Below are positions 1-64,000 of a DNA stretch of 64,000 bases, piece after piece. The notes below the pieces were generated by a model, which searched no databases, had not been told where the DNA came from, and saw only the letters and a list, made by a program, of their open reading frames with translations. Position 1 is the stretch's first letter. Every line of letters begins with the position of its first letter. Where the stretch lies: the IMG/VR virus record IMGVR_UViG_2531839524_000004; one strand, written 5' to 3'. The DNA comes from a virus. Its lineage: Duplodnaviria; Heunggongvirae; Uroviricota; Caudoviricetes. Both the position numbers and the translations under genes were made by a program.

Positions 1-444
1 GACGCCTACATTAATGAGGTGTCTAAAGCCGTTGGTGTAACCGCAGACATGATCATCGATCTGCATGATTACGACATTCTTCGACCTTTGGTTGAGGCAA
101 TCATTCGCCATGAGAATGGGCGAGGTCCGCTAAAAACGCTGAACACCTGGTATGCGGCAGAAGTTATTGAGGAAGGTCTGCGTCGAGCTGGCGTCGTTAA
201 GCCGGTGAAAACCGTGAAGGCTGTTCCTGTAACTAAAGAAACAGCAGGCGCAACTGTCACAGCAGGTATTGGTCTGGCGCAGCTGGCCGATGTTATGCCG
301 CAGGTTTCCGCTGCTATGGATAAAGCACAAGGTCATATCTCTAGCGGGGATACAGTACGCATCATCTTCGGTATTGCCACTATTGTTGTGGCTGGATTTA
401 TCGCCTGGTCGCAGGTAAGAAGACACCAGAAAGGGATGGTCTAA
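1..444 (+). CDS. hypothetical protein, C-terminal fragment (gene begins upstream of window); C-terminal hydrophobic helix
   Basis: Frame open from position 1 with no start in window, stop at 442-444; sits directly upstream of spanin-like pair, so possibly lysis-related. Confidence 0.4.
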   Translation, partial: DAYINEVSKAVGVTADMIIDLHDYDILRPLVEAIIRHENGRGPLKTLNTWYAAEVIEEGLRRAGVVKPVKTVKAVPVTKETAGATVTAGIGLAQLADVMPQVSAAMDKAQGHISSGDTVRIIFGIATIVVAGFIAWSQVRRHQKGMV

Positions 445-445
445 T

Positions 446-697
446 ATGCTAGGCAGCCTGATGACAAAGCTCAAAGTTGCTTTGATTACGCTGGCTGCCG
501 TTCTTTTCGTTCTGGTCGGCGCTTACACGATGGGCGGAAATGCGGCGCGACGAGCAATGGAAGAGAAGGCAAAACAGGAAGACAGGAAACGACTTCAAAG
601 CACAGTGGACGTCAAAAATGAAACACTTGATGAGTTACGGCGCAAGGATGCTTCTACTGTTCATCATGAGTTGCACAATAAGTGGTTGCGTGATTAA
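446..697 (+). CDS. putative i-spanin (Rz-like)
   Basis: 83 aa; N-terminal TM helix (KVALITLAAVLFVLVGAY) then highly charged helical region; overlapping partner ORF in another frame. Confidence 0.45.
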   Translation: MLGSLMTKLKVALITLAAVLFVLVGAYTMGGNAARRAMEEKAKQEDRKRLQSTVDVKNETLDELRRKDASTVHHELHNKWLRD

Positions 698-848
698 GCC
701 TCAATCCTCTGGTGTGCTTTTCTGCGATGCGGCTACACCGCTATACATCAGCCGTGATGATCTCATGACCGAAGAGACTGAAAGGGAAGTACTTTTTCAC
801 AATATGATAGGGGAGCGATTGTGTGGATGGGGCAGAAAAGTGCCATAA
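618..848 (+). CDS. putative o-spanin (Rz1-like) lipoprotein, overlapping the i-spanin frame
   Basis: ATG at 618 inside 446..697 in a different frame; signal peptide ending in lipobox-like ISGC; extends past i-spanin stop (overlapped architecture). Confidence 0.4.
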   Translation: MKHLMSYGARMLLLFIMSCTISGCVIKPQSSGVLFCDAATPLYISRDDLMTEETEREVLFHNMIGERLCGWGRKVP

Positions 849-1022
849 TAAAAGCGGAATTTTCTAACATAAAATTTGCATATTATTAGAGCACAAGGTA
901 GATTTGAAGCATGGATGTCAAGTAAATCATACCTTGTTTTAATAAATCGACGCATACTCGTAGCCTCTAAACCGACAAGGTCGCCGCTATGACATAAAGT
1001 TATTACCGGCTAAGGTGGAAAC

Positions 1023-1421
1023 ATGCATACTGCACTTAACGCATCTCGTTCTATTCAGACGATAAGAGACTGTACCAAGATGATCGCATCGGTTCCGTTG
1101 CGACATTGGAATGACTCGCTCCAAATTCGTGAAATGAACAAACCGGGTATGCTTAAGGATCAGCGTTTCATCGTTAACCTTAAAAGTGACGTTGAAGAAG
1201 GCAAGTTTACCATCAAATTGTTTGCAGAAATGATGGTGCTCAACAATCGGTTACGTTTTCTTGTTAAGCCAGAAAAACAGTTTCCCGATGTTGTGCGTTG
1301 TGAACAGGATGCTTTCTATGAGATTGAAAGCAAAATAGCTAAATTTATCAAAGATAAATACCGCGTAGATGTTAAAATAGCGAAACTGGATTCATCTACG
1401 GATATGCGGCTTGCTAACTAA
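1023..1421 (+). CDS. hypothetical protein
   Basis: 132 aa ORF with AAGGTGG RBS a few nt upstream of ATG. Confidence 0.5.
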   Translation: MHTALNASRSIQTIRDCTKMIASVPLRHWNDSLQIREMNKPGMLKDQRFIVNLKSDVEEGKFTIKLFAEMMVLNNRLRFLVKPEKQFPDVVRCEQDAFYEIESKIAKFIKDKYRVDVKIAKLDSSTDMRLAN

Positions 1422-2198
1422 ATGTCACCATCATTCATAGCAGAGTATTCAAAAGTACTGTCTGGTTTCCCTGAATGTGAAGCAAGAGAGAAAATCAGAG
1501 TTGGCTACATGGTTAACTCTGATTTTTCTGTTTTACGGCTCACAGAGTGGTCCTTGATCGGGTCTAATTATGATTACTGTTTGACAGTGTCATTTGTAGG
1601 CGACCCTGATGCAGATTGGCTTCAAGAACATGCAATGGATCTTGACGAGCAGGGGTATTCAGAAGCAGAGATAGTTCATAGTGTTCGTGAATTAGTTGGT
1701 GATGAGCAAGAAGATGATGACGGCATTCAGATCGCCAGGTTCGTCTACAAACGATTCCAGTTTCGCTCACAAAAAGGCTCTCATCTTGGGGTCCAGATTA
1801 AAGGGGCATTTGTAACCCCTTCAAAGGAACAAAAGGGACTTGCTAGAAGAGTTTACAATTTCCTTCTCAATTGGCATGACCATGTGGTATGTGATGACCA
1901 TCAGACGGTTTACGGTGCCAGAATTTGGGCGGTCGGTATGCTTCTGGTCGGGCGTGTCCAAATCTATGACAATTTAAACAAAGAATTTATAGATGTCCTT
2001 GTTGAAGGTGGTATTGGGCAGAATGGCGTCAAACCGTGGGACGCGCTGCTATTGAGCAGCGAGGCCCAGTTACGTCACTGGAACCCTATGGCCGTCAGCA
2101 TAGACCCATCTAGTCAGATTCTCGCCATCATCTCCAAAGAAGACCGTCACATTGAAGTGGGCGTTACAACTTTTGACGCCAGGTCTACCAACCATTAA
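1422..2198 (+). CDS. hypothetical protein
   Basis: 258 aa ORF, ATG immediately after upstream stop (coupled); followed by intrinsic terminator. Confidence 0.55.
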   Translation: MSPSFIAEYSKVLSGFPECEAREKIRVGYMVNSDFSVLRLTEWSLIGSNYDYCLTVSFVGDPDADWLQEHAMDLDEQGYSEAEIVHSVRELVGDEQEDDDGIQIARFVYKRFQFRSQKGSHLGVQIKGAFVTPSKEQKGLARRVYNFLLNWHDHVVCDDHQTVYGARIWAVGMLLVGRVQIYDNLNKEFIDVLVEGGIGQNGVKPWDALLLSSEAQLRHWNPMAVSIDPSSQILAIISKEDRHIEVGVTTFDARSTNH

Positions 2199-2203
2199 TT
2201 CCT

Positions 2204-2225
2204 AAACCCGCTTCGGCGGGTTTTT
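2204..2225 (+). terminator. rho-independent terminator
   Basis: AAACCCGC-TTCG-GCGGGTTTTT hairpin plus T-run right after stop at 2198. Confidence 0.7.
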
Positions 2226-2353
2226 GATGTTTCAGTTTCTTTATCAACCTACTAATTAACCTTTACACCGCAGCCGTAGGCATTTAGGCTATATCACATA
2301 TAAGAAAACAAGTTGTTTCAGACGATAATTATATACGCAAAGGGAACTCTCCA

Positions 2354-3022
2354 ATGACCAAGATCTTTGTGGTTGGCGGCACAAAGGGCGGGCCTGGCAA
2401 ATCCACCGTTGCCCAGCAAATTGCCGTTTGCCTGAAAGTCAAAAAGAAGAAGAAGGTTTATATCACTGATATAGATATTCAGCGCACGACAACAAGCTGG
2501 TGTGAAGACCGTCGACAGAACGAAGACCTTGAGCTGATTCCTTTTGCATACGTTCAGGATGACATCATTAAGCACCTAAAATCGCTTCAGGGTAGAGCTG
2601 AGTTTGTAGTGGTAGATGCTGGTGGCTTTGACTCCGAAATTCAGCGACAAGCGATGCTGATGGCCGACGTTATCATTATCCCGCTGCGTCCTAAGCGTCG
2701 TGATTTGAAATCTTTACGTGACATCGATCCTATTATCGACAATGTTCGTAATGTAAACGATAAAGTGAAGGTCCGCGCGGTCATGAACCAGTGCCCGGCT
2801 TTGCCATCACAAGTGTCTCGCATTTTGGCGGCTAAAGAGATTGTCGAGACGTTTGGCATCGAGTCTGCGCCAGTCAATTTATATAACCGCAACGTCTATG
2901 ATGATGCGGAAGAGTCTGGTCGTTCTATCTTTGAAATGACCGGTAGCGAGCGCGACAAAAAGGCGGAAGCCGAGTTTGAAGAATTTGTAGATTATCTGTT
3001 GAGTCTGGAGGAAGAAGAATAA
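2354..3022 (+). CDS. parA: ParA-family partition ATPase
   Basis: Deviant Walker A GGTKGGPGKST near N-terminus, about 220 aa; followed by coupled small gene. Confidence 0.75.
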   Translation: MTKIFVVGGTKGGPGKSTVAQQIAVCLKVKKKKKVYITDIDIQRTTTSWCEDRRQNEDLELIPFAYVQDDIIKHLKSLQGRAEFVVVDAGGFDSEIQRQAMLMADVIIIPLRPKRRDLKSLRDIDPIIDNVRNVNDKVKVRAVMNQCPALPSQVSRILAAKEIVETFGIESAPVNLYNRNVYDDAEESGRSIFEMTGSERDKKAEAEFEEFVDYLLSLEEEE

Positions 3023-3381
3023 TGTCCATGAAAATGGGTGACCTAGCAAAGCGCAAAGAGCCTGATGCACCGGCTAAGAACACAACTCCTTTGCGCCAAC
3101 CAGTCAGACCACAGGGACGCCCGACTCGTGGCAAAGAGAAAATTAAAAGCCGCACAATGTCACTGGAGGACGAATACTTCGAACTGCTGGAGATGATGAA
3201 GTTCATCCCTCGCTTCGAGAAGTTCACTCGTTCTGACGTGATTCGAGCAGCCATTTTCCATCTGGCAGAGAAGTCACCGCAGGAAATCGAGGACATCGTG
3301 AAATTGAATGAGGCGATCACCGCTGCCGATGTCACGATGCGTACCGATGAAATCAAACGAGAGTTGATGAAGAAAGGTTAA
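3022..3381 (+). CDS. putative partition adaptor / centromere-binding protein (ParG/ParB-like small partner)
   Basis: 119 aa, start overlaps parA stop (TAATG); basic N-terminus; position typical of ParA partner; no direct domain proof. Confidence 0.45.
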   Translation: MSMKMGDLAKRKEPDAPAKNTTPLRQPVRPQGRPTRGKEKIKSRTMSLEDEYFELLEMMKFIPRFEKFTRSDVIRAAIFHLAEKSPQEIEDIVKLNEAITAADVTMRTDEIKRELMKKG

Positions 3382-3386
3382 AAATC

Positions 3387-3417
3387 ATGCATTGGCGCGT
3401 ACATTGCGCCAATGCAT
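3387..3417 (-). terminator. perfect 12-bp inverted repeat hairpin, probable terminator for the convergent minus-strand gene
   Basis: ATGCATTGGCGC-gtacatt-GCGCCAATGCAT; on the minus strand it is followed by a T-run (complement of AAAAAT at 3381-3386). Confidence 0.5.
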
Positions 3418-3433
3418 AACTACAGTGTCAGCT

Positions 3434-4201
3434 TTATGCCGCGCTAACACTATGTTCAGTCCTAACCACCCCAACCTTCACAAAAGGGCTACCGTAGCTT
3501 GGTGGCTTCTTGATTAATTTGCCTACATACAGTTTTCTAATATGCTCATCGGCTATTCTGCCAACAAATTCATAACGTTTTGTGTCGGGGCCAAGAGCTA
3601 TATCCCTTGTAAAGTACTGCTGAGAACCGGCTTTGACCCAGCATTCAATCTGATAAACTTCCATTATCAGCCCACCATATGTAGCGTAGGCATATTTGAG
3701 ATTCTCGTCTCTTGGAACCTTTGCCCATACGCCACGCGTAGCTTCATATAATGCCAGAGCGGACATTCCTGACTTGTAGGTGCTGTTTAGCAGGAAGGCA
3801 AGACCGGCGTGCTCAGGAGCAATTTCAGTTTCCTCTTGCAGCACTAAGTGATGGTAGGCGTCCAGTGATATTCTGCCCATCATGGAACCACTTCCTCGTA
3901 CCTTATTCGTAAGCTCTCCGACCCCCATAAGGTCGATGCATGTCGCCTCAACAAGTTTGGCTGTGGTTTCATCCATACCATGACGAAGTATATCTATGCC
4001 TAATTTTTTATTAGCCAAAAGTTCTTTGATCCGCATGGATTTGGGAGAGTCATCGGGATACTTGATGTGATCGAGACAACGAGTCGATTTGCCTTTTCCT
4101 ATGTAAAACGGTCTTTTCATCTTGTCTTCTGTATCATAGAGACAGTAAACATAGTATTTAGCCTTATCCAATGATCTCGCGTATACCGATAAATCGTCCA
4201 T
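3434..4201 (-). CDS. GIY-YIG-type nuclease domain protein (possible homing-endonuclease-like)
   Basis: N-terminal YVYCLYD...FYIGKGK...R motif typical of GIY-YIG; 255 aa; isolated minus-strand gene. Confidence 0.55.
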   Translation of the reverse strand: MDDLSVYARSLDKAKYYVYCLYDTEDKMKRPFYIGKGKSTRCLDHIKYPDDSPKSMRIKELLANKKLGIDILRHGMDETTAKLVEATCIDLMGVGELTNKVRGSGSMMGRISLDAYHHLVLQEETEIAPEHAGLAFLLNSTYKSGMSALALYEATRGVWAKVPRDENLKYAYATYGGLIMEVYQIECWVKAGSQQYFTRDIALGPDTKRYEFVGRIADEHIRKLYVGKLIKKPPSYGSPFVKVGVVRTEHSVSAA

Positions 4202-4319
4202 TATTGCATCTCTTTGCTACTGACTAATGCGTTCTATTTTACACATAAGTTTTTAATCAATTTAACAGGCTCAAAGTGTAGAGCTTCTGGGCGTCTAAGA
4301 CGACAAGTTAGCCTGCTTC

Positions 4320-4380
4320 TGTATATATAAATAATAAGTAACTTATTAAATATATATACGGAAGCAGGTCTTTTAAAAGA
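4320..4380. repeat. about 60-bp near-perfect AT-rich palindrome; first of two related copies in the window
   Basis: AGCCTGCTTCTGTATATATAAATAATAAGTAACTTATTAAATATATATACGGAAGCAGGTC; left arm identical to 52709..52733. Confidence 0.6.
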
Positions 4381-4484
4381 CACCACCAGAACAACTCCCT
4401 TCCGTTTCCACTTCCAAAAACTGCCACCAGTCGCTATCATCCGCTCATTGTGATAAGTAAGTAACTACCTACCAGGTGAGCCAC

Positions 4485-5225
4485 ATGAGCCAAATCTTTT
4501 TCGATACCATCGACAACGACCAGTACGACTTCATGACAGAGTGGAATACCGCTGTTATGGACAAGTGGGTCGCTGAAAACATTGGTTTGTCGCGCTGTAA
4601 AGACGAGGCTGAACTCTTCGAGACGAAGTGGTTTGATTACCGCGACATGCATCCTCTCATGGCCACCTGTCTTTTTACGGAGGCATACAAACGTCAGTAC
4701 TCAAATATCATGCTGACGCACGGTCGCGAACACTTTGAAACAGCTCCGTTCACCACCGGGTTAAAACGCCTGCCTTATCAGGAGTTGTCGACTGCCAATA
4801 AAACGTCGCTATGGAAAGCACGCCAGTTTGCGGATCGCTATTGCTGCTCATACGACTACTTTATCTCCACCGTTCTTTCCGCAGCTGCACGACGGCTGTG
4901 GGACAAGCTGCCGCGCCCACAGCATTTGTGGCAGCCAGAACTGATTGAGATATTTGAAGAGAAATTAGCCAGACGCGCAACAACCCGTCTGGATGACTCT
5001 CTGGTTAGCTTTAAGCATATGGGAGACATGCAGTTCAACCCGATTCAGGAAAGCTATTTTGAGTGGATTCTGGAGCGTTTGCGCACCATCCCTCGCAGCA
5101 AGCGCATACGCGCAATTTTCTCCGCTATCTGGCTAATGGAAATCGTTCCAGAGCGCCTTATTTCCGCCCACTTTCCAGAAGAACTGGAAGAAGCACGGCG
5201 GTTTATTGATCCCCTATCTAATTAA
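4485..5225 (+). CDS. hypothetical protein
   Basis: ORF with AGGTGA RBS 5 nt upstream of ATG 4485 (track ORF begins at in-frame GTG 4476). Confidence 0.5.
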   Translation: MSQIFFDTIDNDQYDFMTEWNTAVMDKWVAENIGLSRCKDEAELFETKWFDYRDMHPLMATCLFTEAYKRQYSNIMLTHGREHFETAPFTTGLKRLPYQELSTANKTSLWKARQFADRYCCSYDYFISTVLSAAARRLWDKLPRPQHLWQPELIEIFEEKLARRATTRLDDSLVSFKHMGDMQFNPIQESYFEWILERLRTIPRSKRIRAIFSAIWLMEIVPERLISAHFPEELEEARRFIDPLSN

Positions 5226-5268
5226 CTAATACTAGAAAACAATTTGTTTAAAAAACAAAGGAAAGCAC

Positions 5269-6609
5269 ATGACCGAACTTTGCCATACAGGACGCGGGCT
5301 GTCCGAAGAGTTTGATGAAGATTTCCAGAACAGACTGACGGCATATTTTTGTCGTGATCACGAGTTTCTTACTCGTGCGGGAGATCTGGTTGTGCCTAGC
5401 CAATTTGCCAATGCGGCCAATGCCATATTGGTTAATATGGTTTCGGGCTATTACCGTATGTACAAGAGCGCGCCCTCTTCATCTGCAATTCTGGATATGC
5501 TTAAGCGTGCGAAACGCGATAAGACTATCCGTGAGGAACTATTCGCCGATGTTGTTGCTGCGTTTAAGCGCATTCTTGCAGAAAAATTGTCCGATACCTC
5601 GTACATGGTTGACCAGGTATCAACCTTCGCAAAAAGTGTAGCGTTTGATGATGCTCTGATTAAGGCTGCTGAACTGAAAGAGAAAGGCGACTTTCACGGG
5701 GCGATGGCAATCATGGCCAAGGTTCAGCAGATTGGATCGAACGAAGCGACCGGAATCTATGACTACTACACCTCCGCAAGTGAGCGATTGAAAGCGCGTG
5801 AATATGAGGCTTCAGAGGAGTATGTACCAAACAGTATTACAACTGGACTCCCTCTTCTCGATAGGTTGCTGTACCAAAAAGGCTGGGCAAAGCGCGAAAT
5901 GGTGCTCTTCATGGGGTTCGCTAAATCCGGTAAATCGACCGCAATGGGTGAGTTTTCCATAAACGCAACACTTGCTGGCTACAATGTTCTGTATCTCTCG
6001 CTGGAGGTTCACACCACCATTTTATCCGACCGTTTTGATGCAAGATTGTCGGAGACGGAAATGTCCAAGTTGGTGGAACGGCGCGATGAAGTTCATCGCA
6101 AGTTGGCAGAGTTGGGAGCTACGAAGGGTATTGGTAGTTTGTGGGTTGTTGAGCGTCCGTCAGGAAGTATGTCACCGGCAGATCTGGACCGTATGCTTAA
6201 CAGCATGAAAGCCAACGGCATGGTGCCTGACATGGTTGTTGTCGACTACGCAGATTTGATGCGTGCCAGTTATGACCTTCGTGATGATCGCGCCAACATT
6301 CGTAGTATCTACACCGATTTACGTGCTCTTTATGACAAGCATAACGTTGCTGGGATCACGGCATCGCAGACAAACCGTGAAGGTGGCGCGTCAGAAGTTG
6401 CCACAATGATGCACGCTGCCGACAACATCGAAAAAGTACGTATTGCTGACCTGGTAATAACGATCAACAAAACCGAAGAAGAAGAAGCGAAAGGAGAGGC
6501 TCGTCTCTACTTTGCTGGTTCACGTAACCAGCAGGGAGGGATCAGCATTCGCGTTAAACAAAACCTCGAACAAATGCGCTTCATTGAGCGAATCTTAGAC
6601 GTTACCTAA
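5269..6609 (+). CDS. DnaB-like replicative DNA helicase
   Basis: 446 aa; C-terminal RecA-like domain with Walker A GFAKSGKST and DnaB-like architecture; conserved leader AAAGGAAAGCACATG. Confidence 0.8.
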   Translation: MTELCHTGRGLSEEFDEDFQNRLTAYFCRDHEFLTRAGDLVVPSQFANAANAILVNMVSGYYRMYKSAPSSSAILDMLKRAKRDKTIREELFADVVAAFKRILAEKLSDTSYMVDQVSTFAKSVAFDDALIKAAELKEKGDFHGAMAIMAKVQQIGSNEATGIYDYYTSASERLKAREYEASEEYVPNSITTGLPLLDRLLYQKGWAKREMVLFMGFAKSGKSTAMGEFSINATLAGYNVLYLSLEVHTTILSDRFDARLSETEMSKLVERRDEVHRKLAELGATKGIGSLWVVERPSGSMSPADLDRMLNSMKANGMVPDMVVVDYADLMRASYDLRDDRANIRSIYTDLRALYDKHNVAGITASQTNREGGASEVATMMHAADNIEKVRIADLVITINKTEEEEAKGEARLYFAGSRNQQGGISIRVKQNLEQMRFIERILDVT

Positions 6610-6690
6610 AAAATAAGCGTGGAGAACACCTCCACGCTTGATTCATTGGTGAAACAACTTTTCTTTTGCCAAACCACAAAAGAAAAACAC

Positions 6691-7872
6691 ATGAGCCTTT
6701 ATGTTATATCAACATTTAGGTTGGTCACAATATTGCCTGTTAAAAGTGGAATTATCGTGAGCGAGCTGAAAGAGCTAATTACCGAATTAGATTTTGAACA
6801 ATGGTTGGATACTGAAGGTATCGTTTATCGACGTGGAGGCGTGAGTACTCGCGGTCGTGAAGTGAATATCAAGGAGTGTCCGGTATGTGGCAGCTCCAAC
6901 TGGAAGGTATATTTCAATCTGACCAGTGGCGTCGGTAAATGCTTCGCTGGTGATCATCCCGAAGAGATTCAGTTCAATAAGCTGGTCTTCCTCAAGCACT
7001 ACAGCGGCAAATCACGACGACAGTTCGAGGAATATGTGCAGAACGCCCTTCTTTCCCAGGGGTGGGCACCAAAGAAAGAAGAGCTAGTGCTTGCAAGCAC
7101 AGTCGAGTTAGAGGGGCCAGTTGCACTCCCTCGTCATTACGAGCTTCCTATAGATGGTCGTCTTCCAGACTATCTGGTTGAACGAAACATATCGCCTGAA
7201 ATGGCAAAGTATTTTGACCTACGATACTGCGTCGAAGGCAAGCACGCCTATGTAGATCCGTATACAGATCAGGTTAAAGGACAGATATTCGATATGCGAA
7301 TACTGATACCGGTTTACGATCTGGATGGGGTAATGAAGACATTTCAGGGACGAGACATTACCGGTACAGCAGAACGTCGCTACCTCTTTCCTATGCAGCT
7401 TCCAGCTTCAGGTAAGTTTCTCTACAACGGCCATAATGCAGTCGGCAAACAGACGGTAGTTGTCTGTGAGGGGGCGTTCGATGTTATGGGGGTCAAACGA
7501 GCTATTTTTGACGAAGAAACATTACGTGATTACGTGGAACCAATAGGAACGTTCGGGATGCATCTATCTGGCAACACCACTCAGGATGCAGAAGATCAGC
7601 TGGGCGCGTTCCTGACGCTCAAGGCGCGTGGATTACGTAATGTGATCATGATGTGGGATAGTGAAAAGCAAGCTATACGCAACACTATGGCCGCAGCTAG
7701 GCGACTCACAAGTATTGGCCTTAATGTCAAAGTTGCGTGTTTGGGCGAGGAAGGACTCGACCCCGGCGATGCGACACCGGGGCAGATTATCAAAGCCTAC
7801 TATTGCGCAAAACCTTATTCACGACAGCTTGAACTCTTAAGCAAGGTGAAAGGCATTGCAGCACTAGTTTGA
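6691..7872 (+). CDS. DNA primase (zinc-ribbon plus TOPRIM)
   Basis: CPVCGS...C...H zinc-binding motif and TOPRIM-like VVVCEGAFDVMG; start chosen at ATG 6691 preceded by conserved AAAGAAAAACAC leader. Confidence 0.7.
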   Translation: MSLYVISTFRLVTILPVKSGIIVSELKELITELDFEQWLDTEGIVYRRGGVSTRGREVNIKECPVCGSSNWKVYFNLTSGVGKCFAGDHPEEIQFNKLVFLKHYSGKSRRQFEEYVQNALLSQGWAPKKEELVLASTVELEGPVALPRHYELPIDGRLPDYLVERNISPEMAKYFDLRYCVEGKHAYVDPYTDQVKGQIFDMRILIPVYDLDGVMKTFQGRDITGTAERRYLFPMQLPASGKFLYNGHNAVGKQTVVVCEGAFDVMGVKRAIFDEETLRDYVEPIGTFGMHLSGNTTQDAEDQLGAFLTLKARGLRNVIMMWDSEKQAIRNTMAAARRLTSIGLNVKVACLGEEGLDPGDATPGQIIKAYYCAKPYSRQLELLSKVKGIAALV

Positions 7873-8901
7873 ACCAGTATTAGTCACGTAAACATTGACC
7901 GAAAATGATTTAACTTCTGTGTTGAAGTTGTCAGTCATTACCGCGAGGTAGGCATTCTTGGTATCTCTGAATTGCTTCAGGATGATTTGAACGTTATCGG
8001 TGCAAACAAACGAGGTAGCCAGATTGCCTCCTTTCTCTGAAAAATCCTTTAGGAAAGTGCAGTCAATTTTGCCATCATTAGCGGTGAAGGTGGCATCATC
8101 ACCCTGCCAGGTAAATGTTGCGTTAACGCCTTTATCAATGGATTTAGCAATAAGTCGCTGAGTGGAGGATTTTGCTTTAGATCTTGCTGCTGATGGTTGG
8201 TATTTACCGCTTTCTTTTAGTTCTGCAATGTAATCACAGCCATTTTTATCTTCTTTATCGCAAGCTGCCTGATAAAGCTCAGCTGCTTTTTTATAATCTT
8301 TTTTAACCCCTTCACCATACTCATACATAATGCCAAGATTCGCCAATGCAGATGCACTGCCTAGTTCGATTCCTTTTTTATAATACTCTATTGCCTTTTT
8401 GTAGCTTTTTGGCACGCCTGCGCCAACATAATATAACTGTCCTAGATATGACGCAGATTCAGGGTCGCCAGCCTCTACTGCAAGTTTGTGATATTTCAGG
8501 GAAAGTTTTTGGTCTTTCTTACCCGCAAGTCCTTTATGATAAATAACACCCAGATTGTGATAAGAGTTGCCTCCAGCTGCATCACCAGCTTTCTTAAAGA
8601 GTTCCTCTGCCTTTTTGAAATTTTTATCAACCCCATACCCAAGGGCATACATTATACCTAGAGCATTAAACGCTTCTTTGTTCCCCTTAGAAGTCGCCAG
8701 TTCAAGCCATTTTCTGGCTTCATCGTAGTTTTTTTCGACACCATGAATACCTTTCATATAGTCGATACCTAAAGCACTCTGTGACTCAACGTCGCCTGCT
8801 TTTGCCGCATCGATCAGCTTTTGTATTTCATAGGCATGTGCACTCCCCGAAACAAGTAATAGCGACAACATAAAGAAAGATATTGGTTTGAAATGTTTCA
8901 T
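7864..8901 (-). CDS. secreted Sel1-like repeat (SLR/TPR-like) protein with extra C-terminal domain
   Basis: N-terminal signal peptide MKHFKPISFFMLSLLLVSGSAHA; multiple repeats with A-G-x-x-Y-x-x-G pattern typical of Sel1 repeats. Confidence 0.7.
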   Translation of the reverse strand: MKHFKPISFFMLSLLLVSGSAHAYEIQKLIDAAKAGDVESQSALGIDYMKGIHGVEKNYDEARKWLELATSKGNKEAFNALGIMYALGYGVDKNFKKAEELFKKAGDAAGGNSYHNLGVIYHKGLAGKKDQKLSLKYHKLAVEAGDPESASYLGQLYYVGAGVPKSYKKAIEYYKKGIELGSASALANLGIMYEYGEGVKKDYKKAAELYQAACDKEDKNGCDYIAELKESGKYQPSAARSKAKSSTQRLIAKSIDKGVNATFTWQGDDATFTANDGKIDCTFLKDFSEKGGNLATSFVCTDNVQIILKQFRDTKNAYLAVMTDNFNTEVKSFSVNVYVTNTGSN

Positions 8902-9082
8902 TTTTGGATTTTCACAAGATGGTTAGGTGGTTGTGGCTACTCGGTGTAAGGCTTTGTAATCACCGATTGGTAAGGTTACTTCAATTTAGCTTAACTGTCA
9001 GCATACCCAATCGCCGAAAAGATAAGTAGATGATTACTTATTAGTGTGTAAGAATACTGCCATCTGTTAGCTAGGAGTTGGT

Positions 9083-9865
9083 ATGAAAGAAGAAATTAAG
9101 AGATTAGCCTGCAACATCATTGATAAAACTGGTTTAGAAATCAGCGAGAGCAATCGGCTAGACATCATTGAAAAAGCCGTCAATACGGCAATGGATCATA
9201 TCGCCACTCGTTTGGTCGAGATCCCGCTACCGGGGCTACCTTATCTGAAGGTTAAGTTGCGCGTATGGGGCGAACCTGCACATGCACGACGTTCTGCATT
9301 AGTTGTTTTTGTACGCAAAGAAAACTTACGAACTCTAAAAGTGCAGGTTGGGGCGTGGTTTGATGGCAGAGTCATCTATACAGATACCATTATCTGTCCT
9401 CCAGGTGACGAACATATTGAAGCCGTCATTCGAGAATCAATTCGAGCTATGCGCAGTTTAGCTTTGCTGGAAGACAAGCAAAACTTTGAAGATTACTTGC
9501 TGTCGGTAAAAGCTGAACCAACATTGTCTCTGAAAGCCGATTTCGTCACCCCGACAAATCTGTTGGAGGTTTTGATTAATAAAGGGGCTAATGATGCTGT
9601 AAACCTAATCAGGGAAAGCGAATATTCGACTCTTTGCGACATGTGCAAAAGCCAGTTGGATCTGGTGCATATCGTTATTGATGCTGGGAAGGCATGTGAT
9701 GGCGTAATGGCTGAATTTGCTGGGAAGATGGTCAGGATTGCTAACGAATTACCGATGATAGAGCAAGAGGCCAAATCATACGCCACCAATCATGTCACAG
9801 AGCTTCTTGCCCCCTATCGCTTAGAAAGCGATCAGCGCAAGATGATTAGCTGGGGAAGTTGGTAA
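9083..9865 (+). CDS. hypothetical protein
   Basis: 260 aa ORF with AGGAG RBS. Confidence 0.5.
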   Translation: MKEEIKRLACNIIDKTGLEISESNRLDIIEKAVNTAMDHIATRLVEIPLPGLPYLKVKLRVWGEPAHARRSALVVFVRKENLRTLKVQVGAWFDGRVIYTDTIICPPGDEHIEAVIRESIRAMRSLALLEDKQNFEDYLLSVKAEPTLSLKADFVTPTNLLEVLINKGANDAVNLIRESEYSTLCDMCKSQLDLVHIVIDAGKACDGVMAEFAGKMVRIANELPMIEQEAKSYATNHVTELLAPYRLESDQRKMISWGSW

Positions 9866-9932
9866 GCTCTCTGTGTGTCGTTTTTTACGCAAATAATGAT
9901 AGGTAAGCACAAGATTATTTCTGGCGGTAATT

Positions 9933-10403
9933 GTGAAAGCTGATTTGTCAAAAATCCCTTCTATTTCAGGAAATAACGGTTATTCACTTCGTTGTGAGGA
10001 AGTAAAGATAAACGGTGAGTCGGCATATTGCAGCTATTCCGTTTGCCAGCACACCATTCTTGCCTTCAAAGAAAACCGTCTTCCTCGAACTTCTTTCCAG
10101 TCGTGCGCAACCGCTATCAAAGCAGGCAAATGCAAGGCGTTAAAAATGATGGTTGAAGAGATTCGTAAAGGAGAATCTCTGTATTTCGAAGATATGACCG
10201 CGCTCATTAAGGAGGTTGAAGAACGGAATAAACAAGCCAGAACTATAAAACGAAAACGTGACAGTGTAACGATTAATAGCATGGTTAAGAAGAGCACCAC
10301 ATCACAAACAGCGATCACTGACGTGTATGCGGCGTTGCTTGAAGAAACAACAAAAGAAACACATGAGCAAATCGATCAACATATGGAGGCAAAACAACAA
10401 TGA
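9933..10403 (+). CDS. hypothetical Cys-rich protein
   Basis: ORF overlapping ligase start; several N-terminal cysteines; start codon uncertain (GTG in track). Confidence 0.4.
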   Translation: MKADLSKIPSISGNNGYSLRCEEVKINGESAYCSYSVCQHTILAFKENRLPRTSFQSCATAIKAGKCKALKMMVEEIRKGESLYFEDMTALIKEVEERNKQARTIKRKRDSVTINSMVKKSTTSQTAITDVYAALLEETTKETHEQIDQHMEAKQQ

Positions 10404-11722
10404 AAAAGTTGATCGCACTTAAGCATAAGCTGGACGAAATGAAAGCTATGGGAACCAATGCAAAAAAAGAGGCATTGGCCAACATGGATGACTTCGAGCA
10501 AAGCATGGTTTCATTGATGCTCAACCCTTTCATCCGTTTTGGGGTAAAGAAATACAAAGTGGCAGAGCCGCTTAGTGAGTCCGTCCCAAGTGACGAAAAA
10601 GCCATTGATATACTGAATAAGCTGGCCTCTCGCGAGCTGACGGGGAACGCAGCAATAGCTGCTGTTGAGTCTATCGTGGCGTCAATGTGCGCCGATGGGC
10701 AGGACGTGTTCCGTCGTTTCCTCTTAAAAGATCCGAAAGCTGGCGTTGGGATTAGCCTATGTAACAAGGTTTTTGAAAATCCCATTCCGAAATTCGAGGT
10801 GCAGCTGGCGTCACCGTATAAAGAAAAAGGCGACAAATACCCCTTCAAGCCAAATCCTAAAGCCAAATGGCCGATGATTGGCAGTCTTAAGCTCGATGGT
10901 TTGCGAGTAATTTGCGAGGTTATTGTTGACGAGGAAGAGGTTAACTTCCTTTCTCGTACTGGTAATCCAATCACGTCTCTCGATCACCTAAAGCCAGCCA
11001 TGCTCGAATTAGGCAAACTTTCAGGCCACAAACACATCTTCTTCGATGGTGAAGGAACTGCCGGTTCATTTAACCAGTCCGTATCTGCATTGCGCAAAAA
11101 GAACGTGCAGGCAATTGGCGCTATTTATCATGTTTTCGACTTCTTCCTACCGGAATGGCGAGCACAGGCTAAATCCAAAGAGTATGCAAAGACAGGTATG
11201 AAGCTGAAAGAGCGCCTGGCTATGCTGGTGGCGTTGTTCAAAAACGATCGCAGTGAAGGCTACACACAAGACATTCACCTGCATCCGTTCTATATCATCC
11301 ATAGCCACGAAGACTTCATCGAACGCTTCATGAAACGCCTGGACGATAACGAAGAAGGGGAGATGGGCAAAGATCCGAACTCTGTTTACGAGTTTAAACG
11401 TACCCGCAGCTGGTGGAAGTTAAAAGACGAAGATTCAGAAGATGGTGAAATTATCGACTTTGAGCCGGGCGACCCGGACTCTGGTTTTGCCAACACACTT
11501 GGAAAAATTGTTATTCGTCTTGAAAACGGCGTCATCGTTCGTGCGAGCGGTATTAAGCATAAATATCTGGACGAGATCTGGAACAACAAAGAGAAGTACC
11601 GTGGTCGTATTGTTGAGGTTCATTGTCACGAGAAAACACCGGATGGCAGCTTACGCCACCCCCGACTGAAATGGCCGCGTTGCTTACGCGATACAGAAGA
11701 TCGAATCGGAGATAAAGAATGA
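10400..11722 (+). CDS. ATP-dependent DNA ligase
   Basis: Adenylation motif I KLDGLR (KxDGxR) in PMIGSLKLDGLRV; length about 440 aa. Confidence 0.8.
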   Translation: MKKLIALKHKLDEMKAMGTNAKKEALANMDDFEQSMVSLMLNPFIRFGVKKYKVAEPLSESVPSDEKAIDILNKLASRELTGNAAIAAVESIVASMCADGQDVFRRFLLKDPKAGVGISLCNKVFENPIPKFEVQLASPYKEKGDKYPFKPNPKAKWPMIGSLKLDGLRVICEVIVDEEEVNFLSRTGNPITSLDHLKPAMLELGKLSGHKHIFFDGEGTAGSFNQSVSALRKKNVQAIGAIYHVFDFFLPEWRAQAKSKEYAKTGMKLKERLAMLVALFKNDRSEGYTQDIHLHPFYIIHSHEDFIERFMKRLDDNEEGEMGKDPNSVYEFKRTRSWWKLKDEDSEDGEIIDFEPGDPDSGFANTLGKIVIRLENGVIVRASGIKHKYLDEIWNNKEKYRGRIVEVHCHEKTPDGSLRHPRLKWPRCLRDTEDRIGDKE

Positions 11723-11898
11723 TGCTCGGCTGGATGATTGCATTTTTAGCAGTTGGGTTTTTCATAGGTATTGTGGTGATGTCCAGTTGCATCAATGACT
11801 ACATTAAAAGCGGTGTTATAGAAAGACGCGGTCGTATTTATCGCATTGTAGAAATAACCAACACCCTGAAGGAGATTAAGGATGATCGTATTAAGTAA
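11719..11898 (+). CDS. small membrane protein (59 aa), first of tandem paralogs
   Basis: ATG overlaps ligase stop (ATGA); N-terminal TM helix then GRIYRIVE motif shared with 12094..12246; below the ORF-track size cutoff. Confidence 0.45.
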   Translation: MMLGWMIAFLAVGFFIGIVVMSSCINDYIKSGVIERRGRIYRIVEITNTLKEIKDDRIK

Positions 11899-12097
11899 AC
11901 GGGAGAAGGAAACGCTTCATGAAATCAGTAAGTGGCCGGAGTTCCCTGAGTACTGGAAGCCTAAAACGCGAGCTAAGTTAGAGCGTTTAGGGTTGGTTGC
12001 AAACGTTTCTGAAACGTGGTGTTCGGCCAACTACCAGTTAACTGATAAAGGGAAAGTATTGCTACAGCAATTAGTAGAATCAGGAGTGTTAAAATGA
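11882..12097 (+). CDS. hypothetical protein
   Basis: 71 aa ORF, translationally coupled to flanking small genes. Confidence 0.4.
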   Translation: MIVLSKREKETLHEISKWPEFPEYWKPKTRAKLERLGLVANVSETWCSANYQLTDKGKVLLQQLVESGVLK

Positions 12098-12246
12098 TTC
12101 CATACATCTCATTAGCTTTTATGGGTGGCTTCCTTATCGGCTTCGGCATCTGTCGTGATTTAATTAAGCAGGAACTTAAAACCAAAACACTGTGCATCGG
12201 AAAGCGTGTGTATCGGGTAGTTCATGAAACAAAGGTGAAAAAATGA
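12094..12246 (+). CDS. small membrane protein (50 aa), paralog of 11719..11898
   Basis: ATGA overlap with upstream stop; TM helix FMGGFLIGFGI then KRVYRVVHE; not in ORF track (under 60 aa). Confidence 0.45.
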   Translation: MIPYISLAFMGGFLIGFGICRDLIKQELKTKTLCIGKRVYRVVHETKVKK

Positions 12247-12533
12247 GCAATTTAACTTCTTGGGAATGGTGGTTGGCCACCTATTTCTTAGCGGCCGGAG
12301 TCGCATTCGCCTTTTACGTAGGTCAGTTAGTCGTAAAACTGTTGCTGATTAAATTTGCTAGTCATAAACGTATCGATGATGGTCTGTGGCGTCTTGGCAC
12401 CCTGGTGGAAACTCGCTACGGGCAACTTAAGGAGAACGAAACCATTACTATCCAAGCGAAACGATTCACTGCCACCATTACAAGAACACCTAGTCGTAGA
12501 GTGGCCTTGATCAAAAAAGTCACAACCGAATAA
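12243..12533 (+). CDS. small membrane protein (96 aa)
   Basis: ATGA overlap with upstream gene; N-terminal TM helix YFLAAGVAFAFYVGQLV. Confidence 0.45.
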   Translation: MSNLTSWEWWLATYFLAAGVAFAFYVGQLVVKLLLIKFASHKRIDDGLWRLGTLVETRYGQLKENETITIQAKRFTATITRTPSRRVALIKKVTTE

Positions 12534-13311
12534 AAACATATTGATAAGTATTTACTTACTTATCTTTTGTGTATAAGATGACTTTGTTTTCGTTGAGACG
12601 CGACTGTTTGAACTTAAATACAAGTGCAAACGAAGAAGTCTATCTGGCAGTAGCCTAATAAGCCAAACACCAGCGAGGTCAGTTTCCAGCCTCGTTACCG
12701 AAATGGGACACACTGAGCGAGTGGGATTGCAGAACGCAGGAGGGAACATTCATGTTCCCTCCGATGAAGTAACAGAATGGGCGGTTGGTATATTTTCAAC
12801 TCCATATGACTCCCGGATTCTTAGCCACTGACCGCCCATTCTGTTACGTCATTTTGTTCAATTATGTCGTTTATACTGGGTTAAAAAGCGGCGACGTAGC
12901 CCGGCTGGTATGGTTAGCCAGCACACAACGTTGAGGCCATTACATTTTTATCAATTCTAAGGTTCTATTCACAGAGATACCGGCGAGCGTTGATATGTAA
13001 CATGTTGGGCAAACATTCAATCGGAGTAGTGGCCTCAACGTTGTGAAGACGGGATTGTTGTGTAGGTTTAACCACTGTTGCCATTGGTGCCTGTTTTCAC
13101 AACAAATGATTCCATACATCACATTGTATAAATTACAAAGTAGGTGCTGTCCTCAGAAACATCATCTACTTAAAGATTTTGCCTTCTACTATTGAGCGAA
13201 GTCGAAAGCGTCTGGCACTAACGAAAAGTGCAAGTAGCGGTGCGTTTCCTGGCAGAAACTAAACCGTCGCGATTGGCACTGTTGAGTAATAAATACTGGC
13301 AGTGCTGAATT

Positions 13312-13386
13312 GATGGTGTAGCTCAGCGGTAGAGCAGTTGGCTGTTAACCAACTGGTCGGTGGTTCGAATCCACCCACCATCGCCA
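13312..13386 (+). tRNA. tRNA-Asn (anticodon GTT)
   Basis: Hand-folded cloverleaf: acceptor GATGGTG/CACCATC, anticodon loop CTGTTAA, T-loop TTCGAAT, encoded CCA. Confidence 0.85.
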
Positions 13387-13391
13387 ATTTA

Positions 13392-13478
13392 GGGGAGTTA
13401 GTCCGTAGAGGTAGCGGTGTAGACTGTAAATCTACTGTCATGGCGACTCGGGTGGTTCGACTCCATCACTCCCCACCA
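13392..13478 (+). tRNA. tRNA-Tyr (anticodon GTA), long variable arm
   Basis: Acceptor GGGGAGT/ACTCCCC, anticodon loop CTGTAAA, long variable arm, encoded CCA. Confidence 0.8.
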
Positions 13479-13482
13479 AATT

Positions 13483-13558
13483 GCCGGTTTAGCTCAGTTG
13501 GTAGAGCGCCTGCCTTGTAAGCAGGATGTCAGCGGTTCGAGTCCGTTAACCGGCACCA
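13483..13558 (+). tRNA. tRNA-Thr (anticodon TGT)
   Basis: Acceptor GCCGGTT/AACCGGC, D-arm GCTCAGTTGGTAGAGC, anticodon loop CTTGTAA, T-loop TTCGAGT, CCA. Confidence 0.85.
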
Positions 13559-13775
13559 ACACAACAGGAAAGAGCATTGAAACCCGCCGAGACTGCCCTG
13601 TTTTAAGCGTAAGTCCGTGCAAACGTCATACAGTGCTCTTTTCGTTGTGGTTGATGCGCAGACTGATGCGCGGAAAGAAATGCCCCAGCGACACACGAGG
13701 CGAGTTCACACACTGCAATGCAGTCAGTAGCCGGGGTCGCTAAGCCGGAGATCAGTACCGGTAACCACAACAATT

Positions 13776-13862
13776 GGAGAGTAGGGAGCATGGTGCTCAA
13801 GCGGTCTTGAAAACCGTCCCATTGTGCAAACGATGATGGTTCGATTCCATTACTCTCCGCCA
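13776..13862 (+). tRNA. tRNA-Ser (anticodon TGA), long variable arm
   Basis: Acceptor GGAGAGT/ACTCTCC, anticodon loop CTTGAAA, long variable arm, T-loop TTCGATT, CCA; D-arm pairing slightly irregular. Confidence 0.7.
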
Positions 13863-14016
13863 GACACAGCGTTGAGCGGTTTGGCCTTTTAATCAACTCG
13901 ATTAAGACTCCGCTAACATAAACCAGACCGCTCAACGCTGTGATAGATAATTACGGCAGACGTTCTTAACCATAGCTTGCTAACATCCTAGCAACACTTT
14001 TTTCAGCGCAAAATTC

Positions 14017-14041
14017 AAAGGGGCTTCGGCCCCTTTTTTGT
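14017..14041 (+). terminator. rho-independent terminator closing the tRNA cluster
   Basis: GGGGC-TTCG-GCCCC followed by TTTTTT. Confidence 0.8.
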
Positions 14042-14054
14042 TGAACAGTGCAAT

Positions 14055-15317
14055 TTACTTTGCATAGTCGCCCAATTTTAATATTTCGCGCTTATATTCA
14101 TTAACCATGCTACTGGATTCAGTATAAATTCGATTTAAAAGATTATCGTTATCTTTATTTTCATTTATCTTAATTAGTGCTAATTTATATTCATAGTCAT
14201 CAAATGCCACAATTAAATGGTGGCCTGGGATTATATCTTCGTCACTCTTAAAGTATATATCTTCAAGTATGTAATCTAGTTGATTAGATTTTCTTTTCTC
14301 GATGTAATCTTCAGCCATAGCTATTACATCATTCCTGTCATTTAACCTGTTTTTTTCGGAAGGCACATCTTCGTAATGTTGCACGATTGAACAACCAATA
14401 AGGCGTGGGATGTAAACGTCAAAATGAGTAACTCTATCATTCGCGGTTTTAAGTAGTTCCTCAAAGTAGTTTCTTACATGTAAAGGCAACTTCTCAAAGT
14501 AATCATTAATTATAGGAGAACAAGGAGTTTTATAATTCATAAGAACCGACGGTACGAGCTTTGGGTGTCGAAACATCCAGTCCCTTTTAACGTCCGATGG
14601 AACATAATAACTTTTAATGATATTATCAAAATAATTTATCATTCGAGATTTGAATATTTTGTTGAATCTAAGGTTTATGAATGTATCCAGATAAGGCATA
14701 TTTGAATAAGCATCATCAAAAAATATTTCATCATTGAAAAAATCATATTTATTCAATAAACAACACAGTTTTTCCGAATTAATATGTTCACAATAATCGA
14801 TTTTTAATCCAAAGATAGCAATGATCAACTTCATCTGAGGTGGGATTTTAAAAATTAATTGTGACACATACGCTCTTTTTTCCTTGAGACATTCCCCATC
14901 AATATAAAATGAACCATCCACATACTCAAATATATTAATAATATGCTTCACATACTGTATTACCTCATGCTGTCTTACCAATGGATAATATAGTCTATGT
15001 AACTCATCGCTGTTTAAATTAATTTTGTGTTTATCGATAATTTGTTTTGCAAGAAGACATAACTCATCATGTTGATTTAATAAGGAATCAAACCATTGTT
15101 TAAATGCACTCTTTCGCATTTCGAACAATGATTCAGTTGTTAATTGAAGGGCTGAAAAAGCTGCTTTTGCACTTTTTCTCGCTTCGTAGGCATTCCATGC
15201 TGTTGCTATAAAAGCAAATGCTGTAGCCAATGTTCCAACAGTTTGACCATTTAAAACAACCCAATCCCAAAAAATGACGGTGAGCAGTAGTATAATAATG
15301 AAAATTAAAAAAGGCAT
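14055..15317 (-). CDS. membrane-anchored hypothetical protein, strongly AT-rich accessory gene
   Basis: 420 aa; two N-terminal TM helices; base composition much more AT-rich than flanking genes; isolated on minus strand. Confidence 0.6.
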   Translation of the reverse strand: MPFLIFIIILLLTVIFWDWVVLNGQTVGTLATAFAFIATAWNAYEARKSAKAAFSALQLTTESLFEMRKSAFKQWFDSLLNQHDELCLLAKQIIDKHKINLNSDELHRLYYPLVRQHEVIQYVKHIINIFEYVDGSFYIDGECLKEKRAYVSQLIFKIPPQMKLIIAIFGLKIDYCEHINSEKLCCLLNKYDFFNDEIFFDDAYSNMPYLDTFINLRFNKIFKSRMINYFDNIIKSYYVPSDVKRDWMFRHPKLVPSVLMNYKTPCSPIINDYFEKLPLHVRNYFEELLKTANDRVTHFDVYIPRLIGCSIVQHYEDVPSEKNRLNDRNDVIAMAEDYIEKRKSNQLDYILEDIYFKSDEDIIPGHHLIVAFDDYEYKLALIKINENKDNDNLLNRIYTESSSMVNEYKREILKLGDYAK

Positions 15318-15491
15318 GTATGTATTTCACTCTACTAACTATAAAATATTAGGCTAATGTTAACCAAACAATGCCTTAATTAATAGATTGATCGAGGCTT
15401 TAATAGCTTTATAATGCAGACTGTAAAGATAAGTATGCACATACCTATCTTCTTTGTAAGTAAAGTTGCATATCAATTCTATGAGGTAACA

Positions 15492-15737
15492 ATGACGATC
15501 ACTATCTACGGACGAGATAACTGCTCATACTGCAAACGTGCGGTCGAGCTGGCGAAGCAACTAAAGGGACATGGCTACGGTGATTATGAGTACATCGACA
15601 TCACCACTGCCGGTATCGACAAGGAAAAACTAAGTGAAATTGTTGGTAAACCGGTAGAGACTATCCCCCAAGTGCTGATCGATGGCCAACCGATTGGCGG
15701 ATACACAGAACTGGCTGCATACGTCAGCACCCTCTGA
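15492..15737 (+). CDS. glutaredoxin/NrdH-like redoxin
   Basis: MTITIYGRDNCSYCKRA with CxxC active-site motif; GAGG RBS 4 nt upstream of ATG 15492. Confidence 0.7.
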   Translation: MTITIYGRDNCSYCKRAVELAKQLKGHGYGDYEYIDITTAGIDKEKLSEIVGKPVETIPQVLIDGQPIGGYTELAAYVSTL

Positions 15738-15741
15738 TTTT

Positions 15742-15766
15742 AACGGCTCACAGGAGCCGTTTTTAT
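15742..15766 (+). terminator. rho-independent terminator
   Basis: AACGGCTC-acag-GAGCCGTT followed by TTTATT. Confidence 0.65.
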
Positions 15767-15947
15767 TCCCACCAAACTCACTCCCGTTTCCCTTAAAATT
15801 CAAAAAACAACGTCAAAATGATTCCATACCTACTATGTATGGAATCATTACTGAAAATGAGTTACTTTGACTCTTGATCCTATAAGAATCTATGCCTAAT
15901 ATACTGTTTACTTATACAGTGAATCGGCGTAACTCGGTGATTGTCAT

Positions 15948-17051
15948 ATGAAAAATAGCTTTGACAGAGCACGCGCTGCGGAGAACACCTCAAAAGAGGC
16001 GATTGAGTATCTCGAAAGAGCATCTCAAATGCAGGCCGTTATGATCTCGCAGGTTAGCAATGATATGAGATTCTCGGACGCATTCATGTTATTTACTCGC
16101 TTATCTCTGCTGATAACAAGACGTCGGCCGGAGATCGCTGTTCATTGTATTTTGATACATGTTTTGCCGCACATTGCTGATGTAAAAGTAAGTGACATTA
16201 ATAGGTTCATGGTGAACCAACTGGTCAACCCCCTAATACTGGATGGCAAAATTGTTATGGGCCGCCGCGTTTTCTCTCTGATGAAGCAGTTCCTTAGCTG
16301 GTGTGCCTTCCAGGGGATGATCGACGTGTCACCGTTAAACGATATGTCACTAAACAAAGTTGCCGGTGGCGCAAAGCCCACGCCTCGCGAGCGGAAGCTA
16401 ACCGACGCAGAGGTATGGGTGTTCTGGAATATATGGGACTACTTCAATGTGTGCGCTGGTACAAAATGGGCGGCCAGGCTATGTCTTGTATCCGCAAGAC
16501 GACCTGACGAAGTACTGCGGGCTAAAAAAAGTGAGTTCAACCTCCAGCGTGGGGTTTGGAATCAAGGCAAGAGAAACAAATCAGCCCGTGAGCATTCTCT
16601 GCCTTTAAGCACATTAATGCGCACATGCATTGAAGAGTTATTCGAATATGGTAAAGGCAGCCAGTGGCTTGTGCCTTCGAATAAAAAAATCGGGAAAGAT
16701 CTTCCGATGTCTAAAGTGGCAATAGCCCAGGCATTACGCCGTATCCTGGAACGACCAGAACTGATGGAGCTTGAGCCATTTACACCACGAGATTTGCGTC
16801 GTACTGCGCGTAGTTACTTCCCAGCATTAGGCATAAGCCAGGAGGTATCACGTAAAATCATGAACCACAGTCTTGAGGGGATAGATCGGGTCTACGACCG
16901 GCACGATTATATGGACGAGATGCGAGACGCCTTAGAAAGTTTCTCGACGTACATCGCATCAATCGTAGAGCAACCGGATTTAGACGAAATTGACCACAAA
17001 TTCAAGGGAGATCGTCTATCGACAGAGCTTATTCGTGTAAATTTTTCATAG
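15948..17051 (+). CDS. tyrosine recombinase / phage-type integrase
   Basis: C-terminal catalytic region with DLRRT box and NHSLEG...RVYDRHDY (His and Tyr nucleophile); first His of HxLRR appears to be Arg. Confidence 0.65.
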   Translation: MKNSFDRARAAENTSKEAIEYLERASQMQAVMISQVSNDMRFSDAFMLFTRLSLLITRRRPEIAVHCILIHVLPHIADVKVSDINRFMVNQLVNPLILDGKIVMGRRVFSLMKQFLSWCAFQGMIDVSPLNDMSLNKVAGGAKPTPRERKLTDAEVWVFWNIWDYFNVCAGTKWAARLCLVSARRPDEVLRAKKSEFNLQRGVWNQGKRNKSAREHSLPLSTLMRTCIEELFEYGKGSQWLVPSNKKIGKDLPMSKVAIAQALRRILERPELMELEPFTPRDLRRTARSYFPALGISQEVSRKIMNHSLEGIDRVYDRHDYMDEMRDALESFSTYIASIVEQPDLDEIDHKFKGDRLSTELIRVNFS

Positions 17052-17432
17052 AGACTTTATGGCCTCAACAACCTTTTGTGATGCGCCTTTCTCTTTACCG
17101 AATCGCTCGTTATATGCAGCAAGAACCTGTTTTTCGTCCTCGTTAAGAGGAGCAGTGCCTTCTTTGTATAAAAATGCTGCGAGTTCGGGTTGGCGTTCTT
17201 CCAGCACCATCATCATAAGACGACTTGGCTCAATACCCAGTGCCAGCGCCAGCGGACGAACCTTATCGATAGGCAAAGGAATTTTGCCGCTTTTAATTAA
17301 AGAAAGGTTGTTGGCGTTTTTATACCCAATTGTTTTGGCTATCTGGGCCTGGCTCATAGGTGAGGATTCAATCAACCCTGCGATAAAAGCAGCGTAGCGA
17401 CTTTCTATAAATTCAATCTTGTTGTCAGACAT
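17046..17432 (-). CDS. XRE-family helix-turn-helix transcriptional regulator
   Basis: HTH signature SQAQIAKTIGYKNANNLSLIKSGK; convergent with and overlapping recombinase 3' end. Confidence 0.7.
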   Translation of the reverse strand: MSDNKIEFIESRYAAFIAGLIESSPMSQAQIAKTIGYKNANNLSLIKSGKIPLPIDKVRPLALALGIEPSRLMMMVLEERQPELAAFLYKEGTAPLNEDEKQVLAAYNERFGKEKGASQKVVEAIKSL

Positions 17433-17684
17433 TGTTACAACCTTTGCGCGTTCAATTCTCTCTGGTAAGTGCTTACCGATATTACATCAAAGGTTAGGGT
17501 TGTAAAGCTATTATCATTTTTTTCGATAGGCACTTAAAAGACCGGTTAAAGGCCATTGCACGGAGAAAAAATTAGCCCAAAACAGGTAAGAAAATTAACT
17601 TGCATCTAATATGGATGTATTCAGTATTGATATAAATTTTAGTAGTATTCCTTACAATAGTATAAGTAAGAATGGATTGATTGA

Positions 17685-17897
17685 ATGAACACCACTATTT
17701 CCAGCCTAATAGCTCTTGAGATCGGACACGTACAAAAATTAGCTGATGAGTGTGTAGCTGACATCCTCACCGAGCTACCGAATGAGCAGATTGAGGTTGG
17801 TGTGAATGACACAACTGGCTTTATATTCGAACTTAACAACAAACGCTTCACGCTTATCAATACCGGCTCCGGGTCTTTAGCCGTCAGAACCTGTTAA
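17685..17897 (+). CDS. hypothetical small protein
   Basis: 70 aa ORF divergent from HTH regulator across an AT-rich intergenic region. Confidence 0.3.
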   Translation: MNTTISSLIALEIGHVQKLADECVADILTELPNEQIEVGVNDTTGFIFELNNKRFTLINTGSGSLAVRTC

Positions 17898-17995
17898 TCC
17901 CTCTTCTACCTGCGCGAATGGCTTAGTTCCCTGTTCGCGCAGTGCTACATTAAACACACTAGTAAATAATTTGTTTTCATAACAAAGGATTAGCC

Positions 17996-20104
17996 ATGTC
18001 TAAAAAACGTTCCATCAAAGAGGTTCAGGACTTCCGTGACAGTGTAAAACGAGTAGTCGCTCTCCTTTCAGGTAAAAACATCCCTGTTGCAGAACGAGGG
18101 GACGACGCTTATGTACGCTATAACGATGATGGAGAGCCAATTCTCGTAAACATCCCATCAATCCCGGATAACGCAACACCGGCATTGATGAATGCTGTGC
18201 GCGGATTTCTCGATCATGAGGTTGCTCACATTTTGTTTACCGATATTCGTGTGTCCAACAAAATGAGAGAAAAAGGACGCGTTCCTTCCTGGTCGCTATG
18301 GAATGCCTTAGAAGACGTGTTCATCGAGCGAAAAATGGGTCAGGTCTTTAACGGAACAAGACGTAATCTGATGGCAACTCAGCGCCTTATAATCGAAAAA
18401 GTCTTTAAACCAAAGGCTTCAGAGGCTATTGCTTATTGTGGCAAAGATCAGCGCGCGCTTTTTCTAAACTTCTTTCTCTGTCCGGTTGTAAGAGCCTGGG
18501 ATGGCCAAGCACCGTTCGTAGATTTCATGGATGAATATTGGCCTGTCATTGAGAAACCAATTTCATTATTAAAAGAACATGGTATCGATGTGGCCGTGCG
18601 TAACATGTCTTGCACCGAGGATTGTGTAAAGGTGGCTGCGACCATAGCTAAGATCCTCAAAGACACTGAAAGTGAAAGCAAAGGTAAGGAGTCAGCTCCG
18701 GGAAAAACTTCCGATCCTTCAGACGCTGACCAGACGGATGCCTCTGGAGAAAACAATGAAGACAACGAAGATCATGAGACACTCTCAGTGTTAGATAATC
18801 ACAAATCTATCAAATCAGAATCACATAGTAAGTACAAACATGATAATAACGACAGTGATGATTCAGATAATTCTGAATCATCAGAAACAATATTCGATGA
18901 TACAGAAAATGATAAAGAGGTATCAGATTCTGATGCTTCTGATAACGCGGCGTCAGAATCATTAACCGCTGACCACGAAAAAAGAAAAACGACAGAAGAC
19001 GGCTCTTCAGATATCCCAACTCCGTCAAAAATGAGTCTGGAAGAGGCTTTAGAGGAGCTGGATAGCATAGAAGATGAAGTCGGAGGCATGACAGAAGATG
19101 CTCTATCCGAAACGATTAAAAGCGAGTTAACAGAAAGCTCGAAAAGCGAATACAGGCCATACAATCGCTCATACGACTTCATCGGCTCGATTGATCAGGC
19201 AGAAGCCCATATCAAACGGCTTATTAAAACATTCTCCGATATTGATTTAGGTGGATATCCAATCAGCCGTTATCGCATCGTTCCTGAAGGCAACCAACTC
19301 TTCGACAAATATATTGAAAAGCACCTTTCGTCAGGTGTTTCGTCGACGCTGGCAAAAGACCTGGAACGTGCAATAGCAAGCAGAAACAGAGTTCAGTTTA
19401 TACCTGGCCAGCGTCGGGGGCGCATTCATGGTTCAAGTATCTACAGATTAACAATGAATGATGATCGCGTGTTTCGTAAAAAAGAAGAATCTAAAGCCGT
19501 TAACGCCTGTGTTCAACAAGTGATTGATTTATCAGGTTCAATGAGTGGTATAACGATACAATTGGCTCTTGCAAGTGCATATACCATCGCCGATGCCCTT
19601 GATCGAATAAATGTTCCCAACATTATCACCGGCTTCACTACATTTGGTAGTCATATGGCGGCAGGAGAACTTAAGGCTGTCAAGTATGAGTTCTCTCGCT
19701 TTGAATCTTTAATGCTACCTATCATCAAAAATTGGAATGAAAAGGTAAATTCTCGCGAAGTTCGCTCACGTATGGGGTGCGTAGGCTACACATTCCCACT
19801 TCTTAATAACGTGGATGGTGAAAGCATAGCCAGCCTTGCATCGTTATTTTCCGGTCGCATGGAGGACAGGAAGATCATGCTTGTTCTGAGTGATGGCGCG
19901 CCGTGGGCTGTTGGGAGAGGTTTTGACGCTCATTTGCGTTCAGTTGCGAAGCAAATTGAAACGCAGACTGATATTGATTTGATGGCAATTGGCATCATGA
20001 CTGACGCACCGGAGAGATTTTACGCAAATCATGCCCTGGTAACGAGCGTTGATAGTCTTGGTGCATCTGTAGTTACTGAACTATCTCGTATCATTTTGAA
20101 GTGA
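17996..20104 (+). CDS. VWA-domain protein (CobT-like) with acidic Ser/Asp-rich insert
   Basis: MIDAS motif in VIDLSGSMSG; long low-complexity acidic segment (residues about 230-330). Confidence 0.7.
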   Translation: MSKKRSIKEVQDFRDSVKRVVALLSGKNIPVAERGDDAYVRYNDDGEPILVNIPSIPDNATPALMNAVRGFLDHEVAHILFTDIRVSNKMREKGRVPSWSLWNALEDVFIERKMGQVFNGTRRNLMATQRLIIEKVFKPKASEAIAYCGKDQRALFLNFFLCPVVRAWDGQAPFVDFMDEYWPVIEKPISLLKEHGIDVAVRNMSCTEDCVKVAATIAKILKDTESESKGKESAPGKTSDPSDADQTDASGENNEDNEDHETLSVLDNHKSIKSESHSKYKHDNNDSDDSDNSESSETIFDDTENDKEVSDSDASDNAASESLTADHEKRKTTEDGSSDIPTPSKMSLEEALEELDSIEDEVGGMTEDALSETIKSELTESSKSEYRPYNRSYDFIGSIDQAEAHIKRLIKTFSDIDLGGYPISRYRIVPEGNQLFDKYIEKHLSSGVSSTLAKDLERAIASRNRVQFIPGQRRGRIHGSSIYRLTMNDDRVFRKKEESKAVNACVQQVIDLSGSMSGITIQLALASAYTIADALDRINVPNIITGFTTFGSHMAAGELKAVKYEFSRFESLMLPIIKNWNEKVNSREVRSRMGCVGYTFPLLNNVDGESIASLASLFSGRMEDRKIMLVLSDGAPWAVGRGFDAHLRSVAKQIETQTDIDLMAIGIMTDAPERFYANHALVTSVDSLGASVVTELSRIILK

Positions 20105-20199
20105 TTAAAACAGCCTTAATGATAAGTAACTACTTATCATAGTTAATGGTATATTTATATAAGAAATTAAACGCTCATTAGAGAACAAAGGAAAAGCGC

Positions 20200-21435
20200 A
20201 TGACTACGACTGCACTGCAAAATGATAAAAATCCTTCTGATTACCTTGTTTGCAAGTGGTGCGGCAAATCATTTCATTATTTTAAGTCCCATGTAGCCAA
20301 TGGTAATTGCGAGGGCATTCCTGAGTCAGTAAAAGATGCCGATCCTGACACTGTACTGAAAATGTACACAACGCAGTTTCCAGACGAGCCGACGCTATCA
20401 AAAAAGGCACTTGATGCAATTCAAGCCAAACGTGCCGAGCAAAAAAGCGAAATAGCCAAATCTTCTGGCGTAACCAGTAACCCAGGCTACACAGGCACAG
20501 TTGAGTACAAGACAGATCTGGTCGCAGCTCACGAACTGCTAGGTGTAACGGTGAAAGAACTCGGGACAAAACGTGGGGCGCCGCTCATGGTTAGCGTCAA
20601 CGTCAATACGCCGTTTCCAGAGTTCGTTCCAGAAGTGAAGCAGGGCTACGTATATGGCGACTTTGAACTGATCAAAGACATTTTCATGATGCTTGAACTT
20701 GGCATACCAGGCTATTTGTGGGGTCATGCGGGAACAGGCAAATCATCATTACCTACACAGCTATGTGCTTTGCTCAATCGTCCGTTAATCCGTGCCCAAC
20801 ATACAGCATCAATGGAAGAGGCTCATGTTACTGGTCAAATTCTGGCGCGTGATGGCTCTACGTATTTCGAACCTGGCTTACTTGCGCTTGCCATGAAGCA
20901 TGGCTGGGTTTACCTCGCGGATGAATACGACTTTGCGTTTCCACAAATTCTTGGCGTGTACCAGCCAGTGCTGGAAGGTGAGGCGTTGGTTATCAAAGAG
21001 GCGACTCCAGAATGGCGTCGCATTACTCCGCATGAACGATTTGCTTTCATTGGTACTGGCAACACAAACGGTTCTGGTGATGAAACCGGCTTGTACCAGG
21101 GTACAAATATCCAGAACGCCGCAAACTTTTCGCGTTTTGGCATCGTTTCGAACGTGAAATACATGAGCAAAGAGGCAGAGATCAACATGTTGATAAATGC
21201 CGGCATCGTGGATGAATACGCTGAGAAGATGGTTAAGTTTGCCGGTATCGTTCGCGATGGATACGAAGAACACAATATCAGCCAACCAATTGGGCCTCGT
21301 GAGCTTTTGTTGTCGGCCAAGATTGGAATGATGCGAGGCGACTTTGTGACAGGCATTGAGCGTTCTTTCATTAACAAACTCCCTTCAGCTTCTGCGCAAG
21401 CGGCTCGTGAAATTGTTCAGAAAATATTTGGTTAA
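20200..21435 (+). CDS. AAA+ ATPase (CobS/MoxR-like), partner of VWA protein
   Basis: Walker A GHAGTGKSS, Walker B VYLADEYD; N-terminal Cys-rich segment; adjacent to VWA gene. Confidence 0.75.
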   Translation: MTTTALQNDKNPSDYLVCKWCGKSFHYFKSHVANGNCEGIPESVKDADPDTVLKMYTTQFPDEPTLSKKALDAIQAKRAEQKSEIAKSSGVTSNPGYTGTVEYKTDLVAAHELLGVTVKELGTKRGAPLMVSVNVNTPFPEFVPEVKQGYVYGDFELIKDIFMMLELGIPGYLWGHAGTGKSSLPTQLCALLNRPLIRAQHTASMEEAHVTGQILARDGSTYFEPGLLALAMKHGWVYLADEYDFAFPQILGVYQPVLEGEALVIKEATPEWRRITPHERFAFIGTGNTNGSGDETGLYQGTNIQNAANFSRFGIVSNVKYMSKEAEINMLINAGIVDEYAEKMVKFAGIVRDGYEEHNISQPIGPRELLLSAKIGMMRGDFVTGIERSFINKLPSASAQAAREIVQKIFG

Positions 21436-21615
21436 TCGTGCGTAAAGGATGTTTCGGCTCTCTTATCGCTGCTTCTGAAACTGGTAAGGCTTGTCTGGTA
21501 TGTCCAGACAAGCCCGATTGTCACCAATCAGCAAAAGAAGTTGCGATTTCGATGTATGGGAAGTTCGTAGGCTTCCCCAATGACAAAATCAAAAAAACCA
21601 GAAAGGTAAAAACAC

Positions 21616-24600
21616 ATGAAGGCTCTAATGGTTCGAACTGACTTCTCTCTTGGGGAGTCGGCTCTAAAAGCAGAAAACGCGGGGAAGATTGCCAGAGAAG
21701 CTGGCTACACCGCTGTAATTTCGGCAGATAGCATGAATATTGCGAGTGTTATTCCACTACAACGTGCCGCTGGTGACGACATGGCGGTTATTTGTGGTGT
21801 GAAACTAAACATCGTTGATGATCCCACATACGAGCACCGGGCTAAACTTGCTAAAGAGTCTATGAGATGTATGGAATCATTAGAGCGTGGGCGGAACTAC
21901 TCGTTTACCGCTCTAATTAAAAATGAGCAAGGATATCGCGACATCTGCGAACTAATGACGGTGGCCAACACACGAGAACAATTCTACTTTGTACCGCGTC
22001 TCTCGCTCGATCAGCTGGTTTCTACATATGCCAAAGGCAACATCATCCTGCTTACTTCCGACATCGGTAGCGTGTTCCAACGCAACGATTTTGCAAAAAT
22101 CATAAGCTCACTGATTACAGCGGGTGGAAAAGACAACTTCTATAGCGTGGTTTATCCGCACCCTACCCCATTCTACGACCAGATTAACGTCCGAGCGATG
22201 AAAGTAGCTAGCGCACTGAAAATAGAGCCAGTGGCGTTCTATCCCGCTTATTACGAATCGATCGACGATGCAGACATTAAAGACATTGCGCACATGGTTA
22301 CGAACAACATCAAAATAGCCCAGCCGCATCGTCTGCGTATCCCCCACCAGCGAGATAACGCCGTCAATGGTCGCCGCCATCTCCTTGAGGCGCTTAAAGC
22401 CTTCTCCGTTCGCATGGATGTGCCGGTAACAGCTGCAATGGCCTCAACAACGCAGGACACCATTATCGAAGCCTGCACATGGCGCTGGCATGAATTGCCA
22501 CCAGCACTTCCTAAGATGGCAGACGACGAACCTGCAACACTGATGAAACTTGCTGTTGCAGGGCTGCGTAAGCGTCTTACCACAAAAGAGTTTGGCTATA
22601 TACCACCGGCTTCTGAGAACAGGGTTTATGTTGAACGACTTAAGTACGAAATGGACACGCTGACTCGCCTGGGATTCTGTGGTTACTTCCTGATGGTGCG
22701 CGATCTGATGAATCATAGTCGTGAAACTGGCATTCCCGTTGGGCCTGGTCGTGGTTCCTCTGCCGGTTCTCTGGTGGCGTGGTGCATAGGCATAACCAAC
22801 GTCGACCCAATCCGTCACGGTCTTCTGTTTGAACGTTTCATCAACCCTGAGCGTCTCGACTTGCCGGATGCGGATTTGGACTTCAGCCAGGCACGTCGCC
22901 ATGAGGTGATCGAGTATCTGAATGAACGCTACGGCGAAGATTACGTTGCAGGCATTCCGAACTTCACCTACCTGGGCGCCGCCTCTGCACTACGTGACAC
23001 TGCTCGTATTTATGGTGTGGAGTCCGCAGATATGGCGGTATCAAAAGAGCTGAAGAACGTCGAGGATGATAGCCTTCCATTGGAGGAGCTGCGCGAACAA
23101 CTGGCAAGTCTCGACAAATACGCGACAAAATACCCTGATGCATTCAATGCAGCCTGCAAGTTACAAAGCCTTATGCGTGGCTTTGGTAGGCATGCGGCTG
23201 GGATGATCGTAGCAGGTGTTCCTCTGACTGAACGTACACCGGTTGAACGTCGTGGTGACGCGCGTTGTATCGCATTTGACAAGCGTTACTGCGAGGCTAT
23301 GGGCCTAATTAAGCTGGACGTACTTGGCCTAGCAACTCTCGATTTGCTCGATAGTGCAAAACGCTATATCAAAGAGAACACGGGTGAAGATATCAACCTT
23401 GATGCCATTTCTCTTGAAGATCGCAAGGTGCTGGATGGTTTTGCTGCTGGGTACACTCAAGGTGTTTTCCAGCTTGAATCAGGCCCAATGCGCAAGCTGC
23501 TTAAGGACTTAGGTAGTGGCATTGAGCCAATGAGCTTTAAAACGGTCGTTGCTACGACTGCGCTCTTCCGACCGGGGCCAATTCAGTCAGGCATGTTGGA
23601 TGACTATGTTTCTGTCGCCAAAGGTTTTATGACGCCAGAGTCACTACACCCCGTTCTTGATGAGCTTACCGCAGAAACCAACGGTGTGATTCTCTATCAG
23701 GAGCAGACGATGAACGCGACCCGATTGCTTGCCGGCTTCACAATGGCTGAAGCTGACGGCGTTCGTAAAGCGATCGGCAAAAAAGATATGGAAAAAATGA
23801 AGAGCATGGGCGAGAAGTTCATCGTTCAGGCTCAAGCTGGCTGGATAGACGTTGAGCTGGAAGATGGCACTACACAGCGCATTCACCGTGCGGAACATTT
23901 TAAATGCGAAGACGGAACTCTGAAAACTGTCGAAGAGGCACTTGAGCACGGCGCAAAACTACCTATAAACGCAGTACGCGTGACAGCGTCACACCCAGGG
24001 CTATCAGAGATGAAAGCGAAGGAGATCTGGACCGCATTCGAAAAAAATGGTGCCTACCAGTTCAACAAATCACACTCTGTTGCTTACTCCTTAATCAGTT
24101 ATCAATCTATGTGGTTGAAAACTCATTATCCCGCAGAGTTTTTCGCTGCTGCTCTTACTATTCTTGGTGAAGATAAACACCAGGGGCTGGTTAAAGATGC
24201 GCTGACCTATGGCATTCGCGTATTGCCACCAGACGTTAATGTGTCATCTAACCGAATAGAGATCCGCACGCTTGAAGATGGCAGCCAGGTGCTGTTCGCG
24301 CCTTTCTCTGCTGTGAAGGGGTGTTCAGAGAATGGCTGCCAAGCCATCATGAGAGCGCGTGAAAAAGTTGGAGGTAAATTCGAGTCACTGGCGCAATTCG
24401 AAGAAGCTGTCGAGAAACGTGCCTGTAATAGTCGAGTACGCGAATCACTGCAAAAAGTAGGGGCGTTTGCATCCATTGAGCCTGGTAGTCTGCCAGCAAC
24501 TGATCCAGAGCGTCTCCGCGACCAAGCAGAATTGATGGGAAACCTTGTCATAGACGCAGTTAAAGCCTCACGTCCGTTTGAAATGAACCCCAAACGATCG

Positions 24601-25134
24601 GCTGAAATTAACGTGCTCATGACACGGATGGCGGCTGAAATGGGTTTAGGTGATGAACTAATCCGCCCCAGCATTGGTATTAAGCCGAAAATCATGATCA
24701 TTCTGGACAATGCGAACGGCAATGATGCTCGAACCGGTTACTTTATGGAGAACGGATACGACGATTTTAAGGCCAAGTTGCTGACGGCCGGAGATTTGCG
24801 TATGGGCGATCTCTATGTCACAGGCGTTTGCAAGAAGGTTAAAGACAAAGAAAAAGACTACACCAAAGACGAGATCGGCCAGTTCACCGACTTTATGCGT
24901 GAAGAGATCAATCTGGTGCGTCCGACCTATGTTCTGACGTGTGGTAGTCGGGCGACGTCGCTCTTCAACAACAAGAGCAAACCATCCGACCTGGTTGGAC
25001 GCAAAGAGTATCTGCCAGAGCTGGATGTGACCGTTTTCTACGGCTTTAACCCGAATATTTTGTACTTTCGTCCAGAGGAAGGCGAGAAGCTGGAAGCAAT
25101 TCTGGCAGAGGTAGCGGAGACTATTAGCAAATGA
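21616..25134 (+). CDS. DNA polymerase III alpha-like (DnaE-family C-type polymerase)
   Basis: 1172 aa; strong match to DnaE catalytic core, e.g. GPGRGSSAGSLVAWCIGIT..DP and FERFINPERLDLPDADLDF. Confidence 0.9.
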   Translation: MKALMVRTDFSLGESALKAENAGKIAREAGYTAVISADSMNIASVIPLQRAAGDDMAVICGVKLNIVDDPTYEHRAKLAKESMRCMESLERGRNYSFTALIKNEQGYRDICELMTVANTREQFYFVPRLSLDQLVSTYAKGNIILLTSDIGSVFQRNDFAKIISSLITAGGKDNFYSVVYPHPTPFYDQINVRAMKVASALKIEPVAFYPAYYESIDDADIKDIAHMVTNNIKIAQPHRLRIPHQRDNAVNGRRHLLEALKAFSVRMDVPVTAAMASTTQDTIIEACTWRWHELPPALPKMADDEPATLMKLAVAGLRKRLTTKEFGYIPPASENRVYVERLKYEMDTLTRLGFCGYFLMVRDLMNHSRETGIPVGPGRGSSAGSLVAWCIGITNVDPIRHGLLFERFINPERLDLPDADLDFSQARRHEVIEYLNERYGEDYVAGIPNFTYLGAASALRDTARIYGVESADMAVSKELKNVEDDSLPLEELREQLASLDKYATKYPDAFNAACKLQSLMRGFGRHAAGMIVAGVPLTERTPVERRGDARCIAFDKRYCEAMGLIKLDVLGLATLDLLDSAKRYIKENTGEDINLDAISLEDRKVLDGFAAGYTQGVFQLESGPMRKLLKDLGSGIEPMSFKTVVATTALFRPGPIQSGMLDDYVSVAKGFMTPESLHPVLDELTAETNGVILYQEQTMNATRLLAGFTMAEADGVRKAIGKKDMEKMKSMGEKFIVQAQAGWIDVELEDGTTQRIHRAEHFKCEDGTLKTVEEALEHGAKLPINAVRVTASHPGLSEMKAKEIWTAFEKNGAYQFNKSHSVAYSLISYQSMWLKTHYPAEFFAAALTILGEDKHQGLVKDALTYGIRVLPPDVNVSSNRIEIRTLEDGSQVLFAPFSAVKGCSENGCQAIMRAREKVGGKFESLAQFEEAVEKRACNSRVRESLQKVGAFASIEPGSLPATDPERLRDQAELMGNLVIDAVKASRPFEMNPKRSAEINVLMTRMAAEMGLGDELIRPSIGIKPKIMIILDNANGNDARTGYFMENGYDDFKAKLLTAGDLRMGDLYVTGVCKKVKDKEKDYTKDEIGQFTDFMREEINLVRPTYVLTCGSRATSLFNNKSKPSDLVGRKEYLPELDVTVFYGFNPNILYFRPEEGEKLEAILAEVAETISK

Positions 25135-25312
25135 ACAAAGAGAACACCATAAAGGTGGTCAAAGAATTTATGGAAGTGAACAGATTGGCGATGTGAGACA
25201 GTATCGGCTGAAGCGTCAAACCAGAGTAACGCGATCCAACATTTTTAGTAAGAAAGTCGCTTAATTGTAAGGCTCGCTAAGTAGCGAGCCTTAATAGCAA
25301 CAATAAGAGGAC

Positions 25313-26161
25313 TCAATATTTAACAAATATTTCATTAAGCCTAGGGTTAACTTGGTCATATTTATCTATGTCGTCTTTTAAAACTGAATGACATTTGACA
25401 CCAATTTCAAATGCTATCAATATCGAATTTATATATTGATTATAGCATTCAATCAAAGATTTAATATCAGATGATAGTTGTATCAACCGTGGATTGACTC
25501 TAAGAGCACTAATAACCTTATCATACTTGTTAAGCAACCCATTCAATTCATTAGCAAAATTATATGGATAACCATTTTGGTATGTATTTTCATCATCAGC
25601 AGGACCTAAATAATCACCAATGCACTTAAGTTTATTCTTAATGAATACAGCATCTTCAGTGGCATCTATATCATTTTTCGTTAAGAAAAGTTCTATCCAC
25701 TTGTTCTTGTCCGACTCTTTCAAAAGGTTATTTTCTTTATCAAAAGTAATACAATAGCTATCACTTTTTTTCTCGTTGGAAATACTAATCATTTCCGCCA
25801 ACTCGTCTTTACCTAAATGTTTCCAAAATATTACAGGGAGACCGTTGTCGTTTAGAAAAACGCGAACAATGACAATCGGATCATTAATACTTTGCCAATA
25901 AATTAAATTTTTAATAGGTACAGAAACTCTTAGTGAATCATCGATTTTTTTACTTGTTGTTTTAACTTGAACTCCAATAAACATACCTGTTGAATGACAG
26001 TTGTCATCATAAATCTCAACCTGAGCATCCAACCCCATGTCAATATCAAGAATTCGGCAAGGCCATACAAATTTATTTGAAATCCAATATGCGAAATAAA
26101 ACTCACCAGCATTTCCGTTAGCAACTCTTTCGATATATCTCATGCCCTGATCGTTTGCCAC
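25313..26161 (-). CDS. hypothetical protein with PD-(D/E)xK-like N-terminal motif (recalled DUF4365-like pattern); AT-rich accessory gene
   Basis: 282 aa; LDIDMGLDAQVEIY ... IGVQVKTT arrangement; isolated minus-strand AT-rich gene convergent with polymerase. Confidence 0.55.
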   Translation of the reverse strand: MANDQGMRYIERVANGNAGEFYFAYWISNKFVWPCRILDIDMGLDAQVEIYDDNCHSTGMFIGVQVKTTSKKIDDSLRVSVPIKNLIYWQSINDPIVIVRVFLNDNGLPVIFWKHLGKDELAEMISISNEKKSDSYCITFDKENNLLKESDKNKWIELFLTKNDIDATEDAVFIKNKLKCIGDYLGPADDENTYQNGYPYNFANELNGLLNKYDKVISALRVNPRLIQLSSDIKSLIECYNQYINSILIAFEIGVKCHSVLKDDIDKYDQVNPRLNEIFVKY

Positions 26162-26315
26162 TTCCGTATCCCTTGTTAAGTTATCACTGGAGCACTTTAG
26201 AGAACACTTTGATAATTAACAAGTTGCAGCCTAGTGGACAGACAAAGGCTATTGTTTGATGTAACACCAGATAGTCATATAATTGATATATAGAAATAAG
26301 TAACAGGATACATTT

Positions 26316-26747
26316 ATGAACGCCGATATTTACGAGAAAATAATGTCTGATCTCGAGTTTGACCGAGACAATCTGGAAGACGTCTGGCGTAGACAACCTC
26401 GCCTGTTGATGGAGTATGGTTCAAAGCTCGCCCATGCAGAAAGAAGTGTCGCAGAGGCAAAACTTAACCTTGAAGCTGTTGAAGCAAAGCTATACGACAC
26501 AGAGCGTAAGAACTTGAGTATGAACGGCATTAAGTTCAACGAATCTGTACTAGACGCTAAGGTTAAAACAAACCCACAGTATCTATCTAAACGGCAGAAG
26601 TTGGATGAAGCACGGCACATCGCAGACATATACAAACATGCTGTCGCCGCCTTTTCGCATCGCCGAGACATGATCGTTCAGGCGTCGAAGATGGCCATTG
26701 TTGAATTAGAGCGATTAGGCTCTGAACGCTTTATCACTCCCCGTTGA
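26316..26747 (+). CDS. hypothetical protein
   Basis: 143 aa, predicted helical; directly upstream of SSB. Confidence 0.5.
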   Translation: MNADIYEKIMSDLEFDRDNLEDVWRRQPRLLMEYGSKLAHAERSVAEAKLNLEAVEAKLYDTERKNLSMNGIKFNESVLDAKVKTNPQYLSKRQKLDEARHIADIYKHAVAAFSHRRDMIVQASKMAIVELERLGSERFITPR

Positions 26748-26864
26748 TTTTTGATAGATAATAAGTAAGTACTGATCTATCATTTAGCAGCTCGAAAGAG
26801 TCACGAATGAACGAAAGCCCAACGCGCATAGCGCCATCGGCCAAATCACAACAAGGAGAAACAC

Positions 26865-27893
26865 ATGTCTAAGACATTACTTGATTTGCTTAACAAAACT
26901 CGTGAAGACATTGCCGCCAAACGTGGTAACAACGTTGATCTGACTCGCTTAAAAGACGGCGTCAACTATATCCGCATCTTCCCGAATAAAGACGACCCAA
27001 ACGGTAAGTTCTTCCAGACTTTCGGTATGCACTACGTTAAGTATCAGAACGAGGAAGGTAAAGAAGCAACCAACGCTTATATTTGTGAGCAACATACTCA
27101 CGGTCGCGCTTGTCAGCTATGCGAAATGGTGATGGAAGGTCGCGCTCGTCACAAGGGTAACAAAGCAATGGAAGAACGCATCGGTCAAATGCGTGCCACT
27201 CCTCGCTACCTGGTCAACGGCATTCTTTCTGCTCGTGAGGATTTCGCAGATGCTGAGAAATGCCAGTTAATCGAGCTGCCGTCTACTGTATTCGATGATA
27301 TCTGCAAAGCAATCACCGAAGACATCGCTGATGATATCGGCAATCCACTGAGCAAAGAGGAAGGCTACGCATTCCTGATTAAACGTACTGGCTCTGGTCG
27401 CGATACCAAATATGACGTCTCGCCTAAGCGTAAAGTCTACAAAGGCGATATCGAAGATAAATTCTGGAACACCCAGCATGATCTGATCGCATACGCAAAT
27501 CAGGCTGATGAAACTCGTCTTCTGTCGACAGTTCGCACTATGGGTCGTCTGATTGGCATCGCTGCACCAACTGCCGCAGCATCTGCACCAGCAATTTCCT
27601 CAACCGCGAAAACATCGGCTGCGGCACTACCTGGATTTGGCTCTGTCACTGGTCATACAGAAGGAGCGACGGCTGTAGCTACCGCTCATACCCCAGCTTC
27701 TGAACCAACCAGTCTGGTTGATGAAGAAATCCTCCGTGCCGTTGAAACTGAATTTAAACCAGAAGCAAGTTCCGCTGCCGTTGCCGTATCAGTCAAAGAG
27801 TCTGAAGCAGTCGCAGCGACATCTGTAGCAGCCGCATCTGCGACGGAAGATGAAGGTCTGGATGACCTACTGAGAGAGCTGGACTCTCTGTAA
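26865..27893 (+). CDS. single-stranded DNA-binding protein (gp32-like)
   Basis: Cys/His cluster CEQHTHGRACQLCE; Ala/Ser-rich linker and acidic C-terminal tail DEGLDDLLRELDSL. Confidence 0.6.
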   Translation: MSKTLLDLLNKTREDIAAKRGNNVDLTRLKDGVNYIRIFPNKDDPNGKFFQTFGMHYVKYQNEEGKEATNAYICEQHTHGRACQLCEMVMEGRARHKGNKAMEERIGQMRATPRYLVNGILSAREDFADAEKCQLIELPSTVFDDICKAITEDIADDIGNPLSKEEGYAFLIKRTGSGRDTKYDVSPKRKVYKGDIEDKFWNTQHDLIAYANQADETRLLSTVRTMGRLIGIAAPTAAASAPAISSTAKTSAAALPGFGSVTGHTEGATAVATAHTPASEPTSLVDEEILRAVETEFKPEASSAAVAVSVKESEAVAATSVAAASATEDEGLDDLLRELDSL

Positions 27894-27909
27894 TCCCATT
27901 ACGTGACCA

Positions 27910-27938
27910 GTAAGGCGTCTACGGACGCCTTACTTTTT
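27910..27938 (+). terminator. rho-independent terminator (GGCGTC/GACGCC stem family)
   Basis: GTAAGGCGTC-tacg-GACGCCTTAC followed by TTTTT. Confidence 0.7.
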
Positions 27939-27953
27939 GGAAGGAATGTACCG

Positions 27954-28898
27954 GTGAATTATCTCTTCGTAGATGGCAATAGCCTGGGTTATTACCACCA
28001 ACAATCTGACAAATTGCACAACGGCGAAATGGAAGTACAGGCTGCTTTCGGCTTTGTTAAGAACGTCCGTCGTTATGCCTCCATCCTCCATGCCCGACCT
28101 ATGATTCTTTGGGATGGATTTAGTGACAAGCGTCGCGACTTTTACCCGGACTACAAAGCAAATCGCGACGACGATCCTGATATGAAAAAGATGAAGGAAG
28201 GCTTTGCTATCCAGAAGCCATACATCCTCAAAATGATGACCGCGCTTGGTGTTAACCAAATCATTGCAAAAGATGCAGAAGCGGATGATCTGGCCGGGCT
28301 GCTGGTATCCCGCATGGCACCGCAGCCAACCGTTGAACACATCTATCTGTTAACAGGCGATAGCGACTGGCTTCAGTTAGTTCGCGAAAACGTAAGCTGG
28401 GTAAGCCTGCGTGAAGACGCCAAAAACAAGCAGGTTAATTTTGAGCAATTTGCGGAGCTGACAGGATTCGCCACGCCTCGCGCATTTTTGGAAGCAAAAG
28501 CATTACAAGGCGATAACTCGGACAACATTAGCGGTGTTGGTGGCATTGGTGCTGGCGGTGCGAAAGAGCTGCTGCATGAATGGGGAAGTGTCGCAACGAT
28601 GGTACGCGGCATCAACGACGGCTCAATCGTGGTTAATAAAGGGCGTCATAAGACCGCCTTCAACAAACTAGCGAAGAATGCCTTCAACGAGAAAACAGGC
28701 TGTCGAATGCTCGAAGCGTTCAAGAGAAACATCACGCTAATGAACCTGATTGAGACGAAGTTTCCGCCTACCGAAATCGAAACAATCAAAGGCAATCGTG
28801 ACGTGAAAGCATTCGAGCAACTGTGCTACGAGCTGAATTTCCGTTCGTTCCTTGAAGACCTTGAAGTGTTTGTTCTTCCATTCGAAAGGTATTGCTAA
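27954..28898 (+). CDS. flap endonuclease / 5'-3' exonuclease
   Basis: LFVDGNSLGYY N-terminal motif, GDSDWLQL, H3TH-like GVGGIGAGGAKELL; start set at in-frame GTG 27954 after GGAAGG RBS. Confidence 0.75.
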   Translation: MNYLFVDGNSLGYYHQQSDKLHNGEMEVQAAFGFVKNVRRYASILHARPMILWDGFSDKRRDFYPDYKANRDDDPDMKKMKEGFAIQKPYILKMMTALGVNQIIAKDAEADDLAGLLVSRMAPQPTVEHIYLLTGDSDWLQLVRENVSWVSLREDAKNKQVNFEQFAELTGFATPRAFLEAKALQGDNSDNISGVGGIGAGGAKELLHEWGSVATMVRGINDGSIVVNKGRHKTAFNKLAKNAFNEKTGCRMLEAFKRNITLMNLIETKFPPTEIETIKGNRDVKAFEQLCYELNFRSFLEDLEVFVLPFERYC

Positions 28899-29164
28899 TG
28901 CTTAAATCGATTATCAATGGCGCTACAACCACCCCTGCCCAACTGGCAAAAGAGATTGTCTTTTATCACGGTGAGTACGCTGTCATCGCACTGCCGTCAA
29001 TTCTAGGCGCTGCCGGAATGAAAGCGACAGATCGCGAGTTTGGATTAGTCAGCGAGCAGGTCGTAAAAATCCTCGCTCGTGTATCCAGACTCCTTAACCA
29101 CGATGCGATTGTATTCGACGAATCCGCCGCTTTAAAACGAATCAACGAAACAAAAGGAGCCTGA
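28892..29164 (+). CDS. hypothetical protein
   Basis: 90 aa ORF overlapping FEN stop. Confidence 0.4.
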   Translation: MLMLKSIINGATTTPAQLAKEIVFYHGEYAVIALPSILGAAGMKATDREFGLVSEQVVKILARVSRLLNHDAIVFDESAALKRINETKGA

Positions 29165-29166
29165 TC

Positions 29167-30240
29167 ATGGCAAAAGGAAAATCCGCACTGGCACTTGCTC
29201 TGAAAAAGAAAATCGGTAGCAACGACGAAATTCAGAAAGTAACTCATTGGATTGATACAGGCTTTCCACCGTTAAACAAAGCTATTTCTGGTCGTTACGA
29301 TGGCGGCTTCCCATGTGGTCGTATCGTCGAAGGATTCGGTCCTCCAAGTGCAGGGAAAACGTTCCTTGCAACAGCAGCGATGATCTCCGCTCAAAAACAA
29401 GATGGTCTGGCGGTATTCCTCGATCATGAAAACAGTTTTGACGTTGGCCTGGCTGTAGCCAATGGCCTGAACGCAGATGAGGATGACGGTCAGTGGGTAT
29501 ACAAGCAGCCTGATACCTTCGAAGACTCTGTAGAGTTGATCGGCACAATTCTTAAATTGGTACGTGATGAAGAGCTTATTCCTGAATCAGCACCTATCTG
29601 TATCGTGGCTGACTCACTTGCGTCTATGGTTCCGAACTCCAAAGCCGAGAAGTTCGAAAAGATGGCTGAAGGCACTGCCAAAGACAAAGATCAGCTAAAC
29701 ATGAACGACAATACGGCACTGGCTCGTGCGACAAGTGCGAACTTCCCTACTCTGGCTTTGTGGGCACGCAAATACAACGCCTGCATCATCTTCTTGAATC
29801 AGGTTCGCACAAAAATCGGTGTAATGTTTGGCGACCCTACTACGTCGCCAGGTGGAGATTCACCGAAGTTCTACGCTTCTGTACGTATCCGTCTTGGTGC
29901 ATCGGTGATGAAGGATGGTAAAGAGAAGATCGGCCAGGACGTAGGCGCAGAATGCATCAAAAACAAAGTTGCACCACCGTATGGCAAATGCACCTGGAAA
30001 TTCTACTTCGATCCTACTCGTGGCCTCGACGTTATCGAATCGCTCGTCGAGTACATGCTGGAAGAAGGATACCTGCCAAAGAACGCCAGCGGGCGAGTTG
30101 AAATTGGTGACAAGAAATACACCAAATCGCAGATCGTCGAGATGTATCGGGAGAAGCCACTGGCTGAAATCATTGCGGCTTTGCAGGCAATCGACGACCG
30201 AAGAGCAAAAGACAACCCCACCGAGTCAGTAGAAGAGTAA
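29167..30240 (+). CDS. RecA-family recombinase (UvsX/Sak4-like)
   Basis: GRIVEGFGPPSAGKTFLA Walker A context closely resembling the RecA core; 357 aa. Confidence 0.8.
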   Translation: MAKGKSALALALKKKIGSNDEIQKVTHWIDTGFPPLNKAISGRYDGGFPCGRIVEGFGPPSAGKTFLATAAMISAQKQDGLAVFLDHENSFDVGLAVANGLNADEDDGQWVYKQPDTFEDSVELIGTILKLVRDEELIPESAPICIVADSLASMVPNSKAEKFEKMAEGTAKDKDQLNMNDNTALARATSANFPTLALWARKYNACIIFLNQVRTKIGVMFGDPTTSPGGDSPKFYASVRIRLGASVMKDGKEKIGQDVGAECIKNKVAPPYGKCTWKFYFDPTRGLDVIESLVEYMLEEGYLPKNASGRVEIGDKKYTKSQIVEMYREKPLAEIIAALQAIDDRRAKDNPTESVEE

Positions 30241-30245
30241 ACACA

Positions 30246-30269
30246 AGGCGTCCACAGGACGCCTTTTTT
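30246..30269 (+). terminator. rho-independent terminator (GGCGTC/GACGCC stem family)
   Basis: AGGCGTCC-aca-GGACGCCT followed by TTTTTT. Confidence 0.75.
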
Positions 30270-30332
30270 ATCTCTTGAAAATATATAAGTACTTACTTAT
30301 TATTTTCGCATAACAACCACATAGGAAAACAC

Positions 30333-30533
30333 ATGATCAAAATCTATCTATTGGCAGTAGCCACAGGCCTTTCAGTGGCTCTCATCTACGGTTTACTGGT
30401 TCCGTCGCTGATTTCTACCAAGAGTGATTTAGCCGTCATGTTTGGAGTTATCGTTGGTTTTGGTGCTCCTGTAATCGGTCTTATTGCTGGTCGTAAGTTT
30501 ATCAACTCATTAATCAAAGCAAAGGGGAAATAA
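30333..30533 (+). CDS. small two-helix membrane protein
   Basis: 66 aa, two hydrophobic helices; immediately upstream of SPFH gene. Confidence 0.5.
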   Translation: MIKIYLLAVATGLSVALIYGLLVPSLISTKSDLAVMFGVIVGFGAPVIGLIAGRKFINSLIKAKGK

Positions 30534-30536
30534 GTA

Positions 30537-31367
30537 ATGAAGAAAGGTTTACTTGCAGTTGCTCTGGCGGCTATTTGCACAATGGGTCTTACTGGCTGTG
30601 ATCGCGTGGAGCCTGGATACGTTGGCATCAAAGTAAACAAATTAGGTGAAGACAAAGGGATCGGTGAAGTGGTTGGCGTTGGTCGCCAATGGACAGGTCT
30701 TAACACCGAACTTTACGTATTCCCGACCTTCAAACAAATGAAGACCTACGACGAACCGTTCACATTCCAGATGAGTGACGGTACTGCTATTGGTCACAAA
30801 ATTGGCGTTGCGTATCTGGTTAATCGTGACAAGGTAACGACGGTGTTCCAGACCTATCGCAAAGGCGTAGACGATATCACCGAATCAGATCTGCGTCAGA
30901 AAATTGCCGACTCTCTAAACCGTTTGGCCAGCCGTATGACCACTGACTCATTTATCGACGGTGGTAAGGCGCAATTGCTGGACAACGCACTGAAAGATAT
31001 TCAGAAAGAGATGTCTCCGGTTGGTATTGAGGTACTGAGCCTGTCATGGGTTGGAAAGCCTGATTACCCAAAAACCGTCATTGAATCTATCAACGCCAAA
31101 GTAACGGCTAACCAGCGTACTCTGCAACGTCAGCAGGAAGTTGAACAGCGTAAAGCTGAGGCGAATATGCTACGTGAACAGGCTAATGGTGAAGCTGATG
31201 CTATCCGTGCTCGTGCGCAAGCAGAAGCCGACGCCATTCGTCTGCGCGGTGAAGCTCTGCGTCAAAACCCGAACGTTATGGAGCTGGAAGCCATCAATAA
31301 ATGGAATGGCCAGTTACCGCAGTACATGACTCAAGGGGCTAACACTCCTTTCATTACAGTGAAATAA
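30537..31367 (+). CDS. SPFH/band-7 domain lipoprotein
   Basis: Signal peptide with lipobox LTGC; band-7 core and C-terminal Ala/Glu/Arg-rich coiled coil. Confidence 0.7.
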   Translation: MKKGLLAVALAAICTMGLTGCDRVEPGYVGIKVNKLGEDKGIGEVVGVGRQWTGLNTELYVFPTFKQMKTYDEPFTFQMSDGTAIGHKIGVAYLVNRDKVTTVFQTYRKGVDDITESDLRQKIADSLNRLASRMTTDSFIDGGKAQLLDNALKDIQKEMSPVGIEVLSLSWVGKPDYPKTVIESINAKVTANQRTLQRQQEVEQRKAEANMLREQANGEADAIRARAQAEADAIRLRGEALRQNPNVMELEAINKWNGQLPQYMTQGANTPFITVK

Positions 31368-31385
31368 CTCTCATTAAGAAGATCA

Positions 31386-31409
31386 GGCGTCCAGTTGGAC
31401 GCCGTTTTA
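31386..31409 (+). terminator. rho-independent terminator (GGCGTC/GACGCC stem family)
   Basis: GGCGTCCA-gt-TGGACGCC followed by GTTTTA. Confidence 0.7.
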
Positions 31410-31462
31410 TTCTCGTTATTATCACACACAAGAAAACAATTTGTTAAAAGGTTAAGTTAATT

Positions 31463-32287
31463 ATGCCCAACCACATTACAAACGAAATCCGAGTCATAGG
31501 TGGTACAAATAAACAACGCTTAGATTTCATACGTGCCATAACTAACAAAAAAGGTCTAATTGACTTTAATACCATTTGCAGACGTCCGAAAAGTATAGAA
31601 ATGGAAGAAAACAATCATATCAGGCGCATGGCCTCTGCAATGGCGGGCGAAACAGTTTACGACCACATGTTCGGTGAATTAAAGACTCCAGAACAGGTCG
31701 AATTAGCTATGCGTGAATCAGGAATGACACGCAAGGAAATTCGCAAAATCAAAGAGCAGGCTCTTATGCGGCTTGAGAATTATCGTCGCTATGGCTATTA
31801 CTCATGGTTTGACTGGTCGCGAGCTAATTGGGGAACAAAATGGAATGCCTACAACATCGAAATGCCCGTAAAACGTATCCCTACACGTATTAAGTACGGC
31901 CATAATTTCCGCCATACACACGTTCGAGCATATGCAAAACGAATCTATAAAAAACGTCTTGCAAGACATGCCGCAACTGGTAGTGAGTTGGTGATTCGCT
32001 TTGAAACAGCCTGGTCTATGCCAAAACCAATTTATCAAGAGATGGCTAGAAAGTTCCCGCACCTTGAGTTTGTAATACGTTATGCAGACGAAGACTTCGG
32101 CAATAACTGCGGATTCATTTTACTTCGCAACGGCAAATGGGAATATGACTACATTGCACCGGCGAATAACAAACAATCGTCAGAAGAAAAAATCAAATGG
32201 CGCAAGTTCGCCTTTGAGTTATGTTGTCCTGGTATCACTCCACAAGAATACGGTCTAAATGAAGAATACGAATACGCCGGATATTAA
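31463..32287 (+). CDS. conserved hypothetical protein with SWFDW...NWGTKWN motif
   Basis: 274 aa; AT-rich gene; motif recalled from a plasmid/phage family (DUF1281-like), unverified. Confidence 0.5.
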   Translation: MPNHITNEIRVIGGTNKQRLDFIRAITNKKGLIDFNTICRRPKSIEMEENNHIRRMASAMAGETVYDHMFGELKTPEQVELAMRESGMTRKEIRKIKEQALMRLENYRRYGYYSWFDWSRANWGTKWNAYNIEMPVKRIPTRIKYGHNFRHTHVRAYAKRIYKKRLARHAATGSELVIRFETAWSMPKPIYQEMARKFPHLEFVIRYADEDFGNNCGFILLRNGKWEYDYIAPANNKQSSEEKIKWRKFAFELCCPGITPQEYGLNEEYEYAGY

Positions 32288-32334
32288 AAAAAATTGTCAT
32301 TTAGCTTTACGCATGAAGCATAGAGGTTAATAAG

Positions 32335-33075
32335 ATGAAAAGAAAAATTGAAGAACCAAAAACGACCCTTAATAAACATGGGGAAAAAATTCAAACACAT
32401 CCAGCGTTCGGTCTTGTGAAAACAAGCCGTGTTAGCACAACTGGCATTCGCCTATTTGATTCAGAACTGGAACATAGAGACTATATTGAAATAGGCGTTT
32501 ACGAGGCGGAACTGTCCTTAGACAATGAACGAACCCGCCCACAAAGAAGTTGCAATAGACGGCCTTTAGTTGAAATTAGACTTAGCCAGGCACAATGGGC
32601 TGCTATGGTTAGCAGTTTTGGAGTGGGCGAAGGTGTGCCATGCACTATTTCATATAAAACCATTGGAGACTCAATTAGAGTTCATGATATTGCCGAGCAA
32701 AAAAGTATTCGGCAAAAATTCAACGATCAAATAAAGGCCGCTACGAATAGTGAGATTGATCGACTTAATCAGCAAGTTTCAGAGCTAGGTGAACTTGTGA
32801 AAAAAGGAAGAGCTGGAAAACGTGACCTTGAAGAACTATATAGAAAACTAGCATCTGCTGTAGCTAACCTTCCTGAAAATCTGTGCTTTGCTACCGAATT
32901 AATGCAGGAACAAATGGATGAAATTGTCTCATCTGGAAAGGCGGAGATTGAGGCGTATGTTGCGGGCACGGTTATGCGTAAAGGGTTAGCAGCATTAGGC
33001 ACAGAATCATGCATTAACGATGATCCTACTGTCTCTATCACCAAAATGGAAAGCGGTAAAGAATTACTGCCATAA
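32335..33075 (+). CDS. hypothetical protein
   Basis: 246 aa ORF with GAGG RBS. Confidence 0.45.
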   Translation: MKRKIEEPKTTLNKHGEKIQTHPAFGLVKTSRVSTTGIRLFDSELEHRDYIEIGVYEAELSLDNERTRPQRSCNRRPLVEIRLSQAQWAAMVSSFGVGEGVPCTISYKTIGDSIRVHDIAEQKSIRQKFNDQIKAATNSEIDRLNQQVSELGELVKKGRAGKRDLEELYRKLASAVANLPENLCFATELMQEQMDEIVSSGKAEIEAYVAGTVMRKGLAALGTESCINDDPTVSITKMESGKELLP

Positions 33076-33095
33076 ATGCATCTGAGGTACTGACA

Positions 33096-33485
33096 ATGTT
33101 TTTAATTCAACCTGGGTTCGGTTTAAAGATAAAAAAAGGGCATATGTTTGGTGAGCGAGATTCCAAACGAAAAATTCTGTCTATTCGATTACCATTTATC
33201 ACCATTCATTGGTTAAACAGAGAGTCAACCGATTATTGGTATAAATGCGCAAGAGCAGCATTTAACGACCCTGACTGGTTTGTAGAAAATCACCACGCGG
33301 TTCGTCAGGCAAAAAGAAAGGCTAATACGACATATATGAAGGCATATCAGGATGCCTGGGAAGAACATCGTGGCCGATACCAAAAAAACATTGAAAAACT
33401 TGAATCAGAAAATATGGACCTAAGAAGAAAACTCGGTGAAGCACGTCGAGACATCGAAGCATATAAACGTCTTGTATCGGAGTGA
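33096..33485 (+). CDS. hypothetical protein (start uncertain)
   Basis: ORF with coiled-coil C-terminus; internal ATG possible. Confidence 0.4.
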   Translation: MFLIQPGFGLKIKKGHMFGERDSKRKILSIRLPFITIHWLNRESTDYWYKCARAAFNDPDWFVENHHAVRQAKRKANTTYMKAYQDAWEEHRGRYQKNIEKLESENMDLRRKLGEARRDIEAYKRLVSE

Positions 33486-33546
33486 ATATATCTTTGCTTT
33501 ATTTTTTCAAAGGTGATTATTTTCCTATTTATAAGGAGAAGTAAAC

Positions 33547-33972
33547 ATGGCAGCAATTAAGAAACTCTACGATGCCGCAAACGCGGCTCTGGATGTTATT
33601 GATGATGAAGTATCAAAAGGCTTTCCTGAACCTGATTGGGCGCATCAGCTACGAAACGCTATCGCAGAAATGACCCCATCAGATCCAACCCCCGACGAGA
33701 CAAACTGGCAGCGATTCATCCGTATGTACGCTCAGGAAATAGGTCCAACGCCAACGGCAGAGCAGGCAATGCTGCTGAAATACTTCAAAGAGGCGGGAGA
33801 GGATTTACCAATTGATGACTCAGCATATTGGTTCCACTGCGCATGGCGTAAGTATGACGTGATATTCACACAAGGCATGGGAAGCAAAGATATGGTTGTG
33901 TGGCATCTACTCCATATAGACACAGCCGTTGACAGAGTTATTGAACAGTTTTTCCCTAACCAAGAAGATTGA
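33547..33972 (+). CDS. hypothetical protein
   Basis: 141 aa, AAGGAGA RBS. Confidence 0.5.
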   Translation: MAAIKKLYDAANAALDVIDDEVSKGFPEPDWAHQLRNAIAEMTPSDPTPDETNWQRFIRMYAQEIGPTPTAEQAMLLKYFKEAGEDLPIDDSAYWFHCAWRKYDVIFTQGMGSKDMVVWHLLHIDTAVDRVIEQFFPNQED

Positions 33973-34027
33973 TCGCCTATTCATAACTAACAAAATAAGT
34001 AAACACTAACCACAAAAGGAAAAACAC

Positions 34028-34303
34028 ATGAGAGTTTTAGTTCGAATCGTTACCAGCACTGTCTATGACGTGTTTCCGCTTTTTATGGTCAAAGTCGATG
34101 GCCTTAACGATGAAGAAACTGACGCGCTGATCCAGCGTATTCTCGTTGAATATACAGGTCATGACGCTGATTCAGTGATGGTTGATGATGATGGTGTTTG
34201 TTGGCATAACGGCAACTGTTGGTACGTAGAAGAGACTCAACAAATCAGTGATGAAGATGCCGCACATCTTGAGCGTATTTTAAGCATCAGCACTTTTGAG
34301 TGA
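34028..34303 (+). CDS. hypothetical protein
   Basis: 91 aa; conserved leader AAAGGAAAAACACATG. Confidence 0.5.
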   Translation: MRVLVRIVTSTVYDVFPLFMVKVDGLNDEETDALIQRILVEYTGHDADSVMVDDDGVCWHNGNCWYVEETQQISDEDAAHLERILSISTFE

Positions 34304-34518
34304 GTTTACAGTAAAATTTATATAAGTTAGTATCTACCTATCATGAAGATTTTTATTGAATACTTGTTACTCATCGTTTCAATAGCTTTTGTCATCGACT
34401 GCATTTTCACCGGTGTCATTCGTAAAGTCTTTTCCCCGGTGAACGACGTAGTCATAAACGCTTTGGCTATCGTGCTCGTATTTAATTCAGCATTTGATCT
34501 AATCAAAGAGGTGGCAGC

Positions 34519-34854
34519 ATGAAGGCCATCCCATTCGCGCTGTTGTTCCTTTCTTCGATCGTTGTGGCCGACACCACTGTTTATCAGTGTGAAATGTCTG
34601 TAGCCGACGTTAAGAATGGCGCTCTTACCGACGTCATAAAAGCACCATATGGAGCGATGGTCGTAGACAGCGGCGACCAGTTCTATGTTGTGCGTGACGA
34701 TCGAGTGTTGTCATCCCCATATCTCACAAATCGTAATGGCAAATTAACCGGCGTCGGAGAAGACCACTTCGTATACAACAAATACAAGGGCTTCTATGGC
34801 GTTCACGCTTCTCAGCAAAGCTACCTTTTCGATGACTGCAAGGAGGTTGGGTAA
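34519..34854 (+). CDS. hypothetical secreted protein
   Basis: N-terminal signal peptide MKAIPFALLFLSSIVVA; GAGG RBS. Confidence 0.5.
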   Translation: MKAIPFALLFLSSIVVADTTVYQCEMSVADVKNGALTDVIKAPYGAMVVDSGDQFYVVRDDRVLSSPYLTNRNGKLTGVGEDHFVYNKYKGFYGVHASQQSYLFDDCKEVG

Positions 34855-35066
34855 TGGCATTAACACTGGCAGGTCTGGAAATCGAGAAAACAAGCGGCTA
34901 CTGGCGTGCTAAGGGTTTCAAGCAGCCTGGCATTCTTGAGCGTCTGGAACGTGAAGATGGGTATATCGTCCACCAGCGGCGTGAATGGCGTATGTACGAT
35001 CCAGAAACAGGAAAACTGACTACAAAAGCCGGAACACTTTGGGGTCTGTTGAAGAAAATACACTAA
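34854..35066 (+). CDS. hypothetical protein
   Basis: 70 aa ORF coupled to upstream gene. Confidence 0.4.
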   Translation: MALTLAGLEIEKTSGYWRAKGFKQPGILERLEREDGYIVHQRREWRMYDPETGKLTTKAGTLWGLLKKIH

Positions 35067-35112
35067 ATGCAAACTGACTGCGGCTCGTTCCGCAGTCATA
35101 TTTCATAGTCGT

Positions 35113-35646
35113 CACCGCTGACAGCATACACAATCAACTACCGCTGATAGCATATCGAGAGTCTATCTCACCGCTCACAGCATACTTTACTCGATTTTTT
35201 ACCGCTGACAGCATACTTAAGAAATTGCATGAATAATGTGTCCCAGTATGGGTATAACCAGAACAAAATTACCGCTGGCAGCATACGAATGTCTGACATA
35301 TACCATTAATTACCGCTGATAGCATATCCAAACAAAAATTCCTCAATAAAACACCGCTGACAGCATACGTTCTATCAGGGAGTAGCAGGCAATAAATGCC
35401 TTTCACTACAAGCAATCAGCGCAATAGCAATAGAATGTTAGTGAGCGCAAACCTATATGGAATGCACTCTTCGAGGTTAGTAACCACTGGGGAGGTATGA
35501 CAGAGCATTGAGTGGTGATAGATGATTTACCGCTCACAGCATACGTTCATCTCACTATACCGCTGGTAGCATATCTTTAACCGTTCACAGCATACTTTTC
35601 AGAAAAATAGCCGCTGATAGCATACATTTCACCGCTGACAGCATAT
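35113..35646. repeat. iteron array (about 12 copies of about 17 bp ACCGCTGACAGCATAC), incA-like copy-control locus
   Basis: Copies at about 35113, 35149, 35169, 35200, 35270, 35311, 35352, 35528, 35558, 35579, 35609, 35630 with minor variants; downstream of Rep gene. Confidence 0.8.
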
Positions 35647-36740
35647 CAAAGCAGTTTGAGACTATTGGAAAGGATCTCAATCATCTTGATATTTTCAGGC
35701 GTCAAATTCTGCGAAAGTTCGGTTATCTTGTTGATAATGTTCTGTTTGGCATCAATTTCCCCAGCTTTCTCATCTGGTTTTTTGGGTTCGATGTCTTCAG
35801 GTTTTGGCGGTGCGACTTTGAGTTTTGGATTGCGGCTGTGAATCTGGATATAGATCGACCGCCCACGCTTAATCTCGCTGTATTCGAGATAGCCCAAATC
35901 TTGGAGAGCTTTTAAGCCGTTACGTATAGTCTGATTCTGCGAGCTGACATTCCTGCTACTCAAATTGAGTCGCGCACGCAATCGAGCAAGCGATACCGGC
36001 GCAGGCTTGGTTGGAAGACTTTCGATGAAGGTGTACAGAGCCTGTGCTGTTTCTTTGCGTGGTAGCTTATTGATAACCTTTAACTGCAAAAGAACCTTAT
36101 GGTCAAAGCGATATAGTTCGGCCAGCTTCGGTTCTGCATAGAACACCACCGTATCTTTCTGCTCGTTGTAGTCCACGCTATTGATGAGGTGCACCATCAG
36201 AAGCGAGATCTTGTTAGAGCCGTCGACGTTCTTTTCTTCATACGTTCTCTGGAAAGACAGAGTTGTACGCATGATCTTCAAAAGACTGTTTGTAAGCCGG
36301 TCGCGGAGTGTTTTGCGGATCTGTGACGATGGATAGCCACAAAACTTAGCAAATTTCGTGATGCTTAACTCGACACGACCGTTAGGTTCGCCGTATTCTG
36401 CCAGCGAACGCACAACGCCCACCCACGTTTTGAAATCATGATCCATGTCGAGACGAGGACCGGTTATCTTGATATCGGAATAGCCTTCAGAACGGGCTAC
36501 TTCGAGCTGGACAAGCTCCTTTGAAGCATCGATCTCATTTGGCTTGTTACGTTTACTGTATTTTGTTCCCTTAAGCGTGGGGACGAACAACCCCAGTCGC
36601 ATCAACGCAATTGGTTGGACTGTATTGTTGCTATTAGGGACAAGTTCCCCTGTGTACAATTCAAGGGAACCTTCTTCAAAGTTGTCGATGTTATCTTCTA
36701 CTTCTTTGTTATTTTTACCTTTTTTATTTTTTGTGGACAT
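35646..36740 (-). CDS. plasmid-type replication initiator (Rep) protein
   Basis: Minus-strand 364 aa ORF flanked on both sides by iterons; start set at ATG (MSTKNKKGK) with AAGGTG RBS because the longer track ORF would overlap upstream iterons. Confidence 0.6.
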   Translation of the reverse strand: MSTKNKKGKNNKEVEDNIDNFEEGSLELYTGELVPNSNNTVQPIALMRLGLFVPTLKGTKYSKRNKPNEIDASKELVQLEVARSEGYSDIKITGPRLDMDHDFKTWVGVVRSLAEYGEPNGRVELSITKFAKFCGYPSSQIRKTLRDRLTNSLLKIMRTTLSFQRTYEEKNVDGSNKISLLMVHLINSVDYNEQKDTVVFYAEPKLAELYRFDHKVLLQLKVINKLPRKETAQALYTFIESLPTKPAPVSLARLRARLNLSSRNVSSQNQTIRNGLKALQDLGYLEYSEIKRGRSIYIQIHSRNPKLKVAPPKPEDIEPKKPDEKAGEIDAKQNIINKITELSQNLTPENIKMIEILSNSLKLL

Positions 36741-36759
36741 GTGGACACCTTTGTCATTC

Positions 36760-36863
36760 AACCGCTGACAGCATACTTGATTTGCCGCTGACAGAATACC
36801 AAAAACAGTTGGCAGCATACGGTGAACCGCTGACAGACTATCAATTACCGCTGACAGCATACA
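36760..36863. repeat. iteron array (5 copies) upstream of rep, origin/incC-like
   Basis: ACCGCTGACAGCATAC-type repeats at about 36760, 36783, 36805, 36825, 36845. Confidence 0.75.
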
Positions 36864-36920
36864 TGAACATGACTTCAGACCAGGCGTGGCGCGGCTTACA
36901 GCGATCGGGGATCTTATTTG

Positions 36921-36996
36921 ATCTATATAAGGATCTATCTATGGATCTCTTTATTAGGATCTATCCTGTGGATATGTGAATAATTAAAACAGGCAT
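36921..36996. promoter_or_regulatory. origin-associated GATC-rich repeat block with DnaA-box-like site
   Basis: Six GATC sites within about 65 bp, mostly as GGATCT repeats; TGTGGATAT (complement of DnaA-box-like ATATCCACA) at 36988-36996. Confidence 0.6.
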
Positions 36997-37061
36997 TTAC
37001 TACCTTCGGCGCACCTGGTGGGTTATCGTTGCCTCGGCTAACAATCACAGAAAAATGACAT

Positions 37062-37706
37062 ATGGATCTAAAACGCACGCGCTGGGTTCGTCGTCTTGAA
37101 GACGGCTCCTACACTATCGAATCAAATTCCAACCTGAATAAGCAGAAGTTGCTTTGTGACATCTGCGGTATAGCGGCGAAGTGCCCGATCTACGAAACCA
37201 GAATTAAACTTGATAAGGCTGGTGTGAATTTTCATTTAAACAGTTGCATCAGGTACGTTCCATTACTCGCATTTCGTAAACCGATCATCGGATTGGATGC
37301 TCCCTACTTCAACACACTCCGTTCAGGTGTGACGTGGCGAGATCGTTTATCACCAGACAAGCTGATTTGCCTCGTATCCGCAGACACAGGGAAAATCATC
37401 CGTTTTGGGAAAGTAGACAAGGTTTACTCAGGCCCAGTAGACGAAATGTTGCGGAAACACAGCCGGTTTAATCATCTCTGTATGGGTGGTGAGAAAATCG
37501 AGAAGGTAGAAGAAGTGATCCGCAAATCCTACGGACACTTTCTGACCAAAGATAGCCTGCTCACCGCAATCTACATCAGACATGTAAAACGTGAGTTCGA
37601 CCTCGAATACCACAGCGAAGAAGAGCTTAACCTTGTTGACCCACGTCCAAAAGCTGGCGTCATAAGCATAAACGCAGCGCGTAAAAAGCCCACTGACGCG
37701 CTGTAA
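37062..37706 (+). CDS. hypothetical protein
   Basis: 214 aa ORF. Confidence 0.5.
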   Translation: MDLKRTRWVRRLEDGSYTIESNSNLNKQKLLCDICGIAAKCPIYETRIKLDKAGVNFHLNSCIRYVPLLAFRKPIIGLDAPYFNTLRSGVTWRDRLSPDKLICLVSADTGKIIRFGKVDKVYSGPVDEMLRKHSRFNHLCMGGEKIEKVEEVIRKSYGHFLTKDSLLTAIYIRHVKREFDLEYHSEEELNLVDPRPKAGVISINAARKKPTDAL

Positions 37707-37960
37707 CCCTCCAGATCGTATATTGGCGTAGATAGAATCTACGCCTCCTCAAAATAGCTCTCATAGCGTTCTACAGTGATTCTGTCTTATTTTTAGTCAT
37801 ATAGACAAGCAAACTTGCGCCACAATAAATAGGTATATACTTACTTATAAATTTTGTATATTAAGGCGCTCGTTTCATTCCTAACATACCGTTATGCATA
37901 GTTGTTTACCTCATCATTGCTCTTAGAATTTGTATCAAAATAACCACAAAGGAAAAATAC

Positions 37961-39046
37961 ATGACTTTGCCATACGGCGTCATTTCTGACTGCCACTACC
38001 ACAAATGGGATGCGTTCTCCACGACGAACGCTGAGGGGCTTAACTCCAGACTTGAAATACAGTTGGAAGCAACGAAAGAAGCAGCCATCGCCATGAAGAA
38101 GGCCGGTTGTAAGTACATGTTGGTTGCCGGTGATACATTTCACGTCCGAGGAACTGTGTCCCCTTCTGTTTTGCATTACGTAACTGAAACGTACAAGTGG
38201 ATTATCAACGAGCTTGATCTGATAGTAGTAATGCTGGCCGGTAATCACGATCTTGAAACCAACGATTCAGTATATAGCGCCAACGCAGCAGCATCGCTGA
38301 GTTCTATCGGCGTGGTAATCGTATGTGGCAAGCGCCCACACTCAATAAAAATTGGTGATGTGACTGTCCACCTGATTAGCTGGCGTAACAATCATGCGGA
38401 GCTTATCAGCGATCTGAAAGCATTACGTAAGAGCGTAGAAGGTGATAATCATGACGTTGTTATCCATACATCCATTAACAAAGCCATTCCAACAATGCCT
38501 GACGTCGGTATCGATGCGCAGGAGTTAAAGGATATCGGCTTTCGTCTCGTGCTTAGTGGGCATTACCACAACCACAAAGAGGTCATTCCTGGAGTTATCA
38601 GTGTCGGTGCGCTGACCCATCAAAATTGGGGAGATGTTGGATCTCTGGCTGGTTACATGATCGTAAACCCGGACGGCAGTTTCAGTCACTACGAAACCAG
38701 TGCGCCTAAATTCATTAACCTGGAAGATTATGTTGCCGATGACCAAATTCGCGGCAACTACGTGCGTTTCCGCGCCGTAATCGAGAACGATGAAGAAGGC
38801 ATTAAGTACCAGAACATCCTTAAAACAATGGGTGCAAAAGGTGTTGTGTGCAACTTCATCCGTAAGTCATCAATGATGGAAGGGACAGCAAGCACAACGG
38901 AAACCAGCAAAATCGATAGCCTGGGAGAGTCGGTATCTGCTTATTGCAAGATTGTCCACGATACTGACGGCGGATTTGATCTGAGCAAGTTGGATATTTT
39001 GTGTCAGGAAATCCTCACCGAAGCGGAGAGTTCGGAGGCTGTGTGA
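37961..39046 (+). CDS. sbcD: SbcD/Mre11-like metallophosphoesterase nuclease
   Basis: Calcineurin-like motifs DCHYH, AGDTFH, GNHD; followed by SbcC-like gene. Confidence 0.75.
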   Translation: MTLPYGVISDCHYHKWDAFSTTNAEGLNSRLEIQLEATKEAAIAMKKAGCKYMLVAGDTFHVRGTVSPSVLHYVTETYKWIINELDLIVVMLAGNHDLETNDSVYSANAAASLSSIGVVIVCGKRPHSIKIGDVTVHLISWRNNHAELISDLKALRKSVEGDNHDVVIHTSINKAIPTMPDVGIDAQELKDIGFRLVLSGHYHNHKEVIPGVISVGALTHQNWGDVGSLAGYMIVNPDGSFSHYETSAPKFINLEDYVADDQIRGNYVRFRAVIENDEEGIKYQNILKTMGAKGVVCNFIRKSSMMEGTASTTETSKIDSLGESVSAYCKIVHDTDGGFDLSKLDILCQEILTEAESSEAV

Positions 39047-39275
39047 GGCAAAGTCGTTATGGGAGCTTTCGAGACTTTGCCATCACGATGAAAAGACTTG
39101 AACGAGGCCAGACGGTGATGTTTCACAAGCCCTACCCGCCACAAGGAAATCCCGTAGCGTTTTATCTTGGAAGGTTAACCAGAAAAGGCGTATTGAGGCG
39201 CAGATCCTTCCCGGCGCATACGGAGTTCAGATTGAAAGAAGGTCAAAAGCTAACACACGGTATCAAAGGTGTTAT

Positions 39276-41192
39276 ATGAAGTTTTTAAAGCTCCAGGTTG
39301 AGAATTTTATGGCTATCGCCAGCGCGGAGGTCGAGTTAGATCAGCGTGGTTTAGTGCTCATTCAGGGTGTTAATAGTGATGATAGTTCCGCATCAAGTAA
39401 TGGCTCTGGAAAGTCAACTCTAATGAATAGCCTGATGTGGTGTCTTTATGGCGAAACAGCTCATGGTGTGAAGGGGGACGATGTGTTGTCTACCGACCAT
39501 GAAAAGAACTGTCGTGTTGCAGTAACCATCGAGGATGAAGGCAAGAGATATGCGATCATTCGTCACCGTAAACACAAAGAGTTCAAAAATCGTCTTATCG
39601 TTCGTGGTGAAGACGGCGATATGACGAAAGGCAAAGATGCGCTGACGCAAGAGTTCGTCGAGCGTCTGATCGGTGCATCTAAAGAGGTTTTCATGGCTTC
39701 CATCTATGCGAGCCAAGAAGCTATGCCAGATTTACCTGGAATGTCCGACAAAAACCTCAAAACCATCGTAGAAGAAGCCGCTGGCGTTGACAGACTGACA
39801 CGCGCCTACGCTATTGCTCGTGAGCGAGCTAATGCAGCTGCCGCACGTATGGATGTGGTTAAAACCAAATTGGAGTCGACAATCTCGACCATTGAGGCAA
39901 CACAGTCAGAAATTGAGTCAGCGAAAGCCTCCTCTGAATCATGGGAGCAAGAGCGTTCTAAACGTTATGACGATGCCCTGGCTGGGCTGGCCAGTGCCGA
40001 AGTTGAGTTAACGGAAGTTGAACTTGAGATCCGCACTCTTCCCGAACAGATCCGTGATACCGAGAAGGCAATCGAAAGTGAGCGCAAAAAGTTAGCCTCA
40101 AAAGAAGAACATGACGCCAAGTTGCTCAAAGTTCGTGGTGCGATAACTGATATTCGGGCAAGCATCAAAGCTACAGAAAATAGTCAGGCTGATGCAATGA
40201 ACCGCGCGCGTAATTTTAAGACCAAAGCAGAAGAGGTTGGTACTAAAGTGGGATCACCATGCCCTACTTGTGGCAAAGCCTACTGCGAAGAAGATCTATC
40301 AACGGTGAAGGAGAATTTCATTGAACAAGCACGTCAGGAAATTGGTCAGGCGAAGACACTTGCAGAGGCAATGGCTAAACACAAAACGAATCTTGAGAAA
40401 GCGTTAAGCATTGAGTCTGCCCTTGTTAAAACGACACCTGATGTAACGGCTATCATTGCCCGGATTGAAGAGCTTACGAAACAACTCTCATCTTTGCGTC
40501 ATCGTGAGAAGGAGGTTGTTGCTATTGAGTCTCTTGTGACTCGTGCTCGTACTGAGGTCGATCGTATATCAAAAGAGATTAATCCGTTTATTGCTCTTAT
40601 CGCCAGACACGAAGATAACCTGGTATCCAGTAAGTCTACCTTCAAGTCCTTAAAAGATGAGTTGAAGGCTATTCAGGAACAAACGTTGCTATTGGAAAAA
40701 GCTCGTCAGGTCTACTCTCCTGCCGGGGTGCGTTCTCATATTTTGACGTCTGTTACGCCTTTCCTGAATACACGCACTGCCGAGTATCTCAATACGTTGT
40801 CTGACGGGAATATTACTGCTGAGTGGTCGACGATGGATGTCACTAAAAAAGGTGAGTATCGCGACAAATTCAACATTAGTGTGCAGAAGAAAGGTTCAAG
40901 TAAGTCGTTCCAGACCCTCTCTGGTGGTGAGAAGCGGAAGGTTCGCATTGCGTGTTCTTTGGCATTGCAGGATCTGGTTAGTAACCGGGCGAGTAAAAAC
41001 ATCGATTTGTTTATCGGCGACGAAATTGACGATGCACTCGATACAGCCGGTCTTGAACGCCTCATGGGTATTCTGGAGTCCAAAGCTCGCGAGCGAGGTA
41101 CTGTGCTGATTATCTCCCATAAAGAGATGAAGTCATGGTTCCGGGAAACTATTACGCTGGAAGTTAAAGAGGGGCGCAGCTATGTCGTTTAA
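39276..41192 (+). CDS. sbcC: SbcC/Rad50-like ATPase
   Basis: N-terminal Walker A NGSGKSTL, long coiled coil with CPTCG zinc hook, C-terminal signature and Walker B (LFIGDEIDDALD). Confidence 0.75.
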   Translation: MKFLKLQVENFMAIASAEVELDQRGLVLIQGVNSDDSSASSNGSGKSTLMNSLMWCLYGETAHGVKGDDVLSTDHEKNCRVAVTIEDEGKRYAIIRHRKHKEFKNRLIVRGEDGDMTKGKDALTQEFVERLIGASKEVFMASIYASQEAMPDLPGMSDKNLKTIVEEAAGVDRLTRAYAIARERANAAAARMDVVKTKLESTISTIEATQSEIESAKASSESWEQERSKRYDDALAGLASAEVELTEVELEIRTLPEQIRDTEKAIESERKKLASKEEHDAKLLKVRGAITDIRASIKATENSQADAMNRARNFKTKAEEVGTKVGSPCPTCGKAYCEEDLSTVKENFIEQARQEIGQAKTLAEAMAKHKTNLEKALSIESALVKTTPDVTAIIARIEELTKQLSSLRHREKEVVAIESLVTRARTEVDRISKEINPFIALIARHEDNLVSSKSTFKSLKDELKAIQEQTLLLEKARQVYSPAGVRSHILTSVTPFLNTRTAEYLNTLSDGNITAEWSTMDVTKKGEYRDKFNISVQKKGSSKSFQTLSGGEKRKVRIACSLALQDLVSNRASKNIDLFIGDEIDDALDTAGLERLMGILESKARERGTVLIISHKEMKSWFRETITLEVKEGRSYVV

Positions 41193-41925
41193 ATTAAGCC
41201 GCTCGCAGTTTTTGCAGGTATTTGCAGTGATGCAGTCGATAAAACTGATCAATGGGCATACTTCCAATGGTGCGGCTCCACGTATTCTGTGGGGCAGCAA
41301 CAATATTGACGGAGTACAATTCGCCGCGTTGCTTGGTCTAATATCCGAGACGCCATTGATGCAAAGTTTGAAATCACTACCACCTGGATGTATTGCGCCG
41401 ATCCTGATTAATCCTTTTGTTGAGGGGGGATATCTTCCCAACGTCGGGCCTGGGTTTATTGCATCCCATGAAACTGAAGATCTTAACATTAATAGCGAAG
41501 GGTTCTTTGGGGGAATGGGTGCGCATCACTGTATGGCTTTCACGAACCTTATTCGACTTGCCAATAAGCGGGTGGATAGTTTGGCATCGCCAGGTGATGC
41601 TTTTACTGGTTTCCTTATCCAAAGGAGGGATAAAAAGTACAGTGCGGACAAACTACAGTTTGTTGGTAAGTATGGAGAAATGGTAGAAATCGAACTTCAG
41701 CTCCCTCATGTTTTAGCAAACGATAGTGCAGACAGTCGGAGGCTGTTGGGCATCATGCGTCATTTCATAGCAAGTGGTGTTAAACATGCCGCAGATAAAC
41801 GTGTCACGCAGGAAAATGAGTATTCAGACTTTGCAAACTATCCCCAACCAACGTTGCAAACGGCAATAGTAGCCAATTCGTTGGAGGCGAGATTATTGGA
41901 AAACCCTATATGGGGAACATGGTAA
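41182..41925 (+). CDS. hypothetical protein
   Basis: 247 aa ORF overlapping sbcC stop. Confidence 0.5.
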   Translation: MSFKLSRSQFLQVFAVMQSIKLINGHTSNGAAPRILWGSNNIDGVQFAALLGLISETPLMQSLKSLPPGCIAPILINPFVEGGYLPNVGPGFIASHETEDLNINSEGFFGGMGAHHCMAFTNLIRLANKRVDSLASPGDAFTGFLIQRRDKKYSADKLQFVGKYGEMVEIELQLPHVLANDSADSRRLLGIMRHFIASGVKHAADKRVTQENEYSDFANYPQPTLQTAIVANSLEARLLENPIWGTW

Positions 41926-41934
41926 GGAGACTAT

Positions 41935-42504
41935 ATGAGTAAAAAAATCAGCGTAGTTGGTGTTGATCCCTCAATGAGCAACTTTGGGCTTGCTGTGGGC
42001 ACTTTAGACCTTGAGACGGACGAACTTGAGATTCACGGCCTTACTCTTGTTGAGACTAAAGCGGGGAGTAACAAAAAGACCGTTCGTGTGAACAGTGACG
42101 ATCTGCGCCGAGCCAGTGAAATATGGCGTGTTGCGAAGCCAATCATTGATAAGGCAAATATGGTTTTTTGTGAGCTACCGGTTGGGAGCCAAAACTCTCG
42201 TTCGCAGACGTCTTACGGTATTTGTATCGGTGTACTTGCGTGTGTGGATAAGCCATTGATCCAGGTTACTCCAAACGAAATCAAGCATTTTGTCGGCAAT
42301 AAACTTACTACATCGAAAGAAGAGATTATCCAGTGGGCTACGAAAAAACACCCTAAAGCACCGTGGCTGCGTCGTAAGCAATCTGGACAGGATGTTCTCG
42401 TGAACAAAAACGAACATTTGGCTGATGCGGTGGCTGCCATCCATACCGGTATGCAAACAGATCAGTTCCGCCAGGTGCGCGATGTTCTTAAGTCTCTCAT
42501 TTGA
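41935..42504 (+). CDS. RuvC-like Holliday junction resolvase
   Basis: VVGVDPSMSNFGLAV N-terminal motif, acidic FCELPV, C-terminal ADAVAAIHTG resembling RuvC catalytic motifs. Confidence 0.6.
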   Translation: MSKKISVVGVDPSMSNFGLAVGTLDLETDELEIHGLTLVETKAGSNKKTVRVNSDDLRRASEIWRVAKPIIDKANMVFCELPVGSQNSRSQTSYGICIGVLACVDKPLIQVTPNEIKHFVGNKLTTSKEEIIQWATKKHPKAPWLRRKQSGQDVLVNKNEHLADAVAAIHTGMQTDQFRQVRDVLKSLI

Positions 42505-42538
42505 TTTCATTGATAGGTAAGTGCTTATCTATTAACAT

Positions 42539-42569
42539 GGGCCACTATATTTAGTGGCCCTCTTTATTT
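42539..42569 (+). terminator. rho-independent terminator
   Basis: GGGCCACTA-tatt-TAGTGGCCC followed by T-rich run. Confidence 0.65.
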
Positions 42570-42577
42570 GGTGATAC

Positions 42578-44893
42578 ATGATAAGCATCGTAAAACGTAA
42601 CGGCCAAACAGAGCCGTTATCCGAAGAAAAATACAACCGCGTCGTAATGTATGGCGTAGAAGGCATTCGTGGTGTAAGCGCATCCGCTGTAGCAATGGGA
42701 GCTGCGGCCAGCATTTTTGATGGGATGACCACCAGCCAGTTGCATGAGGCTTTGGTTAAATCTGCCGCTGATTTGATCTCACCAGAAGCACCAAATTACT
42801 CACAGGTGGCTGCCCGCCTGAACATTTTTAAAATCCGCAAAGATGCCTTCGGTCGTTACGACTATCCGAACTTCTACCAACACATTGTCAAGAACGTTAA
42901 CAAGGGCGTTTATGACAAGGATTTGCTGACACATTATTCGTTTGAAGAGATCGAAGAACTCGGCAATTACATTAAGCCGAAACGTGACGATCTTTTTGGC
43001 TATGCAGCTACGGTGCAGTTGCAAAGCAAATACCTCGTTCAAAACCGTGTTACTGGTGAGATTCATGAGGGGCCGCAACATATCTATATGCTGGTAGGCA
43101 TGTGTCTGTTCCAGAATTGGGAAGACGACTGCGCTGGCAAAACACGTATGGAGATGGTCAAAGGTTTCTATGACGTTACAAGTACGTTCAAACTGTCTCT
43201 GCCCACACCAATCATGGCCGGCGTCCGTACTCCAACCCGTCAGTTCTCCAGTTGTGTGCTGATTGAGTCTGGCGATAGTCTGAAAGGGATTAGTGCAGCT
43301 TCAGCCGCAATTATCGACTACGTTTCACGTCGTGCTGGAATTGGTATTGGTTTTGGCCGTATCCGTGCGCTGGGCAGCGAGATCCGCAATGGTGAAGCCA
43401 CCCATACCGGAGTTATTCCATTCCTGAAGCATTTCCAGACGGCTGTTAAATCTTGTTCGCAAGGTGGTGTTCGTGGTGGCGCAGCAACAGCGTTTTACCC
43501 GATCTGGCATCTTGAAGTTGAAAGTCTGCTGGTGGTGAAAAATAACCGTGGTATTGATGAAAACCGCGTTCGCCATCTTGATTACGGCGTCATGAGTAAC
43601 CGTCTAATGTACCGTCGACTCGTCAGAAGCGAGAACATCACTCTGTTCAGCCCGCATGATGTGCCTGATATGTACGAAGCCTTCTTCACAGACCAGGAGC
43701 TGTTTGAAAAGCTGTACCATAAATACGAAGCCGATGATTCAATTCGCAAGAAGTCAGTACCTGCCATTGAGCTGTTCTCATCTCTGATGCAGGAACGAGC
43801 GTCCACGGGCCGAATTTATATTGCGAACGTCGATCATATTAATGAGCATGGCGCTTTCATTCCTGCTCTTGCACCTGTCCGCCAGTCAAACCTGTGCATG
43901 GAGATCACTCTACCCACTCGTCCACTGGCATTTACCGACGACCCGAACGGTGAGATCGCGCTATGCACTTTATCCGCTTTTAACCTCGGAGCCATCCGTT
44001 CACTGGAGTCTCTTAAAGAGGTGGCGTTCTATGCCGTTGCTGCACTGGATTCGTTACTGGATTATCAAGACTATCCGATGGAGGCAGCCGAAGTGCCTGC
44101 CAAAGCTCGTCGTAGCTTGGGAATTGGTGTAACCAACTTTGCTTATTACCTGGCAAAGAATGGCGTTCGTTATTCTGATACCGCTGGCAATAAACTGGTG
44201 CATGAAACGTTCGAAGCTATCCAGTATTACCTTCTTGATGCCAGCTGCCGACTTGCTGAAGCAAAAGGTGAGTGTGACTGGTTTGAGCAGACCAAATACG
44301 CAATTGGTCAGTTGCCGATCGACCATTACCGTTCTTCATTAGACGAAAGTGGCGAAACCAACTTTGAGTTAAAGATGCCGTGGGAAGAACTGCGTGAACG
44401 TATTGCAAAATACGGCCTTCGCAACTCCACACTGACGGCACAAATGCCATGCGAGACTTCCAGCCAGATCACTAATTCCACCAACGGCATCGAACCGCCT
44501 CGTGGCCCGGTGTCAGTGAAATCTTCTAAGGACGGCATCGTCAAGATGGTCGTGCCTGAGTTTGAAAAACTGAAGGAACAGTATGAATACCTGTGGGATA
44601 TGCCGGACAACCGCGGCTATCTGACAAAGGTGGCGATCATCCAGAAGTTCTTTGACCAGGCTATTTCGGCCAATACCAACTATGACCCTTCTCGCTTTGA
44701 AGGCGATAAAGTCCCAATGATGACGCTACTGTCAGATTTGCTTCTCGCCTACAAGATGGGAGTTAAAACGCTTTACTACCACAACACCAGAGATGGTGCA
44801 GGAAAGCGTGATGACGACGAACCGCAGAATCCACTGGCGCAAGCTGTAGCCGTCGAGCCAGAAGATGAGTGCGACGGAGCCTGCAAAATCTGA
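42578..44893 (+). CDS. nrdA: ribonucleotide reductase class Ia alpha subunit
   Basis: 771 aa; long identical stretches to enterobacterial NrdA (e.g. LVQNRVTGEI, SLPTPIMAGVRTPTRQFSSCVLIE, PVRQSNLCMEI); C-terminal CDGACKI. Confidence 0.9.
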   Translation: MISIVKRNGQTEPLSEEKYNRVVMYGVEGIRGVSASAVAMGAAASIFDGMTTSQLHEALVKSAADLISPEAPNYSQVAARLNIFKIRKDAFGRYDYPNFYQHIVKNVNKGVYDKDLLTHYSFEEIEELGNYIKPKRDDLFGYAATVQLQSKYLVQNRVTGEIHEGPQHIYMLVGMCLFQNWEDDCAGKTRMEMVKGFYDVTSTFKLSLPTPIMAGVRTPTRQFSSCVLIESGDSLKGISAASAAIIDYVSRRAGIGIGFGRIRALGSEIRNGEATHTGVIPFLKHFQTAVKSCSQGGVRGGAATAFYPIWHLEVESLLVVKNNRGIDENRVRHLDYGVMSNRLMYRRLVRSENITLFSPHDVPDMYEAFFTDQELFEKLYHKYEADDSIRKKSVPAIELFSSLMQERASTGRIYIANVDHINEHGAFIPALAPVRQSNLCMEITLPTRPLAFTDDPNGEIALCTLSAFNLGAIRSLESLKEVAFYAVAALDSLLDYQDYPMEAAEVPAKARRSLGIGVTNFAYYLAKNGVRYSDTAGNKLVHETFEAIQYYLLDASCRLAEAKGECDWFEQTKYAIGQLPIDHYRSSLDESGETNFELKMPWEELRERIAKYGLRNSTLTAQMPCETSSQITNSTNGIEPPRGPVSVKSSKDGIVKMVVPEFEKLKEQYEYLWDMPDNRGYLTKVAIIQKFFDQAISANTNYDPSRFEGDKVPMMTLLSDLLLAYKMGVKTLYYHNTRDGAGKRDDDEPQNPLAQAVAVEPEDECDGACKI

Positions 44894-44898
44894 CATAT

Positions 44899-44930
44899 GG
44901 TGGGGGATATCCCCACCTTCTCTTTGATTT
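44899..44930 (+). terminator. rho-independent terminator
   Basis: GGTGGGGGATATCCCCACC hairpin followed by TTCTCTTTGATTT. Confidence 0.65.
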
Positions 44931-44999
44931 GTAAGCCTTGTTTAAACACATAAGATAACAACTTGTTTAAACGCACCAAAAAAGAAAAAGGAAAAACAC

Positions 45000-46142
45000 A
45001 TGTCATATTCAACGTTCCGTTTGGGTGCTAATGATGCAACCAAAGAGCCTATGTTCCTCGGACAATCTGTCAACGTGGCACGTTACGATCAGCAAAAATA
45101 CCGTGATTTTGAAAAGTTGATTGAACGTCAATTGTCTTTCTTCTGGCGGCCGGAAGAAGTTGATATTTCGAGCGATCGTATCGACTTCAACACGAAGCTG
45201 CGGGACCACGAACGTCACATTTTTCTGAGCAATCTCCGTTATCAAACGTTACTCGATTCAGTTCAGGGACGTAGTCCAAATGCAACGCTGCTGCCGCTTA
45301 TCTCTATTCCTGAACTGGAAACGTGGGTTGAAACGTGGTCTTTCTCTGAGACTATCCATAGCCGCAGCTACACCCACATTATTCGTGGCATGGTGGACGA
45401 TCCGAGCATTGTTTTTGACGGTATTGTTACGGATGAAGAAATCATCAACCGAGCGATCAGTATCTCTGCTGAATATGACAGGCTTTATGGGATGACCTGC
45501 GAGCGCCAGTCGTTAGGTGAGAAGGAATTTGAGCGTCTGTACGTAAATGAATATGGCTGGGAGCCATACCCTTTGCATCGTCAGCTTTTCCGCACGTTGG
45601 TGTCCATTAATGCGCTTGAGGCGATCCGTTTCTACGTAAGTTTTGCATGTACGTTTGCCTTTGGTGAACGGAAGTTGCTTGAGGGTAACACCAAAATTAT
45701 GCGCTTTATTGCCCGTGATGAAGCTCTGCATTGCGAAGGAACTGAACGCATGATCCGCTTCATGCGTACCGGTCGCGAAGGTTTATTGTGGAAAGAGATT
45801 GCTGCTGATGAAGAAAACGTCATTTACGACACCATGAAATCAGTCGCCGAACAAGAAATGAACTGGGCAGACTATCTCTTCAAAGACGGTTCGATGATTG
45901 GTTTAAACGCGGATATTCTCAAAACCTATGTAAAATACCGCACCAATCTGGCTATGAATCGTCTTGGCCTGAAGGCTTTATTTCCAGAAGTTACCACAGA
46001 TCCGCTGGTCTGGATGAACAAGTGGTTGTTAACCGACACACTGCAAATTGCACCACAAGAGGCAGAGCAAAGCACATATCTGGTAGGTCAGATCGATTCT
46101 ACCGTGGATAAGGCTTCTCTAAGCCAGTTTGCAGACCTGTAA
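45000..46142 (+). CDS. nrdB: ribonucleotide reductase class Ia beta subunit
   Basis: 380 aa; near-identity to enterobacterial NrdB in blocks such as FFWRPEEVD and [33 protein letters not shown]. Confidence 0.9.
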
Positions 46143-46219
46143 ACCGATACAAAGCATTATGTGGCCTGGCAACGCTGGGCCACAATGGATCACAAGAATT
46201 AAGAAGGAACAAAACTAGC

Positions 46220-47089
46220 ATGAACTTTACCAAACTGACTGACCCCCTGAAACTTGCCACCGATCGTCTCATTGGATTTAAGCCAGAACCATATGAGTTG
46301 CATGAAGGTCATGGTGTAGCTACTGAAAGTATTTACAAGATGGTCGATCAGTTTCATGAACTCTTCCAGCATCCGAGACGCGTTATGCCGACACCAGAGC
46401 TGCTTCGTCTCCGTGCAAGCCTGATTCATGAAGAAGCTGTAGTGGAAGGTATTCCAGCCGCAATGAATGGGGATATTGAGCAACTGCTGGATGCAATGGC
46501 CGACTTTTTATACGTTGGTGTTGGTACGATGGTCGCCATCAAAGGTGGTATTTCTACCGGCATGACCTATTACACGCAGGAACAGAGCATTGATCGCTTT
46601 ATGCAGACAATTTTTGTGCCCGGTAACACTGTTTTCGATGATATGGCAATGCCATTTCAGGAAGCTCGTGAGGCGTCATATATGCTCGAAGAGCTGGCAG
46701 ATAAACTTGAGAACAAGACTGTTAAGGATTCTGAGCTGATTCAGGAACTGCGCCGTGTCATGAACAAAATCTATGTGGCGTGCATGATGACCTATCGACT
46801 GGCTGATTTCCTCGGTATCAATGTAGTCGAGCTGGTTGGCGAAATTCATCGGTCTAACATGACAAAATTATGGCCTGCTGATGTCGAGGAACGTCGCCAG
46901 GCTGTGGCCAACTGCAAATACGACTCTTCAGACCTGGGATTTCGCCATGCTGATGGTACCGATAAGATGATCGGTTTTCGAATTTCCGATGGAAAGATTC
47001 TGAAGTCTCCAACCTATAGTGATGTCGATTTATCCTCCTTTGTTGAGCAAGCTAAAGCCTCAGCAATGTACGGAATGATCAAAAAATAA
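46220..47089 (+). CDS. putative MazG-like nucleoside triphosphate pyrophosphohydrolase
   Basis: All-alpha candidate with acidic EEAVVEG...DIEQLLDAMADFLY pattern reminiscent of MazG/HisE; weak, by eye. Confidence 0.35.
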   Translation: MNFTKLTDPLKLATDRLIGFKPEPYELHEGHGVATESIYKMVDQFHELFQHPRRVMPTPELLRLRASLIHEEAVVEGIPAAMNGDIEQLLDAMADFLYVGVGTMVAIKGGISTGMTYYTQEQSIDRFMQTIFVPGNTVFDDMAMPFQEAREASYMLEELADKLENKTVKDSELIQELRRVMNKIYVACMMTYRLADFLGINVVELVGEIHRSNMTKLWPADVEERRQAVANCKYDSSDLGFRHADGTDKMIGFRISDGKILKSPTYSDVDLSSFVEQAKASAMYGMIKK

Positions 47090-47156
47090 TTGTAGGTAGT
47101 TATCTATCTATGTATATTGTGTTAGCGCGTTAAATTCCTGAAACAACTATTCGTTT

Positions 47157-47182
47157 TGGTGGCCTATGGCCACCATTTTTTT
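47157..47182 (+). terminator. rho-independent terminator
   Basis: TGGTGGCC-tat-GGCCACCA followed by TTTTTTT. Confidence 0.75.
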
Positions 47183-47259
47183 ATCTATCTGGCCTTGTTC
47201 CCTCAATAAATGTAAACTCACGCAATGAATAAGTGATTACTTATCTTTGTGAGGTTTTT

Positions 47260-48363
47260 GTGTCACTCCTTTTGAATCGTGAGCATACGAACGGTCAGGT
47301 AACAAACGCATCGTATGCAAAAGTTATTGAGACGGTGCTTAAAAGCGGCGTGCAGGCTGATGATCGCACAGGCACTGGTACTTTAAGCACCTGCTACGTT
47401 CCCTCTTACTACATGCTTACTGGTGGGACTGTGCCGCTTATTTCTGGAAAGGCGGTAAATCTTAAGCCACTGCTTGTCGAACTTGAGTGGTATCTGAAAG
47501 GCACGGGCAACATCCAATTTCTCAAGGATAACGGCGTTAAGATTTGGGATGCATGGGCCGATGAGAATGGCGATTTGGGGCCAGTTTACGGTAAGCAGTG
47601 GCGTCGATGGGAAGATACCCGCATCGTGAGCCATAGTGAATATCTGAGCAAGATCGCTACTTTCCGTGAACGCGGGTACAAAGTCGAGGGATACCTAGGT
47701 ATCAGTGAAGATCGCGTAGTGCTGTCCCGTGAAATCGATCAGCTACAGCGTATTGTCGATACACTGCGCACGAACCCTACCGATCGTCGCATCATGCTTA
47801 ACGCATGGAACGTAGGCGAGCTTGAGGATATGAAACTGCCACCTTGCCACTTTGTCTTCTCTTTGTGGAGTCGTGAGCTTGATTTTGAAACCCGTTTAAC
47901 GATGGCAACTGACATTGGTCTTCAACACAGTCGCCTCGGTTACGAGTCTATCTACACCAAGATGCTATACGATCTGGAGATGGACGGCAGTGTTACTGAA
48001 GCTGAACTGGATGAACTTGGAATCCCCAAACGCATCCTCAACTCCTGCCTCGTACAGCGTAGCGTAGACACTTTTGTTGGTATGCCATTCAATATTGCTG
48101 GCTATGGCATTCTCACTCATTTTCTCGCGAAGATTACGGGTCACATGGCCGGTGCATTTGTGCATTTTGGCTTTGACGTGCATTTGTACAATAACCACAT
48201 GGAAAGTGTGCGTGAGCTAATGCAACGACAGGCTCCAGAGCATTCAGATCCGGTCGTTATATTCCCTAATGAATGGTCTGAGCTGGATGATTTCAAATGG
48301 GACGAGATTCTTATTCTTGGCTATGCCCCTCTACCGTGGATCAAGGTTCCAGTGGCGGTGTGA
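47260..48363 (+). CDS. thyA: thymidylate synthase (ThyA) with two in-frame insertions
   Basis: DRTGTGT, WADENGDLGPVYGKQWR, catalytic LPPCH, MPFNIA motifs; GTG start at 47260 after GAGG RBS; about 100 aa longer than E. coli ThyA. Confidence 0.85.
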   Translation: MSLLLNREHTNGQVTNASYAKVIETVLKSGVQADDRTGTGTLSTCYVPSYYMLTGGTVPLISGKAVNLKPLLVELEWYLKGTGNIQFLKDNGVKIWDAWADENGDLGPVYGKQWRRWEDTRIVSHSEYLSKIATFRERGYKVEGYLGISEDRVVLSREIDQLQRIVDTLRTNPTDRRIMLNAWNVGELEDMKLPPCHFVFSLWSRELDFETRLTMATDIGLQHSRLGYESIYTKMLYDLEMDGSVTEAELDELGIPKRILNSCLVQRSVDTFVGMPFNIAGYGILTHFLAKITGHMAGAFVHFGFDVHLYNNHMESVRELMQRQAPEHSDPVVIFPNEWSELDDFKWDEILILGYAPLPWIKVPVAV

Positions 48364-48364
48364 T

Positions 48365-48778
48365 ATGGCAAGAGGTATGTATGTCTTATGCGAAATTGAA
48401 GGTGTGCTGGCAAATACCAGCCATCGTAAATCTGTATCTGACTCGGATGCAGGCCAATTCATTGCCGGTGATGAACTCATTTTCCCCACCAGCCGTATGT
48501 TGCGTGGTTTTGCTCGCTCAGGGGCTGAAGTGGTGCTTATCAGTAGCCGCTCTGAAACTCTTGAAGCGCCCACTAAACGATGGCTGAAAGATTTTGGTGT
48601 TGATTACGACTGGCTTCATCTCGTACCGAATAGCACTAGTTATGAGAAGCATATTAAGCGCACATTAGCGGAGCATAAAGGCGATCTGCTTATCGCTGCG
48701 CTGGTGCACGATCCTCGACTCCGTGCCGCTTTAGCTGACTCTCATCATAGACCGGTCATCTATGAGGTGAGCAAATGA
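48365..48778 (+). CDS. hypothetical protein
   Basis: 137 aa ORF between thyA and DHFR, translationally coupled. Confidence 0.45.
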   Translation: MARGMYVLCEIEGVLANTSHRKSVSDSDAGQFIAGDELIFPTSRMLRGFARSGAEVVLISSRSETLEAPTKRWLKDFGVDYDWLHLVPNSTSYEKHIKRTLAEHKGDLLIAALVHDPRLRAALADSHHRPVIYEVSK

Positions 48779-49251
48779 AGATGATAGCTGCTGTTGGCCG
48801 TAACTATGAGATCGGCATAGCGAACGAACTGCCCTGGCGTTGTTCTACCGATCTGAAGCTATTTAAGAGACTCACCAAAAACGCCACTGTCGTTATGGGG
48901 CGTAAAACGATGGAAAGTCTCAAACGCCCTCTTCCAGAGAGTCATAACCTCGTTTTGACGCGCTCTCATGGCTTTGTACCAAATGGATTCTACCCTGCTG
49001 GTGTGGATGATGTGTTGCGATTACCAGAGCCTGTGTGGGTGATTGGCGGGGAACAAATTTACTCGCTATTCATGCCGCATGTTGAAGAGATTTGGCTCTC
49101 CCACATCGGCGTTGATGTGCCAAACGCCGATGCATTCTTCCCGGCAAGCATGATGCGTAATTTAGGCTTTGTGCCTGTTGAAACAGCTTATACCCAACGA
49201 GCCAGCGAGGAAGAGCCTGGCTTTTCGCAGATCGTATACAGAAGGTCGTAA
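48775..49251 (+). CDS. folA: dihydrofolate reductase
   Basis: MKMIAAVGRNYEIGIANELPWR N-terminus and overall DHFR-like length/pattern (VMGRKT, VIGGEQIY). Confidence 0.75.
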   Translation: MKMIAAVGRNYEIGIANELPWRCSTDLKLFKRLTKNATVVMGRKTMESLKRPLPESHNLVLTRSHGFVPNGFYPAGVDDVLRLPEPVWVIGGEQIYSLFMPHVEEIWLSHIGVDVPNADAFFPASMMRNLGFVPVETAYTQRASEEEPGFSQIVYRRS

Positions 49252-49895
49252 TGGATTACCGGATTGGGATCACTGGTGCTCAGGGCAGTGGGAAAACAAC
49301 CCTGGCTAAATATATCGACAAACATTACGGAATCCCTTACGTGGATGCTGGTGTCGGAAGTTTGATGAGCCGCCTCGGTGTTCGAGTAGGTGATTCTATG
49401 CCTCTATATGAGCGGCTTCAGATTCAAATGGAAATAGCAAAGCATATAGAGCTACTTACGCGTGGTGTTGAAGGCTTTGTTATCGATCGCACACCTGCTG
49501 ATGTTATGGCCTACACGTTGGATTTGGTCGGCCATACAAATGAAGATCGGTGTATTGAGTTAGCCCTCGATATCGAAAAGTTTTGCCACAAAACTGCTAT
49601 TTCAAACTTTAACGCCATTGCTGGCCTACGCCCGGGGGTCGCTCTCTCAGAGCGAGATTACTTGCGGTCACAACGAGCATCATTAGACCGTCTGTATGTC
49701 GCTCGTATTGATGCGTTGATGTGCGGGGAACTGACAAAAATTCACCTGCATCCGCAAAGGGGAGATCTGCAAACCTTCGTCGTTTCCAACCGGTATCGCA
49801 CAGTTGAAGCAAGAGCCAGATCAGTGATGAGAATGCTAGATAACGCTGTAGAAAAGATAGAAAACCGCTTCTGTGGCCGAGTAACCGTTCATTAG
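49251..49895 (+). CDS. deoxynucleoside monophosphate kinase-like P-loop kinase
   Basis: P-loop GAQGSGKTT at N-terminus; 214 aa; nucleotide-metabolism context. Confidence 0.6.
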   Translation: MDYRIGITGAQGSGKTTLAKYIDKHYGIPYVDAGVGSLMSRLGVRVGDSMPLYERLQIQMEIAKHIELLTRGVEGFVIDRTPADVMAYTLDLVGHTNEDRCIELALDIEKFCHKTAISNFNAIAGLRPGVALSERDYLRSQRASLDRLYVARIDALMCGELTKIHLHPQRGDLQTFVVSNRYRTVEARARSVMRMLDNAVEKIENRFCGRVTVH

Positions 49896-49956
49896 AAATT
49901 GTTCGCCTCTTCGACATTGCGACAATAAAACTCTCAAAATGGGTTAAGGATAAAAA

Positions 49957-50376
49957 ATGTTTAGTGAAATGTTGCTTGAAGATGAACTGGATCGGAAAAC
50001 AACAGAGGCTTTGATTCGTGTAGCGGACGAACATTCCCGGTCGCTTATGAGCGATCGAGAGGCTCGTCTGGCTATTCGTGCCATATTCGAAACTGCGCAG
50101 GGGCTTGTTGGTACACAAGTGGGTGAAGCCATTAACATCGCCATGTCTCAGTTCAGTGAAGGCAGTAAAAAGCCTCTGTTTCCTATGCATTTGATGCTGG
50201 CTGGTGGCACGGTGCTTTATATCTCTGTTTGTCTGGATAGCAACCAAATCAATATTCTCAACACTGTGTCAGGTAAGTGGAAAGATCCGATTGTCTGTGA
50301 AACCAGTGAAGAAACTTTGAAAAAAGCGGCTCAATTTGTACGTAGCGCACTACTTAAGGGCGCTAAGAAGTTGTAA
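49957..50376 (+). CDS. hypothetical protein
   Basis: 139 aa ORF. Confidence 0.45.
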   Translation: MFSEMLLEDELDRKTTEALIRVADEHSRSLMSDREARLAIRAIFETAQGLVGTQVGEAINIAMSQFSEGSKKPLFPMHLMLAGGTVLYISVCLDSNQINILNTVSGKWKDPIVCETSEETLKKAAQFVRSALLKGAKKL

Positions 50377-50385
50377 GGAGTTCTG

Positions 50386-50943
50386 ATGACAACGATTGTT
50401 GCAGGCATCGATATCGAGTCTACGGGACTGGATTTCCTTGCTGGTCATAAAATTATTGAAATCGCAATTACCCGCTATGAACTGGAGACACAGAGACATA
50501 TTGATAGTCTGGAGATGCGTTTTAACCCTCGCAGAAACATAGATCCGAAAGCTCAAGCCGTTCATGGCATTTCATTGGAACAGCTCGCAGCTGAACCTTT
50601 GTTGTCAAATCATGCCAGCGAAATTGGCGCTTATATGGGGGCATGTAGTGTGTGGGTTGCTCATAACGGCGAAGCATTTGATATACCATTTATTCGACAC
50701 GAGTTTTCAGGGTATGGAGTAAGACTGCCAGAAGTTCCTGTTATAGATACTATGTTATCGGGATTGTGGGCCACAGAAGACGGCAAACGTCCCCGCCTTG
50801 AAGAGTTGGCCTTCTCTCTTGGCTATATATACGATCATGCCAAAGCACATAGTGCCTTATATGACACAAACTTAATGATGCAATGCTTCTTTAAGGCACG
50901 TAATAAGTACGGATTTTTTAAATTACCCTCTGAAATTGTGTAA
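50386..50943 (+). CDS. DnaQ-like DEDDh 3'-5' exonuclease (candidate proofreading subunit)
   Basis: Exo I GIDIESTG, Exo II HNGEAFDIPF, Exo III HSALYDTNL. Confidence 0.75.
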   Translation: MTTIVAGIDIESTGLDFLAGHKIIEIAITRYELETQRHIDSLEMRFNPRRNIDPKAQAVHGISLEQLAAEPLLSNHASEIGAYMGACSVWVAHNGEAFDIPFIRHEFSGYGVRLPEVPVIDTMLSGLWATEDGKRPRLEELAFSLGYIYDHAKAHSALYDTNLMMQCFFKARNKYGFFKLPSEIV

Positions 50944-50947
50944 AACA

Positions 50948-50986
50948 AAAGCCTACTTTAAAAAGTTTAAAGTAGGCTTTCTTTTA
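50948..50986 (+). terminator. rho-independent terminator
   Basis: AAAGCCTACTTTAAA-aag-TTTAAAGTAGGCTTT followed by CTTTT. Confidence 0.7.
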
Positions 50987-51101
50987 AAGAACAGTAGCCT
51001 TTCAATCATTTCCTGCCTGTATTTAATACTTTTCCGCCTGATAGGTTTAGTCAAAATGCAGCCATCGAAACGCAAATGTAACCAAACAGAAGGAGACTTA
51101 C

Positions 51102-51911
51102 ATGAGTTCGGTTGAAAATGTAATGACAAATGATGATCTGGACGAGCTGACAGCCATGTTGCAATCACTTGATGAACCAGTAAAAAAAGCTGCACAGGTT
51201 GAAAATACTGATGATATTGACGATCTGCTGCTCGGCCTAGATGCTGGCGTAGCCATGAGTTCTGATGATGTTGCCGAAGAACTGTTCAATGAAGAAAAAG
51301 CAGGTGATTTCAGCTCTGCTTTAAATGAGTTGGAGTTAGCGCATGAGCCTATAAACGTAATTAACGCTGAAAGTGTTGAAGCTGCCGAAAACGAGCCAGA
51401 ACAATTGGGATTTATTGAGGTTGAAGAGTGTGTTGAGGTTAATGATGAATTAAAAGTTCAACAGTCAAATGATAGCAATACAAATAAAAAAGCTCGTACT
51501 GCAAGAGGTCCTCGTTTTACTTTAAGTGATAAAGATGATTCGTTTTTCAATAAAGCGGGCTTAGAAAAAGATATTTTCTTAGACGCTTACGATAACGCGC
51601 CTGTCAAAGCAAAGGATAAGATATTAAACCTTCTTAATTGGTTTAGCGGAGGTCCAGATATTAGTGTTTACACGGTAATTTCCATGAGACACCTTCTCAC
51701 AGAAAAGAAGGCTACAAGTAATAGTATTAAGATTGCTTTAATGAGCAATCCAGAAAAACCGTATCCGCTTAATACTGCGTCAACTCAGGCTGGGCAAATG
51801 ATGGCTGTATTTCCAGCGACAGGAATTGCCGTTAGAGACGGTGGAAATCTAACATTGAACGAAGAATCACCGATCGTTAAGAAGTTTGTCGCGGAGTACA
51901 CTATTGGATGA
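51102..51911 (+). CDS. hypothetical acidic protein
   Basis: 269 aa; highly acidic N-terminal half; GGAGA RBS. Confidence 0.5.
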   Translation: MSSVENVMTNDDLDELTAMLQSLDEPVKKAAQVENTDDIDDLLLGLDAGVAMSSDDVAEELFNEEKAGDFSSALNELELAHEPINVINAESVEAAENEPEQLGFIEVEECVEVNDELKVQQSNDSNTNKKARTARGPRFTLSDKDDSFFNKAGLEKDIFLDAYDNAPVKAKDKILNLLNWFSGGPDISVYTVISMRHLLTEKKATSNSIKIALMSNPEKPYPLNTASTQAGQMMAVFPATGIAVRDGGNLTLNEESPIVKKFVAEYTIG

Positions 51912-52094
51912 CGTTCCCCTACTTAAAATAAAGCCCATAGAGAGCTTTATAGTACTGGGTAAGCCAATCACATACCCAGCACCACAAAAACGCGCCAGAG
52001 AGCTTCTCGTTTGCATTTCTGGCGCGTTTTATTTGATTGCCAGACATAAAATCAAATGCAAAAATAGGTATATACTTACCTATCGAGAAAGAAG

Positions 52095-52688
52095 ATGATT
52101 GCAGCCGAAAAAATCAAACAGCGAAAGCGCGACAACTCTCTTCGTGACCTCTGGAGAACACCTGACTGGCTGTTTTCTGCCATTCAACGTTATCTTGGAG
52201 TGACATTTGATGTTGACGTTGCCTGCAACAAGGACAATGCAAAGCTGCCTAATTTCATAGGCGTTGAGCGTGATGCTTTGAAATCTGAATGGGGACAGCC
52301 AGGTACAATTGCCTTCCTCAATCCACCCTACTCCAAAATCTCCCCCTGGATTGATGCGGCTATACGTGAGCAGGCTCCCGGAGTTACAACAGTGATGCTA
52401 ATTCCTCAATCCCTAGATACAAAGTGGTATGAGCGTGCAACAGAGTGTGCGAATGAGACGATTATTCTGTCTGGTGGCCGCGTAGCGTTTGTCGAGCCTG
52501 ACGTAAATCTGGGTCAGGTAGAAGTAAACATCAACCCAGGTGGCAGTATGCTCGTTGTTTTTCGAGGATTCTGTCAGGACGCTGGGCACTCTATAAGCAA
52601 GATCCCTTTGGACGTCATGAAAAGTCTGGGAGGGTATGATCCTGCGAATGTGATCAGGAAAAAAAGACCATCAAAGAAGGCTGCTTAG
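52095..52688 (+). CDS. phage-type N6-adenine DNA methyltransferase (Dam-like)
   Basis: Catalytic motif FLNPPYS (DPPY/NPPY class) and small size (197 aa) typical of phage Dam family. Confidence 0.7.
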   Translation: MIAAEKIKQRKRDNSLRDLWRTPDWLFSAIQRYLGVTFDVDVACNKDNAKLPNFIGVERDALKSEWGQPGTIAFLNPPYSKISPWIDAAIREQAPGVTTVMLIPQSLDTKWYERATECANETIILSGGRVAFVEPDVNLGQVEVNINPGGSMLVVFRGFCQDAGHSISKIPLDVMKSLGGYDPANVIRKKRPSKKAA

Positions 52689-52708
52689 TTTGTTCTGGTG
52701 TCTGTAAT

Positions 52709-52768
52709 TAGCCTGCTTCTGTATATATAAATAACTACATATTAATTATTAATATACGGAAGAAGGCT
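52709..52768. repeat. second copy of AT-rich palindromic element
   Basis: AGCCTGCTTCTGTATATATAAATAA identical to 4320..4344; partner arm TTAATATACGGAAGAAGGCTG degenerate. Confidence 0.55.
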
Positions 52769-52873
52769 GTTTTGTATCAGAGACTCCAGACCTGAACATC
52801 ACTACAGAATCCACTAGAACCCCTTCCCAGACGCTTTAAAATCGATTTTATGAACCACTTTAAGGAAACCAAC

Positions 52874-53104
52874 ATGTCATACCCGACTAATGTCGTTGCG
52901 CTCGTAGAGAGCGATTTTCTGGCCCAGGCTCGTGAAATGATGAAAGATCGTGAGCAGGCTTTCAACTTGTACGAATGGGCAATTAAGTGCTTGCATCTTG
53001 GCGAGCATCGCGAACTTGTTGAACAGCTTTTAGGTGAGTTGATCAATGAGGTGTTTGCCTTGAATGTTCAACTACATGGTAGAGAAAATAATCAATCACA
53101 ATGA
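52874..53104 (+). CDS. hypothetical small protein
   Basis: 76 aa from ATG 52874 with AAGGAAACC RBS. Confidence 0.35.
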   Translation: MSYPTNVVALVESDFLAQAREMMKDREQAFNLYEWAIKCLHLGEHRELVEQLLGELINEVFALNVQLHGRENNQSQ

Positions 53105-53686
53105 TAGATAAGTACAAACTATTCATAAAGTGAATTGTAAGTGCTAAGATCTGATAGTTTCCAGTCGTAGACTGGAGACTCGACCTGATGGGTGGGGGTA
53201 AGCGTCACTGGCGTCAGGTTTAAAAAAGCTCACTACCAGCGTAGAACTGGTGCCGTTTAGGTGTCGGGGAAGGGGGAACCAAAGTGAGCAGAGACAAGGG
53301 TCACTTTATGATTGTCGAGTCTGGGGTGTTTCGAGAGGTTGAATCCAGTACTCCCCTTCATAAAGTGTGGGAAGATCTCGGTTCTGGGGTGCTGTCATCC
53401 ATAACTTCCCAAGTCTAAGCTGGCAGTAGACTTAGACCATAACTTTTCAGGTTATGAAACGACCAGGTTGGTGAGAGATTTTTATACTCACCTCCCTGGG
53501 AGAGTATTACCTGAAAAGACAACCTCTCACTTCGTTCGAGGTGAACTTCACTCACTTCGTTCGTTCAGTTCAGGTTTATAAAAACCTGTTCTGGGAAGTA
53601 ATTTGTTTATTTTAATAATTATTAACACGCACGCGTGTGCGCACGCGCGAGGAAAAATCGGCGCGGCGCTTGATTCAGGAGTTTAT

Positions 53687-54277
53687 ATGACGACGAAGAC
53701 ACCAGCCCGATCGCAAGCAAAAACTCGCAAAAAAGCCAAAAACAAAAATTCCCCCCGCACCAATCCCACAACGCCTGTCGTAGAGTTCAATCCCCAGCTT
53801 AAAACCGTGAAAATCTTTAGTGATGGCTCTTGCCTTAAAAATCCGGGTGGCCCGGGCGGTTACGGTATCGTTCTCCAGTATCGTGGTGAGGAACGCGAGT
53901 TCTCAGATGGTTTTCATAGCACCACCAATAACCGCATGGAGATGATGGGGGCACTTATCGGGCTGGAGCGTTTGAAATATCCATGCAACGTTATTTTGCA
54001 CTCTGATAGCCAGTATCTGAAAAACGGCATGACACAGTGGATGAAATGGTGGAAACGCAATGGATGGATGACTTCTGACAAAAAACCGGTAAAGAATGTT
54101 GATCTGTGGAAGCGTCTGGATGAGGCCGCAAGTCGACATAATGTTCGCTGGAAGTGGGTTAAAGGCCACGCCGGGCATCGTGAGAATGAAATATGCGATC
54201 GACTCGCGAAGATCGCAGCTTTTTCAGCAGCAGATATGCCTCACAAGAAAGATATTGGTTTTGTTTATAATAAGTAG
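53687..54277 (+). CDS. rnhA: ribonuclease HI with basic N-terminal extension
   Basis: [57 protein letters not shown] closely match RNase HI. Confidence 0.85.
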
Positions 54278-54425
54278 TAAGTAAGTGTTTACCTATCATT
54301 TTAAATCATGTATCTTATCGGCGTCAGGATGACAATGTGTCGGTAAGACACAGTTCCAGGATGGAACGAGAAAGGCGGCTGGCAATCGCCAGCCGCAACT
54401 CTTTCTGACACTGGATGGGGTCCAC

Positions 54426-54920
54426 ATGGCACGTCAAACCTATTTCACTTCTGCAACTAAACGTCCTCGTTCTTTACGTCAAATTTTGGCCGAATTATTT
54501 AGCGGTCGTGTTATGTCACGTCTTGATGAACTAGAGACTACCGTTCGGTTGCTGAATGAACGTTTAGATAATCAAGCGTCAGTTGTTGCGAACGTGGGGG
54601 CGATTGTTGCCTCTGGTTCTTCACGCGAAGCGAAAAGTACACGGCCTTTAGTGAAGGAGAAAAACAACAAGGACAGTTCGAATGGAAAATTTTCAAAGAA
54701 AGAGGCTGAAACCAATGGCCTACGTTCTCATTATAGTTTCACTGGCGACGGTAGCCGTTCCAGCCGGCCAGAGCCTTTTGATGCCGGATTCATCCATCAC
54801 CACACCTTCGTCGACGACAATTACCACCACTCCAGTGGAGCGTCCTGTCACTCTGGATGGGATGGCGGTGGATGCGATACCTCAAGTTCATCCAGTTACT
54901 CAGGATCATGCTGTGACTAA
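54426..54920 (+). CDS. hypothetical protein; 3' half frame-ambiguous with overlapping ORF 54715..54933
   Basis: N-terminal 85 aa look protein-like; C-terminal low-complexity Ser/Cys/Gly tail overlaps an alternative frame encoding a signal-peptide-like protein. Confidence 0.3.
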   Translation: MARQTYFTSATKRPRSLRQILAELFSGRVMSRLDELETTVRLLNERLDNQASVVANVGAIVASGSSREAKSTRPLVKEKNNKDSSNGKFSKKEAETNGLRSHYSFTGDGSRSSRPEPFDAGFIHHHTFVDDNYHHSSGASCHSGWDGGGCDTSSSSSYSGSCCD

Positions 54921-54929
54921 GGCGGTTGT

Positions 54930-55118
54930 ATGAACTGGTTTTCAAATCACTTTGGAAAAATTTGGCTGGCAATTCTTGCCCTTATGGTCGCCGGTTGGGT
55001 ATCGAACATTATAAAACTTGTTTGCTCTGGCGATCTCCAGTTTCAGGCTGGCATGACCTTGGCTCGTGTAGTTGGGATTTTTGTTTTTCCAGTTGGTTCG
55101 GTACTTGGTTATTTCTGA
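54930..55118 (+). CDS. small two-helix membrane protein
   Basis: 62 aa, two hydrophobic helices; ATGA overlap with upstream frame. Confidence 0.4.
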   Translation: MNWFSNHFGKIWLAILALMVAGWVSNIIKLVCSGDLQFQAGMTLARVVGIFVFPVGSVLGYF

Positions 55119-55211
55119 CGGCTGTTAGTGCATATGCATTGACCATCTCTGCGTAAGCAATTTATGTAATTAGAAAACAACTTGTTTTGACAAATAATAA
55201 AAGGAAAGCAC

Positions 55212-55637
55212 ATGTTAGGTTTCTTCAAAAAGAAAACTCGTAAAGCTGTTATCGAAGTCAAAAAAATGGAGAACCGTGATGCGGTTGAGGCCACCGTGTG
55301 GGGCGCGTACATGATCTCCTATGCCGACGGCACATGTGACGCAAAAGAAATTGCCATTCTTGAGAAGACAATTGCAGCTCTGCCTGCGTTTTCTCCGTTT
55401 GCTGGTGAAATTGCCCAAATGAGCGCCAATATCCGTGCTCGTTACGAAGCGTCCCCTCGTTCTGCTAATGCACAGGCTATTCGTGAGCTGTCTGATATTG
55501 CGGGTACTCCAGAGGCGGTCGATGTTCTGTGTCTGTGCCTTGATATTGCCGATCAGGACGGCATTGGTGAACAAGAAGAGCAGGCACTGAAAAAGATCGC
55601 CCAGGCGCTTCAGTTGTCACTGGATGCTTATCTCTAA
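55212..55637 (+). CDS. TerB-like domain protein
   Basis: By-eye resemblance to TerB tellurite-resistance domain (SYADGTCDAKEIAILE...DIADQDGIGEQEEQALKKIA); conserved leader upstream. Confidence 0.5.
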   Translation: MLGFFKKKTRKAVIEVKKMENRDAVEATVWGAYMISYADGTCDAKEIAILEKTIAALPAFSPFAGEIAQMSANIRARYEASPRSANAQAIRELSDIAGTPEAVDVLCLCLDIADQDGIGEQEEQALKKIAQALQLSLDAYL

Positions 55638-55796
55638 TGCTTGAGAGATTCCGGCTTGTGATCGTCATTGCTCTTCTGGTGATGGCGGGGTTGGTGGATT
55701 TTACGGGAAAGATGATGTCTGTCATTTCTGATGGCGTCCTCATTGGTTTGGCGATCTACTTCGCTTATCCGTTAGTTCGTAAAGCAAAGTGTTAAT
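55638..55796 (+). CDS. small membrane peptide (52 aa)
   Basis: ATG overlaps TerB-like stop (TAATG); hydrophobic sequence; followed by strong terminator; not in ORF track (under 60 aa). Confidence 0.4.
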
Positions 55797-55798
55797 GA

Positions 55799-55828
55799 CA
55801 AGGGCCAAATGGCCCTTGTGTTTCGTTG
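55799..55828 (+). terminator. rho-independent terminator
   Basis: ACAAGGGCC-aaat-GGCCCTTGT followed by GTTTCGTT. Confidence 0.7.
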
Positions 55829-55934
55829 ACCGAAATAGAGAGTTTGCACCTTTACGTTTAGCTTGCTCCCCTTTTATGCCACATCACAATAAAGCCAATA
55901 AGAAAACAACTTGTTTAAGCATTAGGAAAAACAC

Positions 55935-56504
55935 ATGTGCAAGAAATGCAAAGCGATAGCTGATGAACAAAACGCCTTATTCGAAGAAATGGATGCTAAT
56001 GAACTGGTCAAAATGTTAGCCATTCTTCGAGGAATAGAAGACGTTTCCATATTTGAGAGAGTGGTTACAGCACTTAATTTTGAGTCCACCTTTGAAGAGC
56101 CAACTCAGGTTGTAGCTTTAGCACATCATTTCGGTGTTCATTATCTTGCTGAAAAAGAGCGCGCTGATAAGTTGCAGGCGACTTTGGATATGGTGAGCGA
56201 GACTCAACGAACTGATGACACTAACAAGAGTGAGGCGATTATTGCCAGCAAAGATCGTGAAATTGCTGGGCTTAAATCCTCTCTAACGATGTTGATGTCT
56301 GCGTTCAATCTTATGTCTTCTCAGGCGGGTTATAAAATGCCATCACTAAACAGCGATGATCCGATGGCCGTTCGTCAGCTTTTGGGAGCAATGGCCGACC
56401 AACTCGACGACACAAAGAGTCGGCTTGAAGACATGATGCGTGAGTTAAGCCATCGACATAACCTCGCAACACAGCCACACAAAGCCTTTCAAAGCTCTAA
56501 TTGA
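55935..56504 (+). CDS. hypothetical protein
   Basis: 189 aa; conserved leader GGAAAAACACATG. Confidence 0.5.
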   Translation: MCKKCKAIADEQNALFEEMDANELVKMLAILRGIEDVSIFERVVTALNFESTFEEPTQVVALAHHFGVHYLAEKERADKLQATLDMVSETQRTDDTNKSEAIIASKDREIAGLKSSLTMLMSAFNLMSSQAGYKMPSLNSDDPMAVRQLLGAMADQLDDTKSRLEDMMRELSHRHNLATQPHKAFQSSN

Positions 56505-56559
56505 TCTGATATGGCCGCATGATCGGCCATATTGTGTTGATAAAAAACAAGGATGAAAA

Positions 56560-56841
56560 ATGGCATACGGTACAGGGATTTACAACAATAAAGGAATTAA
56601 CGTTACTGGCTTCCTTACTCCTATTTTTTTTCTTGATCGATTTACTGCGTCATCAGGCTCTAAGACGTACTCCAATCCGCCACCGGGTAAATCGCTACAT
56701 GCCGTGTGGTCATTGATGCCTCTTAACAACGACAACTACATTAATTTACCTGTTCCAACAGTTACTATTAATGGAAATACGGTTAGTTGGTCAAATTTAT
56801 ATACGGGGCTTGGTTCTTACATATACACATACTGGGGATAA
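56560..56841 (+). CDS. hypothetical protein (AT-rich cassette)
   Basis: 93 aa; Gly/Asn/Thr/Tyr-rich. Confidence 0.4.
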   Translation: MAYGTGIYNNKGINVTGFLTPIFFLDRFTASSGSKTYSNPPPGKSLHAVWSLMPLNNDNYINLPVPTVTINGNTVSWSNLYTGLGSYIYTYWG

Positions 56842-56843
56842 TT

Positions 56844-57458
56844 ATGTTCGGGATGTCAATTACTCAATCAGATGGAAGTTTGTGGATGAGTCCAGAATTT
56901 ACTCCGCAAAATCTGATTAATAAAGGGACAATGTCTACATCTAAAGGTTCTGTTTTTCAAACATCAATCCCATCAAACAAATCATGCTTTTTCTTCATAA
57001 AAAGCAGTAATAAGGCGAACATGATGTTTATTCATGAGCATAGTAACGGATACAATGCTCTCAGATTGCATCAGGTAAATGGTAGCCCCGGAACAATAAC
57101 AGTTTATGCTTTTTCTGATATGGTGTTACCACATTCTGGCTATGGCATTGCCATGTATAACAGCGCAGGCGCAATGGTGTATCACGGTGAGATGATGCCC
57201 CTTGATGCGAAACTTATCACTATTTCGGACCCTCAATTTACCATAGATGTGGGGTATCCGTGTGCGGTAATGCCTGCTATGGTTGGGGTTTATAACTATA
57301 GACGAACCGATTACGACAGACCTGTCTATGTAACTATGACCGGTGCAACTGGAAACCAAGTATATAACGGTCAATGGTATTCCGGTAATGTCACATGGGA
57401 TATTAAGAAGATTTATACAAACAAAATCCTGGTTATAAATACCTCAAAGTATGATTAG
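56844..57458 (+). CDS. hypothetical protein (AT-rich cassette)
   Basis: ATG 56844 directly after upstream stop; 204 aa; Gly/Asn/Tyr-rich. Confidence 0.45.
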   Translation: MFGMSITQSDGSLWMSPEFTPQNLINKGTMSTSKGSVFQTSIPSNKSCFFFIKSSNKANMMFIHEHSNGYNALRLHQVNGSPGTITVYAFSDMVLPHSGYGIAMYNSAGAMVYHGEMMPLDAKLITISDPQFTIDVGYPCAVMPAMVGVYNYRRTDYDRPVYVTMTGATGNQVYNGQWYSGNVTWDIKKIYTNKILVINTSKYD

Positions 57459-57561
57459 CAAATACCTTTATTTAAAGGATTGCCTGTTAATTTCTATTTA
57501 GCACCTTTTCATTTTTGAAATAATTGCACCATTAAACAAATCTTTTCTTAATGGTGCAATT

Positions 57562-59247
57562 ATGAATACAGCTCTTTCCATCATCGACGATGCCAACTCA
57601 AACACTGCTATCGATTATCGTCAGGAAATGAACGTCATCCACGAAATTGTGGCCGAGTGCGAGAAGGAGATCGCCTTCATGTATCAGGTTCACGACTTCG
57701 TTTATGGAGACGAACGCCACAACATGATTAATCGCCTGCTGCAACTGAACCACCGACCAGATGAAGAACGCTCACGTTTGAATCGAGCTTGGCTGGATAA
57801 AGTCGATCTGGAATGGGTGAAACAGAATATTTGGGCCGAGTACTGGAGGAAGGTCACGGATATGACTAACGTTCTGCTGATCATGCCAGCTTCCCGTCGC
57901 GACGAGTGGCGTGAGCAGTTTATCGAGGGTAAGCAGGAAGTCATCAAAACTGACAGAACCGGCTATCAGATGAAGGTAAAAGAGTTCGTTGGTGTACCGG
58001 AGTTCAAAGCAGAAACGGTCATACCCACGATGCTTAATTTGCTGAATGACAGGCACAAATATCTCTCTGAGCGCGTGTATGGCTTGTTTAAGGCGCTGAG
58101 TCCTGCGCACAAGACAAATAAGACAAACGGTTTCAGCGAACGTCTGATAATCGCTGACTGCATTTCTGATTTCTGGCGGGACAGCGTTAGTGTGAACTAT
58201 CGCAAAGAGGACTATATCGACGATCTGCGTGTCTTGCTTCATTTCTTCGCGCACAAAGAATTTATTACCATCAACCGCACTGCTGAGGTGCTATCAGCTG
58301 CGTATCGGGCAAACGACTGCCGGACCGGTGACTGGATGAACGTCGATGGAAATCTGATGCGCGTGAAGATGTTCAAGAACGGCAACGTTCACTTTGAAAT
58401 ACATCCTGACGTGGCCTGGAAGTTGAATGAGGGGCTGGCTTACAGTATGCCTGCTGCAATCCCCGCGCCATGTCGCACCGCGCCAAAAACACGGGCACCA
58501 AAGCAGTTCGGGTTAATCCAGAAGACGATCTCCGTGCCGGTTCGCACTGCGCTTCGTGACGGGCGATTGAGCAAAGACAAAGGCGTATGGTACTTCTCTG
58601 ATTCAGCTCTCCAGAAGTCGCAGGTGGAAGAGCTTGAGCGCACACTGAGCTTCATTGGCGGCGTGCAGGAGAAAAAGCACTGGCAGTTCCCGTATGACAT
58701 CGTCCATACGCTAAATACGATTGTGGCTACCGGTTTAATACCGGATACAAAATCACACCAGTTCTACCCTCCCCCACGCTTGATTGCTGAGTACGTTGCC
58801 AGAGCCACTGAATTGAAGTCTGGTGAGAAGCTGCTGGAGCCTCAAGCCGGACGTGGGGATCTTCTGGCCTATATTAACGCCGATCTGGAAGATGTTACCT
58901 GCATAGAAATCGCACCTCTCTTCGCTGATATCCTGCGTGGAAAAGGGTATACGAACACGATTTGCTGCGACTTCATAAAGTGGTCTGAGGACAACGTAGG
59001 TTATCAGTTCGACAAAATCGTTATGAACCCGCCGTATTCGCTTGGTCGTCATAGAGAGCACACGCTGGCTGCGCTGGGGCATCTGAAAGTCGGCGGGCGT
59101 CTTGTAGCAGTATTGCCGGGCACTGCGCCAATACTGGACTGGATGACGATGGATAATTACGTTTATGCCAGAGGGAAGTCGTTTACCAACGAGTTTGAAG
59201 ACACAGGGATCACAGTCAGCGTATACGTTTTCAAACGCGTTAAATGA
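57562..59247 (+). CDS. large protein with C-terminal amino-methyltransferase domain (gamma-class, NPPY)
   Basis: C-terminal motif I-like LLEPQAGRGDLL and motif IV IVMNPPYS; N-terminal about 400 aa without recognisable motifs. Confidence 0.65.
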   Translation: MNTALSIIDDANSNTAIDYRQEMNVIHEIVAECEKEIAFMYQVHDFVYGDERHNMINRLLQLNHRPDEERSRLNRAWLDKVDLEWVKQNIWAEYWRKVTDMTNVLLIMPASRRDEWREQFIEGKQEVIKTDRTGYQMKVKEFVGVPEFKAETVIPTMLNLLNDRHKYLSERVYGLFKALSPAHKTNKTNGFSERLIIADCISDFWRDSVSVNYRKEDYIDDLRVLLHFFAHKEFITINRTAEVLSAAYRANDCRTGDWMNVDGNLMRVKMFKNGNVHFEIHPDVAWKLNEGLAYSMPAAIPAPCRTAPKTRAPKQFGLIQKTISVPVRTALRDGRLSKDKGVWYFSDSALQKSQVEELERTLSFIGGVQEKKHWQFPYDIVHTLNTIVATGLIPDTKSHQFYPPPRLIAEYVARATELKSGEKLLEPQAGRGDLLAYINADLEDVTCIEIAPLFADILRGKGYTNTICCDFIKWSEDNVGYQFDKIVMNPPYSLGRHREHTLAALGHLKVGGRLVAVLPGTAPILDWMTMDNYVYARGKSFTNEFEDTGITVSVYVFKRVK

Positions 59248-59308
59248 TAGGTAAATACTTACCTAATTTGTGTAAGAATGTAGTTACTAAACGATAAGAG
59301 AAAAACAC

Positions 59309-60013
59309 ATGAACAACCTCCAGTTAGAGCATTTTAACGTCACAGGCCATTCTGATTTTCCTTTCAAGTTTACATTGAAAGGTTATGCAGAGGATGCGGT
59401 AGGCCAGATCATTATTGATAAAGGCATCGTTAAGTTTGAGGGGGATTTTGATGAATCCGCGAAAACATTCATAGACTTCGTTGCCAAACGTTGGAGCGAG
59501 CAATGGAAAAACCTGGAAAAGCGCGCCAATGAGTTTGATCGGTTCATGGATGCAATGGATACAGCAAAAGAGGCTCTTGATGCCGGGACTCCGTTAGATC
59601 TGGAGTCACTTTTCAACGGCGAAGTGGCCTCTGCGATGTTTGCCACCATGTTCGCGGGTGAGTTCGTCCGCAGCGGTGCCAAAAACTACCTTGAGCTGGA
59701 TTACAACGTCCCTGCAATTGGCGATTTCGTCGTTACCATCCAACGCAAAGAAGGTAAGACGCCAGGTGAACGCGTCGCAGAGCTTGAGGCCGTTGTGGAT
59801 CAGCGTAACGGAGAGTGTGACCGTTTGATCAACGAGCTTCATGCACTTCGGGAAGAAAGAATATGTGCGGGTAGCAATACACGTAATGCAGCGGATATCT
59901 ACTTCCAGTTAGTTGAGGAATGCCAGATTCCACCAGGTGGCTCTCTTGTCGATTACGTCAGACATTTAATGGCGGAAGTTAACTCCAGCCATAAAGATGG
60001 TGAGGTGCGCTGA
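59309..60013 (+). CDS. hypothetical protein
   Basis: 234 aa; conserved leader AGAAAAACACATG. Confidence 0.5.
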   Translation: MNNLQLEHFNVTGHSDFPFKFTLKGYAEDAVGQIIIDKGIVKFEGDFDESAKTFIDFVAKRWSEQWKNLEKRANEFDRFMDAMDTAKEALDAGTPLDLESLFNGEVASAMFATMFAGEFVRSGAKNYLELDYNVPAIGDFVVTIQRKEGKTPGERVAELEAVVDQRNGECDRLINELHALREERICAGSNTRNAADIYFQLVEECQIPPGGSLVDYVRHLMAEVNSSHKDGEVR

Positions 60014-60393
60014 TGTTTGGCATTGACGCACAGCGTATAGCCGCTTTTGCAAAAAGCCCTCTTGATAATCCCTTGTCTCGTAGTGAGCAAATGGAGCTGG
60101 CAAGGCTTTTTCTTCACATTCAAAAACAGGCAGACATTTTCAATAACATGCCTAATCAACCTATTCTGGATGGTCACATCCAGATGGTCATTAACAGTCA
60201 TGAGAAAGGCTGGGCTGCAATCGTCCCCTGCACAATTACATACAAGTTGGCGAAAGAGGTTCAAGAGTTTCGAAAAGCCAGTGTCGAATCGGAGTCTACC
60301 AAAGCCGCAATAAACACTCTTATTCGCATGGGGTTCACATGGACCGGTGGAGCCTACTGGCAAGCACCTCACCCCATTTTATCCGGCAATTAG
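60013..60393 (+). CDS. hypothetical protein
   Basis: 126 aa, ATGA-coupled to upstream gene. Confidence 0.5.
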   Translation: MFGIDAQRIAAFAKSPLDNPLSRSEQMELARLFLHIQKQADIFNNMPNQPILDGHIQMVINSHEKGWAAIVPCTITYKLAKEVQEFRKASVESESTKAAINTLIRMGFTWTGGAYWQAPHPILSGN

Positions 60394-60423
60394 ACGCTAC
60401 AAATCCTTCGGCATGAATAAATA

Positions 60424-60460
60424 AAGGCCATAAGTTGTGGCCTTAAATAAATTGTTTTCT
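60424..60460 (+). terminator. putative terminator
   Basis: AAGGCCA-taagttg-TGGCCTT hairpin followed by A/T-rich tract ending in TTTTCT. Confidence 0.4.
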
Positions 60461-60512
60461 ACCTTTTCTTATTTGTGAAAATAACCACAACTAGAAAACA
60501 ACGGAGTTAAGA

Positions 60513-61154
60513 ATGTCTAGTATTTCCGAAGCTCATATGTTCGCCGCTGGCGCTCATGGTGGCGTTGGTCAGAAAAGAAAATATACCGGCGAAGACTACA
60601 TCAACCACCCGGTTGCTGTCCGAGAGATTGTTGCATTGCATGACGGAACCGTGGAGATGCAAATCGCGGCGCTTCTGCATGATGTGGTCGAAGACACCCA
60701 TGTAACCATAGAGATGGTTCGTGATCACTTCGGTGAGCGCGTAGCTGAAATGGTTCAGGCTCTGACCAACATTGCAAGGCCAGAAGACGGCAATCGAATA
60801 CAGCGTTTCATCATCAATGTCCGGGAGCTGGAGCAAAATCTCGACATGCAGACGCGCATGATCAAGCTGGCTGACCTGCTCGACAATACCTCTTCTATCG
60901 TGAGTCGCGATCCCGAGTTTTCAGCTGTCTACCTCGCAGAGAAAGAACTGATGCTGGACGTACTCTTTCACGGCAAAGAGATTGGTGCCAATGCTGATGT
61001 TGTCGAGTACATGGAGAGGATCGGTATAGAACACCCGTTGCTATTAAGCGCAATGGCGAAAGTCACTGAAGGTATTGCGCTTCTGAAACCGGTACACATC
61101 AAACGTTATGAAAAACACAAATCGCTGATCTGGAGCGCGTGGGAGGCTGCATGA
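60513..61154 (+). CDS. RelA/SpoT-type HD-domain hydrolase (small alarmone hydrolase-like)
   Basis: HPVAV...AALLHDVVEDT...FGERVAEMV...IKLADLLDN matches the (p)ppGpp hydrolase HD domain motifs. Confidence 0.75.
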   Translation: MSSISEAHMFAAGAHGGVGQKRKYTGEDYINHPVAVREIVALHDGTVEMQIAALLHDVVEDTHVTIEMVRDHFGERVAEMVQALTNIARPEDGNRIQRFIINVRELEQNLDMQTRMIKLADLLDNTSSIVSRDPEFSAVYLAEKELMLDVLFHGKEIGANADVVEYMERIGIEHPLLLSAMAKVTEGIALLKPVHIKRYEKHKSLIWSAWEAA

Positions 61155-61693
61155 AGGTCGAAAAAATAGATGTTCTTTCCTTTGTGCTGACGGATCTGGA
61201 ACGCCTCGATCCGGTTCGAGTAATGATTGAAAACTACGAACCTGGTAAGGGAAGAATCACCATCATCTGCTACGGAAAAGCGTGGACTGCGGCTTGGTTT
61301 GCTATGGGCGGTGATGATGTGCAGACGTTCATTAAGCGGGTCAGCAACGAGTATCTAATCGGCTATTTCGACTCTCAACTGCGAAGCACGGTCGACGATG
61401 ACAACGATGCAAATCTGCTTTTCGTGAAGTCAGAAATCATAAAGTTACGAAGAGAGAGAGAAATAGACGCCGTACTGGCTCGCGAAATGTGGGACGAGGC
61501 GGAAAACGCCGATGACGTAAAAGAAAGCTGCTGTTGTTTCGGCGTCGGTAACAAACTGCTGAATCTCTTTGGTGATGATCCGTGGTATGCCGACTGGCCA
61601 ACGGTACCAAACCCGAAATACCAGTATCTGGAACGCATTGTGAACGCGGTACGTGAAGGGCTGAAAGAGTTAGATAAGTTAGAGGCATCGTAA
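61151..61693 (+). CDS. hypothetical protein
   Basis: ATG 61151 after GGGAGG RBS; overlaps HD hydrolase 3' end. Confidence 0.45.
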   Translation: MKVEKIDVLSFVLTDLERLDPVRVMIENYEPGKGRITIICYGKAWTAAWFAMGGDDVQTFIKRVSNEYLIGYFDSQLRSTVDDDNDANLLFVKSEIIKLRREREIDAVLAREMWDEAENADDVKESCCCFGVGNKLLNLFGDDPWYADWPTVPNPKYQYLERIVNAVREGLKELDKLEAS

Positions 61694-62115
61694 TGAGAGA
61701 GAAAATCAAGAACCCGGTCGTCGTATTGTATAAACGGGAAACCAGCGATTCTTATGCGGTATCCATCACTGATGGAAGCCAGAACATGCACGATGGTCTG
61801 CTAATGGCCTCCGTATCTCCTGATGATTCTGACTACCCTTTCGCCACTTTCGCTATGGTTGGTTACTACATGGCTGCCGAAATTGAGAAGTTGCGTGTTG
61901 AGCTGGAGACCGTTAAACAGCGGGAAAAGGATCTGTTTATGGAAAATGTTCGACTTAAGTCAGGTATAGCCGGTCTGATACACCTCGGTATTCGATATGC
62001 GGATGTTGAGGTCATGAAAATTGCTGGAGATGCCCAGCTTTCTACTCCATGCACTGACAGCATCATAAACAGCATTGCAGCAGGCATTTTCACCAAAGAG
62101 GGGGCAGCACGATGA
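61693..62115 (+). CDS. hypothetical protein
   Basis: 140 aa, coupled. Confidence 0.45.
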   Translation: MREKIKNPVVVLYKRETSDSYAVSITDGSQNMHDGLLMASVSPDDSDYPFATFAMVGYYMAAEIEKLRVELETVKQREKDLFMENVRLKSGIAGLIHLGIRYADVEVMKIAGDAQLSTPCTDSIINSIAAGIFTKEGAAR

Positions 62116-62297
62116 GAACACTAGAGGTTCGCGCTGAAGACGTAATCCCTGGTGATGTGCTCATAACATCTAAAGGTCAACAATGTGCGGTTAAATCTTT
62201 TTGGATGGAAAATGACAAAGTGACTCTGTTCGGTACGGATGGTTCCGAAACTGATTATGACTACGACGAATTGCTTGTTGTTGAGAGAGCTGCCTAA
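62112..62297 (+). CDS. hypothetical small protein
   Basis: 61 aa, coupled. Confidence 0.35.
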   Translation: MRTLEVRAEDVIPGDVLITSKGQQCAVKSFWMENDKVTLFGTDGSETDYDYDELLVVERAA

Positions 62298-62950
62298 TGA
62301 CCACCGTTAACAATAAGAAATGCTACCCAAGCGAGAAATATCTTAATGAGCTGATCACCAACATTGAGTTTGCTGCAAAGGCACCAGTTGAAGTCGTGAG
62401 AGCGATTGCAGCAGAGCTACAGAAGCACCGTAAGGCCTATGCCAATACAGCCGCATCTAAGGATGGTTGGATAAGCTGTAGTGAGCGAATGCCTGTAATT
62501 GGCGAGCTAAATTGGAGAACTAGTTTTCCTTTACTGGTTATGTGTGAGATCGGCGTTATACCTGCTTATTACGGCTTTGTGAGCGTTAATGGTGATAGGC
62601 ATTATGGCTTTATGGAGAGTCTTAAATACGGAGACGATAACGGCAACCATCCTCAAACTAATGAATATGGTCTGATTAGCAATGTCACACACTGGATGCC
62701 ACTACCAGAACGCCGCAGGAGTCGAACAGTGAATAATGCAGAGTTATTTCAGAAAATATCGGCTCTCGCGACTGAATGCCACGCTATAGCATCTGAGCTT
62801 GATGTTGGCGATGAACGAACCGAGATGTTCGAAATATACAGTGTGCTGCGCAATCTCTGTCGGCGTGGCTACGCCACTCAAGTAGGGCGAATGACTAACC
62901 CACTACTCTCATCCTGTGATGAGGATGACTCGGATGAGGATGACGAATGA
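62297..62950 (+). CDS. hypothetical protein (possible DUF551-like phage protein)
   Basis: 217 aa; WISCSERMP pattern recalled from a phage protein family, unverified. Confidence 0.4.
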   Translation: MTTVNNKKCYPSEKYLNELITNIEFAAKAPVEVVRAIAAELQKHRKAYANTAASKDGWISCSERMPVIGELNWRTSFPLLVMCEIGVIPAYYGFVSVNGDRHYGFMESLKYGDDNGNHPQTNEYGLISNVTHWMPLPERRRSRTVNNAELFQKISALATECHAIASELDVGDERTEMFEIYSVLRNLCRRGYATQVGRMTNPLLSSCDEDDSDEDDE

Positions 62951-63330
62951 TGCATAAATCAGTAGCCGGTGAGTTTCAGAAGGAAGTCGATAATACCACT
63001 GATCTATTGGACGATATTTTAAGCATTCTCGCGCTGCTTGAGGCTGGCGATTGGTCAGAACATTGCACTCAAACAGAGCTAGGCGGTCGGCTTGAAAGAG
63101 AGATTACACGACTGATTAGCGATGCCCAAAATGATTTGTCACCTGAGCATCTCCCCTGCGATGTAGTTCTTGTGCCAGGGATGAGGATACACGAAGGCGT
63201 CAGAACGAAAACATTATTAACCGCATTACAGAGAAGAGCCGAACTAAGCTCGCGGATAAAGTTGATGCCATCCAAAATATTTGATGTCGTCAAATTTACG
63301 CCATCGCAACATACTGAGAGAGATAAATGA
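62947..63330 (+). CDS. hypothetical protein
   Basis: 127 aa, coupled. Confidence 0.4.
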   Translation: MMHKSVAGEFQKEVDNTTDLLDDILSILALLEAGDWSEHCTQTELGGRLEREITRLISDAQNDLSPEHLPCDVVLVPGMRIHEGVRTKTLLTALQRRAELSSRIKLMPSKIFDVVKFTPSQHTERDK

Positions 63331-63707
63331 GCACGGTAGCGAAAGATCTCACAGAAGATATTCTCAATGAAATTATTGCTGGTGCAAATACCTCGCTTGA
63401 GCAACTTCTTGCGTTAGCACTGAGAGCCGAACGTCGAGACAGAAATCGTTTTTATGAGCGATTACCAGGGAAGCGACCAGATAGATCGGATGAAGAAGGT
63501 TGCGATATAGACTACATGGAGCCTTCAGAGATTTATCAACTTGGTAAAGATGACGGCTGGAACGCTTATCACGATGCTGTGATGAAGTTGGATGAAAAAG
63601 TTAAACCTCTTTCTCGACCGGTAGATCACGGTTTCCGCGATAACTGCGAATGCTCTAGTTGCCAGACCACGGCCCGTATTTGTTCCGAATTGACAGATAA
63701 GTCGTAA
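63327..63707 (+). CDS. hypothetical protein; stop codon lies inside the IS terminal sequence
   Basis: 126 aa; TAA at 63705-63707 is part of GTAAGCG at the putative IS end. Confidence 0.4.
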   Translation: MSTVAKDLTEDILNEIIAGANTSLEQLLALALRAERRDRNRFYERLPGKRPDRSDEEGCDIDYMEPSEIYQLGKDDGWNAYHDAVMKLDEKVKPLSRPVDHGFRDNCECSSCQTTARICSELTDKS

Positions 63708-64000
63708 GCGTAAACTGACCGCCGTATGTAGCCATCAGACGAGAATTGGTAACTTAGACGCCCATCTGATATAGACGGACATCTAAGTATGGAATTACAG
63801 GACTGGCGAAAAGAACCTCGTAAAAACTATTCGAATGAATTCAAACTTCGTATGGTGGAACTGGCATCACAACCTGGAGCTTGTGTTGCACAGATTGCAC
63901 GTGAAAATGGCGTCAATGATAATGTTATTTTCAAATGGCTCAGGCTCTGGCAGAACGAAGGGCGTGTTTCGCGGCGTCTTCCGGTAACGACCTCTTCTGA
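63704..64000 (+). mobile_element. left end of an insertion sequence (IS66-family-like), truncated by window edge
   Basis: GTAAGCG terminus recalled as typical of IS66-family inverted repeats; HTH transposase-accessory ORF starts about 85 bp inside. Confidence 0.45.
63789..64000 (+). CDS. IS transposase accessory protein (TnpA/OrfA-type HTH), 5' partial at window end
   Basis: MELQDWRKEPRKNYSNEFKLRMVELASQPGACVAQIARENGVNDNVIFKWLRLWQ is a typical IS HTH OrfA pattern; no stop before 64000. Confidence 0.5.
   Translation, partial: MELQDWRKEPRKNYSNEFKLRMVELASQPGACVAQIARENGVNDNVIFKWLRLWQNEGRVSRRLPVTTSS

Follow-up and report, generated by a model that had tools for sequence, protein, structure and literature searches.

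Temperate phages and phage-plasmids carry accessory genes alongside their own functional modules. SSU5-like phage-plasmids, which are frequent in Escherichia coli, Enterobacter, Citrobacter, Salmonella and Klebsiella, are watched as vehicles of resistance and other accessory traits. Temperate enterobacterial phages have classical envelope-directed morons (accessory genes), among them lambda Bor and Lom, the superinfection-exclusion lipoproteins Cor/Llp, SodC of Gifsy-2 and Spackle of T4. Such a moron is a single gene with its own promoter, an atypical composition and a patchy distribution; it is inserted between phage modules or behind them, the tail fibres included, and its exported product acts in the lysogen envelope. 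Among exported or periplasm-acting proteins with few Sel1 repeats, Pseudomonas aeruginosa PA3978 (directed against MltF) and PA5086-PA5088 (against PldB/Tle5b), as well as Klebsiella pneumoniae Sel1E (against VgrG4), neutralise their targets by direct binding. The phage-plasmid gene described here resembles both groups, combining a moron-like insertion, a putative promoter of its own and predicted export with a short array of Sel1 repeats.

A variable cassette in the replication block

The window, which is the whole stretch of 64,000 nucleotides of viral DNA that was analysed, was assigned to an SSU5/Cyrano-like phage-plasmid because it is collinear with phages and plasmids of the SSU5 group at high identity. 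Specifically, it shares 92-98% identity with the E. coli phages Cyrano, PhiR41_1 and CMS-2020a, and ~77-79% with Salmonella phage SSU5; positions 30000-54000 match Cyrano at 97.9% identity over 84% and SSU5 at 76.5% over 76% of their length. Its replication block is matched in 358 plasmids, most of them ~110 kb in size and non-mobilizable. The Sel1-barrel gene lies antisense within this block, the primase gene on one side and the ligase gene on the other. The initial annotation had called this placement unexpected, and the neighbours are indeed a DnaB-like helicase, the primase and an ATP-dependent DNA ligase. The features of the locus are as follows.

7864..8901, minus strand: full coding sequence of the Sel1-repeat/beta-barrel protein, 345 aa (longest open reading frame at the site, ATG start, stop at 7864-7866)
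7864..7872, no strand: tail-to-tail overlap of 9 nt between this gene and the convergent primase gene (6619-7872, plus strand), from the reading-frame coordinates
7819..9017, no strand: cassette that is variable relative to the annotated empty site of phage PhiR41_1 (locus L002), from pairwise blastn breakpoints
8973..9001, minus strand: promoter-like block CTGACA-N17-TAACCT, ~72-100 nt upstream of the ATG; conserved, putatively a promoter

The encoded protein is identical to WP_001718051.1 of pRM13322, named 'tetratricopeptide repeat protein', and belongs to phrog_8741, where its function is listed as unknown. The protein accessions and the PHROG are mentioned nowhere in the literature searched, and the searchable phage-plasmid surveys are silent on the gene. 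The variable ('shell/cloud') gene pool of the SSU5/pHCM2 supergroup of phage-plasmids includes it (PMC7969092).

In PhiR41_1, 65 bp stand in place of the cassette, which takes in the final 18 codons of the primase gene. The GC content of the cassette is 41.0%, versus 44.7-47.6% in its flanks, and the Sel1-barrel gene itself is AT-rich, with a GC3 of 36% versus 46-51% in the neighbouring genes. The same tail-to-tail overlap with the primase gene is found in Enterobacter and Citrobacter elements.

Across five distinct alleles, chromosomal copies included, the promoter-like block is the sole conserved stretch in otherwise unrelated upstream regions. The pattern CTGACA-N17-TAMCCT occurs once in the window versus 0.01 occurrences expected; exactly one correctly oriented block precedes the gene in loci L001, L003, L004/L013, L006, L007 and L009, and none is present in empty or remnant loci. 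This putative promoter travels with the Sel1-barrel gene. A scan for consensus promoters and terminators missed the block, because its -10 element matches at 3/6 positions only, and returned no terminator for the gene. Additionally, no RNA element was matched in Rfam, the fold of the 5' UTR is ordinary (z = -1.1), and the Shine-Dalgarno sequence is weak or absent.

Predicted export and domain architecture

The protein divides into four parts, which map to the window as follows.

8833..8901, minus strand: predicted Sec (signal peptidase I) signal peptide, residues 1-23, cleavage at AHA|YE (23/24), a prediction from n/h/c-region features and the -3/-1 rule
8206..8832, minus strand: Sel1-like solenoid, residues 24-232, consisting of an N-cap helix, five Sel1 repeats and a C-cap helix (Pfam Sel1, AlphaFold2 helices, PDB sequence matches)
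8158..8205, minus strand: basic low-complexity linker, residues 233-248, pI ~10.5 (modelled as disordered; variable alignment columns)
7867..8157, minus strand: 8-stranded beta-barrel domain, residues 249-345 (~97 aa), with Cys281 and Cys300 on neighbouring strands (AlphaFold model)

A signal peptide had been claimed in the initial annotation and is likewise predicted here by a heuristic that considers the n/h/c regions and the -3/-1 rule. In particular, the N-terminus MKHFKPISFFMLSLLLVSGSAHA|YE contains two lysines (K2 and K5), a hydrophobic core whose best 10-mer has a Kyte-Doolittle mean of 2.56, and alanines at -3 and -1 of the predicted cleavage site. The layout of the signal peptide, not its sequence, is retained in the majority of 14 inspected variants of the family, with equivalent predicted cleavage sites VNA|D, ARA|D, SYA|G and SHA|E in relatives, and the Leclercia-type N-termini (loci L012, L037 and L038) are hydrophobic without a clear AxA site. 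Residues 1-19 have a pLDDT below 50 in the AlphaFold2 model.

The multiple Sel1 repeats noted earlier are borne out by Pfam PF08238, which detects five repeats (E 1e-37; 127.6 bits against a 30.7-bit cutoff). AlphaFold2 predicts a helical-repeat solenoid over residues ~24-232 with pLDDT >90 and 12 paired helices across residues 17-230. The last repeat contains a C-x7-C pair, Cys214/Cys222, which is invariant in the family alignments, and the linker that follows is weakly conserved across them. Together with Cys281/Cys300, this makes two invariant cysteine pairs, which lend indirect support to export and a periplasmic location of the predicted exported protein. The best PDB sequence matches of the repeats include the Sel1 proteins 6ok3, EsiB (4bwr, E 3e-46) and HcpC (1ouv, E 2e-37). 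Homology to a cytoplasmic chaperone-type TPR protein had been named in advance as a sign against secretion, and no such link was found. A search with PADLOC for known defence systems returned nothing beyond a non-specific PtuA match below the threshold (E 7.6e-4, 0 stretches).

The extra C-terminal domain of the initial annotation corresponds to residues ~249-345, for which a Pfam search gave no match even at E<=1 and which are modelled as an 8-stranded beta-barrel (pLDDT 85 and pTM 0.74 when modelled alone). Cys281 and Cys300 are disulfide-bonded in this model, and N260, W265, N275, D280, N303, Q305, K309, N316, Y318 and D324 are invariant residues at the surface of the domain. The barrel is the most conserved part of the family; in a set of 1.84 billion representative proteins it occurs in just 8 clusters, each time joined to Sel1 repeats, and an exhaustive search detected no relative outside its own small family and none from Klebsiella. 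It is a small, previously undescribed domain. A Foldseek search of the model against the PDB gave no significant match, and the top fold matches (DUFs, a haemoglobin linker and Cap15) are generic for small 8-stranded barrels, a fold common to many unrelated barrels such as DUF4251, DUF1842, Cap15 and avidins.

With the PliC/MliC lysozyme-inhibitor-type family (PF09864) the domain shares the form of a ~100-residue, 8-stranded antiparallel beta-barrel, predicted here to be periplasmic. Membership was rejected: Pfam gave no match at E<=1, the barrel profile found nothing among PDB sequences, and hhalign against the MliC profile returned a probability of 0.2%. The inhibitory-loop motifs of MliC (SxSGAxY; Y/FxxxxKG, FWSKG), invariant in the MliC alignment, are absent from the barrel alignment.

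The barrel might instead insert into the outer membrane, in the manner of OmpX, Lom or NspA or of the TPR-plus-porin proteins PgaA and BcsC, and thereby tether the Sel1 solenoid beneath that membrane, for example so as to mask a phage receptor. We consider such an anchor very improbable and reject it because of strand length, charge and the missing beta-signal: the strands comprise 7, 6, 6, 12, 7, 7, 7 and 14 residues (membrane-spanning strands need at least 9-10), 10/66 strand residues are charged, and a C-terminal F, W or Y is found in 0/14 family variants.

Distribution, alleles and selection

About a quarter of the related plasmids (91/358) carry the gene. It is missing from Cyrano and from the otherwise collinear PhiR41_1, both related and apparently functional phages, and pLR-62-2_1 (locus L008) retains a 138-bp remnant. 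Deposited phage genomes lack the gene as well, an absence that is not meaningful because they include only four E. coli SSU5-like records. The barrel domain is present on 24 IMG/VR viral contigs, most of them SSU5-like with the gene beside the primase gene. Carrier genera are Escherichia, Enterobacter, Citrobacter, Leclercia and Pantoea.

Beyond phage-plasmids, a phrog_8741 family gene sits in the tail module of a P2-like myovirus (locus L033), flanked by the tail tube and tail chaperone genes, and others are located at the end of siphovirus-type prophages, downstream of the tail-fibre genes (loci L037 and L011). The family is also found on chromosomes; in E. whittamii, a chromosomal islet has retained the gene together with part of the primase gene of the phage-plasmid. 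An all-against-all BLASTP comparison of the neighbours in nine contexts revealed no conserved partner gene except this primase fragment. Neighbours of 185 aa occur in both Pantoea and L014; considered as a shared partner, they are unrelated to each other. No conserved partner is shared by the phage-plasmid, P2-like, siphovirus and chromosomal contexts, and the gene fits the pattern of temperate-phage cargo. Specifically, the gene is a dispensable insertion of atypical composition, with a transcription signal that is putatively its own, and it occurs in unrelated phage backbones. The initial suggestion of a lysogenic-conversion-type factor thus gains indirect support as regards an accessory gene, because the gene is AT-rich and on the opposite strand, is variably present, has its own promoter-like block and recurs in two other temperate-phage types. 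We are highly confident in the anatomy of the gene and in its status as phage cargo.

Alleles contain five, six or seven Sel1 repeats, shuffled by recombination. Inside one species, alleles diverge by ~50% in the Sel1 region, and across alleles the dS of this region is 2.2 versus 0.18 for the constant barrel. A 137-aa open reading frame lies beside the longer alleles and is missing in the window and in Enterobacter alleles. The window allele is a rare five-repeat recombinant; this had been overlooked at first, as had the barrel as the distinctive and best-conserved part of the protein. With dN/dS ratios of 0.03-0.11 (barrel) and 0.13-0.15 (Sel1 region), the two domains both evolve under purifying selection, and no sign of positive selection was seen in the gene. 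Because temperate phages of three or more unrelated kinds carry relatives, the protein, as judged from sequence comparison, probably benefits the carrier bacterium; in line with this, the recurrence of the same predicted exported protein under purifying selection in three temperate-phage backbones and several chromosomes argues for an advantage to the carrier cell.

The primase-ligase position of the gene is conserved across genera, which would fit a part in the replication machinery or a decaying, functionless passenger. We give hardly any credence to either. Predicted export, which would keep the protein from acting on cytoplasmic DNA replication, and the fact that related phages do without the gene lead us to reject a role in replication. 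Decay is at odds with the strong purifying selection, with a reading frame that is intact in nearly all of ~40 loci, and with independent retention on chromosomes.

The protein might also act on the eukaryotic host, binding a eukaryotic or immune ligand after release through vesicles, lysis or leakage, or while exposed on the surface, as in classical lysogenic conversion. The matches to EsiB and HcpC would be consistent with this, as would the pair in the last repeat, which has the C-x7-C cysteine spacing of Hcp proteins, and the origin of the carrier plasmids from isolates that are clinical or come from the gut of humans and animals. However, the EsiB and HcpC matches are confined to the repeats and reflect the Sel1 consensus rather than orthology, given that an Oxalobacter Sel1 protein outscores both; the gene is accompanied by neither a secretion system nor a surface anchor; Pantoea and Leclercia include plant- and environment-associated homologues; and the gene, present in 61/5,426 complete E. 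coli genomes, has no pathotype association. A host-interaction role therefore seems quite improbable.

Candidate functions and known systems

Our preferred reading, held tentatively, is a periplasmic inhibitor or immunity mechanism. In this proposal, the gene is a moron complete in itself that sits antisense among the phage-plasmid replication genes and is probably transcribed from its own sigma-70-like promoter. The product would be exported by the Sec pathway, lose its 23-residue signal peptide and acquire two disulfides as it folds in the periplasm. Once mature, it may form a two-module binder, in which the five-repeat Sel1 solenoid offers a protein-binding surface and a flexible basic linker connects it to the small 8-stranded beta-barrel. 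Acting alone, it would bind and neutralise a periplasm-acting protein, candidates being a peptidoglycan hydrolase or other toxin from competitors (T6SS, CDI or bacteriocin) and an enzyme brought in by a superinfecting phage, and the carrier cell would thereby be protected. The sequence analyses show the gene itself, its domains, its behaviour as cargo, purifying selection and recombination, whereas we infer that the protein is exported to the periplasm and that the upstream block serves as promoter; the target and the inhibition are the most inferential parts.

In favour of the inhibitor reading, the gene stands alone with no neighbour that recurs across contexts, most family members have export features along with the two invariant cysteine pairs, and selection on both domains is purifying. 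In addition, a Pseudenterobacter homologue sits among orphan CdiA toxin fragments. On the other hand, this toxin-rich neighbourhood is a single case, CdiI immunity proteins are normally not periplasmic, and none of the phage or plasmid contexts examined ties the gene to a toxin, hydrolase or effector partner. The generic fold matches of the barrel, the empty Foldseek search and the failed PliC/MliC membership also count against it, as do the lack of detected positive selection and the poor Shine-Dalgarno sequence. Moreover, the Sel1 region is no nearer to PA5087-type immunity proteins (5jjo and 5jkp, E 1e-7 and 1.5e-6, repeats only) than to generic Sel1 proteins, which match far more strongly (E 1e-51).

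That the Sel1 region is reshuffled among alleles while the barrel stays constant would agree with a target specificity that changes. An extended form of the inhibitor reading would make this a new phage-borne family of stand-alone, periplasmic orphan immunity proteins or inhibitors, a two-module clamp circulated by three types of temperate phage, in which the variable Sel1 region serves recognition, the constant PliC-like barrel acts as an inhibitory or anchoring plug, and repeat-number and recombinant alleles retune specificity, so that lysogens are protected against T6SS, CDI or bacteriocin effectors or the wall-degrading enzymes of superinfecting phages. In this full form we regard it as unlikely.

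Predicted export and protein-binding repeats would also suit a protein that binds an endogenous envelope enzyme or sensor and so alters wall turnover, stress signalling or the cell surface, favouring phage carriage or changing adsorption or lysis. PA3978 with MltF offers a precedent, alongside ExoR with ExoS and MotX in the flagellar T-ring. The weak similarity to the NCBIfam equivalogs MotX, ExoR, AlgK and MerG places the protein in the same broad class of periplasmic Sel1 adaptors, yet the scores of 15.7-41.8 bits lie far under the cutoffs of 330-700, none of which is reached. Presence in several genera would fit a conserved host target, and so would purifying selection on both domains, but ~50% divergence of the Sel1 region within one species would be unexpected for a single conserved housekeeping target. 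Such envelope tuning is thus possible, if doubtful.

The gene is a recurrent cargo of SSU5-like phage-plasmids to which no function is assigned. Should the protein protect against competitor toxins or phages, it would represent a new architecture among phage-delivered envelope defences and give a function to a domain absent from current databases; should it be another Sel1 adaptor, the finding would be an ordinary one. The gene is easy to study because it is stand-alone and small and has natural carrier and non-carrier relatives.

Compared with known systems, the protein shares tandem Sel1 repeats and a signal peptide, here predicted, with EsiB (E. coli c5321), the cysteine-rich HcpB/HcpC of Helicobacter and Legionella LpnE/EnhC. 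The likeness is at the level of the repeat consensus; those proteins lack a barrel, and the window gene is phage-borne. Hcp proteins have disulfide-bridged repeats, whereas the window protein has a cysteine pair in the last repeat only. The periplasmic inhibitors of lysozyme or hydrolases PliC/MliC, PhiA and Neisseria ACP, as well as BtaiB, a T6SS immunity protein of Bacteroides, have no sequence relationship to the window barrel and are single-domain proteins, whereas the window barrel is always fused to Sel1 repeats. Bor, Lom, Cor/Llp, SodC and Spackle are related to the Sel1-barrel protein neither in sequence nor in fold, and we know of no moron product with a described Sel1-plus-barrel architecture. 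Sel1E also has an uncharacterised C-terminal extension past its repeats; because the barrel has no detectable relative outside its own family, this extension is not detectably related to it. By analogy, we think that the window protein may work like the periplasmic Sel1 inhibitor and immunity proteins PA3978, PA5086-PA5088 and Sel1E. The genes of these proteins adjoin their effector or lie in the host core genome, whereas the window gene is stand-alone phage cargo.

A Sel1-repeat protein with a C-terminal barrel domain

The gene at 7864-8901 of the window is real: on the minus strand, an ATG-initiated reading frame of 345 codons, with no longer ORF at that site, lies between replication genes that all read on the plus strand:

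5269-6609, plus strand, DnaB-like helicase
6619-7872, plus strand, primase
7864-8901, minus strand, Sel1-barrel gene
10400-11722, plus strand, ATP-dependent ligase

In a Pfam search the protein scores 127.6 bits with the Sel1 family PF08238 (cutoff 30.7, E 1e-37), with five repeats recognised, and in the AlphaFold2 model, for which an alignment of 11 family members served as input, residues ~24-232 form a helical-repeat solenoid with pLDDT >90. The product is a bona fide Sel1-repeat protein that is already in databases, named 'tetratricopeptide repeat protein' in RefSeq (WP_001718051.1) and listed as phrog_8741, 'unknown function', in PHROGs. These results agree with the initial annotation, which had described a minus-strand Sel1-repeat gene in a replication-gene setting with an extra domain after the repeats; that domain (residues ~249-345) has zero Pfam matches, even at E<=1.

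The signal peptide read by the same annotation is likewise recovered as a prediction. Specifically, the N-terminus, MKHFKPISFFMLSLLLVSGSAHA with the predicted cut ahead of YE, contains two lysines, a hydrophobic core and an A-x-A preceding the cut, matching the tripartite organisation of Sec signal peptides. This layout, not its sequence, is conserved in most of 14 relatives inspected; in Leclercia-type variants the N-terminus is hydrophobic but lacks a clear AxA site. The protein is predicted to be exported via Sec; its release as a host-interaction factor of the EsiB/Hcp type is decidedly unlikely. Four cysteines are invariant across the family and could plausibly pair up, C214 with C222 in the last repeat and C281 with C300 on neighbouring strands of the C-terminal domain, which would fit with an oxidising compartment. 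Some variants carry a signal-peptide cysteine in a lipobox-like context, as in a Pantoea sp. App145 plasmid (LLGC; L010 9044-10300) and a P2-like phage contig (L033 5059-6300), so a few members may be lipoproteins rather than soluble periplasmic proteins.

The C-terminal domain, modelled as an eight-stranded beta-barrel, is the distinctive part of the protein. Among 1.84 billion representative proteins searched exhaustively with HMMER, only 8 clusters contain it, one of them spurious, and Sel1 repeats precede it in every full-length member. Foldseek matches among viral models are stand-alone phage barrels, one annotated as a putative lysozyme inhibitor, and no significant match was obtained against PDB; all of this resemblance is one of fold. 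A direct test of PliC/MliC membership fails: the barrel has no Pfam match and no PDB sequence match with the family profile, hhalign assigns it a probability of 0.2% when run against an MliC alignment made for this analysis, and the signature motifs of MliC are missing. A barrel embedded in the outer membrane is unlikely, given ~97 residues in total, strands of just 6-7 residues in 6 of 8 cases, charged residues at 10 of 66 strand positions, and the terminal aromatic residue of the BAM signal lacking from all 14 variants; a role of the domain as outer-membrane anchor is very improbable.

A variable cassette in an SSU5-like phage-plasmid

The window is an SSU5-like phage-plasmid. The replication block has counterparts in 358 plasmids, most of them ~110 kb and non-mobilizable, with Escherichia, Enterobacter, Salmonella, Citrobacter and Klebsiella as the main hosts, and also in Salmonella phage SSU5 and in three phages of E. 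coli, PhiR41_1, Cyrano and CMS-2020a. Cyrano covers 84% of window 30000-54000 at 97.9% identity. The SSU5 supergroup, to which the window belongs, has been described (PMC7969092). A LEM-3-like GIY-YIG nuclease gene (3434-4201, minus strand) is located upstream of the helicase gene and is also present in related plasmids.

Of the 358 plasmids, 91 encode the barrel (60 in Escherichia, 22 in Enterobacter, 8 in Citrobacter, none in Salmonella or Klebsiella); among 5,426 complete genomes of E. coli, 61 have it, plasmid-borne every time. The collinear phage PhiR41_1 has 65 bp where the window has 7819-9017. The variable cassette includes the last 18 primase codons (7819-7872, plus strand), which are unrelated to the primase end of the empty site in PhiR41_1, and the primase and Sel1-barrel genes overlap tail-to-tail by 9 nt, as they do in Enterobacter and Citrobacter elements. 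In the 214-kb E. coli plasmid pLR-62-2_1 (L008 4001-5148), the gene is reduced to its last 138 bp, and two ORFs of no known function (177 and 82 aa, no Pfam match) replace the gene and its phrog_4248 neighbour, which argues that the site is an exchange hotspot. The GC content of the gene is 40.7% and its GC3 36%, whereas GC3 in the helicase, primase and ligase genes is 46-51%. Its behaviour is that of cargo. The possibility of lysogenic conversion raised in the initial annotation is partly supported: anatomy and cargo status hold, with patchy presence, AT-richness and several phage backbones. Elsewhere in the window, a 420-aa ORF without Pfam or PADLOC match (14055-15317, minus strand), located between the ligase block and glutaredoxin/integrase genes within the most AT-rich stretch (14001-16000, 34.8% GC), resembles a further cargo gene, occupying a second variable site.

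Mobility, alleles and a promoter-like block

The gene is mobile between phages and chromosomes. IMG/VR and metagenome scans place the phrog_8741 family in two further phage contexts, both classical moron positions: in a P2-like myovirus (L033), with the tail-tube gene on one side and the tail chaperone, tape-measure-like and gpD genes on the other, and directly 3' of tail-tip/tail-fibre genes at the end of siphovirus-type prophages (viral contigs L036-L038, Leclercia chromosomes L011 and L012). The copy after the tail-fibre genes of Leclercia adecarboxylata NCTC13032 (L011 9247-10288) is probably a pseudogene because it is split into two ORFs of 142 and 197 aa; the gene is intact in the Leclercia MAG L012 and in L036-L038. 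On the Escherichia whittamii chromosome (L009 7554-10942), an islet flanked by IS3 fragments between yciB and yciA/tonB carries a 419-aa version preceded by the promoter-like block described below. It is a retained piece of phage-plasmid, because a 146-aa ORF next to it contains a 72-residue stretch 85-89% identical to the phage-plasmid primase C-terminus. The Pantoea copy, on a chromosome or megaplasmid, is surrounded by metabolic genes. In the Pseudenterobacter timonensis chromosome (L004 7768-15894), the homologue lies amid IS elements, a NERD-domain gene and orphan CdiA-like fragments (Fil_haemagg_2), one of which, 778 aa long and carrying PT-VENN, precedes a putative immunity gene of 127 aa; the locus looks like an orphan toxin/immunity array. 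No neighbour gene common to the compared contexts was found, and the gene is independent of a partner gene, which suggests that its product works alone. A divergent 137-aa ORF (phrog_2320, unknown function, no Pfam match) is found in plasmid pLH09-a-C (L003 5244-5657, plus strand) and at the equivalent site in L018-L032; it accompanies the 381- and 417-aa E. coli phage-plasmid alleles and is lacking beside the window, Enterobacter and Citrobacter alleles.

Family members with 5, 6 and 7 repeats have 345, 381 and 417-420 aa, differing by clean 36-residue units. The window allele is the rare 5-repeat form, carried over at least 80% of its length by 3 of 5,426 E. coli genomes. Relative to the common 381-aa allele, its barrel and last repeat show 94% DNA and ~99% protein identity, whereas protein identity falls to ~50% in the rest of the Sel1 region. 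This collapse, and a synonymous divergence of 0.18 in the barrel versus about 2.2 (saturated) in the Sel1 region, reflect a recombination mosaic in which the barrel is constant and the Sel1 modules are exchangeable. Purifying selection acts on both parts (dN/dS 0.03-0.11 in the barrel and 0.13-0.15 in the Sel1 region where measurable), with no sign of positive selection in the gene; that it is decaying, or serves the replication functions among which it lies, is barely credible.

Five distinct alleles share nothing in their upstream regions but a single block, CTGACA-N17-TA(A/C)CCT, ~70-100 nt 5' of the ATG; the 64-kb window has one match to this pattern, against 0.01 expected. The block is present exactly once, correctly placed, in every gene-bearing Escherichia, Enterobacter, Citrobacter and Pseudenterobacter locus, and missing from all empty or remnant loci examined. 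The block resembles a sigma-70 promoter whose -35 is good and whose -10 is weak, and is presumably the promoter of the gene. Within the block (8973-9001, minus strand), the spacer (…AAATTGAAG…) is more conserved than the -35/-10 pair needs and contains GTAAC/CTAAA half-sites reminiscent of a CpxR box; an additional regulator is therefore possible.

Proposed function

The protein consists of a protein-binding solenoid and a small barrel. We propose that it would act in the carrier's periplasm by binding another protein, which, by analogy, would most likely be neutralised. Experiments on three Sel1 proteins that act in the periplasm show that each inhibits an enzyme or toxin by binding it directly, namely PA3978 the lytic transglycosylase MltF (PMC10746161), PA5086-88 the phospholipase PldB (PMC6099711) and Sel1E VgrG4 (PMC7108748). 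In line with these precedents, the barrel fold is shared with several periplasmic inhibitor and immunity proteins, one chromosomal homologue (P. timonensis) is located within a toxin-rich locus, and a constant module joined to a shuffled binding module would be expected if target specificity changes. However, the evidence against an inhibitor or immunity mechanism is substantial: no phage links a toxin or hydrolase to the gene, the barrel fold is generic and PliC/MliC membership failed, and the Sel1 region is no nearer to known immunity proteins than to other Sel1 proteins. We regard inhibition as possible rather than probable; that the protein instead tunes the host's own envelope enzymes or sensors is somewhat unlikely.

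Relative to databases and literature, the barrel as a unit, the Sel1 plus barrel architecture and the family as recurrent cargo of three temperate-phage types are new, and the protein is unmentioned in the searchable literature. Taken together, this uncharacterised phage cargo gene is clean and tractable, encodes a new domain and does not contradict current understanding; its product, a Sel1 adaptor that is predicted to be exported and is carried as a phage moron, is not categorically new.

What the first reader, a model, noticed from the sequence alone, without database searches (positions are those of the whole stretch)
11719..12533. Translationally coupled tandem of small membrane proteins including two clear paralogs, two below ORF-track size
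Directly coupled to the ligase stop are four overlapping small genes (ATGA junctions). Two of them (59 aa and 50 aa) share an N-terminal TM helix followed by a G-[RK]-[IV]-YR-[IV]-V-[EH]-[EI]-T motif, and a third has a similar TM-first layout. Small duplicated membrane peptides attached to a replication operon are candidates for toxin-like, exclusion or lysis-timing functions and are routinely missed by annotation.
Basis: seen in the sequence. Interest (0 to 1): 0.5.

Follow-up and report, generated by a model that had tools for sequence, protein, structure and literature searches.

The report
Small membrane genes after phage-plasmid ligase
Four real, conserved small genes sit directly behind the DNA ligase gene of an SSU5-type phage-plasmid: two are sister membrane peptides, one is an unrelated membrane protein and one is a small probable DNA-binding protein, all already catalogued as proteins of unknown function and therefore an ordinary finding.

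Summary
The window is an SSU5/Cyrano-type phage-plasmid, and ligase (10400-11722) is followed by four overlapping genes with Shine-Dalgarno sites. Three of the four junctions are ATGA; the A/B junction is a 17-nt overlap.

- **Real genes:** the block recurs in about 80 related loci, with dN/dS 0.08-0.19.
- **A and C:** the 58/59-aa and 50-aa peptides are true paralogs. Their profiles align without gaps over 46 columns, and 0 of 300 column shuffles reach that score. Bridging sequences reach E 8e-9. Both have an N-out/C-in helix with an invariant GxxxG and a cytoplasmic R-x-Y-R...T motif.
- **D:** the 96-aa protein shares the layout but is not demonstrably related.
- **B:** the 71-aa protein is soluble and looks like a winged helix.
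- **Already catalogued:** all four fall in PHROG families of unknown function. RefSeq names the first gene aplA ("after-plasmid-ligase protein").
- **Expression and lysis:** published LF82 RNA-seq puts B, C and D at prophage background in lysogens (A is unannotated there). The lysis cassette lies elsewhere.

Function is untested. My best guess, at low confidence, is a membrane-anchored adaptor made with the replisome. Interest is modest.

By-catch: an unannotated, conserved, structured RNA just downstream (about 12583-13250) carries a tmRNA-like tag, ANEEVYLAVA**.

The parts
10400..11722 (+). ATP-dependent DNA ligase (440 aa), the upstream gene to which the block is coupled
   Evidence: ORF. 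Annotated as DNA ligase in Cyrano, SSU5 and RefSeq. PF01068 is recorded on homologues.
11719..11898 (+). Gene A (AplA). It is 59 aa from ATG 11719, or 58 aa from the conserved ATG 11722. It is an N-out/C-in single-pass membrane peptide with an invariant G12xxxG16 and the cytoplasmic motif RRGR-I-Y-R-I-V-E-I-T.
   Evidence: phrog_4381, E 1e-39. dN/dS 0.12. 100% identical to RefSeq WP_085949093.1 'after-plasmid-ligase protein AplA'. AlphaFold2 gives the membrane helix pLDDT 85-91.
11708..11723 (+). Left copy of a 16-nt direct repeat, GGAGATAAAGAATGAT (Shine-Dalgarno plus start), at the ligase/A junction
   Evidence: Sequence. Recombination with the right copy explains the precise 163-bp loss of gene A in 13 of 80 related loci.
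11871..11886 (+). Right copy of the direct repeat, GGAGATTAAGGATGAT (14 of 16 bases identical), at the A/B junction
   Evidence: In the deletion variants gene B starts at the ligase ATGA.
11882..12097 (+). Gene B (71 aa): soluble, basic, probable minimal winged helix-turn-helix protein
   Evidence: phrog_4054, E 2e-45. dN/dS 0.08. No hydrophobic segment. Consistent sub-threshold matches of residues 31-67 to the recognition helix and wing of HxlR, MarR, ScoC and TubR, Csa3/CARF wHTH and HTH_45. Cyrano annotators call it 'putative transcriptional regulator'.
12094..12246 (+). Gene C (50 aa): paralog of A. It has the same helix with GxxxG, then K-R-V-Y-R-V-V-H-E-T; the net charge of the tail is +7.
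   Evidence: phrog_6302, E 1e-36. dN/dS 0.19. Paralogy tests. Topology.
12243..12533 (+). Gene D (96 aa): single-pass membrane protein with a conserved G19xxxA23xxxG27 glycine zipper. The juxtamembrane block FASHKRIDDGLWRLG is near-invariant, and the basic cytoplasmic domain (+7) ends in a predicted beta-hairpin. It is not demonstrably related to A or C.
   Evidence: phrog_4507, E 2e-58. dN/dS 0.09. Alignments A3 and A4. AlphaFold2: helix 6-61, strands 67-71 and 76-80, at low confidence. hhalign against A and C is not significant. The hairpin HMM test gives p = 0.63.

Best explanation
**Shown**
- Four real protein genes are translated in series with the ligase at the 3' end of the helicase-primase-ligase operon of an SSU5-type phage-plasmid.
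- A (AplA) and C are paralogous N-out/C-in single-pass peptides. Their invariant residues are a GxxxG helix-packing motif and a basic cytoplasmic R-x-Y-R...T motif.
- D is a third, unrelated C-in membrane protein with a glycine zipper and a basic cytoplasmic domain of about 60 aa.
- B is a soluble protein that looks like a winged helix.
- B, C and D (CYRAN_37-39) are silent in the lysogen, like the ligase and the structural genes; gene A is unannotated in that data set.

**Inferred (the mechanism I commit to)**
- During lytic replication, A, C and D assemble through their glycine motifs into a small inner-membrane complex.
- The conserved basic cytoplasmic tails, possibly with the winged-helix protein B, hold replicating phage-plasmid DNA or a replisome component at the inner face of the membrane.
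- This would be a non-essential organiser of replication, working like phi29 p1/p16.7 without being homologous to them.
For: - The block is coupled to the ligase stop in every relative examined. This includes distant ones, where the content varies but an A/C-type peptide and a D-type protein always follow the ligase.
- The N-terminal flanks carry no positive charge, and the C-terminal flanks are net positive, up to +9.
- G12, G16, R38, Y40, R41 and T46 are invariant across both paralog families. D has a conserved glycine zipper.
- Purifying selection acts on all four genes.
- A winged-helix-like protein sits inside the same coupled block.
- No + strand terminator-like site with a strong stem (more than 5 pairs) lies between the ligase gene and 14017; the scan lists only two weak 5-pair matches (11465-11477 inside ligase, 12268-12281 inside gene D), at a rate no higher than in shuffled sequence.
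- In LF82 lysogens the genes are expressed at prophage background, like the ligase.
- There is a precedent for small membrane proteins of an early operon anchoring phage replication: phi29 p1 and p16.7 (PMC4974454).
Against: - No experiment exists, and no DNA-binding or replisome-binding domain is recognised.
- AlphaFold2 models of the cytoplasmic parts are of low confidence, and for A the tail is modelled as helix rather than hairpin.
- There is no sequence relation to phi29 p16.7 or any Pfam family.
- The genes are dispensable in nature. A is cleanly deleted in 13 of 80 loci. C and D are replaced or truncated in 6. B is absent in L083 and L088.
- Position in a replication operon is weak evidence of function in phages.
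- The downstream neighbourhood in relatives carries accessory anti-defence genes (Tad2, Acb2/Tad1, Lar). That fits a host-interaction role equally well.
Confidence: 0.3

Rival explanations
1. The peptides are host-takeover or exclusion modulators. A, C and D insert next to a host inner-membrane protein (a division, transport, protease or DNA-entry component) through their glycine-motif helices. They inhibit or redirect it during lytic growth, as T4 Imm/Sp or small bacterial regulators such as AcrZ and MgtS do. The ligase linkage would be only inherited gene order.
For: - The architecture (about 50 aa, single helix, GxxxG, short tail) is typical of small membrane-protein regulators (established knowledge).
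- Gain, loss and replacement behave like accessory genes.
- The family is very narrow: only 23 representatives in 1.84 billion proteins, almost all traced on ~100-112-kb phage-plasmid-sized contigs from Enterobacteriaceae (two of the most distant came from short metagenome contigs of unknown origin). This fits a host-specific target.
- The neighbouring region in relatives is an accessory and anti-defence hot spot.
Against: - No hit to any exclusion, defence or anti-defence family.
- Expression in lysogens is at background, so lysogenic exclusion is unlikely.
- The strictly conserved residues include a cytoplasmic motif, not only the helix.
- The tight translational coupling to ligase is kept across divergent relatives.
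Confidence: 0.25
2. The peptides are toxin-like or lysis-timing proteins. They would permeabilise or depolarise the inner membrane (holin, antiholin or type-I-toxin-like) and so tune the time of lysis or kill the cell.
For: - Small hydrophobic peptides with glycine-rich helices can form pores.
- D has a weak helix-only match to a holin PHROG (E 0.027).
Against: - A complete holin-endolysin-Rz-Rz1 cassette lies elsewhere (CYRAN_22-25).
- There is only one hydrophobic segment per peptide, and no amphipathic charged helix face was noted.
- No separate promoter or antisense-RNA arrangement was noted, but neither was specifically looked for.
- Pfam, PADLOC and NCBIfam contain no toxin hit.
- The conserved residues are concentrated in the cytoplasmic tails.
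- Natural loss of A or of C+D occurs without visible loss of the lysis genes.
Confidence: 0.08
3. The reading frames are chance ORFs or are conserved for a reason other than protein coding, such as RNA structure or overlapping signals.
For: - They are very short.
- A is not called in one curated phage record.
Against: - dN/dS is 0.08-0.19, with dS about 0.7-1.5.
- Shine-Dalgarno sites lie at the correct spacing.
- The frames are intact across about 80 loci with 59-78% amino-acid identity.
- PHROG families exist.
- The exact proteins are seen on 1000 or more public contigs.
Confidence: 0.02

Closest known systems
AplA, 'after-plasmid-ligase protein' (RefSeq gene aplA, WP_085949093.1), with PHROGs 4381, 4054, 6302 and 4507
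   Same: Gene A is 100% identical to AplA and lies in the same position. All four proteins match their PHROG over the full length at E 1e-36 to 1e-58.
   Different: These are only names and clusters; no function or paper is attached. A and C sit in different PHROGs, and RefSeq names only A, so neither catalogue records their paralogy. D carries the misleading label 'C-type natriuretic protein', which has no Pfam support.
Bacillus phage phi29 p16.7 and p1, membrane proteins that organise phage DNA replication
   Same: These are small proteins of an early/replication operon that are membrane-anchored and act from the cytoplasmic face. They are proposed to tether replicating DNA or replication proteins to the membrane (PMC4974454).
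   Different: No sequence or fold relation was found. p16.7 has a coiled coil and a defined DNA-binding dimer domain, whereas here the tails are only 30-60 aa with an unrecognised fold. phi29 uses protein-primed replication in a Gram-positive host. The resemblance is functional speculation only.
Small single-pass membrane regulators of bacteria (AcrZ, MgtS, MgrB, SgrT class) and phage exclusion proteins (T4 Imm and Sp)
   Same: Size of about 50-100 aa, one helix, helix-packing motifs, and action by binding a larger membrane protein (from general knowledge, not tested here).
   Different: No homology was detected in Pfam, NCBIfam, PADLOC or PHROG functional categories. Here the conserved cytoplasmic motif and the coupling to ligase are distinctive.
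Winged helix-turn-helix proteins of the MarR/HxlR/TubR type (for gene B)
   Same: Residues 31-67 of B align with the recognition helix, wing and following helix of these proteins and with the C-terminal wHTH of Csa3/CARF.
   Different: All matches are below significance (E 0.0015-1.1). At 71 aa, B is a bare domain without the dimerisation helices of MarR.

Membership tests
AplA (RefSeq 'after-plasmid-ligase protein') | Sequence identity to the named RefSeq protein | tested here: met
   58 of 58 residues are identical to the aplA product of pMB5646_2.
AplA (RefSeq 'after-plasmid-ligase protein') | Position immediately after the ATP-dependent ligase gene of an SSU5-type plasmid | tested here: met
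   The start overlaps the ligase stop. The same holds in 66 of 80 IMG/VR loci.
AplA (RefSeq 'after-plasmid-ligase protein') | Match to the NCBI model or rule that assigns the name | not testable with these tools
   A scan of NCBIfam release 20 returned no family for A. The name must come from a rule or model not in that library.
A/C small-peptide superfamily (phrog_4381 + phrog_6302) | N-terminal membrane helix with GxxxG, then R-[IVL]-Y-[RK]-[IV]-[VI]-x-x-T at a fixed distance | tested here: met
   G12, G16, R38, Y40, R41 and T46 are invariant in 44 sequences. The profiles align without gaps, with 0 of 300 shuffles reaching the score. Bridging members are P0111, P0112 and P0192.
A/C small-peptide superfamily (does D belong to it?) | Significant profile or motif similarity of D to A/C | tested here: not met
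   hhalign gives E 0.35 and 0.035, with probability below 2%. The hairpin HMM score of D is no better than that of shuffled tails (p = 0.63).
Holins / antiholins | Family match beyond the hydrophobic segment | tested here: not met
   The only hit is phrog_2359 at E 0.027, over residues 8-34 of D, which is the helix itself.
Holins / antiholins | Location in the lysis cassette next to the endolysin | tested here: not met
   In Cyrano, holin, endolysin, Rz and Rz1 are CYRAN_22-25, about 9 kb upstream of the block.
Toxin-antitoxin / defence-system components | Match to a known toxin or defence model | tested here: not met
   PADLOC gives nothing for A, C or D. Pfam and NCBIfam give nothing above threshold.
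Toxin-antitoxin / lysogenic-conversion genes (morons) | Expression in the lysogen above prophage background | tested here: not met
   In the LF82 RNA-seq table, CYRAN_37-39 read 5.0-7.6, against 5.9 for ligase and 7-10 for structural genes. The genes are absent from the list of 13 Cyrano morons. Gene A is not annotated there, so it was not measured.
phi29 p16.7-type replication organisers | Sequence homology to p16.7 or p1 | tested here: not met
   No Pfam family was hit at E <= 1, apart from unrelated weak matches.
phi29 p16.7-type replication organisers | Membrane anchor plus cytoplasmic DNA or replisome binding | not testable with these tools
   The anchor and C-in topology are inferred from hydropathy and charge. 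Binding needs an experiment.
Winged helix-turn-helix (gene B) | Significant match to a wHTH family or structure | tested here: inconclusive
   The hits are consistent but sub-threshold: HTH_45 E 0.18; SSO5209 family E 0.013; Csa3 wHTH E 0.0015; HxlR, MarR, ScoC and TubR E 0.25-1.1.

The most novel reading that the evidence does not exclude
The A/C paralogs, D and the winged-helix protein B form a dedicated inner-membrane platform that anchors and organises phage-plasmid DNA replication in Enterobacteriaceae. It would be a phi29 p1/p16.7-like system, evolved independently in a Gram-negative temperate phage-plasmid. The duplicated peptide (A and C) would give two docking sites.
Probability: 0.12. 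Interest if true: 0.6.

Novelty: already known. Interest (0 to 1): 0.3.

Why it matters
If the block were shown to tether replication to the membrane, or to disable a host membrane function, it would give a function to genes carried by a widespread family of plasmids. In the collection searched, the block is on plasmids of 246 of 5426 complete E. coli genomes. That plasmid family also spreads resistance genes.

As it stands, the result mainly tidies annotation:
- The four genes are real.
- AplA has an unrecorded paralog two genes downstream.
- The 71-aa gene is not a membrane protein.
- The label 'C-type natriuretic protein' is spurious.
- The toxin and lysis-timing readings have little support.

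The adjacent tmRNA-like RNA may be the more valuable lead.

Tried and rejected
- **D as a third paralog of A and C.** The hairpin ETITIQAKRFTATITRT looks like KTLCIGKRVYRVVHET by eye. However, hhalign is not significant, and an HMM of the A/C hairpin scores D no better than shuffled tails (p = 0.63). Rejected.
- **A beta-hairpin in A and C.** AlphaFold2 with a 44-sequence alignment models the tail as helix at pLDDT 55-61. The hairpin therefore remains an inference from the alternating residue pattern only.
- **Fold of D.** The model has a mean pLDDT of 67.6. A Foldseek search against viral structures gave nothing at E <= 0.001.
- **Sequence libraries.** Pfam, NCBIfam, PADLOC and PDB, searched with single sequences and with profiles for B and D, gave nothing significant.
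- **Wider relatives.**
  - The word-indexed search and the exhaustive HMM search with the A+C profile stayed almost entirely within ~100-112-kb phage-plasmid-sized contigs, those that carry an organism name being Enterobacteriaceae.
  - Two of the most distant hits were traced to short metagenome contigs of unknown origin.
- **Literature.** No paper mentions SSU5_045-048, CYRAN_38/39 or 'after-plasmid-ligase'.
- **Lysis role.** Rejected on gene location.
- **The by-catch RNA.**
  - I could not find a tRNA-like domain.
  - ARAGORN finds the resume and tag sequence only at 70% thresholds, with an unconvincing tRNA-like assignment.
  - Rfam tmRNA models score 17-23 bits, far below their gathering scores.
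Full report
**What the window is.** The region is 98.5% identical to Escherichia phage Cyrano, the phage-plasmid pLF82 of E. coli LF82. It is 79.5% identical to Salmonella phage SSU5. In both, the order helicase, primase, two unknown genes and ligase is followed by the same small genes and then by tRNA genes.

**Checking the observation.**
- The ORF list and sequence show ligase 10400-11722, A 11719-11898 (59 aa), B 11882-12097 (71 aa), C 12094-12246 (50 aa) and D 12243-12533 (96 aa).
- Ligase/A, B/C and C/D overlap as ATGA. A/B overlaps by 17 nt.
- Each start has a Shine-Dalgarno sequence 5-7 nt upstream.
- In other clades the first codon of A is not a start codon, while the second Met is invariant. 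RefSeq calls the 58-aa form.
- So the description is right apart from one junction, the register of the motif, and the fact that B is not hydrophobic.

**Are they genes?**
- Using the ligase as an anchor I fetched 80 related loci from IMG/VR. tblastn finds the block in nearly all of them, with small-protein identities down to 42-78% while ligase stays at 84-100%.
- The frames are intact.
- Pairwise Nei-Gojobori dN/dS is 0.12, 0.08, 0.19 and 0.09 for A to D, at dS of about 0.7-1.5.
- Junction geometry is conserved.
- Each protein matches a PHROG of unknown function over its full length.
- The exact sequences occur on 1000 or more public contigs.
- They are real coding genes.

**Paralogy of A and C.**
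- BLASTP gives 31% identity over 45 residues, E 3e-5.
- Family profiles align without a gap over 46 columns, E 1.8e-5.
- Shuffling the columns of the C profile never reaches the observed score, either for all columns or for the tail alone with the membrane helix kept (0 of 300 each).
- G12, G16, R38, Y40, R41 and T46 are invariant across 44 members of both families.
- Single-copy relatives are intermediate. P0111 matches A at 39% identity, E 8e-9.
- D does not join this family.

**Anatomy.**
- A, C and D each have one strongly hydrophobic segment near the N-terminus.
- They have no positive charge before it and a basic region after it (net +3, +7 and +7 in the window). The positive-inside rule therefore predicts N-out/C-in.
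- A and C carry GxxxG. D carries a conserved G19xxxA23xxxG27 and a near-invariant juxtamembrane block.
- AlphaFold2 is confident only about the helices.
- B has no hydrophobic segment. It repeatedly gives sub-threshold matches to the recognition helix and wing of winged-helix proteins.

**Variation in nature.**
- A 16-nt direct repeat (Shine-Dalgarno plus start, 14 of 16 bases identical) flanks gene A, at 11708-11723 and 11871-11886.
- Thirteen of 80 loci lack exactly the 163 bp between the copies, which places B on the ligase ATGA.
- In six loci the 3' half of C is lost and D is absent. In the four L074-type loci they are replaced by a 138-aa tail-anchored protein; in L037 and L038 the contig ends soon after the truncated C.
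- More distant 110-kb elements show three other arrangements: ligase, A-like, C-like, D-like (L083); ligase, B, C-like, D-like (L084); and ligase, one A/C-type peptide, D-like (L088).
- The constant core is therefore one A/C-type peptide plus one D-type protein behind the ligase. The duplication and B are optional.

**Distribution and names.**
- A word-indexed search of 5.8 billion clusters found 144 A/C-type proteins.
- An exhaustive profile search of 1.84 billion representatives found 23.
- Where a hit carries an organism name or was traced to a long contig, it comes from Enterobacteriaceae and a contig of about 100-112 kb, the size of these phage-plasmids. Two distant hits lie on short metagenome contigs of unknown origin.
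- The B and D families are equally narrow.
- RefSeq names A 'after-plasmid-ligase protein AplA' and leaves B, C and D hypothetical.
- D is widely mislabelled 'C-type natriuretic protein'.
- No paper mentions any of them.

**Evidence bearing on function.**
- The lysis cassette is elsewhere in Cyrano.
- In the LF82 transcriptome, CYRAN_37-39 are at prophage background in LB-grown lysogens. So are the ligase and the structural genes. The element's toxin-antitoxin genes are 9-60-fold above background (PMC9928086).
- No + strand terminator-like site with more than a minimal 5-pair stem lies between the ligase and 14017.
- There are no hits to defence, toxin, exclusion or holin families.
- Together this points away from lysogenic conversion, toxin-antitoxin and lysis roles. 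It points towards a lytic-phase function carried out at the cytoplasmic face of the membrane.

**Mechanism.** What the sequence shows is a set of C-in membrane anchors with helix-packing motifs and conserved basic cytoplasmic motifs. They are made in fixed proportion with ligase, together with a small winged-helix-like protein.
- My preferred reading (0.3) is a non-essential membrane tether or organiser of phage-plasmid replication. It would work like phi29 p1/p16.7 (PMC4974454), although membership of that family was tested and failed.
- The nearly equal rival (0.25) is modulation of a host inner-membrane protein during takeover or exclusion. The accessory-like gain and loss favours this, as do the anti-defence genes nearby in relatives.
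- Toxin or lysis timing (0.08) and non-coding artefact (0.02) are unlikely.

**Novelty and score.**
- The genes themselves are already catalogued and, in one case, named. New here are:
  - the A/C paralogy and its invariant residues;
  - the repeat-mediated loss of A;
  - the corrected nature of B;
  - the rejection of D as a paralog.
- No specialist would be very surprised, and no open question becomes testable from this alone. Interest is 0.3.

**By-catch.** The 780 nt between D and tRNA-Asn have no long ORF but are conserved across the group. Some blocks there are more conserved than the flanking genes.
- **Tag sequence.** The region contains GCA AAC GAA GAA GTC TAT CTG GCA GTA GCC TAA TAA, which reads ANEEVYLAVA**.
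  - Clade variants are ANEDTYLAVA, ANEDAYLAVA and ANDNQYLAVA, with synonymous changes in Tyr and the last Ala.
  - This closely resembles the E. coli ssrA tag ANDENYALAA (from memory).
- **No conventional start.** In the SSU5 clade an in-frame TGA lies five codons upstream, with no start codon between. The stop codons sit in a hairpin loop, as in tmRNA helix 5.
- **Structure.** An RNAalifold structure has 22 pairs with compensatory double changes, against 10.6 ± 2.0 in shuffles (0 of 500) and 5-12 in slid controls.
- **What is missing.** No tRNA-like domain was found. The region is unannotated in RefSeq, and no paper links tmRNA with these elements.
- **CRISPR match.** An E. coli CRISPR spacer matches 12912-12944.

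Noticed in passing
window 12583-13250 (+), between gene D and tRNA-Asn: An unannotated, conserved, structured RNA of about 650 nt follows gene D. It carries a tmRNA-like resume and tag sequence at 12626-12661, reading ANEEVYLAVA**. Variants in 75 loci are AN[ED][EDN][VTQA]YLAVA. In the SSU5 clade there is no start codon, and an in-frame stop lies upstream. The stop codons sit in a hairpin loop. Upstream are invariant promoter-like hexamers, TTTACT-N17-TAAGAT, at 12551-12579. The structure has covariation support: 22 double-change pairs against 10.6 in shuffles. No tRNA-like domain was found, and Rfam tmRNA models score far below threshold. Possibly a divergent or truncated phage-plasmid tmRNA, or a mimic of one.
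   Followed up: partly
window 12912-12944: A 33-nt stretch inside that conserved non-coding RNA matches, at 100%, a spacer in a chromosomal CRISPR array of E. coli (NZ_LR778147.1, 1705873-1705905). Some hosts therefore target this element at this site (H22).
   Followed up: no
window 11708-11723 and 11871-11886; loci L004, L011, L013, L016, L019, L022, L024-L026, L028, L032, L035, L036: Gene A is a 163-bp cassette bounded by 16-nt direct repeats of the Shine-Dalgarno-plus-start sequence. Thirteen related elements have lost exactly this cassette. Two of them (L032, L036) have divergent ligase (96% and 92%) but near-identical B, C and D, which suggests recombination between lineages.
   Followed up: yes
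L074 5695-6262 (also L072, L075, L079): In one Klebsiella-type clade the 3' half of gene C and all of gene D are replaced by an unrelated 138-aa protein with a C-terminal membrane anchor. The downstream conserved RNA is kept.
   Followed up: partly
L084 4323-5101; L088 6962-7636: In more distant relatives the stretch after the small-gene block carries anti-defence genes: Tad2-like and Acb2/Tad1-hairpin in L084, and NinH and Lar restriction alleviation in L088. This neighbourhood is therefore an accessory-gene hot spot.
   Followed up: no
window 13312-13862: The tRNA cluster here has four genes (Asn, Tyr, Thr, Ser). Cyrano has three, lacking Tyr, and SSU5 has one annotated at this site. The cluster ends at a strong terminator at 14017-14036.
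   Followed up: no
window 12243-12533 (gene D) and public records: Gene D is widely annotated 'C-type natriuretic protein' (SSU5_048 and many NCBI records). No Pfam or other family supports this, so it looks like a propagated misnomer.
   Followed up: partly
window 14055-15317 (-): A 420-aa minus-strand ORF with an N-terminal hydrophobic segment lies just past the tRNA terminator. Cyrano has different genes at this position, and L074 has an unrelated 529-aa minus-strand ORF there. It is probably a variable accessory locus.
   Followed up: no
window 12552-12749 (-) and the equivalent in L002 and L074: A minus-strand 'ORF' with the conserved peptide ...CPISVTRLETDLAGVWL... recurs in all clades. 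It overlaps the most conserved part of the structured RNA, so it is most likely a by-product of RNA conservation rather than a gene.
   Followed up: partly

Follow-up and report, generated by a model that had tools for sequence, protein, structure and literature searches.

A tmRNA-like, probably tmRNA-derived tag RNA heads a non-coding RNA operon in the tRNA region of an SSU5-like phage-plasmid

What is encoded in the long stretches of phage tRNA clusters that hold neither tRNAs nor evident protein genes? The question is raised by a DNA stretch of 64,000 nucleotides (the window, meaning the whole stretch that was analysed), in which a gap of 778 nt (12534–13311; given as 770 bp in the original prediction) precedes tRNA-Asn and a spacer of 217 nt, predicted as about 220 bp, separates tRNA-Thr from tRNA-Ser. 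The tRNA cluster of phage T4 makes stable RNAs known as species 1 and 2 (rnaC, rnaD). The original prediction described several inverted repeats around the tRNA genes of the window; all of them are present, far beyond chance, at coordinates that were off by at most 1–2 nt. That prediction had the structure right; it gave no specific identity to the region and overlooked the tmRNA-like tag element at 12586–12740.

Between about 12580 and 14036 (+ strand, as are all features given below), the window, which belongs to an SSU5-like phage-plasmid, carries a non-coding RNA operon. The putative promoter (12544–12577) comprises the palindrome ATAAGTATTTACTTACTTAT (12544–12563), conserved in SSU5-like relatives and a candidate operator, and a −10-like TATAAG (12572–12577) that aligns with the −10 of consensus promoters located directly 5′ of the element in the phages HC6 and Mijalis. 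Because the window itself shows no consensus sigma-70 match, its promoter is one that we infer; in HC6 and Mijalis, the consensus promoters lie immediately upstream and the leader of the element is consequently the 5′ end of the primary transcript. Four tRNA genes follow: tRNA-Asn(GTT) at 13312–13386, tRNA-Tyr(GTA) at 13392–13478 and tRNA-Thr(TGT) at 13483–13558, found by both ARAGORN and Rfam, and tRNA-Ser(TGA) at 13776–13862, found by ARAGORN. The top Rfam model for the latter was tRNA-Sec, with 44.8 bits against a threshold of 47; its cloverleaf is a regular one of class II, with the anticodon UGA, which rules out a disguised tRNA-like domain (TLD). An intrinsic terminator at 14017–14036 probably ends the operon. 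An integrase gene lies 2 kb downstream, and Pfam gave no matches for the adjoining ORFs of 96 and 420 aa.

Folding and comparison with relatives both point to a structured, non-coding region. The predicted fold of the 778-nt gap is far more stable than those of shuffled controls, with z = −6.6 (+ strand) and −7.4 (− strand). ORFs of 30–65 aa do occur in it, but the conservation pattern in relatives, with stems retained, variable loops and indels of 1–2 nt, speaks against coding. In the extension of the element in SSU5-like genomes, 99.4% of the cells of 85 pairs are paired among 26 relatives, and 12 pairs and 67 cells are changed on both sides, values that 0/500 and 6/500 shuffles reach. Since stem cells contain 289 G·U versus 4 A·C combinations, pairing is kept on the + strand only. 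Covariation and wobble asymmetry together bear out the prediction of a structured non-coding region co-oriented with the tRNAs, and the alignments show that the pseudoknots described below and the downstream hairpins have been kept by compensatory + strand changes.

The first and most conserved product of the operon, from 12586 to about 12740, is a tmRNA-derived tag RNA. It consists of a 5′ leader, a short hairpin, a resume-type GCA that opens a frame of ten codons with two stops, and two H-type pseudoknots. Within the leader (12586–12609), GUUUUCGU (12586–12593) is invariant and GCGAC (12600–12604) nearly so, and GUUUUCG is unchanged in an alignment of 30 diverse members. A relationship of GUUUUCG to the tmRNA D-loop motif GGUUUCGAC was considered and rejected. 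The genome-contig scan used, GTTTTCGN{10,40}AAATGCAAACGA, was too loose, and nearly all of the 80 loci examined were chance matches; the true matches among these 80 were a Rosenbergiella member of the family, with the tag ANDDYKLAAA, and one alphaproteobacterial tmRNA. Other classes have a hairpin, H1, in front of the tag, 91.6% paired, and the resume-codon context AAAUACAAGU (12610–12625) is its abridged form. Three positions of this context, A(−4), A(−3) and U(−1), do not vary among the same 30 sequences (columns A41, A42 and T44), and A(−4) is the counterpart of A86 in E. coli, the nucleotide chiefly responsible for setting the frame (PMC2481249).

The tag frame itself (12626–12661) reads GCA AAC GAA GAA GTC TAT CTG GCA GTA GCC TAA TAA, that is, ANEEVYLAVA followed by two stops. 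Fifteen tag variants were found (14 plus ANDDLMMAAA of P7), which start with AN[DE] and end with LAVA, LMAA, MVAA, MAAA or LAAA. Third-position and conservative changes (GAC/GAT, TAT/TAC, TTT/TTC, GCC/GCT/GCG) are confined to this frame. The +1 frame (MQT...WQ and a stop), open in all members, shows radical substitutions where those in the tag frame are conservative, and it was discarded as the selected frame. Judged from these substitutions, the tag frame evolves as a translated tmRNA tag would. Pseudoknot PKa (12672–12708) is formed by a first stem, AGCGAGG (12672–12678) with CCUCGUU (12690–12696), and by pairing of the loop UUCCA (12684–12688) with UGGGA (12704–12708). PKb (12709–12738) has a first stem of CACAC (12709–12713) with GUGGG (12721–12725), containing in the window one A·G mismatch where relatives have GUGUG, and includes a conserved AUUGCAGAACGCAGG; its second stem is evident only in non-SSU5 classes. 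In 50 non-SSU5 members both PKa stems and PKb stem 1 are 100% paired, compared with at most 95–97% in shuffled sets and 17–72% in slid registers. The compensatory changes rest on these three alignable stems, with 2–3 covarying pairs per stem (3 in PKa stem 1, 2 in PKa stem 2), and PKb stem 1 occurs as CGCAC/GUGUG, CACAC/GUGUG, CGUAC/GUAUG, CGCAU/AUGUG and CAGAC/GUCUG.

The element is by no means particular to the window. At least 85 sequence variants were found in at least six phage groups, none of them annotated: P1/P7, SSU5, Felix O1, N4-like, Vi1-like and lambdoid phages. Its surroundings differ from group to group. It lies downstream of the C1-controlled Op(ban) in P1-like plasmids and P7, within tRNA clusters in Felixounavirus and Mooglevirus, and between Q and the holin gene in lambdoids; Taipeivirus, Gamaleyavirus and HC6-like phages also carry it, and the SSU5-like plasmids that do so include pMT1 of Y. 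pestis. At this pMT1 locus, a catalogue of sRNAs sequenced from Y. pestis has no entry. The tag RNA family looks undescribed in the literature searched, in which six tag strings were absent and tmRNA was not linked to Felixounavirus or SSU5 in this sense.

How closely does the element resemble a tmRNA? It has the resume-codon tag frame at 12626–12661, the conserved A at −4 and, of the pseudoknot layout, two downstream H-type pseudoknots with covariation, with hairpin H1 in the upstream position. Covariance search with Rfam matched tmRNA models at the element in every class, always below threshold: tmRNA_permuted with 15–33 bits, alpha_tmRNA with 21 bits and RF00023 with 15 bits, this last match spanning model positions 51–311 only. 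No gathering threshold was reached among RF00023, RF01849-51 and RF04321; the best scores were 22.7 bits for the window and 33.1 bits for phage IME11, against 47 for RF04321, and 15.2 against 47 for RF00023. In Mooglevirus, ARAGORN recognizes the tag as that of a tmRNA. With default settings it called no tmRNA in the window, over 129 sequences it did so in only two Moogle-type loci, and with relaxed thresholds it returned only pseudo-calls amid many false positives.

The tRNA half was sought in several ways. Rfam at E ≤ 5 over the whole window gave no tmRNA or TLD outside the tag region, and no TLD in six further loci. A scan for GGTTCRANTCC revealed no credible tRNA-like partner, and neither the window nor the class representatives have a T-arm, T-loop or CCA next to a complement of the element's 5′ end. 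By eye, the alanine identity pair G3·U70 is absent from GUUGUGG/CCACAAC of the kissing-loop scaffold (see below) and from T-arm hairpins, no acceptor stem was identified, and no tRNA-like partner RNA is constant across classes. Because no tRNA-like domain was found, the element is not a tmRNA by definition, and translation of its tag has no demonstrated route. We consider it very probable that the tag element is the message half of a bacterial tmRNA without the tRNA half, maintained as a functional structured RNA.

Which RNA, then, could supply the missing half? A candidate is the tmRNA of the host, which is invariant across the hosts concerned. The leader is complementary to host ssrA, GUUUUCGU to codons 3–5 (ACGAAAAC) and GCGAC to positions −3 to +2 (GUCGC), and the predicted duplex always falls on ssrA nt ~64–108. 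With host ssrA from −5 to +22, the leader gives a mean of −19.3 kcal/mol versus −9.1 with its own tag region, the host being the better partner for 85 of the 85 variants. Background tiles as strong as the leader–ssrA duplex number 0 of 704 for the lambdoid, HC6, IME11 and K751 classes, 3 of 704 for P1-like forms, 5–29 of 704 for the window and main SSU5-like forms, and 10–159 of 704 for L073, Felix-type forms and the divergent SSU5-like L007. For the window class, the duplex has −26 kcal/mol, 13 of 704 tiles as good and a net gain of −7.5; net cofold gains range from −7.5 to −17 kcal/mol versus −1.6 to −4.4 for shuffled leaders, and in the Mijalis cofold the leader is not used. By these predictions, the significance of the pairing is strong for lambdoid, HC6, IME11 and K751 and modest for the window class, whereas Felix-type forms and L007 show little or none. 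As an antisense seed would, the leader is predicted to pair with its target better than background and better than with its own sequence, with a strength that varies by class. Part of the complementarity (block 3) is a trivial consequence of the homology of the H1 3′ strand to host tmRNA, and in SSU5-like members GUUUUCGUU also has a possible intramolecular partner at 13220–13227.

That the tag RNA acts on trans-translation by pairing with host tmRNA seems to us possible, at somewhat less than even chances. The invariant leader would pair with the single-stranded template region of host tmRNA (PK1 3′ strand, −5 to −1, resume codon and codons 2–6), with one of two outcomes: the phage template might be anchored to the tRNA-like domain of the host, together with SmpB, and ribosomes once rescued would continue on the phage tag, in a hybrid two-piece tmRNA, or host tagging might be blocked. 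We favour the former over the latter because only translation explains the conservation of the tag at the peptide level; even so, template substitution is put forward here as a doubtful proposal. In such a parasitic template, annealing of the leader across the PK1 3′ strand and the first six codons would open the element's own H1 and present the phage resume codon to ribosomes rescued by the host alanyl-tRNA-like domain and SmpB. The tag on stalled proteins would in this way be rewritten from ...YALAA to ...LAVA, LMAA or MAAA. An inter-species hybrid two-piece tmRNA, horizontally spread among at least six enterobacterial phage families (P1, SSU5/pMT1, Felix O1, N4-like and lambdoid among them), is a speculative reading that we likewise hold to be rather unlikely.

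The tag RNA is followed by a series of hairpins. The perfect 11-bp hairpin of the original prediction, I13 (12739–12762), pairs 12739–12749 with 12752–12762 and has 6 of its 11 pairs changed on both sides among the 26 relatives. What had been described as a 17-bp pair is in reality I1 (12764–12852), a 22-nt stem at 95% (12764–12785 with 12831–12852; 22–25 bp) around a 45-nt variable loop, the quoted 17-mer starting at 12769 and not at 12768; its 24 pairs are 99.4% paired, and most variation is from G-C to G·U, which keeps pairing on the + strand only. Two hairpins supported by RNAalifold and pair counts, UUAUGUCGUU/GGCGACGUAG (12862–12899) and GCUGGU/GCCAGC (12904–12922), are mostly invariant and show little covariation. 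The so-called 16-bp pair also exists and extends to a 20-nt stem, I2 (CACAACGUUGAGGCC..., 12924–13045), formed by 12924–12943 and 13026–13045, the complement of the quoted 15-mer being at 13031–13045, not 13029. I2 has an 82-nt variable loop and three pairs changed on both sides, belongs to a CACAAC...GUUGUG family and has a paralogous form in P1-like plasmids. Its paralogue in the window is I3 (CACAGCGUUGAGCGG..., 13865–13942), the 20-bp hairpin 3′ of tRNA-Ser, correctly predicted and pairing 13865–13884 with 13923–13942; the terminus CACA[A/G]CGUUGAG is common to I3, I2 and the P1-like copy. From 13040 to 13311 extends the 3′ part of a conserved RNA of ~730 nt, with a stem GUUGUGAAGACGGG/CCUGUUUUCACAAC (13040–13103), a conserved AUGAUUCCAUACAUC (13106–13120) and two terminal hairpins before tRNA-Asn. 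Candidate strands of long-range helices here are GUCUGGC (13210–13216) and AACGAAAAGUGCAAG (13220–13234), which may close helices with 12662–12668 and 12582–12594, the changes observed being one-sided.

The Thr–Ser spacer includes a 27-nt imperfect stem (13553–13579 with 13631–13657), the hairpin LH/I4 (CACAACAGGAAAGAGCAUUG...CAGUGCUCUUUUCGUUGUG, 13560–13649), which has a variable loop and is of a type found directly 3′ of the tag element in other phages, and a tRNA-shaped kissing-loop scaffold (13644–13771). The latter is built from a closing stem GUUGUGGUU/AACCACAAC, the hairpins GCGCA-GACUGA-UGCGC (13656–13671) and GCCGG-AGAUCAGUA-CCGGU (13744–13762), and a hypervariable insert. Its loops are complementary (ACUGA/UCAGU) and covary as GCUGA/UCAGC vs ACUGA/UCAGU; its 14 variants have constant arms with unrelated inserts of 30–170 nt, and the P1-like copy shows stem covariation. 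The scaffold is absent from phage Cyrano, which is 97–99% identical, and its occurrence in 24 of 130 loci by a strict motif search rules it out as an obligatory partner of the tag element. Compared with a phage database, the Thr–Ser spacer matched only unannotated enterobacterial phage regions and no annotated RNA such as T4 rnaC or rnaD. The original prediction called the hairpin after tRNA-Ser a related one; it overlooked that I2, I3 and I4 belong to recurrent module families with CACAAC...GUUGUG bases. Homologous modules occur in tRNA clusters of unrelated phages, which fits its reading as stable small RNAs or processing structures, and I13, I1, I2, I4/LH, I3 and the scaffold are members of modular RNA families co-transcribed with phage tRNAs, probably as processing or stability modules. 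RNase III-type stems and RNase P-type punctuation could cut the polycistronic transcript into tag RNA, tRNAs and small RNAs.

Does processing alone account for the locus? Near-perfect stems of 20–25 bp are typical RNase III substrates and tRNA-shaped modules typical RNase P punctuation. Both are present, near-identical genomes differ by gain and loss of modules, the sequences of loops and inserts are hypervariable and no tRNA-like domain was found, all of which is compatible with a punctuation system that leaves stable by-products, the tag frame being the fossil of a captured tmRNA fragment without a present role in translation. But a fossil would not keep an open ten-codon frame, its stops, A(−4) and a pattern of conservative and synonymous changes in at least six groups and 85 variants, nor retain two pseudoknots by compensatory change, nor have in every variant a leader that fits host tmRNA better than its own sequence. 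We judge this explanation improbable for the operon as a whole; for I1, I2, I3 and I4 alone, it is plausible. A role of the repeats in DNA, as sites of recombination or of replication or single-strand initiation or as termini of MITE-like cassettes, would be in keeping with the common termini CACA[A/G]C...G[C/T]UGUG of three hairpins, with a Thr–Ser cassette that is missing in Cyrano, with homology to Klebsiella plasmids stopping at 12939 in the left arm of I2 and that to pMT1 at 13047 at its right end, and with the nearby integrase gene. The wobble asymmetry is nevertheless that of + strand pairing, whereas a duplex cruciform would need both strands; the elements are co-oriented with tRNAs and behind promoters in other phages, and the modules are also carried by strictly lytic phages that lack an integrase and whose replication is unrelated. 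Together with loop variability, this argues for RNA and against the recombination sites of the original prediction. We give a DNA-level role very little credence, a role as single-stranded + strand DNA being formally conceivable.

Two further readings concern the tag frame. It might end an ordinary small protein gene running from ATG 12578 to TAA 12656 (26 aa, MTLFSLRRDCLNLNTSANEEVYLAVA), given that an in-frame ATG exists in the window and that the peptide would end like a degron. This ATG, however, coincides in part with the conserved −10-like box and lacks a Shine-Dalgarno sequence, an indel of 1–2 nt shifts the upstream frame in most relatives, and 5′ of GCA a stop closes the frame before any start codon in SSU5 (TGA 18 nt upstream), in Enterobacter and pMT1 (TGA) and in Mijalis (TAG). 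As its start is not conserved, an ordinary small ORF was rejected, and this origin of the tag is hardly credible. The tag RNA might instead be the coding piece of a true two-piece (permuted) phage tmRNA, with an acceptor piece (T-arm, acceptor 3′ strand and CCA) elsewhere in the tRNA cluster, in a tRNA-like module or a hairpin with a T-arm in its loop, allowing host-independent trans-translation. Conservation of the tag as a peptide, the tRNA topology of the kissing-loop scaffold, canonical T-arms GGUUCGAAUCC in several lambdoid and P1-like array modules, and a permuted ARAGORN call in Mooglevirus, in which a T-arm/ACCCUUC-G-CCA segment lies upstream of the tag at a distance of ~600 nt, all favour it. 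Yet the Moogle call extends over three intact tRNA genes and has no counterpart in Felix O1-type or other classes, the scaffold was not found by the strict motif search in the SSU5, Klebsiella and Felix loci examined, no acceptor partner complementary to the element's 5′ end and no acceptor stem with G3·U70 emerged from the searches above, and the four tRNAs are the only tRNA-like genes detected in the 64-kb window. We regard a complete phage system as unlikely. As a whole, the locus is in our opinion best explained, by a modest preponderance, by a tmRNA-derived tag RNA, a putative pairing with host tmRNA and modular hairpins.

Why should this matter? To our knowledge, tmRNA has been seen as one universal device of bacteria that always unites tRNA-like and mRNA-like parts, and phage copies have been known only as complete genes or as the tRNA-like domain alone. 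A widespread template-only tmRNA with a leader that targets the host template would reveal a new viral manipulation of ribosome rescue and protein quality control. Annotation pipelines based on ARAGORN and Rfam miss the element. Textbook phages (P1/P7, Felix O1 relatives, N4-like and lambdoid phages) carry it without annotation, as does pMT1, the plague plasmid, and its presence there makes the idea directly testable with existing strains. In addition, long 'empty' spacers in phage tRNA clusters gain an identity, and at least three recurrent families of RNA modules are defined that Rfam lacks.

Comparison with known systems places the locus more precisely. T4 species 1 and 2, an analogy implied by the original prediction, are likewise stable non-tRNA RNAs whose transcription and processing are shared with phage tRNAs; the database search with the Thr–Ser spacer revealed no sequence similarity to them. 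Prophage AgvB and AsxR of EHEC are examples of phage anti-sRNAs and 5′-seed antisense sRNAs, in which, as here, the conserved 5′ end of a phage RNA is complementary to an abundant host regulatory RNA; in our case the target would be tmRNA instead of an Hfq-dependent sRNA, and the phage RNA carries its own copy of the target's functional module. Bacterial tmRNA (SsrA; RF00023) shares with the element the GCA resume codon, a ten-codon AN[DE]... tag (ANDENYALAA in E. coli) with an Ala-rich hydrophobic C-terminus, A at −4, one or two stops, a helix directly after the stop, consecutive H-type pseudoknots and a weak but consistent Rfam similarity. The element differs in having H1 in place of PK1, a 5′ end antisense to the host tmRNA template, and neither acceptor stem nor T-arm, and for this last reason it cannot itself be charged or enter the A site. 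Two-piece tmRNAs of alpha- and beta-proteobacteria and cyanobacteria (RF01849-51, RF04321), whose models are the best Rfam matches of the element (33 bits in IME11), likewise have the template on a separate RNA base-paired to the acceptor part. In those that are known, a single gene gives rise to both pieces, and the 5′ acceptor strand is on the coding piece, whereas the phage element encodes no acceptor piece and the sole convincing pairing partner found is the one-piece tmRNA of the host. Phages were already known to encode tmRNAs, in mycobacteriophage cluster C and Bacillus phage G, and a TLD-only RNA in mycobacteriophage DS6A (PMC4131195, PMC11915505), whose expression in E. coli is reported to inhibit the endogenous tmRNA (PMC11915505), and a 2014 survey of RefSeq plasmids and viruses found ssrA only in mycobacteriophages. 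As in the window, these are RNA parts of trans-translation adjoining phage tRNA genes; they are complete tmRNAs or the TLD alone, whereas the element described here is their mirror image, template and pseudoknots alone.

The element at window positions 12586 to about 12740, in which a 5′ leader, a tag frame and two pseudoknots (PKa and PKb) follow one another, is on the strength of its sequence a new template-only variant of tmRNA, provided with a leader antisense to ssrA, the host tmRNA, and placed inside an array of recurrent RNA modules. The window is an SSU5-like phage-plasmid, and shares 97–99% identity with E. coli plasmids of about 110 kb and with the Escherichia phages Cyrano and CMS-2020a. 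Upstream of the structured region, and likewise on the + strand, are three small ORFs and a gene for DNA ligase; the region itself holds genes for tRNA-Asn, Tyr, Thr and Ser on the + strand, followed by an intrinsic terminator (14017–14036). Every inverted repeat listed in the original prediction was found, with positions shifted by at most 1–2 nt: the perfect 11-bp hairpin I13 (12739–12749/12752–12762), I1 (22 nt at 95%, 12764–12785/12831–12852) and the 20-nt repeats I2 (12924–12943/13026–13045) and I3 (13865–13884/13923–13942), while the Thr-Ser spacer contains an imperfect 27-nt stem. Folding of the 778-nt gap before the tRNA genes was 6.6 SD (+ strand) and 7.4 SD (− strand) below shuffled sequences. 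The original reading, that phage tRNA genes are accompanied here by structured RNA, was partly right but unspecific, and the tmRNA-like template had not been recognised. Upstream of the RNA, a palindrome (ATAAGTA-TTTACT-TACTTAT, 12544–12563), perfectly conserved in SSU5-like plasmids, is a candidate repressor operator for the RNA operon.

The gap is 77–80% identical in SSU5, Y. pestis pMT1 and plasmids of Enterobacter, Salmonella, Citrobacter, Klebsiella and Cronobacter, in none of which is it annotated. RNAalifold, applied to an alignment of 26 diverse SSU5-like sequences, gave eight local helices with 85 pairs, and 99.4% of the cells were paired, a value reached by 0/500 shuffles; controls with slid register were only 34–52% paired. 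The compensatory changes anticipated for such an RNA were present, at 12 pairs and with 67 cells altered on both sides (matched by 6/500 and 0/500 shuffles). I13 contributed six covarying pairs and I2 three, and the changes in I1 were mostly from G-C to G.U. Because stem cells included 289 G.U and only 4 A.C combinations, pairing is kept on the + strand only, and therefore a single-stranded + strand molecule is maintained, most simply an RNA co-transcribed with the tRNAs. The same software predicted long-range helices (12582–12594 with 13220–13234; 12662–12668 with 13210–13216) whose partners, about 600 nt downstream, would close an SSU5-type RNA of about 730 nt; their changes are one-sided only, and the former helix competes with the leader:host tmRNA pairing proposed below.

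The tag frame (12626–12661; GCA AAC GAA GAA GTC TAT CTG GCA GTA GCC TAA TAA) reads ANEEVYLAVA and ends in two stop codons; the tag of Citrobacter phage Mijalis is ANDNVFLAVA, also before two stops, and that of E. coli ssrA is ANDENYALAA. Rfam tmRNA matches at the element are all sub-threshold (15–33 bits, depending on the phage), and the RF00023 match spans model positions 51–311, that is, all but the tRNA-like ends. At two Moogle-type loci, the tmRNA calls made by ARAGORN use this very frame as the tag. Positions 41–147 of the gap also match non-coding DNA within the tRNA clusters of Felixounavirus and Mooglevirus, and scanning IMG/VR with the pattern GCAAACGA-N10-CTGGCAGTAGC returned at least 120 loci. 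Together, scan and BLAST identified as carriers SSU5-like plasmids, Felixounavirus, Mooglevirus, a Rosenbergiella contig, P1-like plasmids and phage P7 (with the element flanked by the C1 operator Op(ban) and tRNA-Asn), lambdoid phages (with Q and holin as its neighbours), Taipeivirus (Ackermannviridae), Gamaleyavirus IME11 (Schitoviridae) and HC6-like 47-kb phages. At least 85 distinct core sequences were obtained, with 14 tags: five of ANE type (ANEEVYLAVA, ANEDTYLAVA, ANEDAYLAVA, ANEDSYLAVA, ANEEMYLAVA), six of AND..LAVA type (ANDNQYLAVA, ANDTQYLAVA, ANDNVFLAVA, ANDNTFLAVA, ANDEQFLAVA, ANDDQFLAVA) and, from BLAST, the non-LAVA tags ANDDVVLMAA, ANDDLMMVAA and ANDDYKLAAA, the LAVA ending being partly imposed by the scan pattern; ANDDLMMAAA of P7 is a fifteenth.

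Substitutions within the tag frame are synonymous or conservative (GAC/GAT, GAA to GAY, TAT/TAC/TTT/TTC, GCC/GCT/GCG, CAG/CAA), whereas reading them in the other open frame makes them radical. Before the GCA resume codon, A(−4), A(−3) and U(−1) are invariant; A86 of E. coli, the equivalent of A(−4), contributes most to setting the resume frame (PMC2481249). The frame appears in this respect to bear the signature of a tmRNA template selected for its peptide. A start codon is lacking in SSU5, Enterobacter and pMT1, all three with a TGA 18 nt upstream, and in Mijalis, with a TAG, which rules out the in-frame ATG at 12578 as a conserved start.

Two H-type pseudoknots lie 3′ of the stop codons (12672–12708 and 12709–12725 in the window). 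Among 50 members outside the SSU5 group, PKa stem 1 was 100% paired and covaried at three pairs (UA:33/CG:17, GC:34/AU:16 and AU:49/GC:1), as was the stem formed by its loop and downstream sequence, with two (GC:33/AU:17 and AU:44/GC:6). PKb stem 1 was likewise 100% paired with two covarying pairs, and its stem 2 has been replaced wholesale among members (GCCCG/YGGGC, GCCCAC/GUGGGC, CCCUGA/UCAGGG, GGCGGGAG/CUCCCGCC), with no second stem evident in SSU5-like sequences.

The leader consists of GUUUUCGU, 2–14 nt and GCGAC, followed in most classes by UUUGCGG.CUUUUUA, and is antisense to E. coli ssrA (sequence from a RefSeq genome), its targets being ACGAAAAC (codons 3–5), GUCGC (−3 to +2) and UAAAAAGCCGCAAA (PK1 3′ strand). 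In HC6 (TTGACA-17-TAGATT) and Mijalis (TTGACA-17-TATAGT) the element is immediately preceded by a consensus sigma-70 promoter, so that the invariant GUUUUCG would lie within a few nt of the transcript 5′ end there; the window has no consensus promoter match, only a −10-like TATAAG and the conserved palindrome. With RNAduplex, the predicted duplex always falls on ssrA nt ~64–108. Against 704 tiles of 363 nt cut from the window, some of the better-scoring ones being the element's own locus, ssrA was the best target (0/704 tiles as good) for the lambdoid, HC6, IME11 and K751 classes; tiles as good numbered 3/704 for P1-like forms, 5–29/704 for the window and main SSU5-like forms, and 10–159/704 for L073, Felix-type forms and the divergent SSU5-like L007. 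Since the 3′ strand of H1, the hairpin preceding the tag frame, is homologous to host tmRNA, some of the complementarity was to be expected, and for this reason leader blocks 1+2 were compared on the host region and on the element's own −5 to +22. The host region was better in 85/85 variants (mean −19.3 vs −9.1 kcal/mol), and GUUUUCG never varies whereas the element's own codons 3–6 do. Cofolding full ssrA with the core gave net gains of −7.5 (window), −8.9, −17.0, −13.2 and −12.0 kcal/mol, leader-shuffled controls giving −1.6 to −4.4; the Mijalis cofold gained −4.1 kcal/mol and left the leader unused.

How might a template lacking an acceptor end be used? No tRNA-like domain was found, which places the element outside the definition of a tmRNA. 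Given a template that evolves as if translated, no such domain and a 5′ end matching the host template, the simplest model would have the phage RNA anneal to host tmRNA, as the predicted pairing suggests, and either serve as substitute template for ribosomes that SmpB and the host tRNA-like domain have rescued, a hybrid two-piece tmRNA, or block host tagging. According to published work, tmRNA pseudoknots are replaceable, and the five nt before the resume codon set the frame locally (PMC2481249). We consider action through pairing with host tmRNA quite possible, though short of an even chance, and template substitution specifically rather doubtful.

A hidden phage acceptor piece seems improbable to us. 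Apart from the Moogle type, ARAGORN reported no tmRNA in any class, nor in the window; in that type the 'acceptor piece' is separated from the tag by 600 nt and three tRNA genes on its upstream side and is not conserved in Felix O1-type genomes; relaxed thresholds yielded only pseudo-calls amid many false positives, Rfam found no tRNA-like end within the whole 64-kb window, and no T-arm followed by the complement of the element's 5′ end was found. In Mijalis (924–1672) ARAGORN made a permuted tmRNA call with such an acceptor piece (T-arm GAAGGUUCGAUUCCUUC, ACCCUUC-G-CCA, then GAAGGGU), and this tRNA-like segment may be a real separate RNA; feature coordinates listed in the record are ~58 nt off from the sequence. 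Nor do we give much credit to a functionless fossil in a processing spacer. As a separate observation, tRNA-Ser(TGA) (13776–13862) has tRNA-Sec as its best Rfam model (44.8 bits, threshold 47), and its variable arm has GTGCAAACGATGA, nearly identical to the tag-frame start GTGCAAACGAAGA (12624–12636), probably by coincidence.

The template-like element has recurrent companions. I2 (12924–13045), I4 or LH (13560–13649) and I3 (13865–13942) share CACA[A/G]C...G[C/U]UGUG bases with variable loops, and in the lambdoid, HC6, IME11, K751 and Felix-type phages a hairpin of the LH type (AAGAGCAUUG-loop-CAGUGCUCUU) comes directly 3′ of the tag element. Canonical T-arms are carried by some LH loops. In the Thr-Ser spacer, 13644–13771 forms a scaffold of tRNA topology, with closing stem GUUGUGGUU/AACCACAAC and two hairpins with mutually complementary, covarying loops (GCUGA/UCAGC vs ACUGA/UCAGU). 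Its central insert is hypervariable (30–170 nt) and its arms constant (window, L129–L131 and the P1-like plasmid L134, whose copy shows compensatory changes in the stems). None of these modules is in Rfam, and the scaffold could be an RNA family of its own, perhaps for display or processing. Constant stems, variable contents and location between tRNAs suggest processing or stability elements, with RNase III-type stems and RNase P-type punctuation. The 217-nt spacer (13559–13775; LH and scaffold) and tRNA-Tyr are both missing from the 97–99% identical Cyrano, where tRNA-Thr and tRNA-Ser stand 8 nt apart (4166–4175 of its record); modules are thus gained or lost quickly, and would behave like mobile or rapidly exchanged cassettes.

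The surroundings also vary. In pMT1, homology ends near the 3′ end of I2 (2007–2019 of its record, ~window 13047) and the caf1R-caf1M (F1 capsule) locus begins ~10 nt beyond; what follows the RNA/tRNA block is AbiH for a Klebsiella plasmid, a gene of porphyrin biosynthesis for SSU5 and an ORF of 420 aa for the window. The end of the block looks like a cargo insertion hot spot. This ORF (14055–15317, − strand) begins the AT-rich stretch past the operon terminator, has no Pfam match and fills the slot of the abortive-infection gene of the Klebsiella relative; it may be a gene for defence or other cargo. The leader of the C1-repressed ban/tRNA operon contains the tag element in P1/P7 (P7, L256 766–1451; P1-like L134 1470–1500), with an intrinsic terminator-like hairpin (GCCCATCTTCGGGTGGGCGTTTTTT) immediately 5′, as in Rosenbergiella. 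This hairpin may act as an attenuator or belong to the 3′ end of a further small RNA.

Six tag strings were in none of the papers in the literature searched, and a Y. pestis sRNA-seq catalogue has no sRNA at the pMT1 locus; within that literature the family appears undescribed. The tmRNA surveys in it, which demand complete 5′-3′ genes, list phage tmRNAs in mycobacteriophages and Bacillus phage G only, and in DS6A an RNA with the tRNA-like domain only (PMC4131195, PMC11915505). Known phage cases are complete tmRNAs or the tRNA-like domain alone, and what would be new here is a tmRNA variant reduced to its template.
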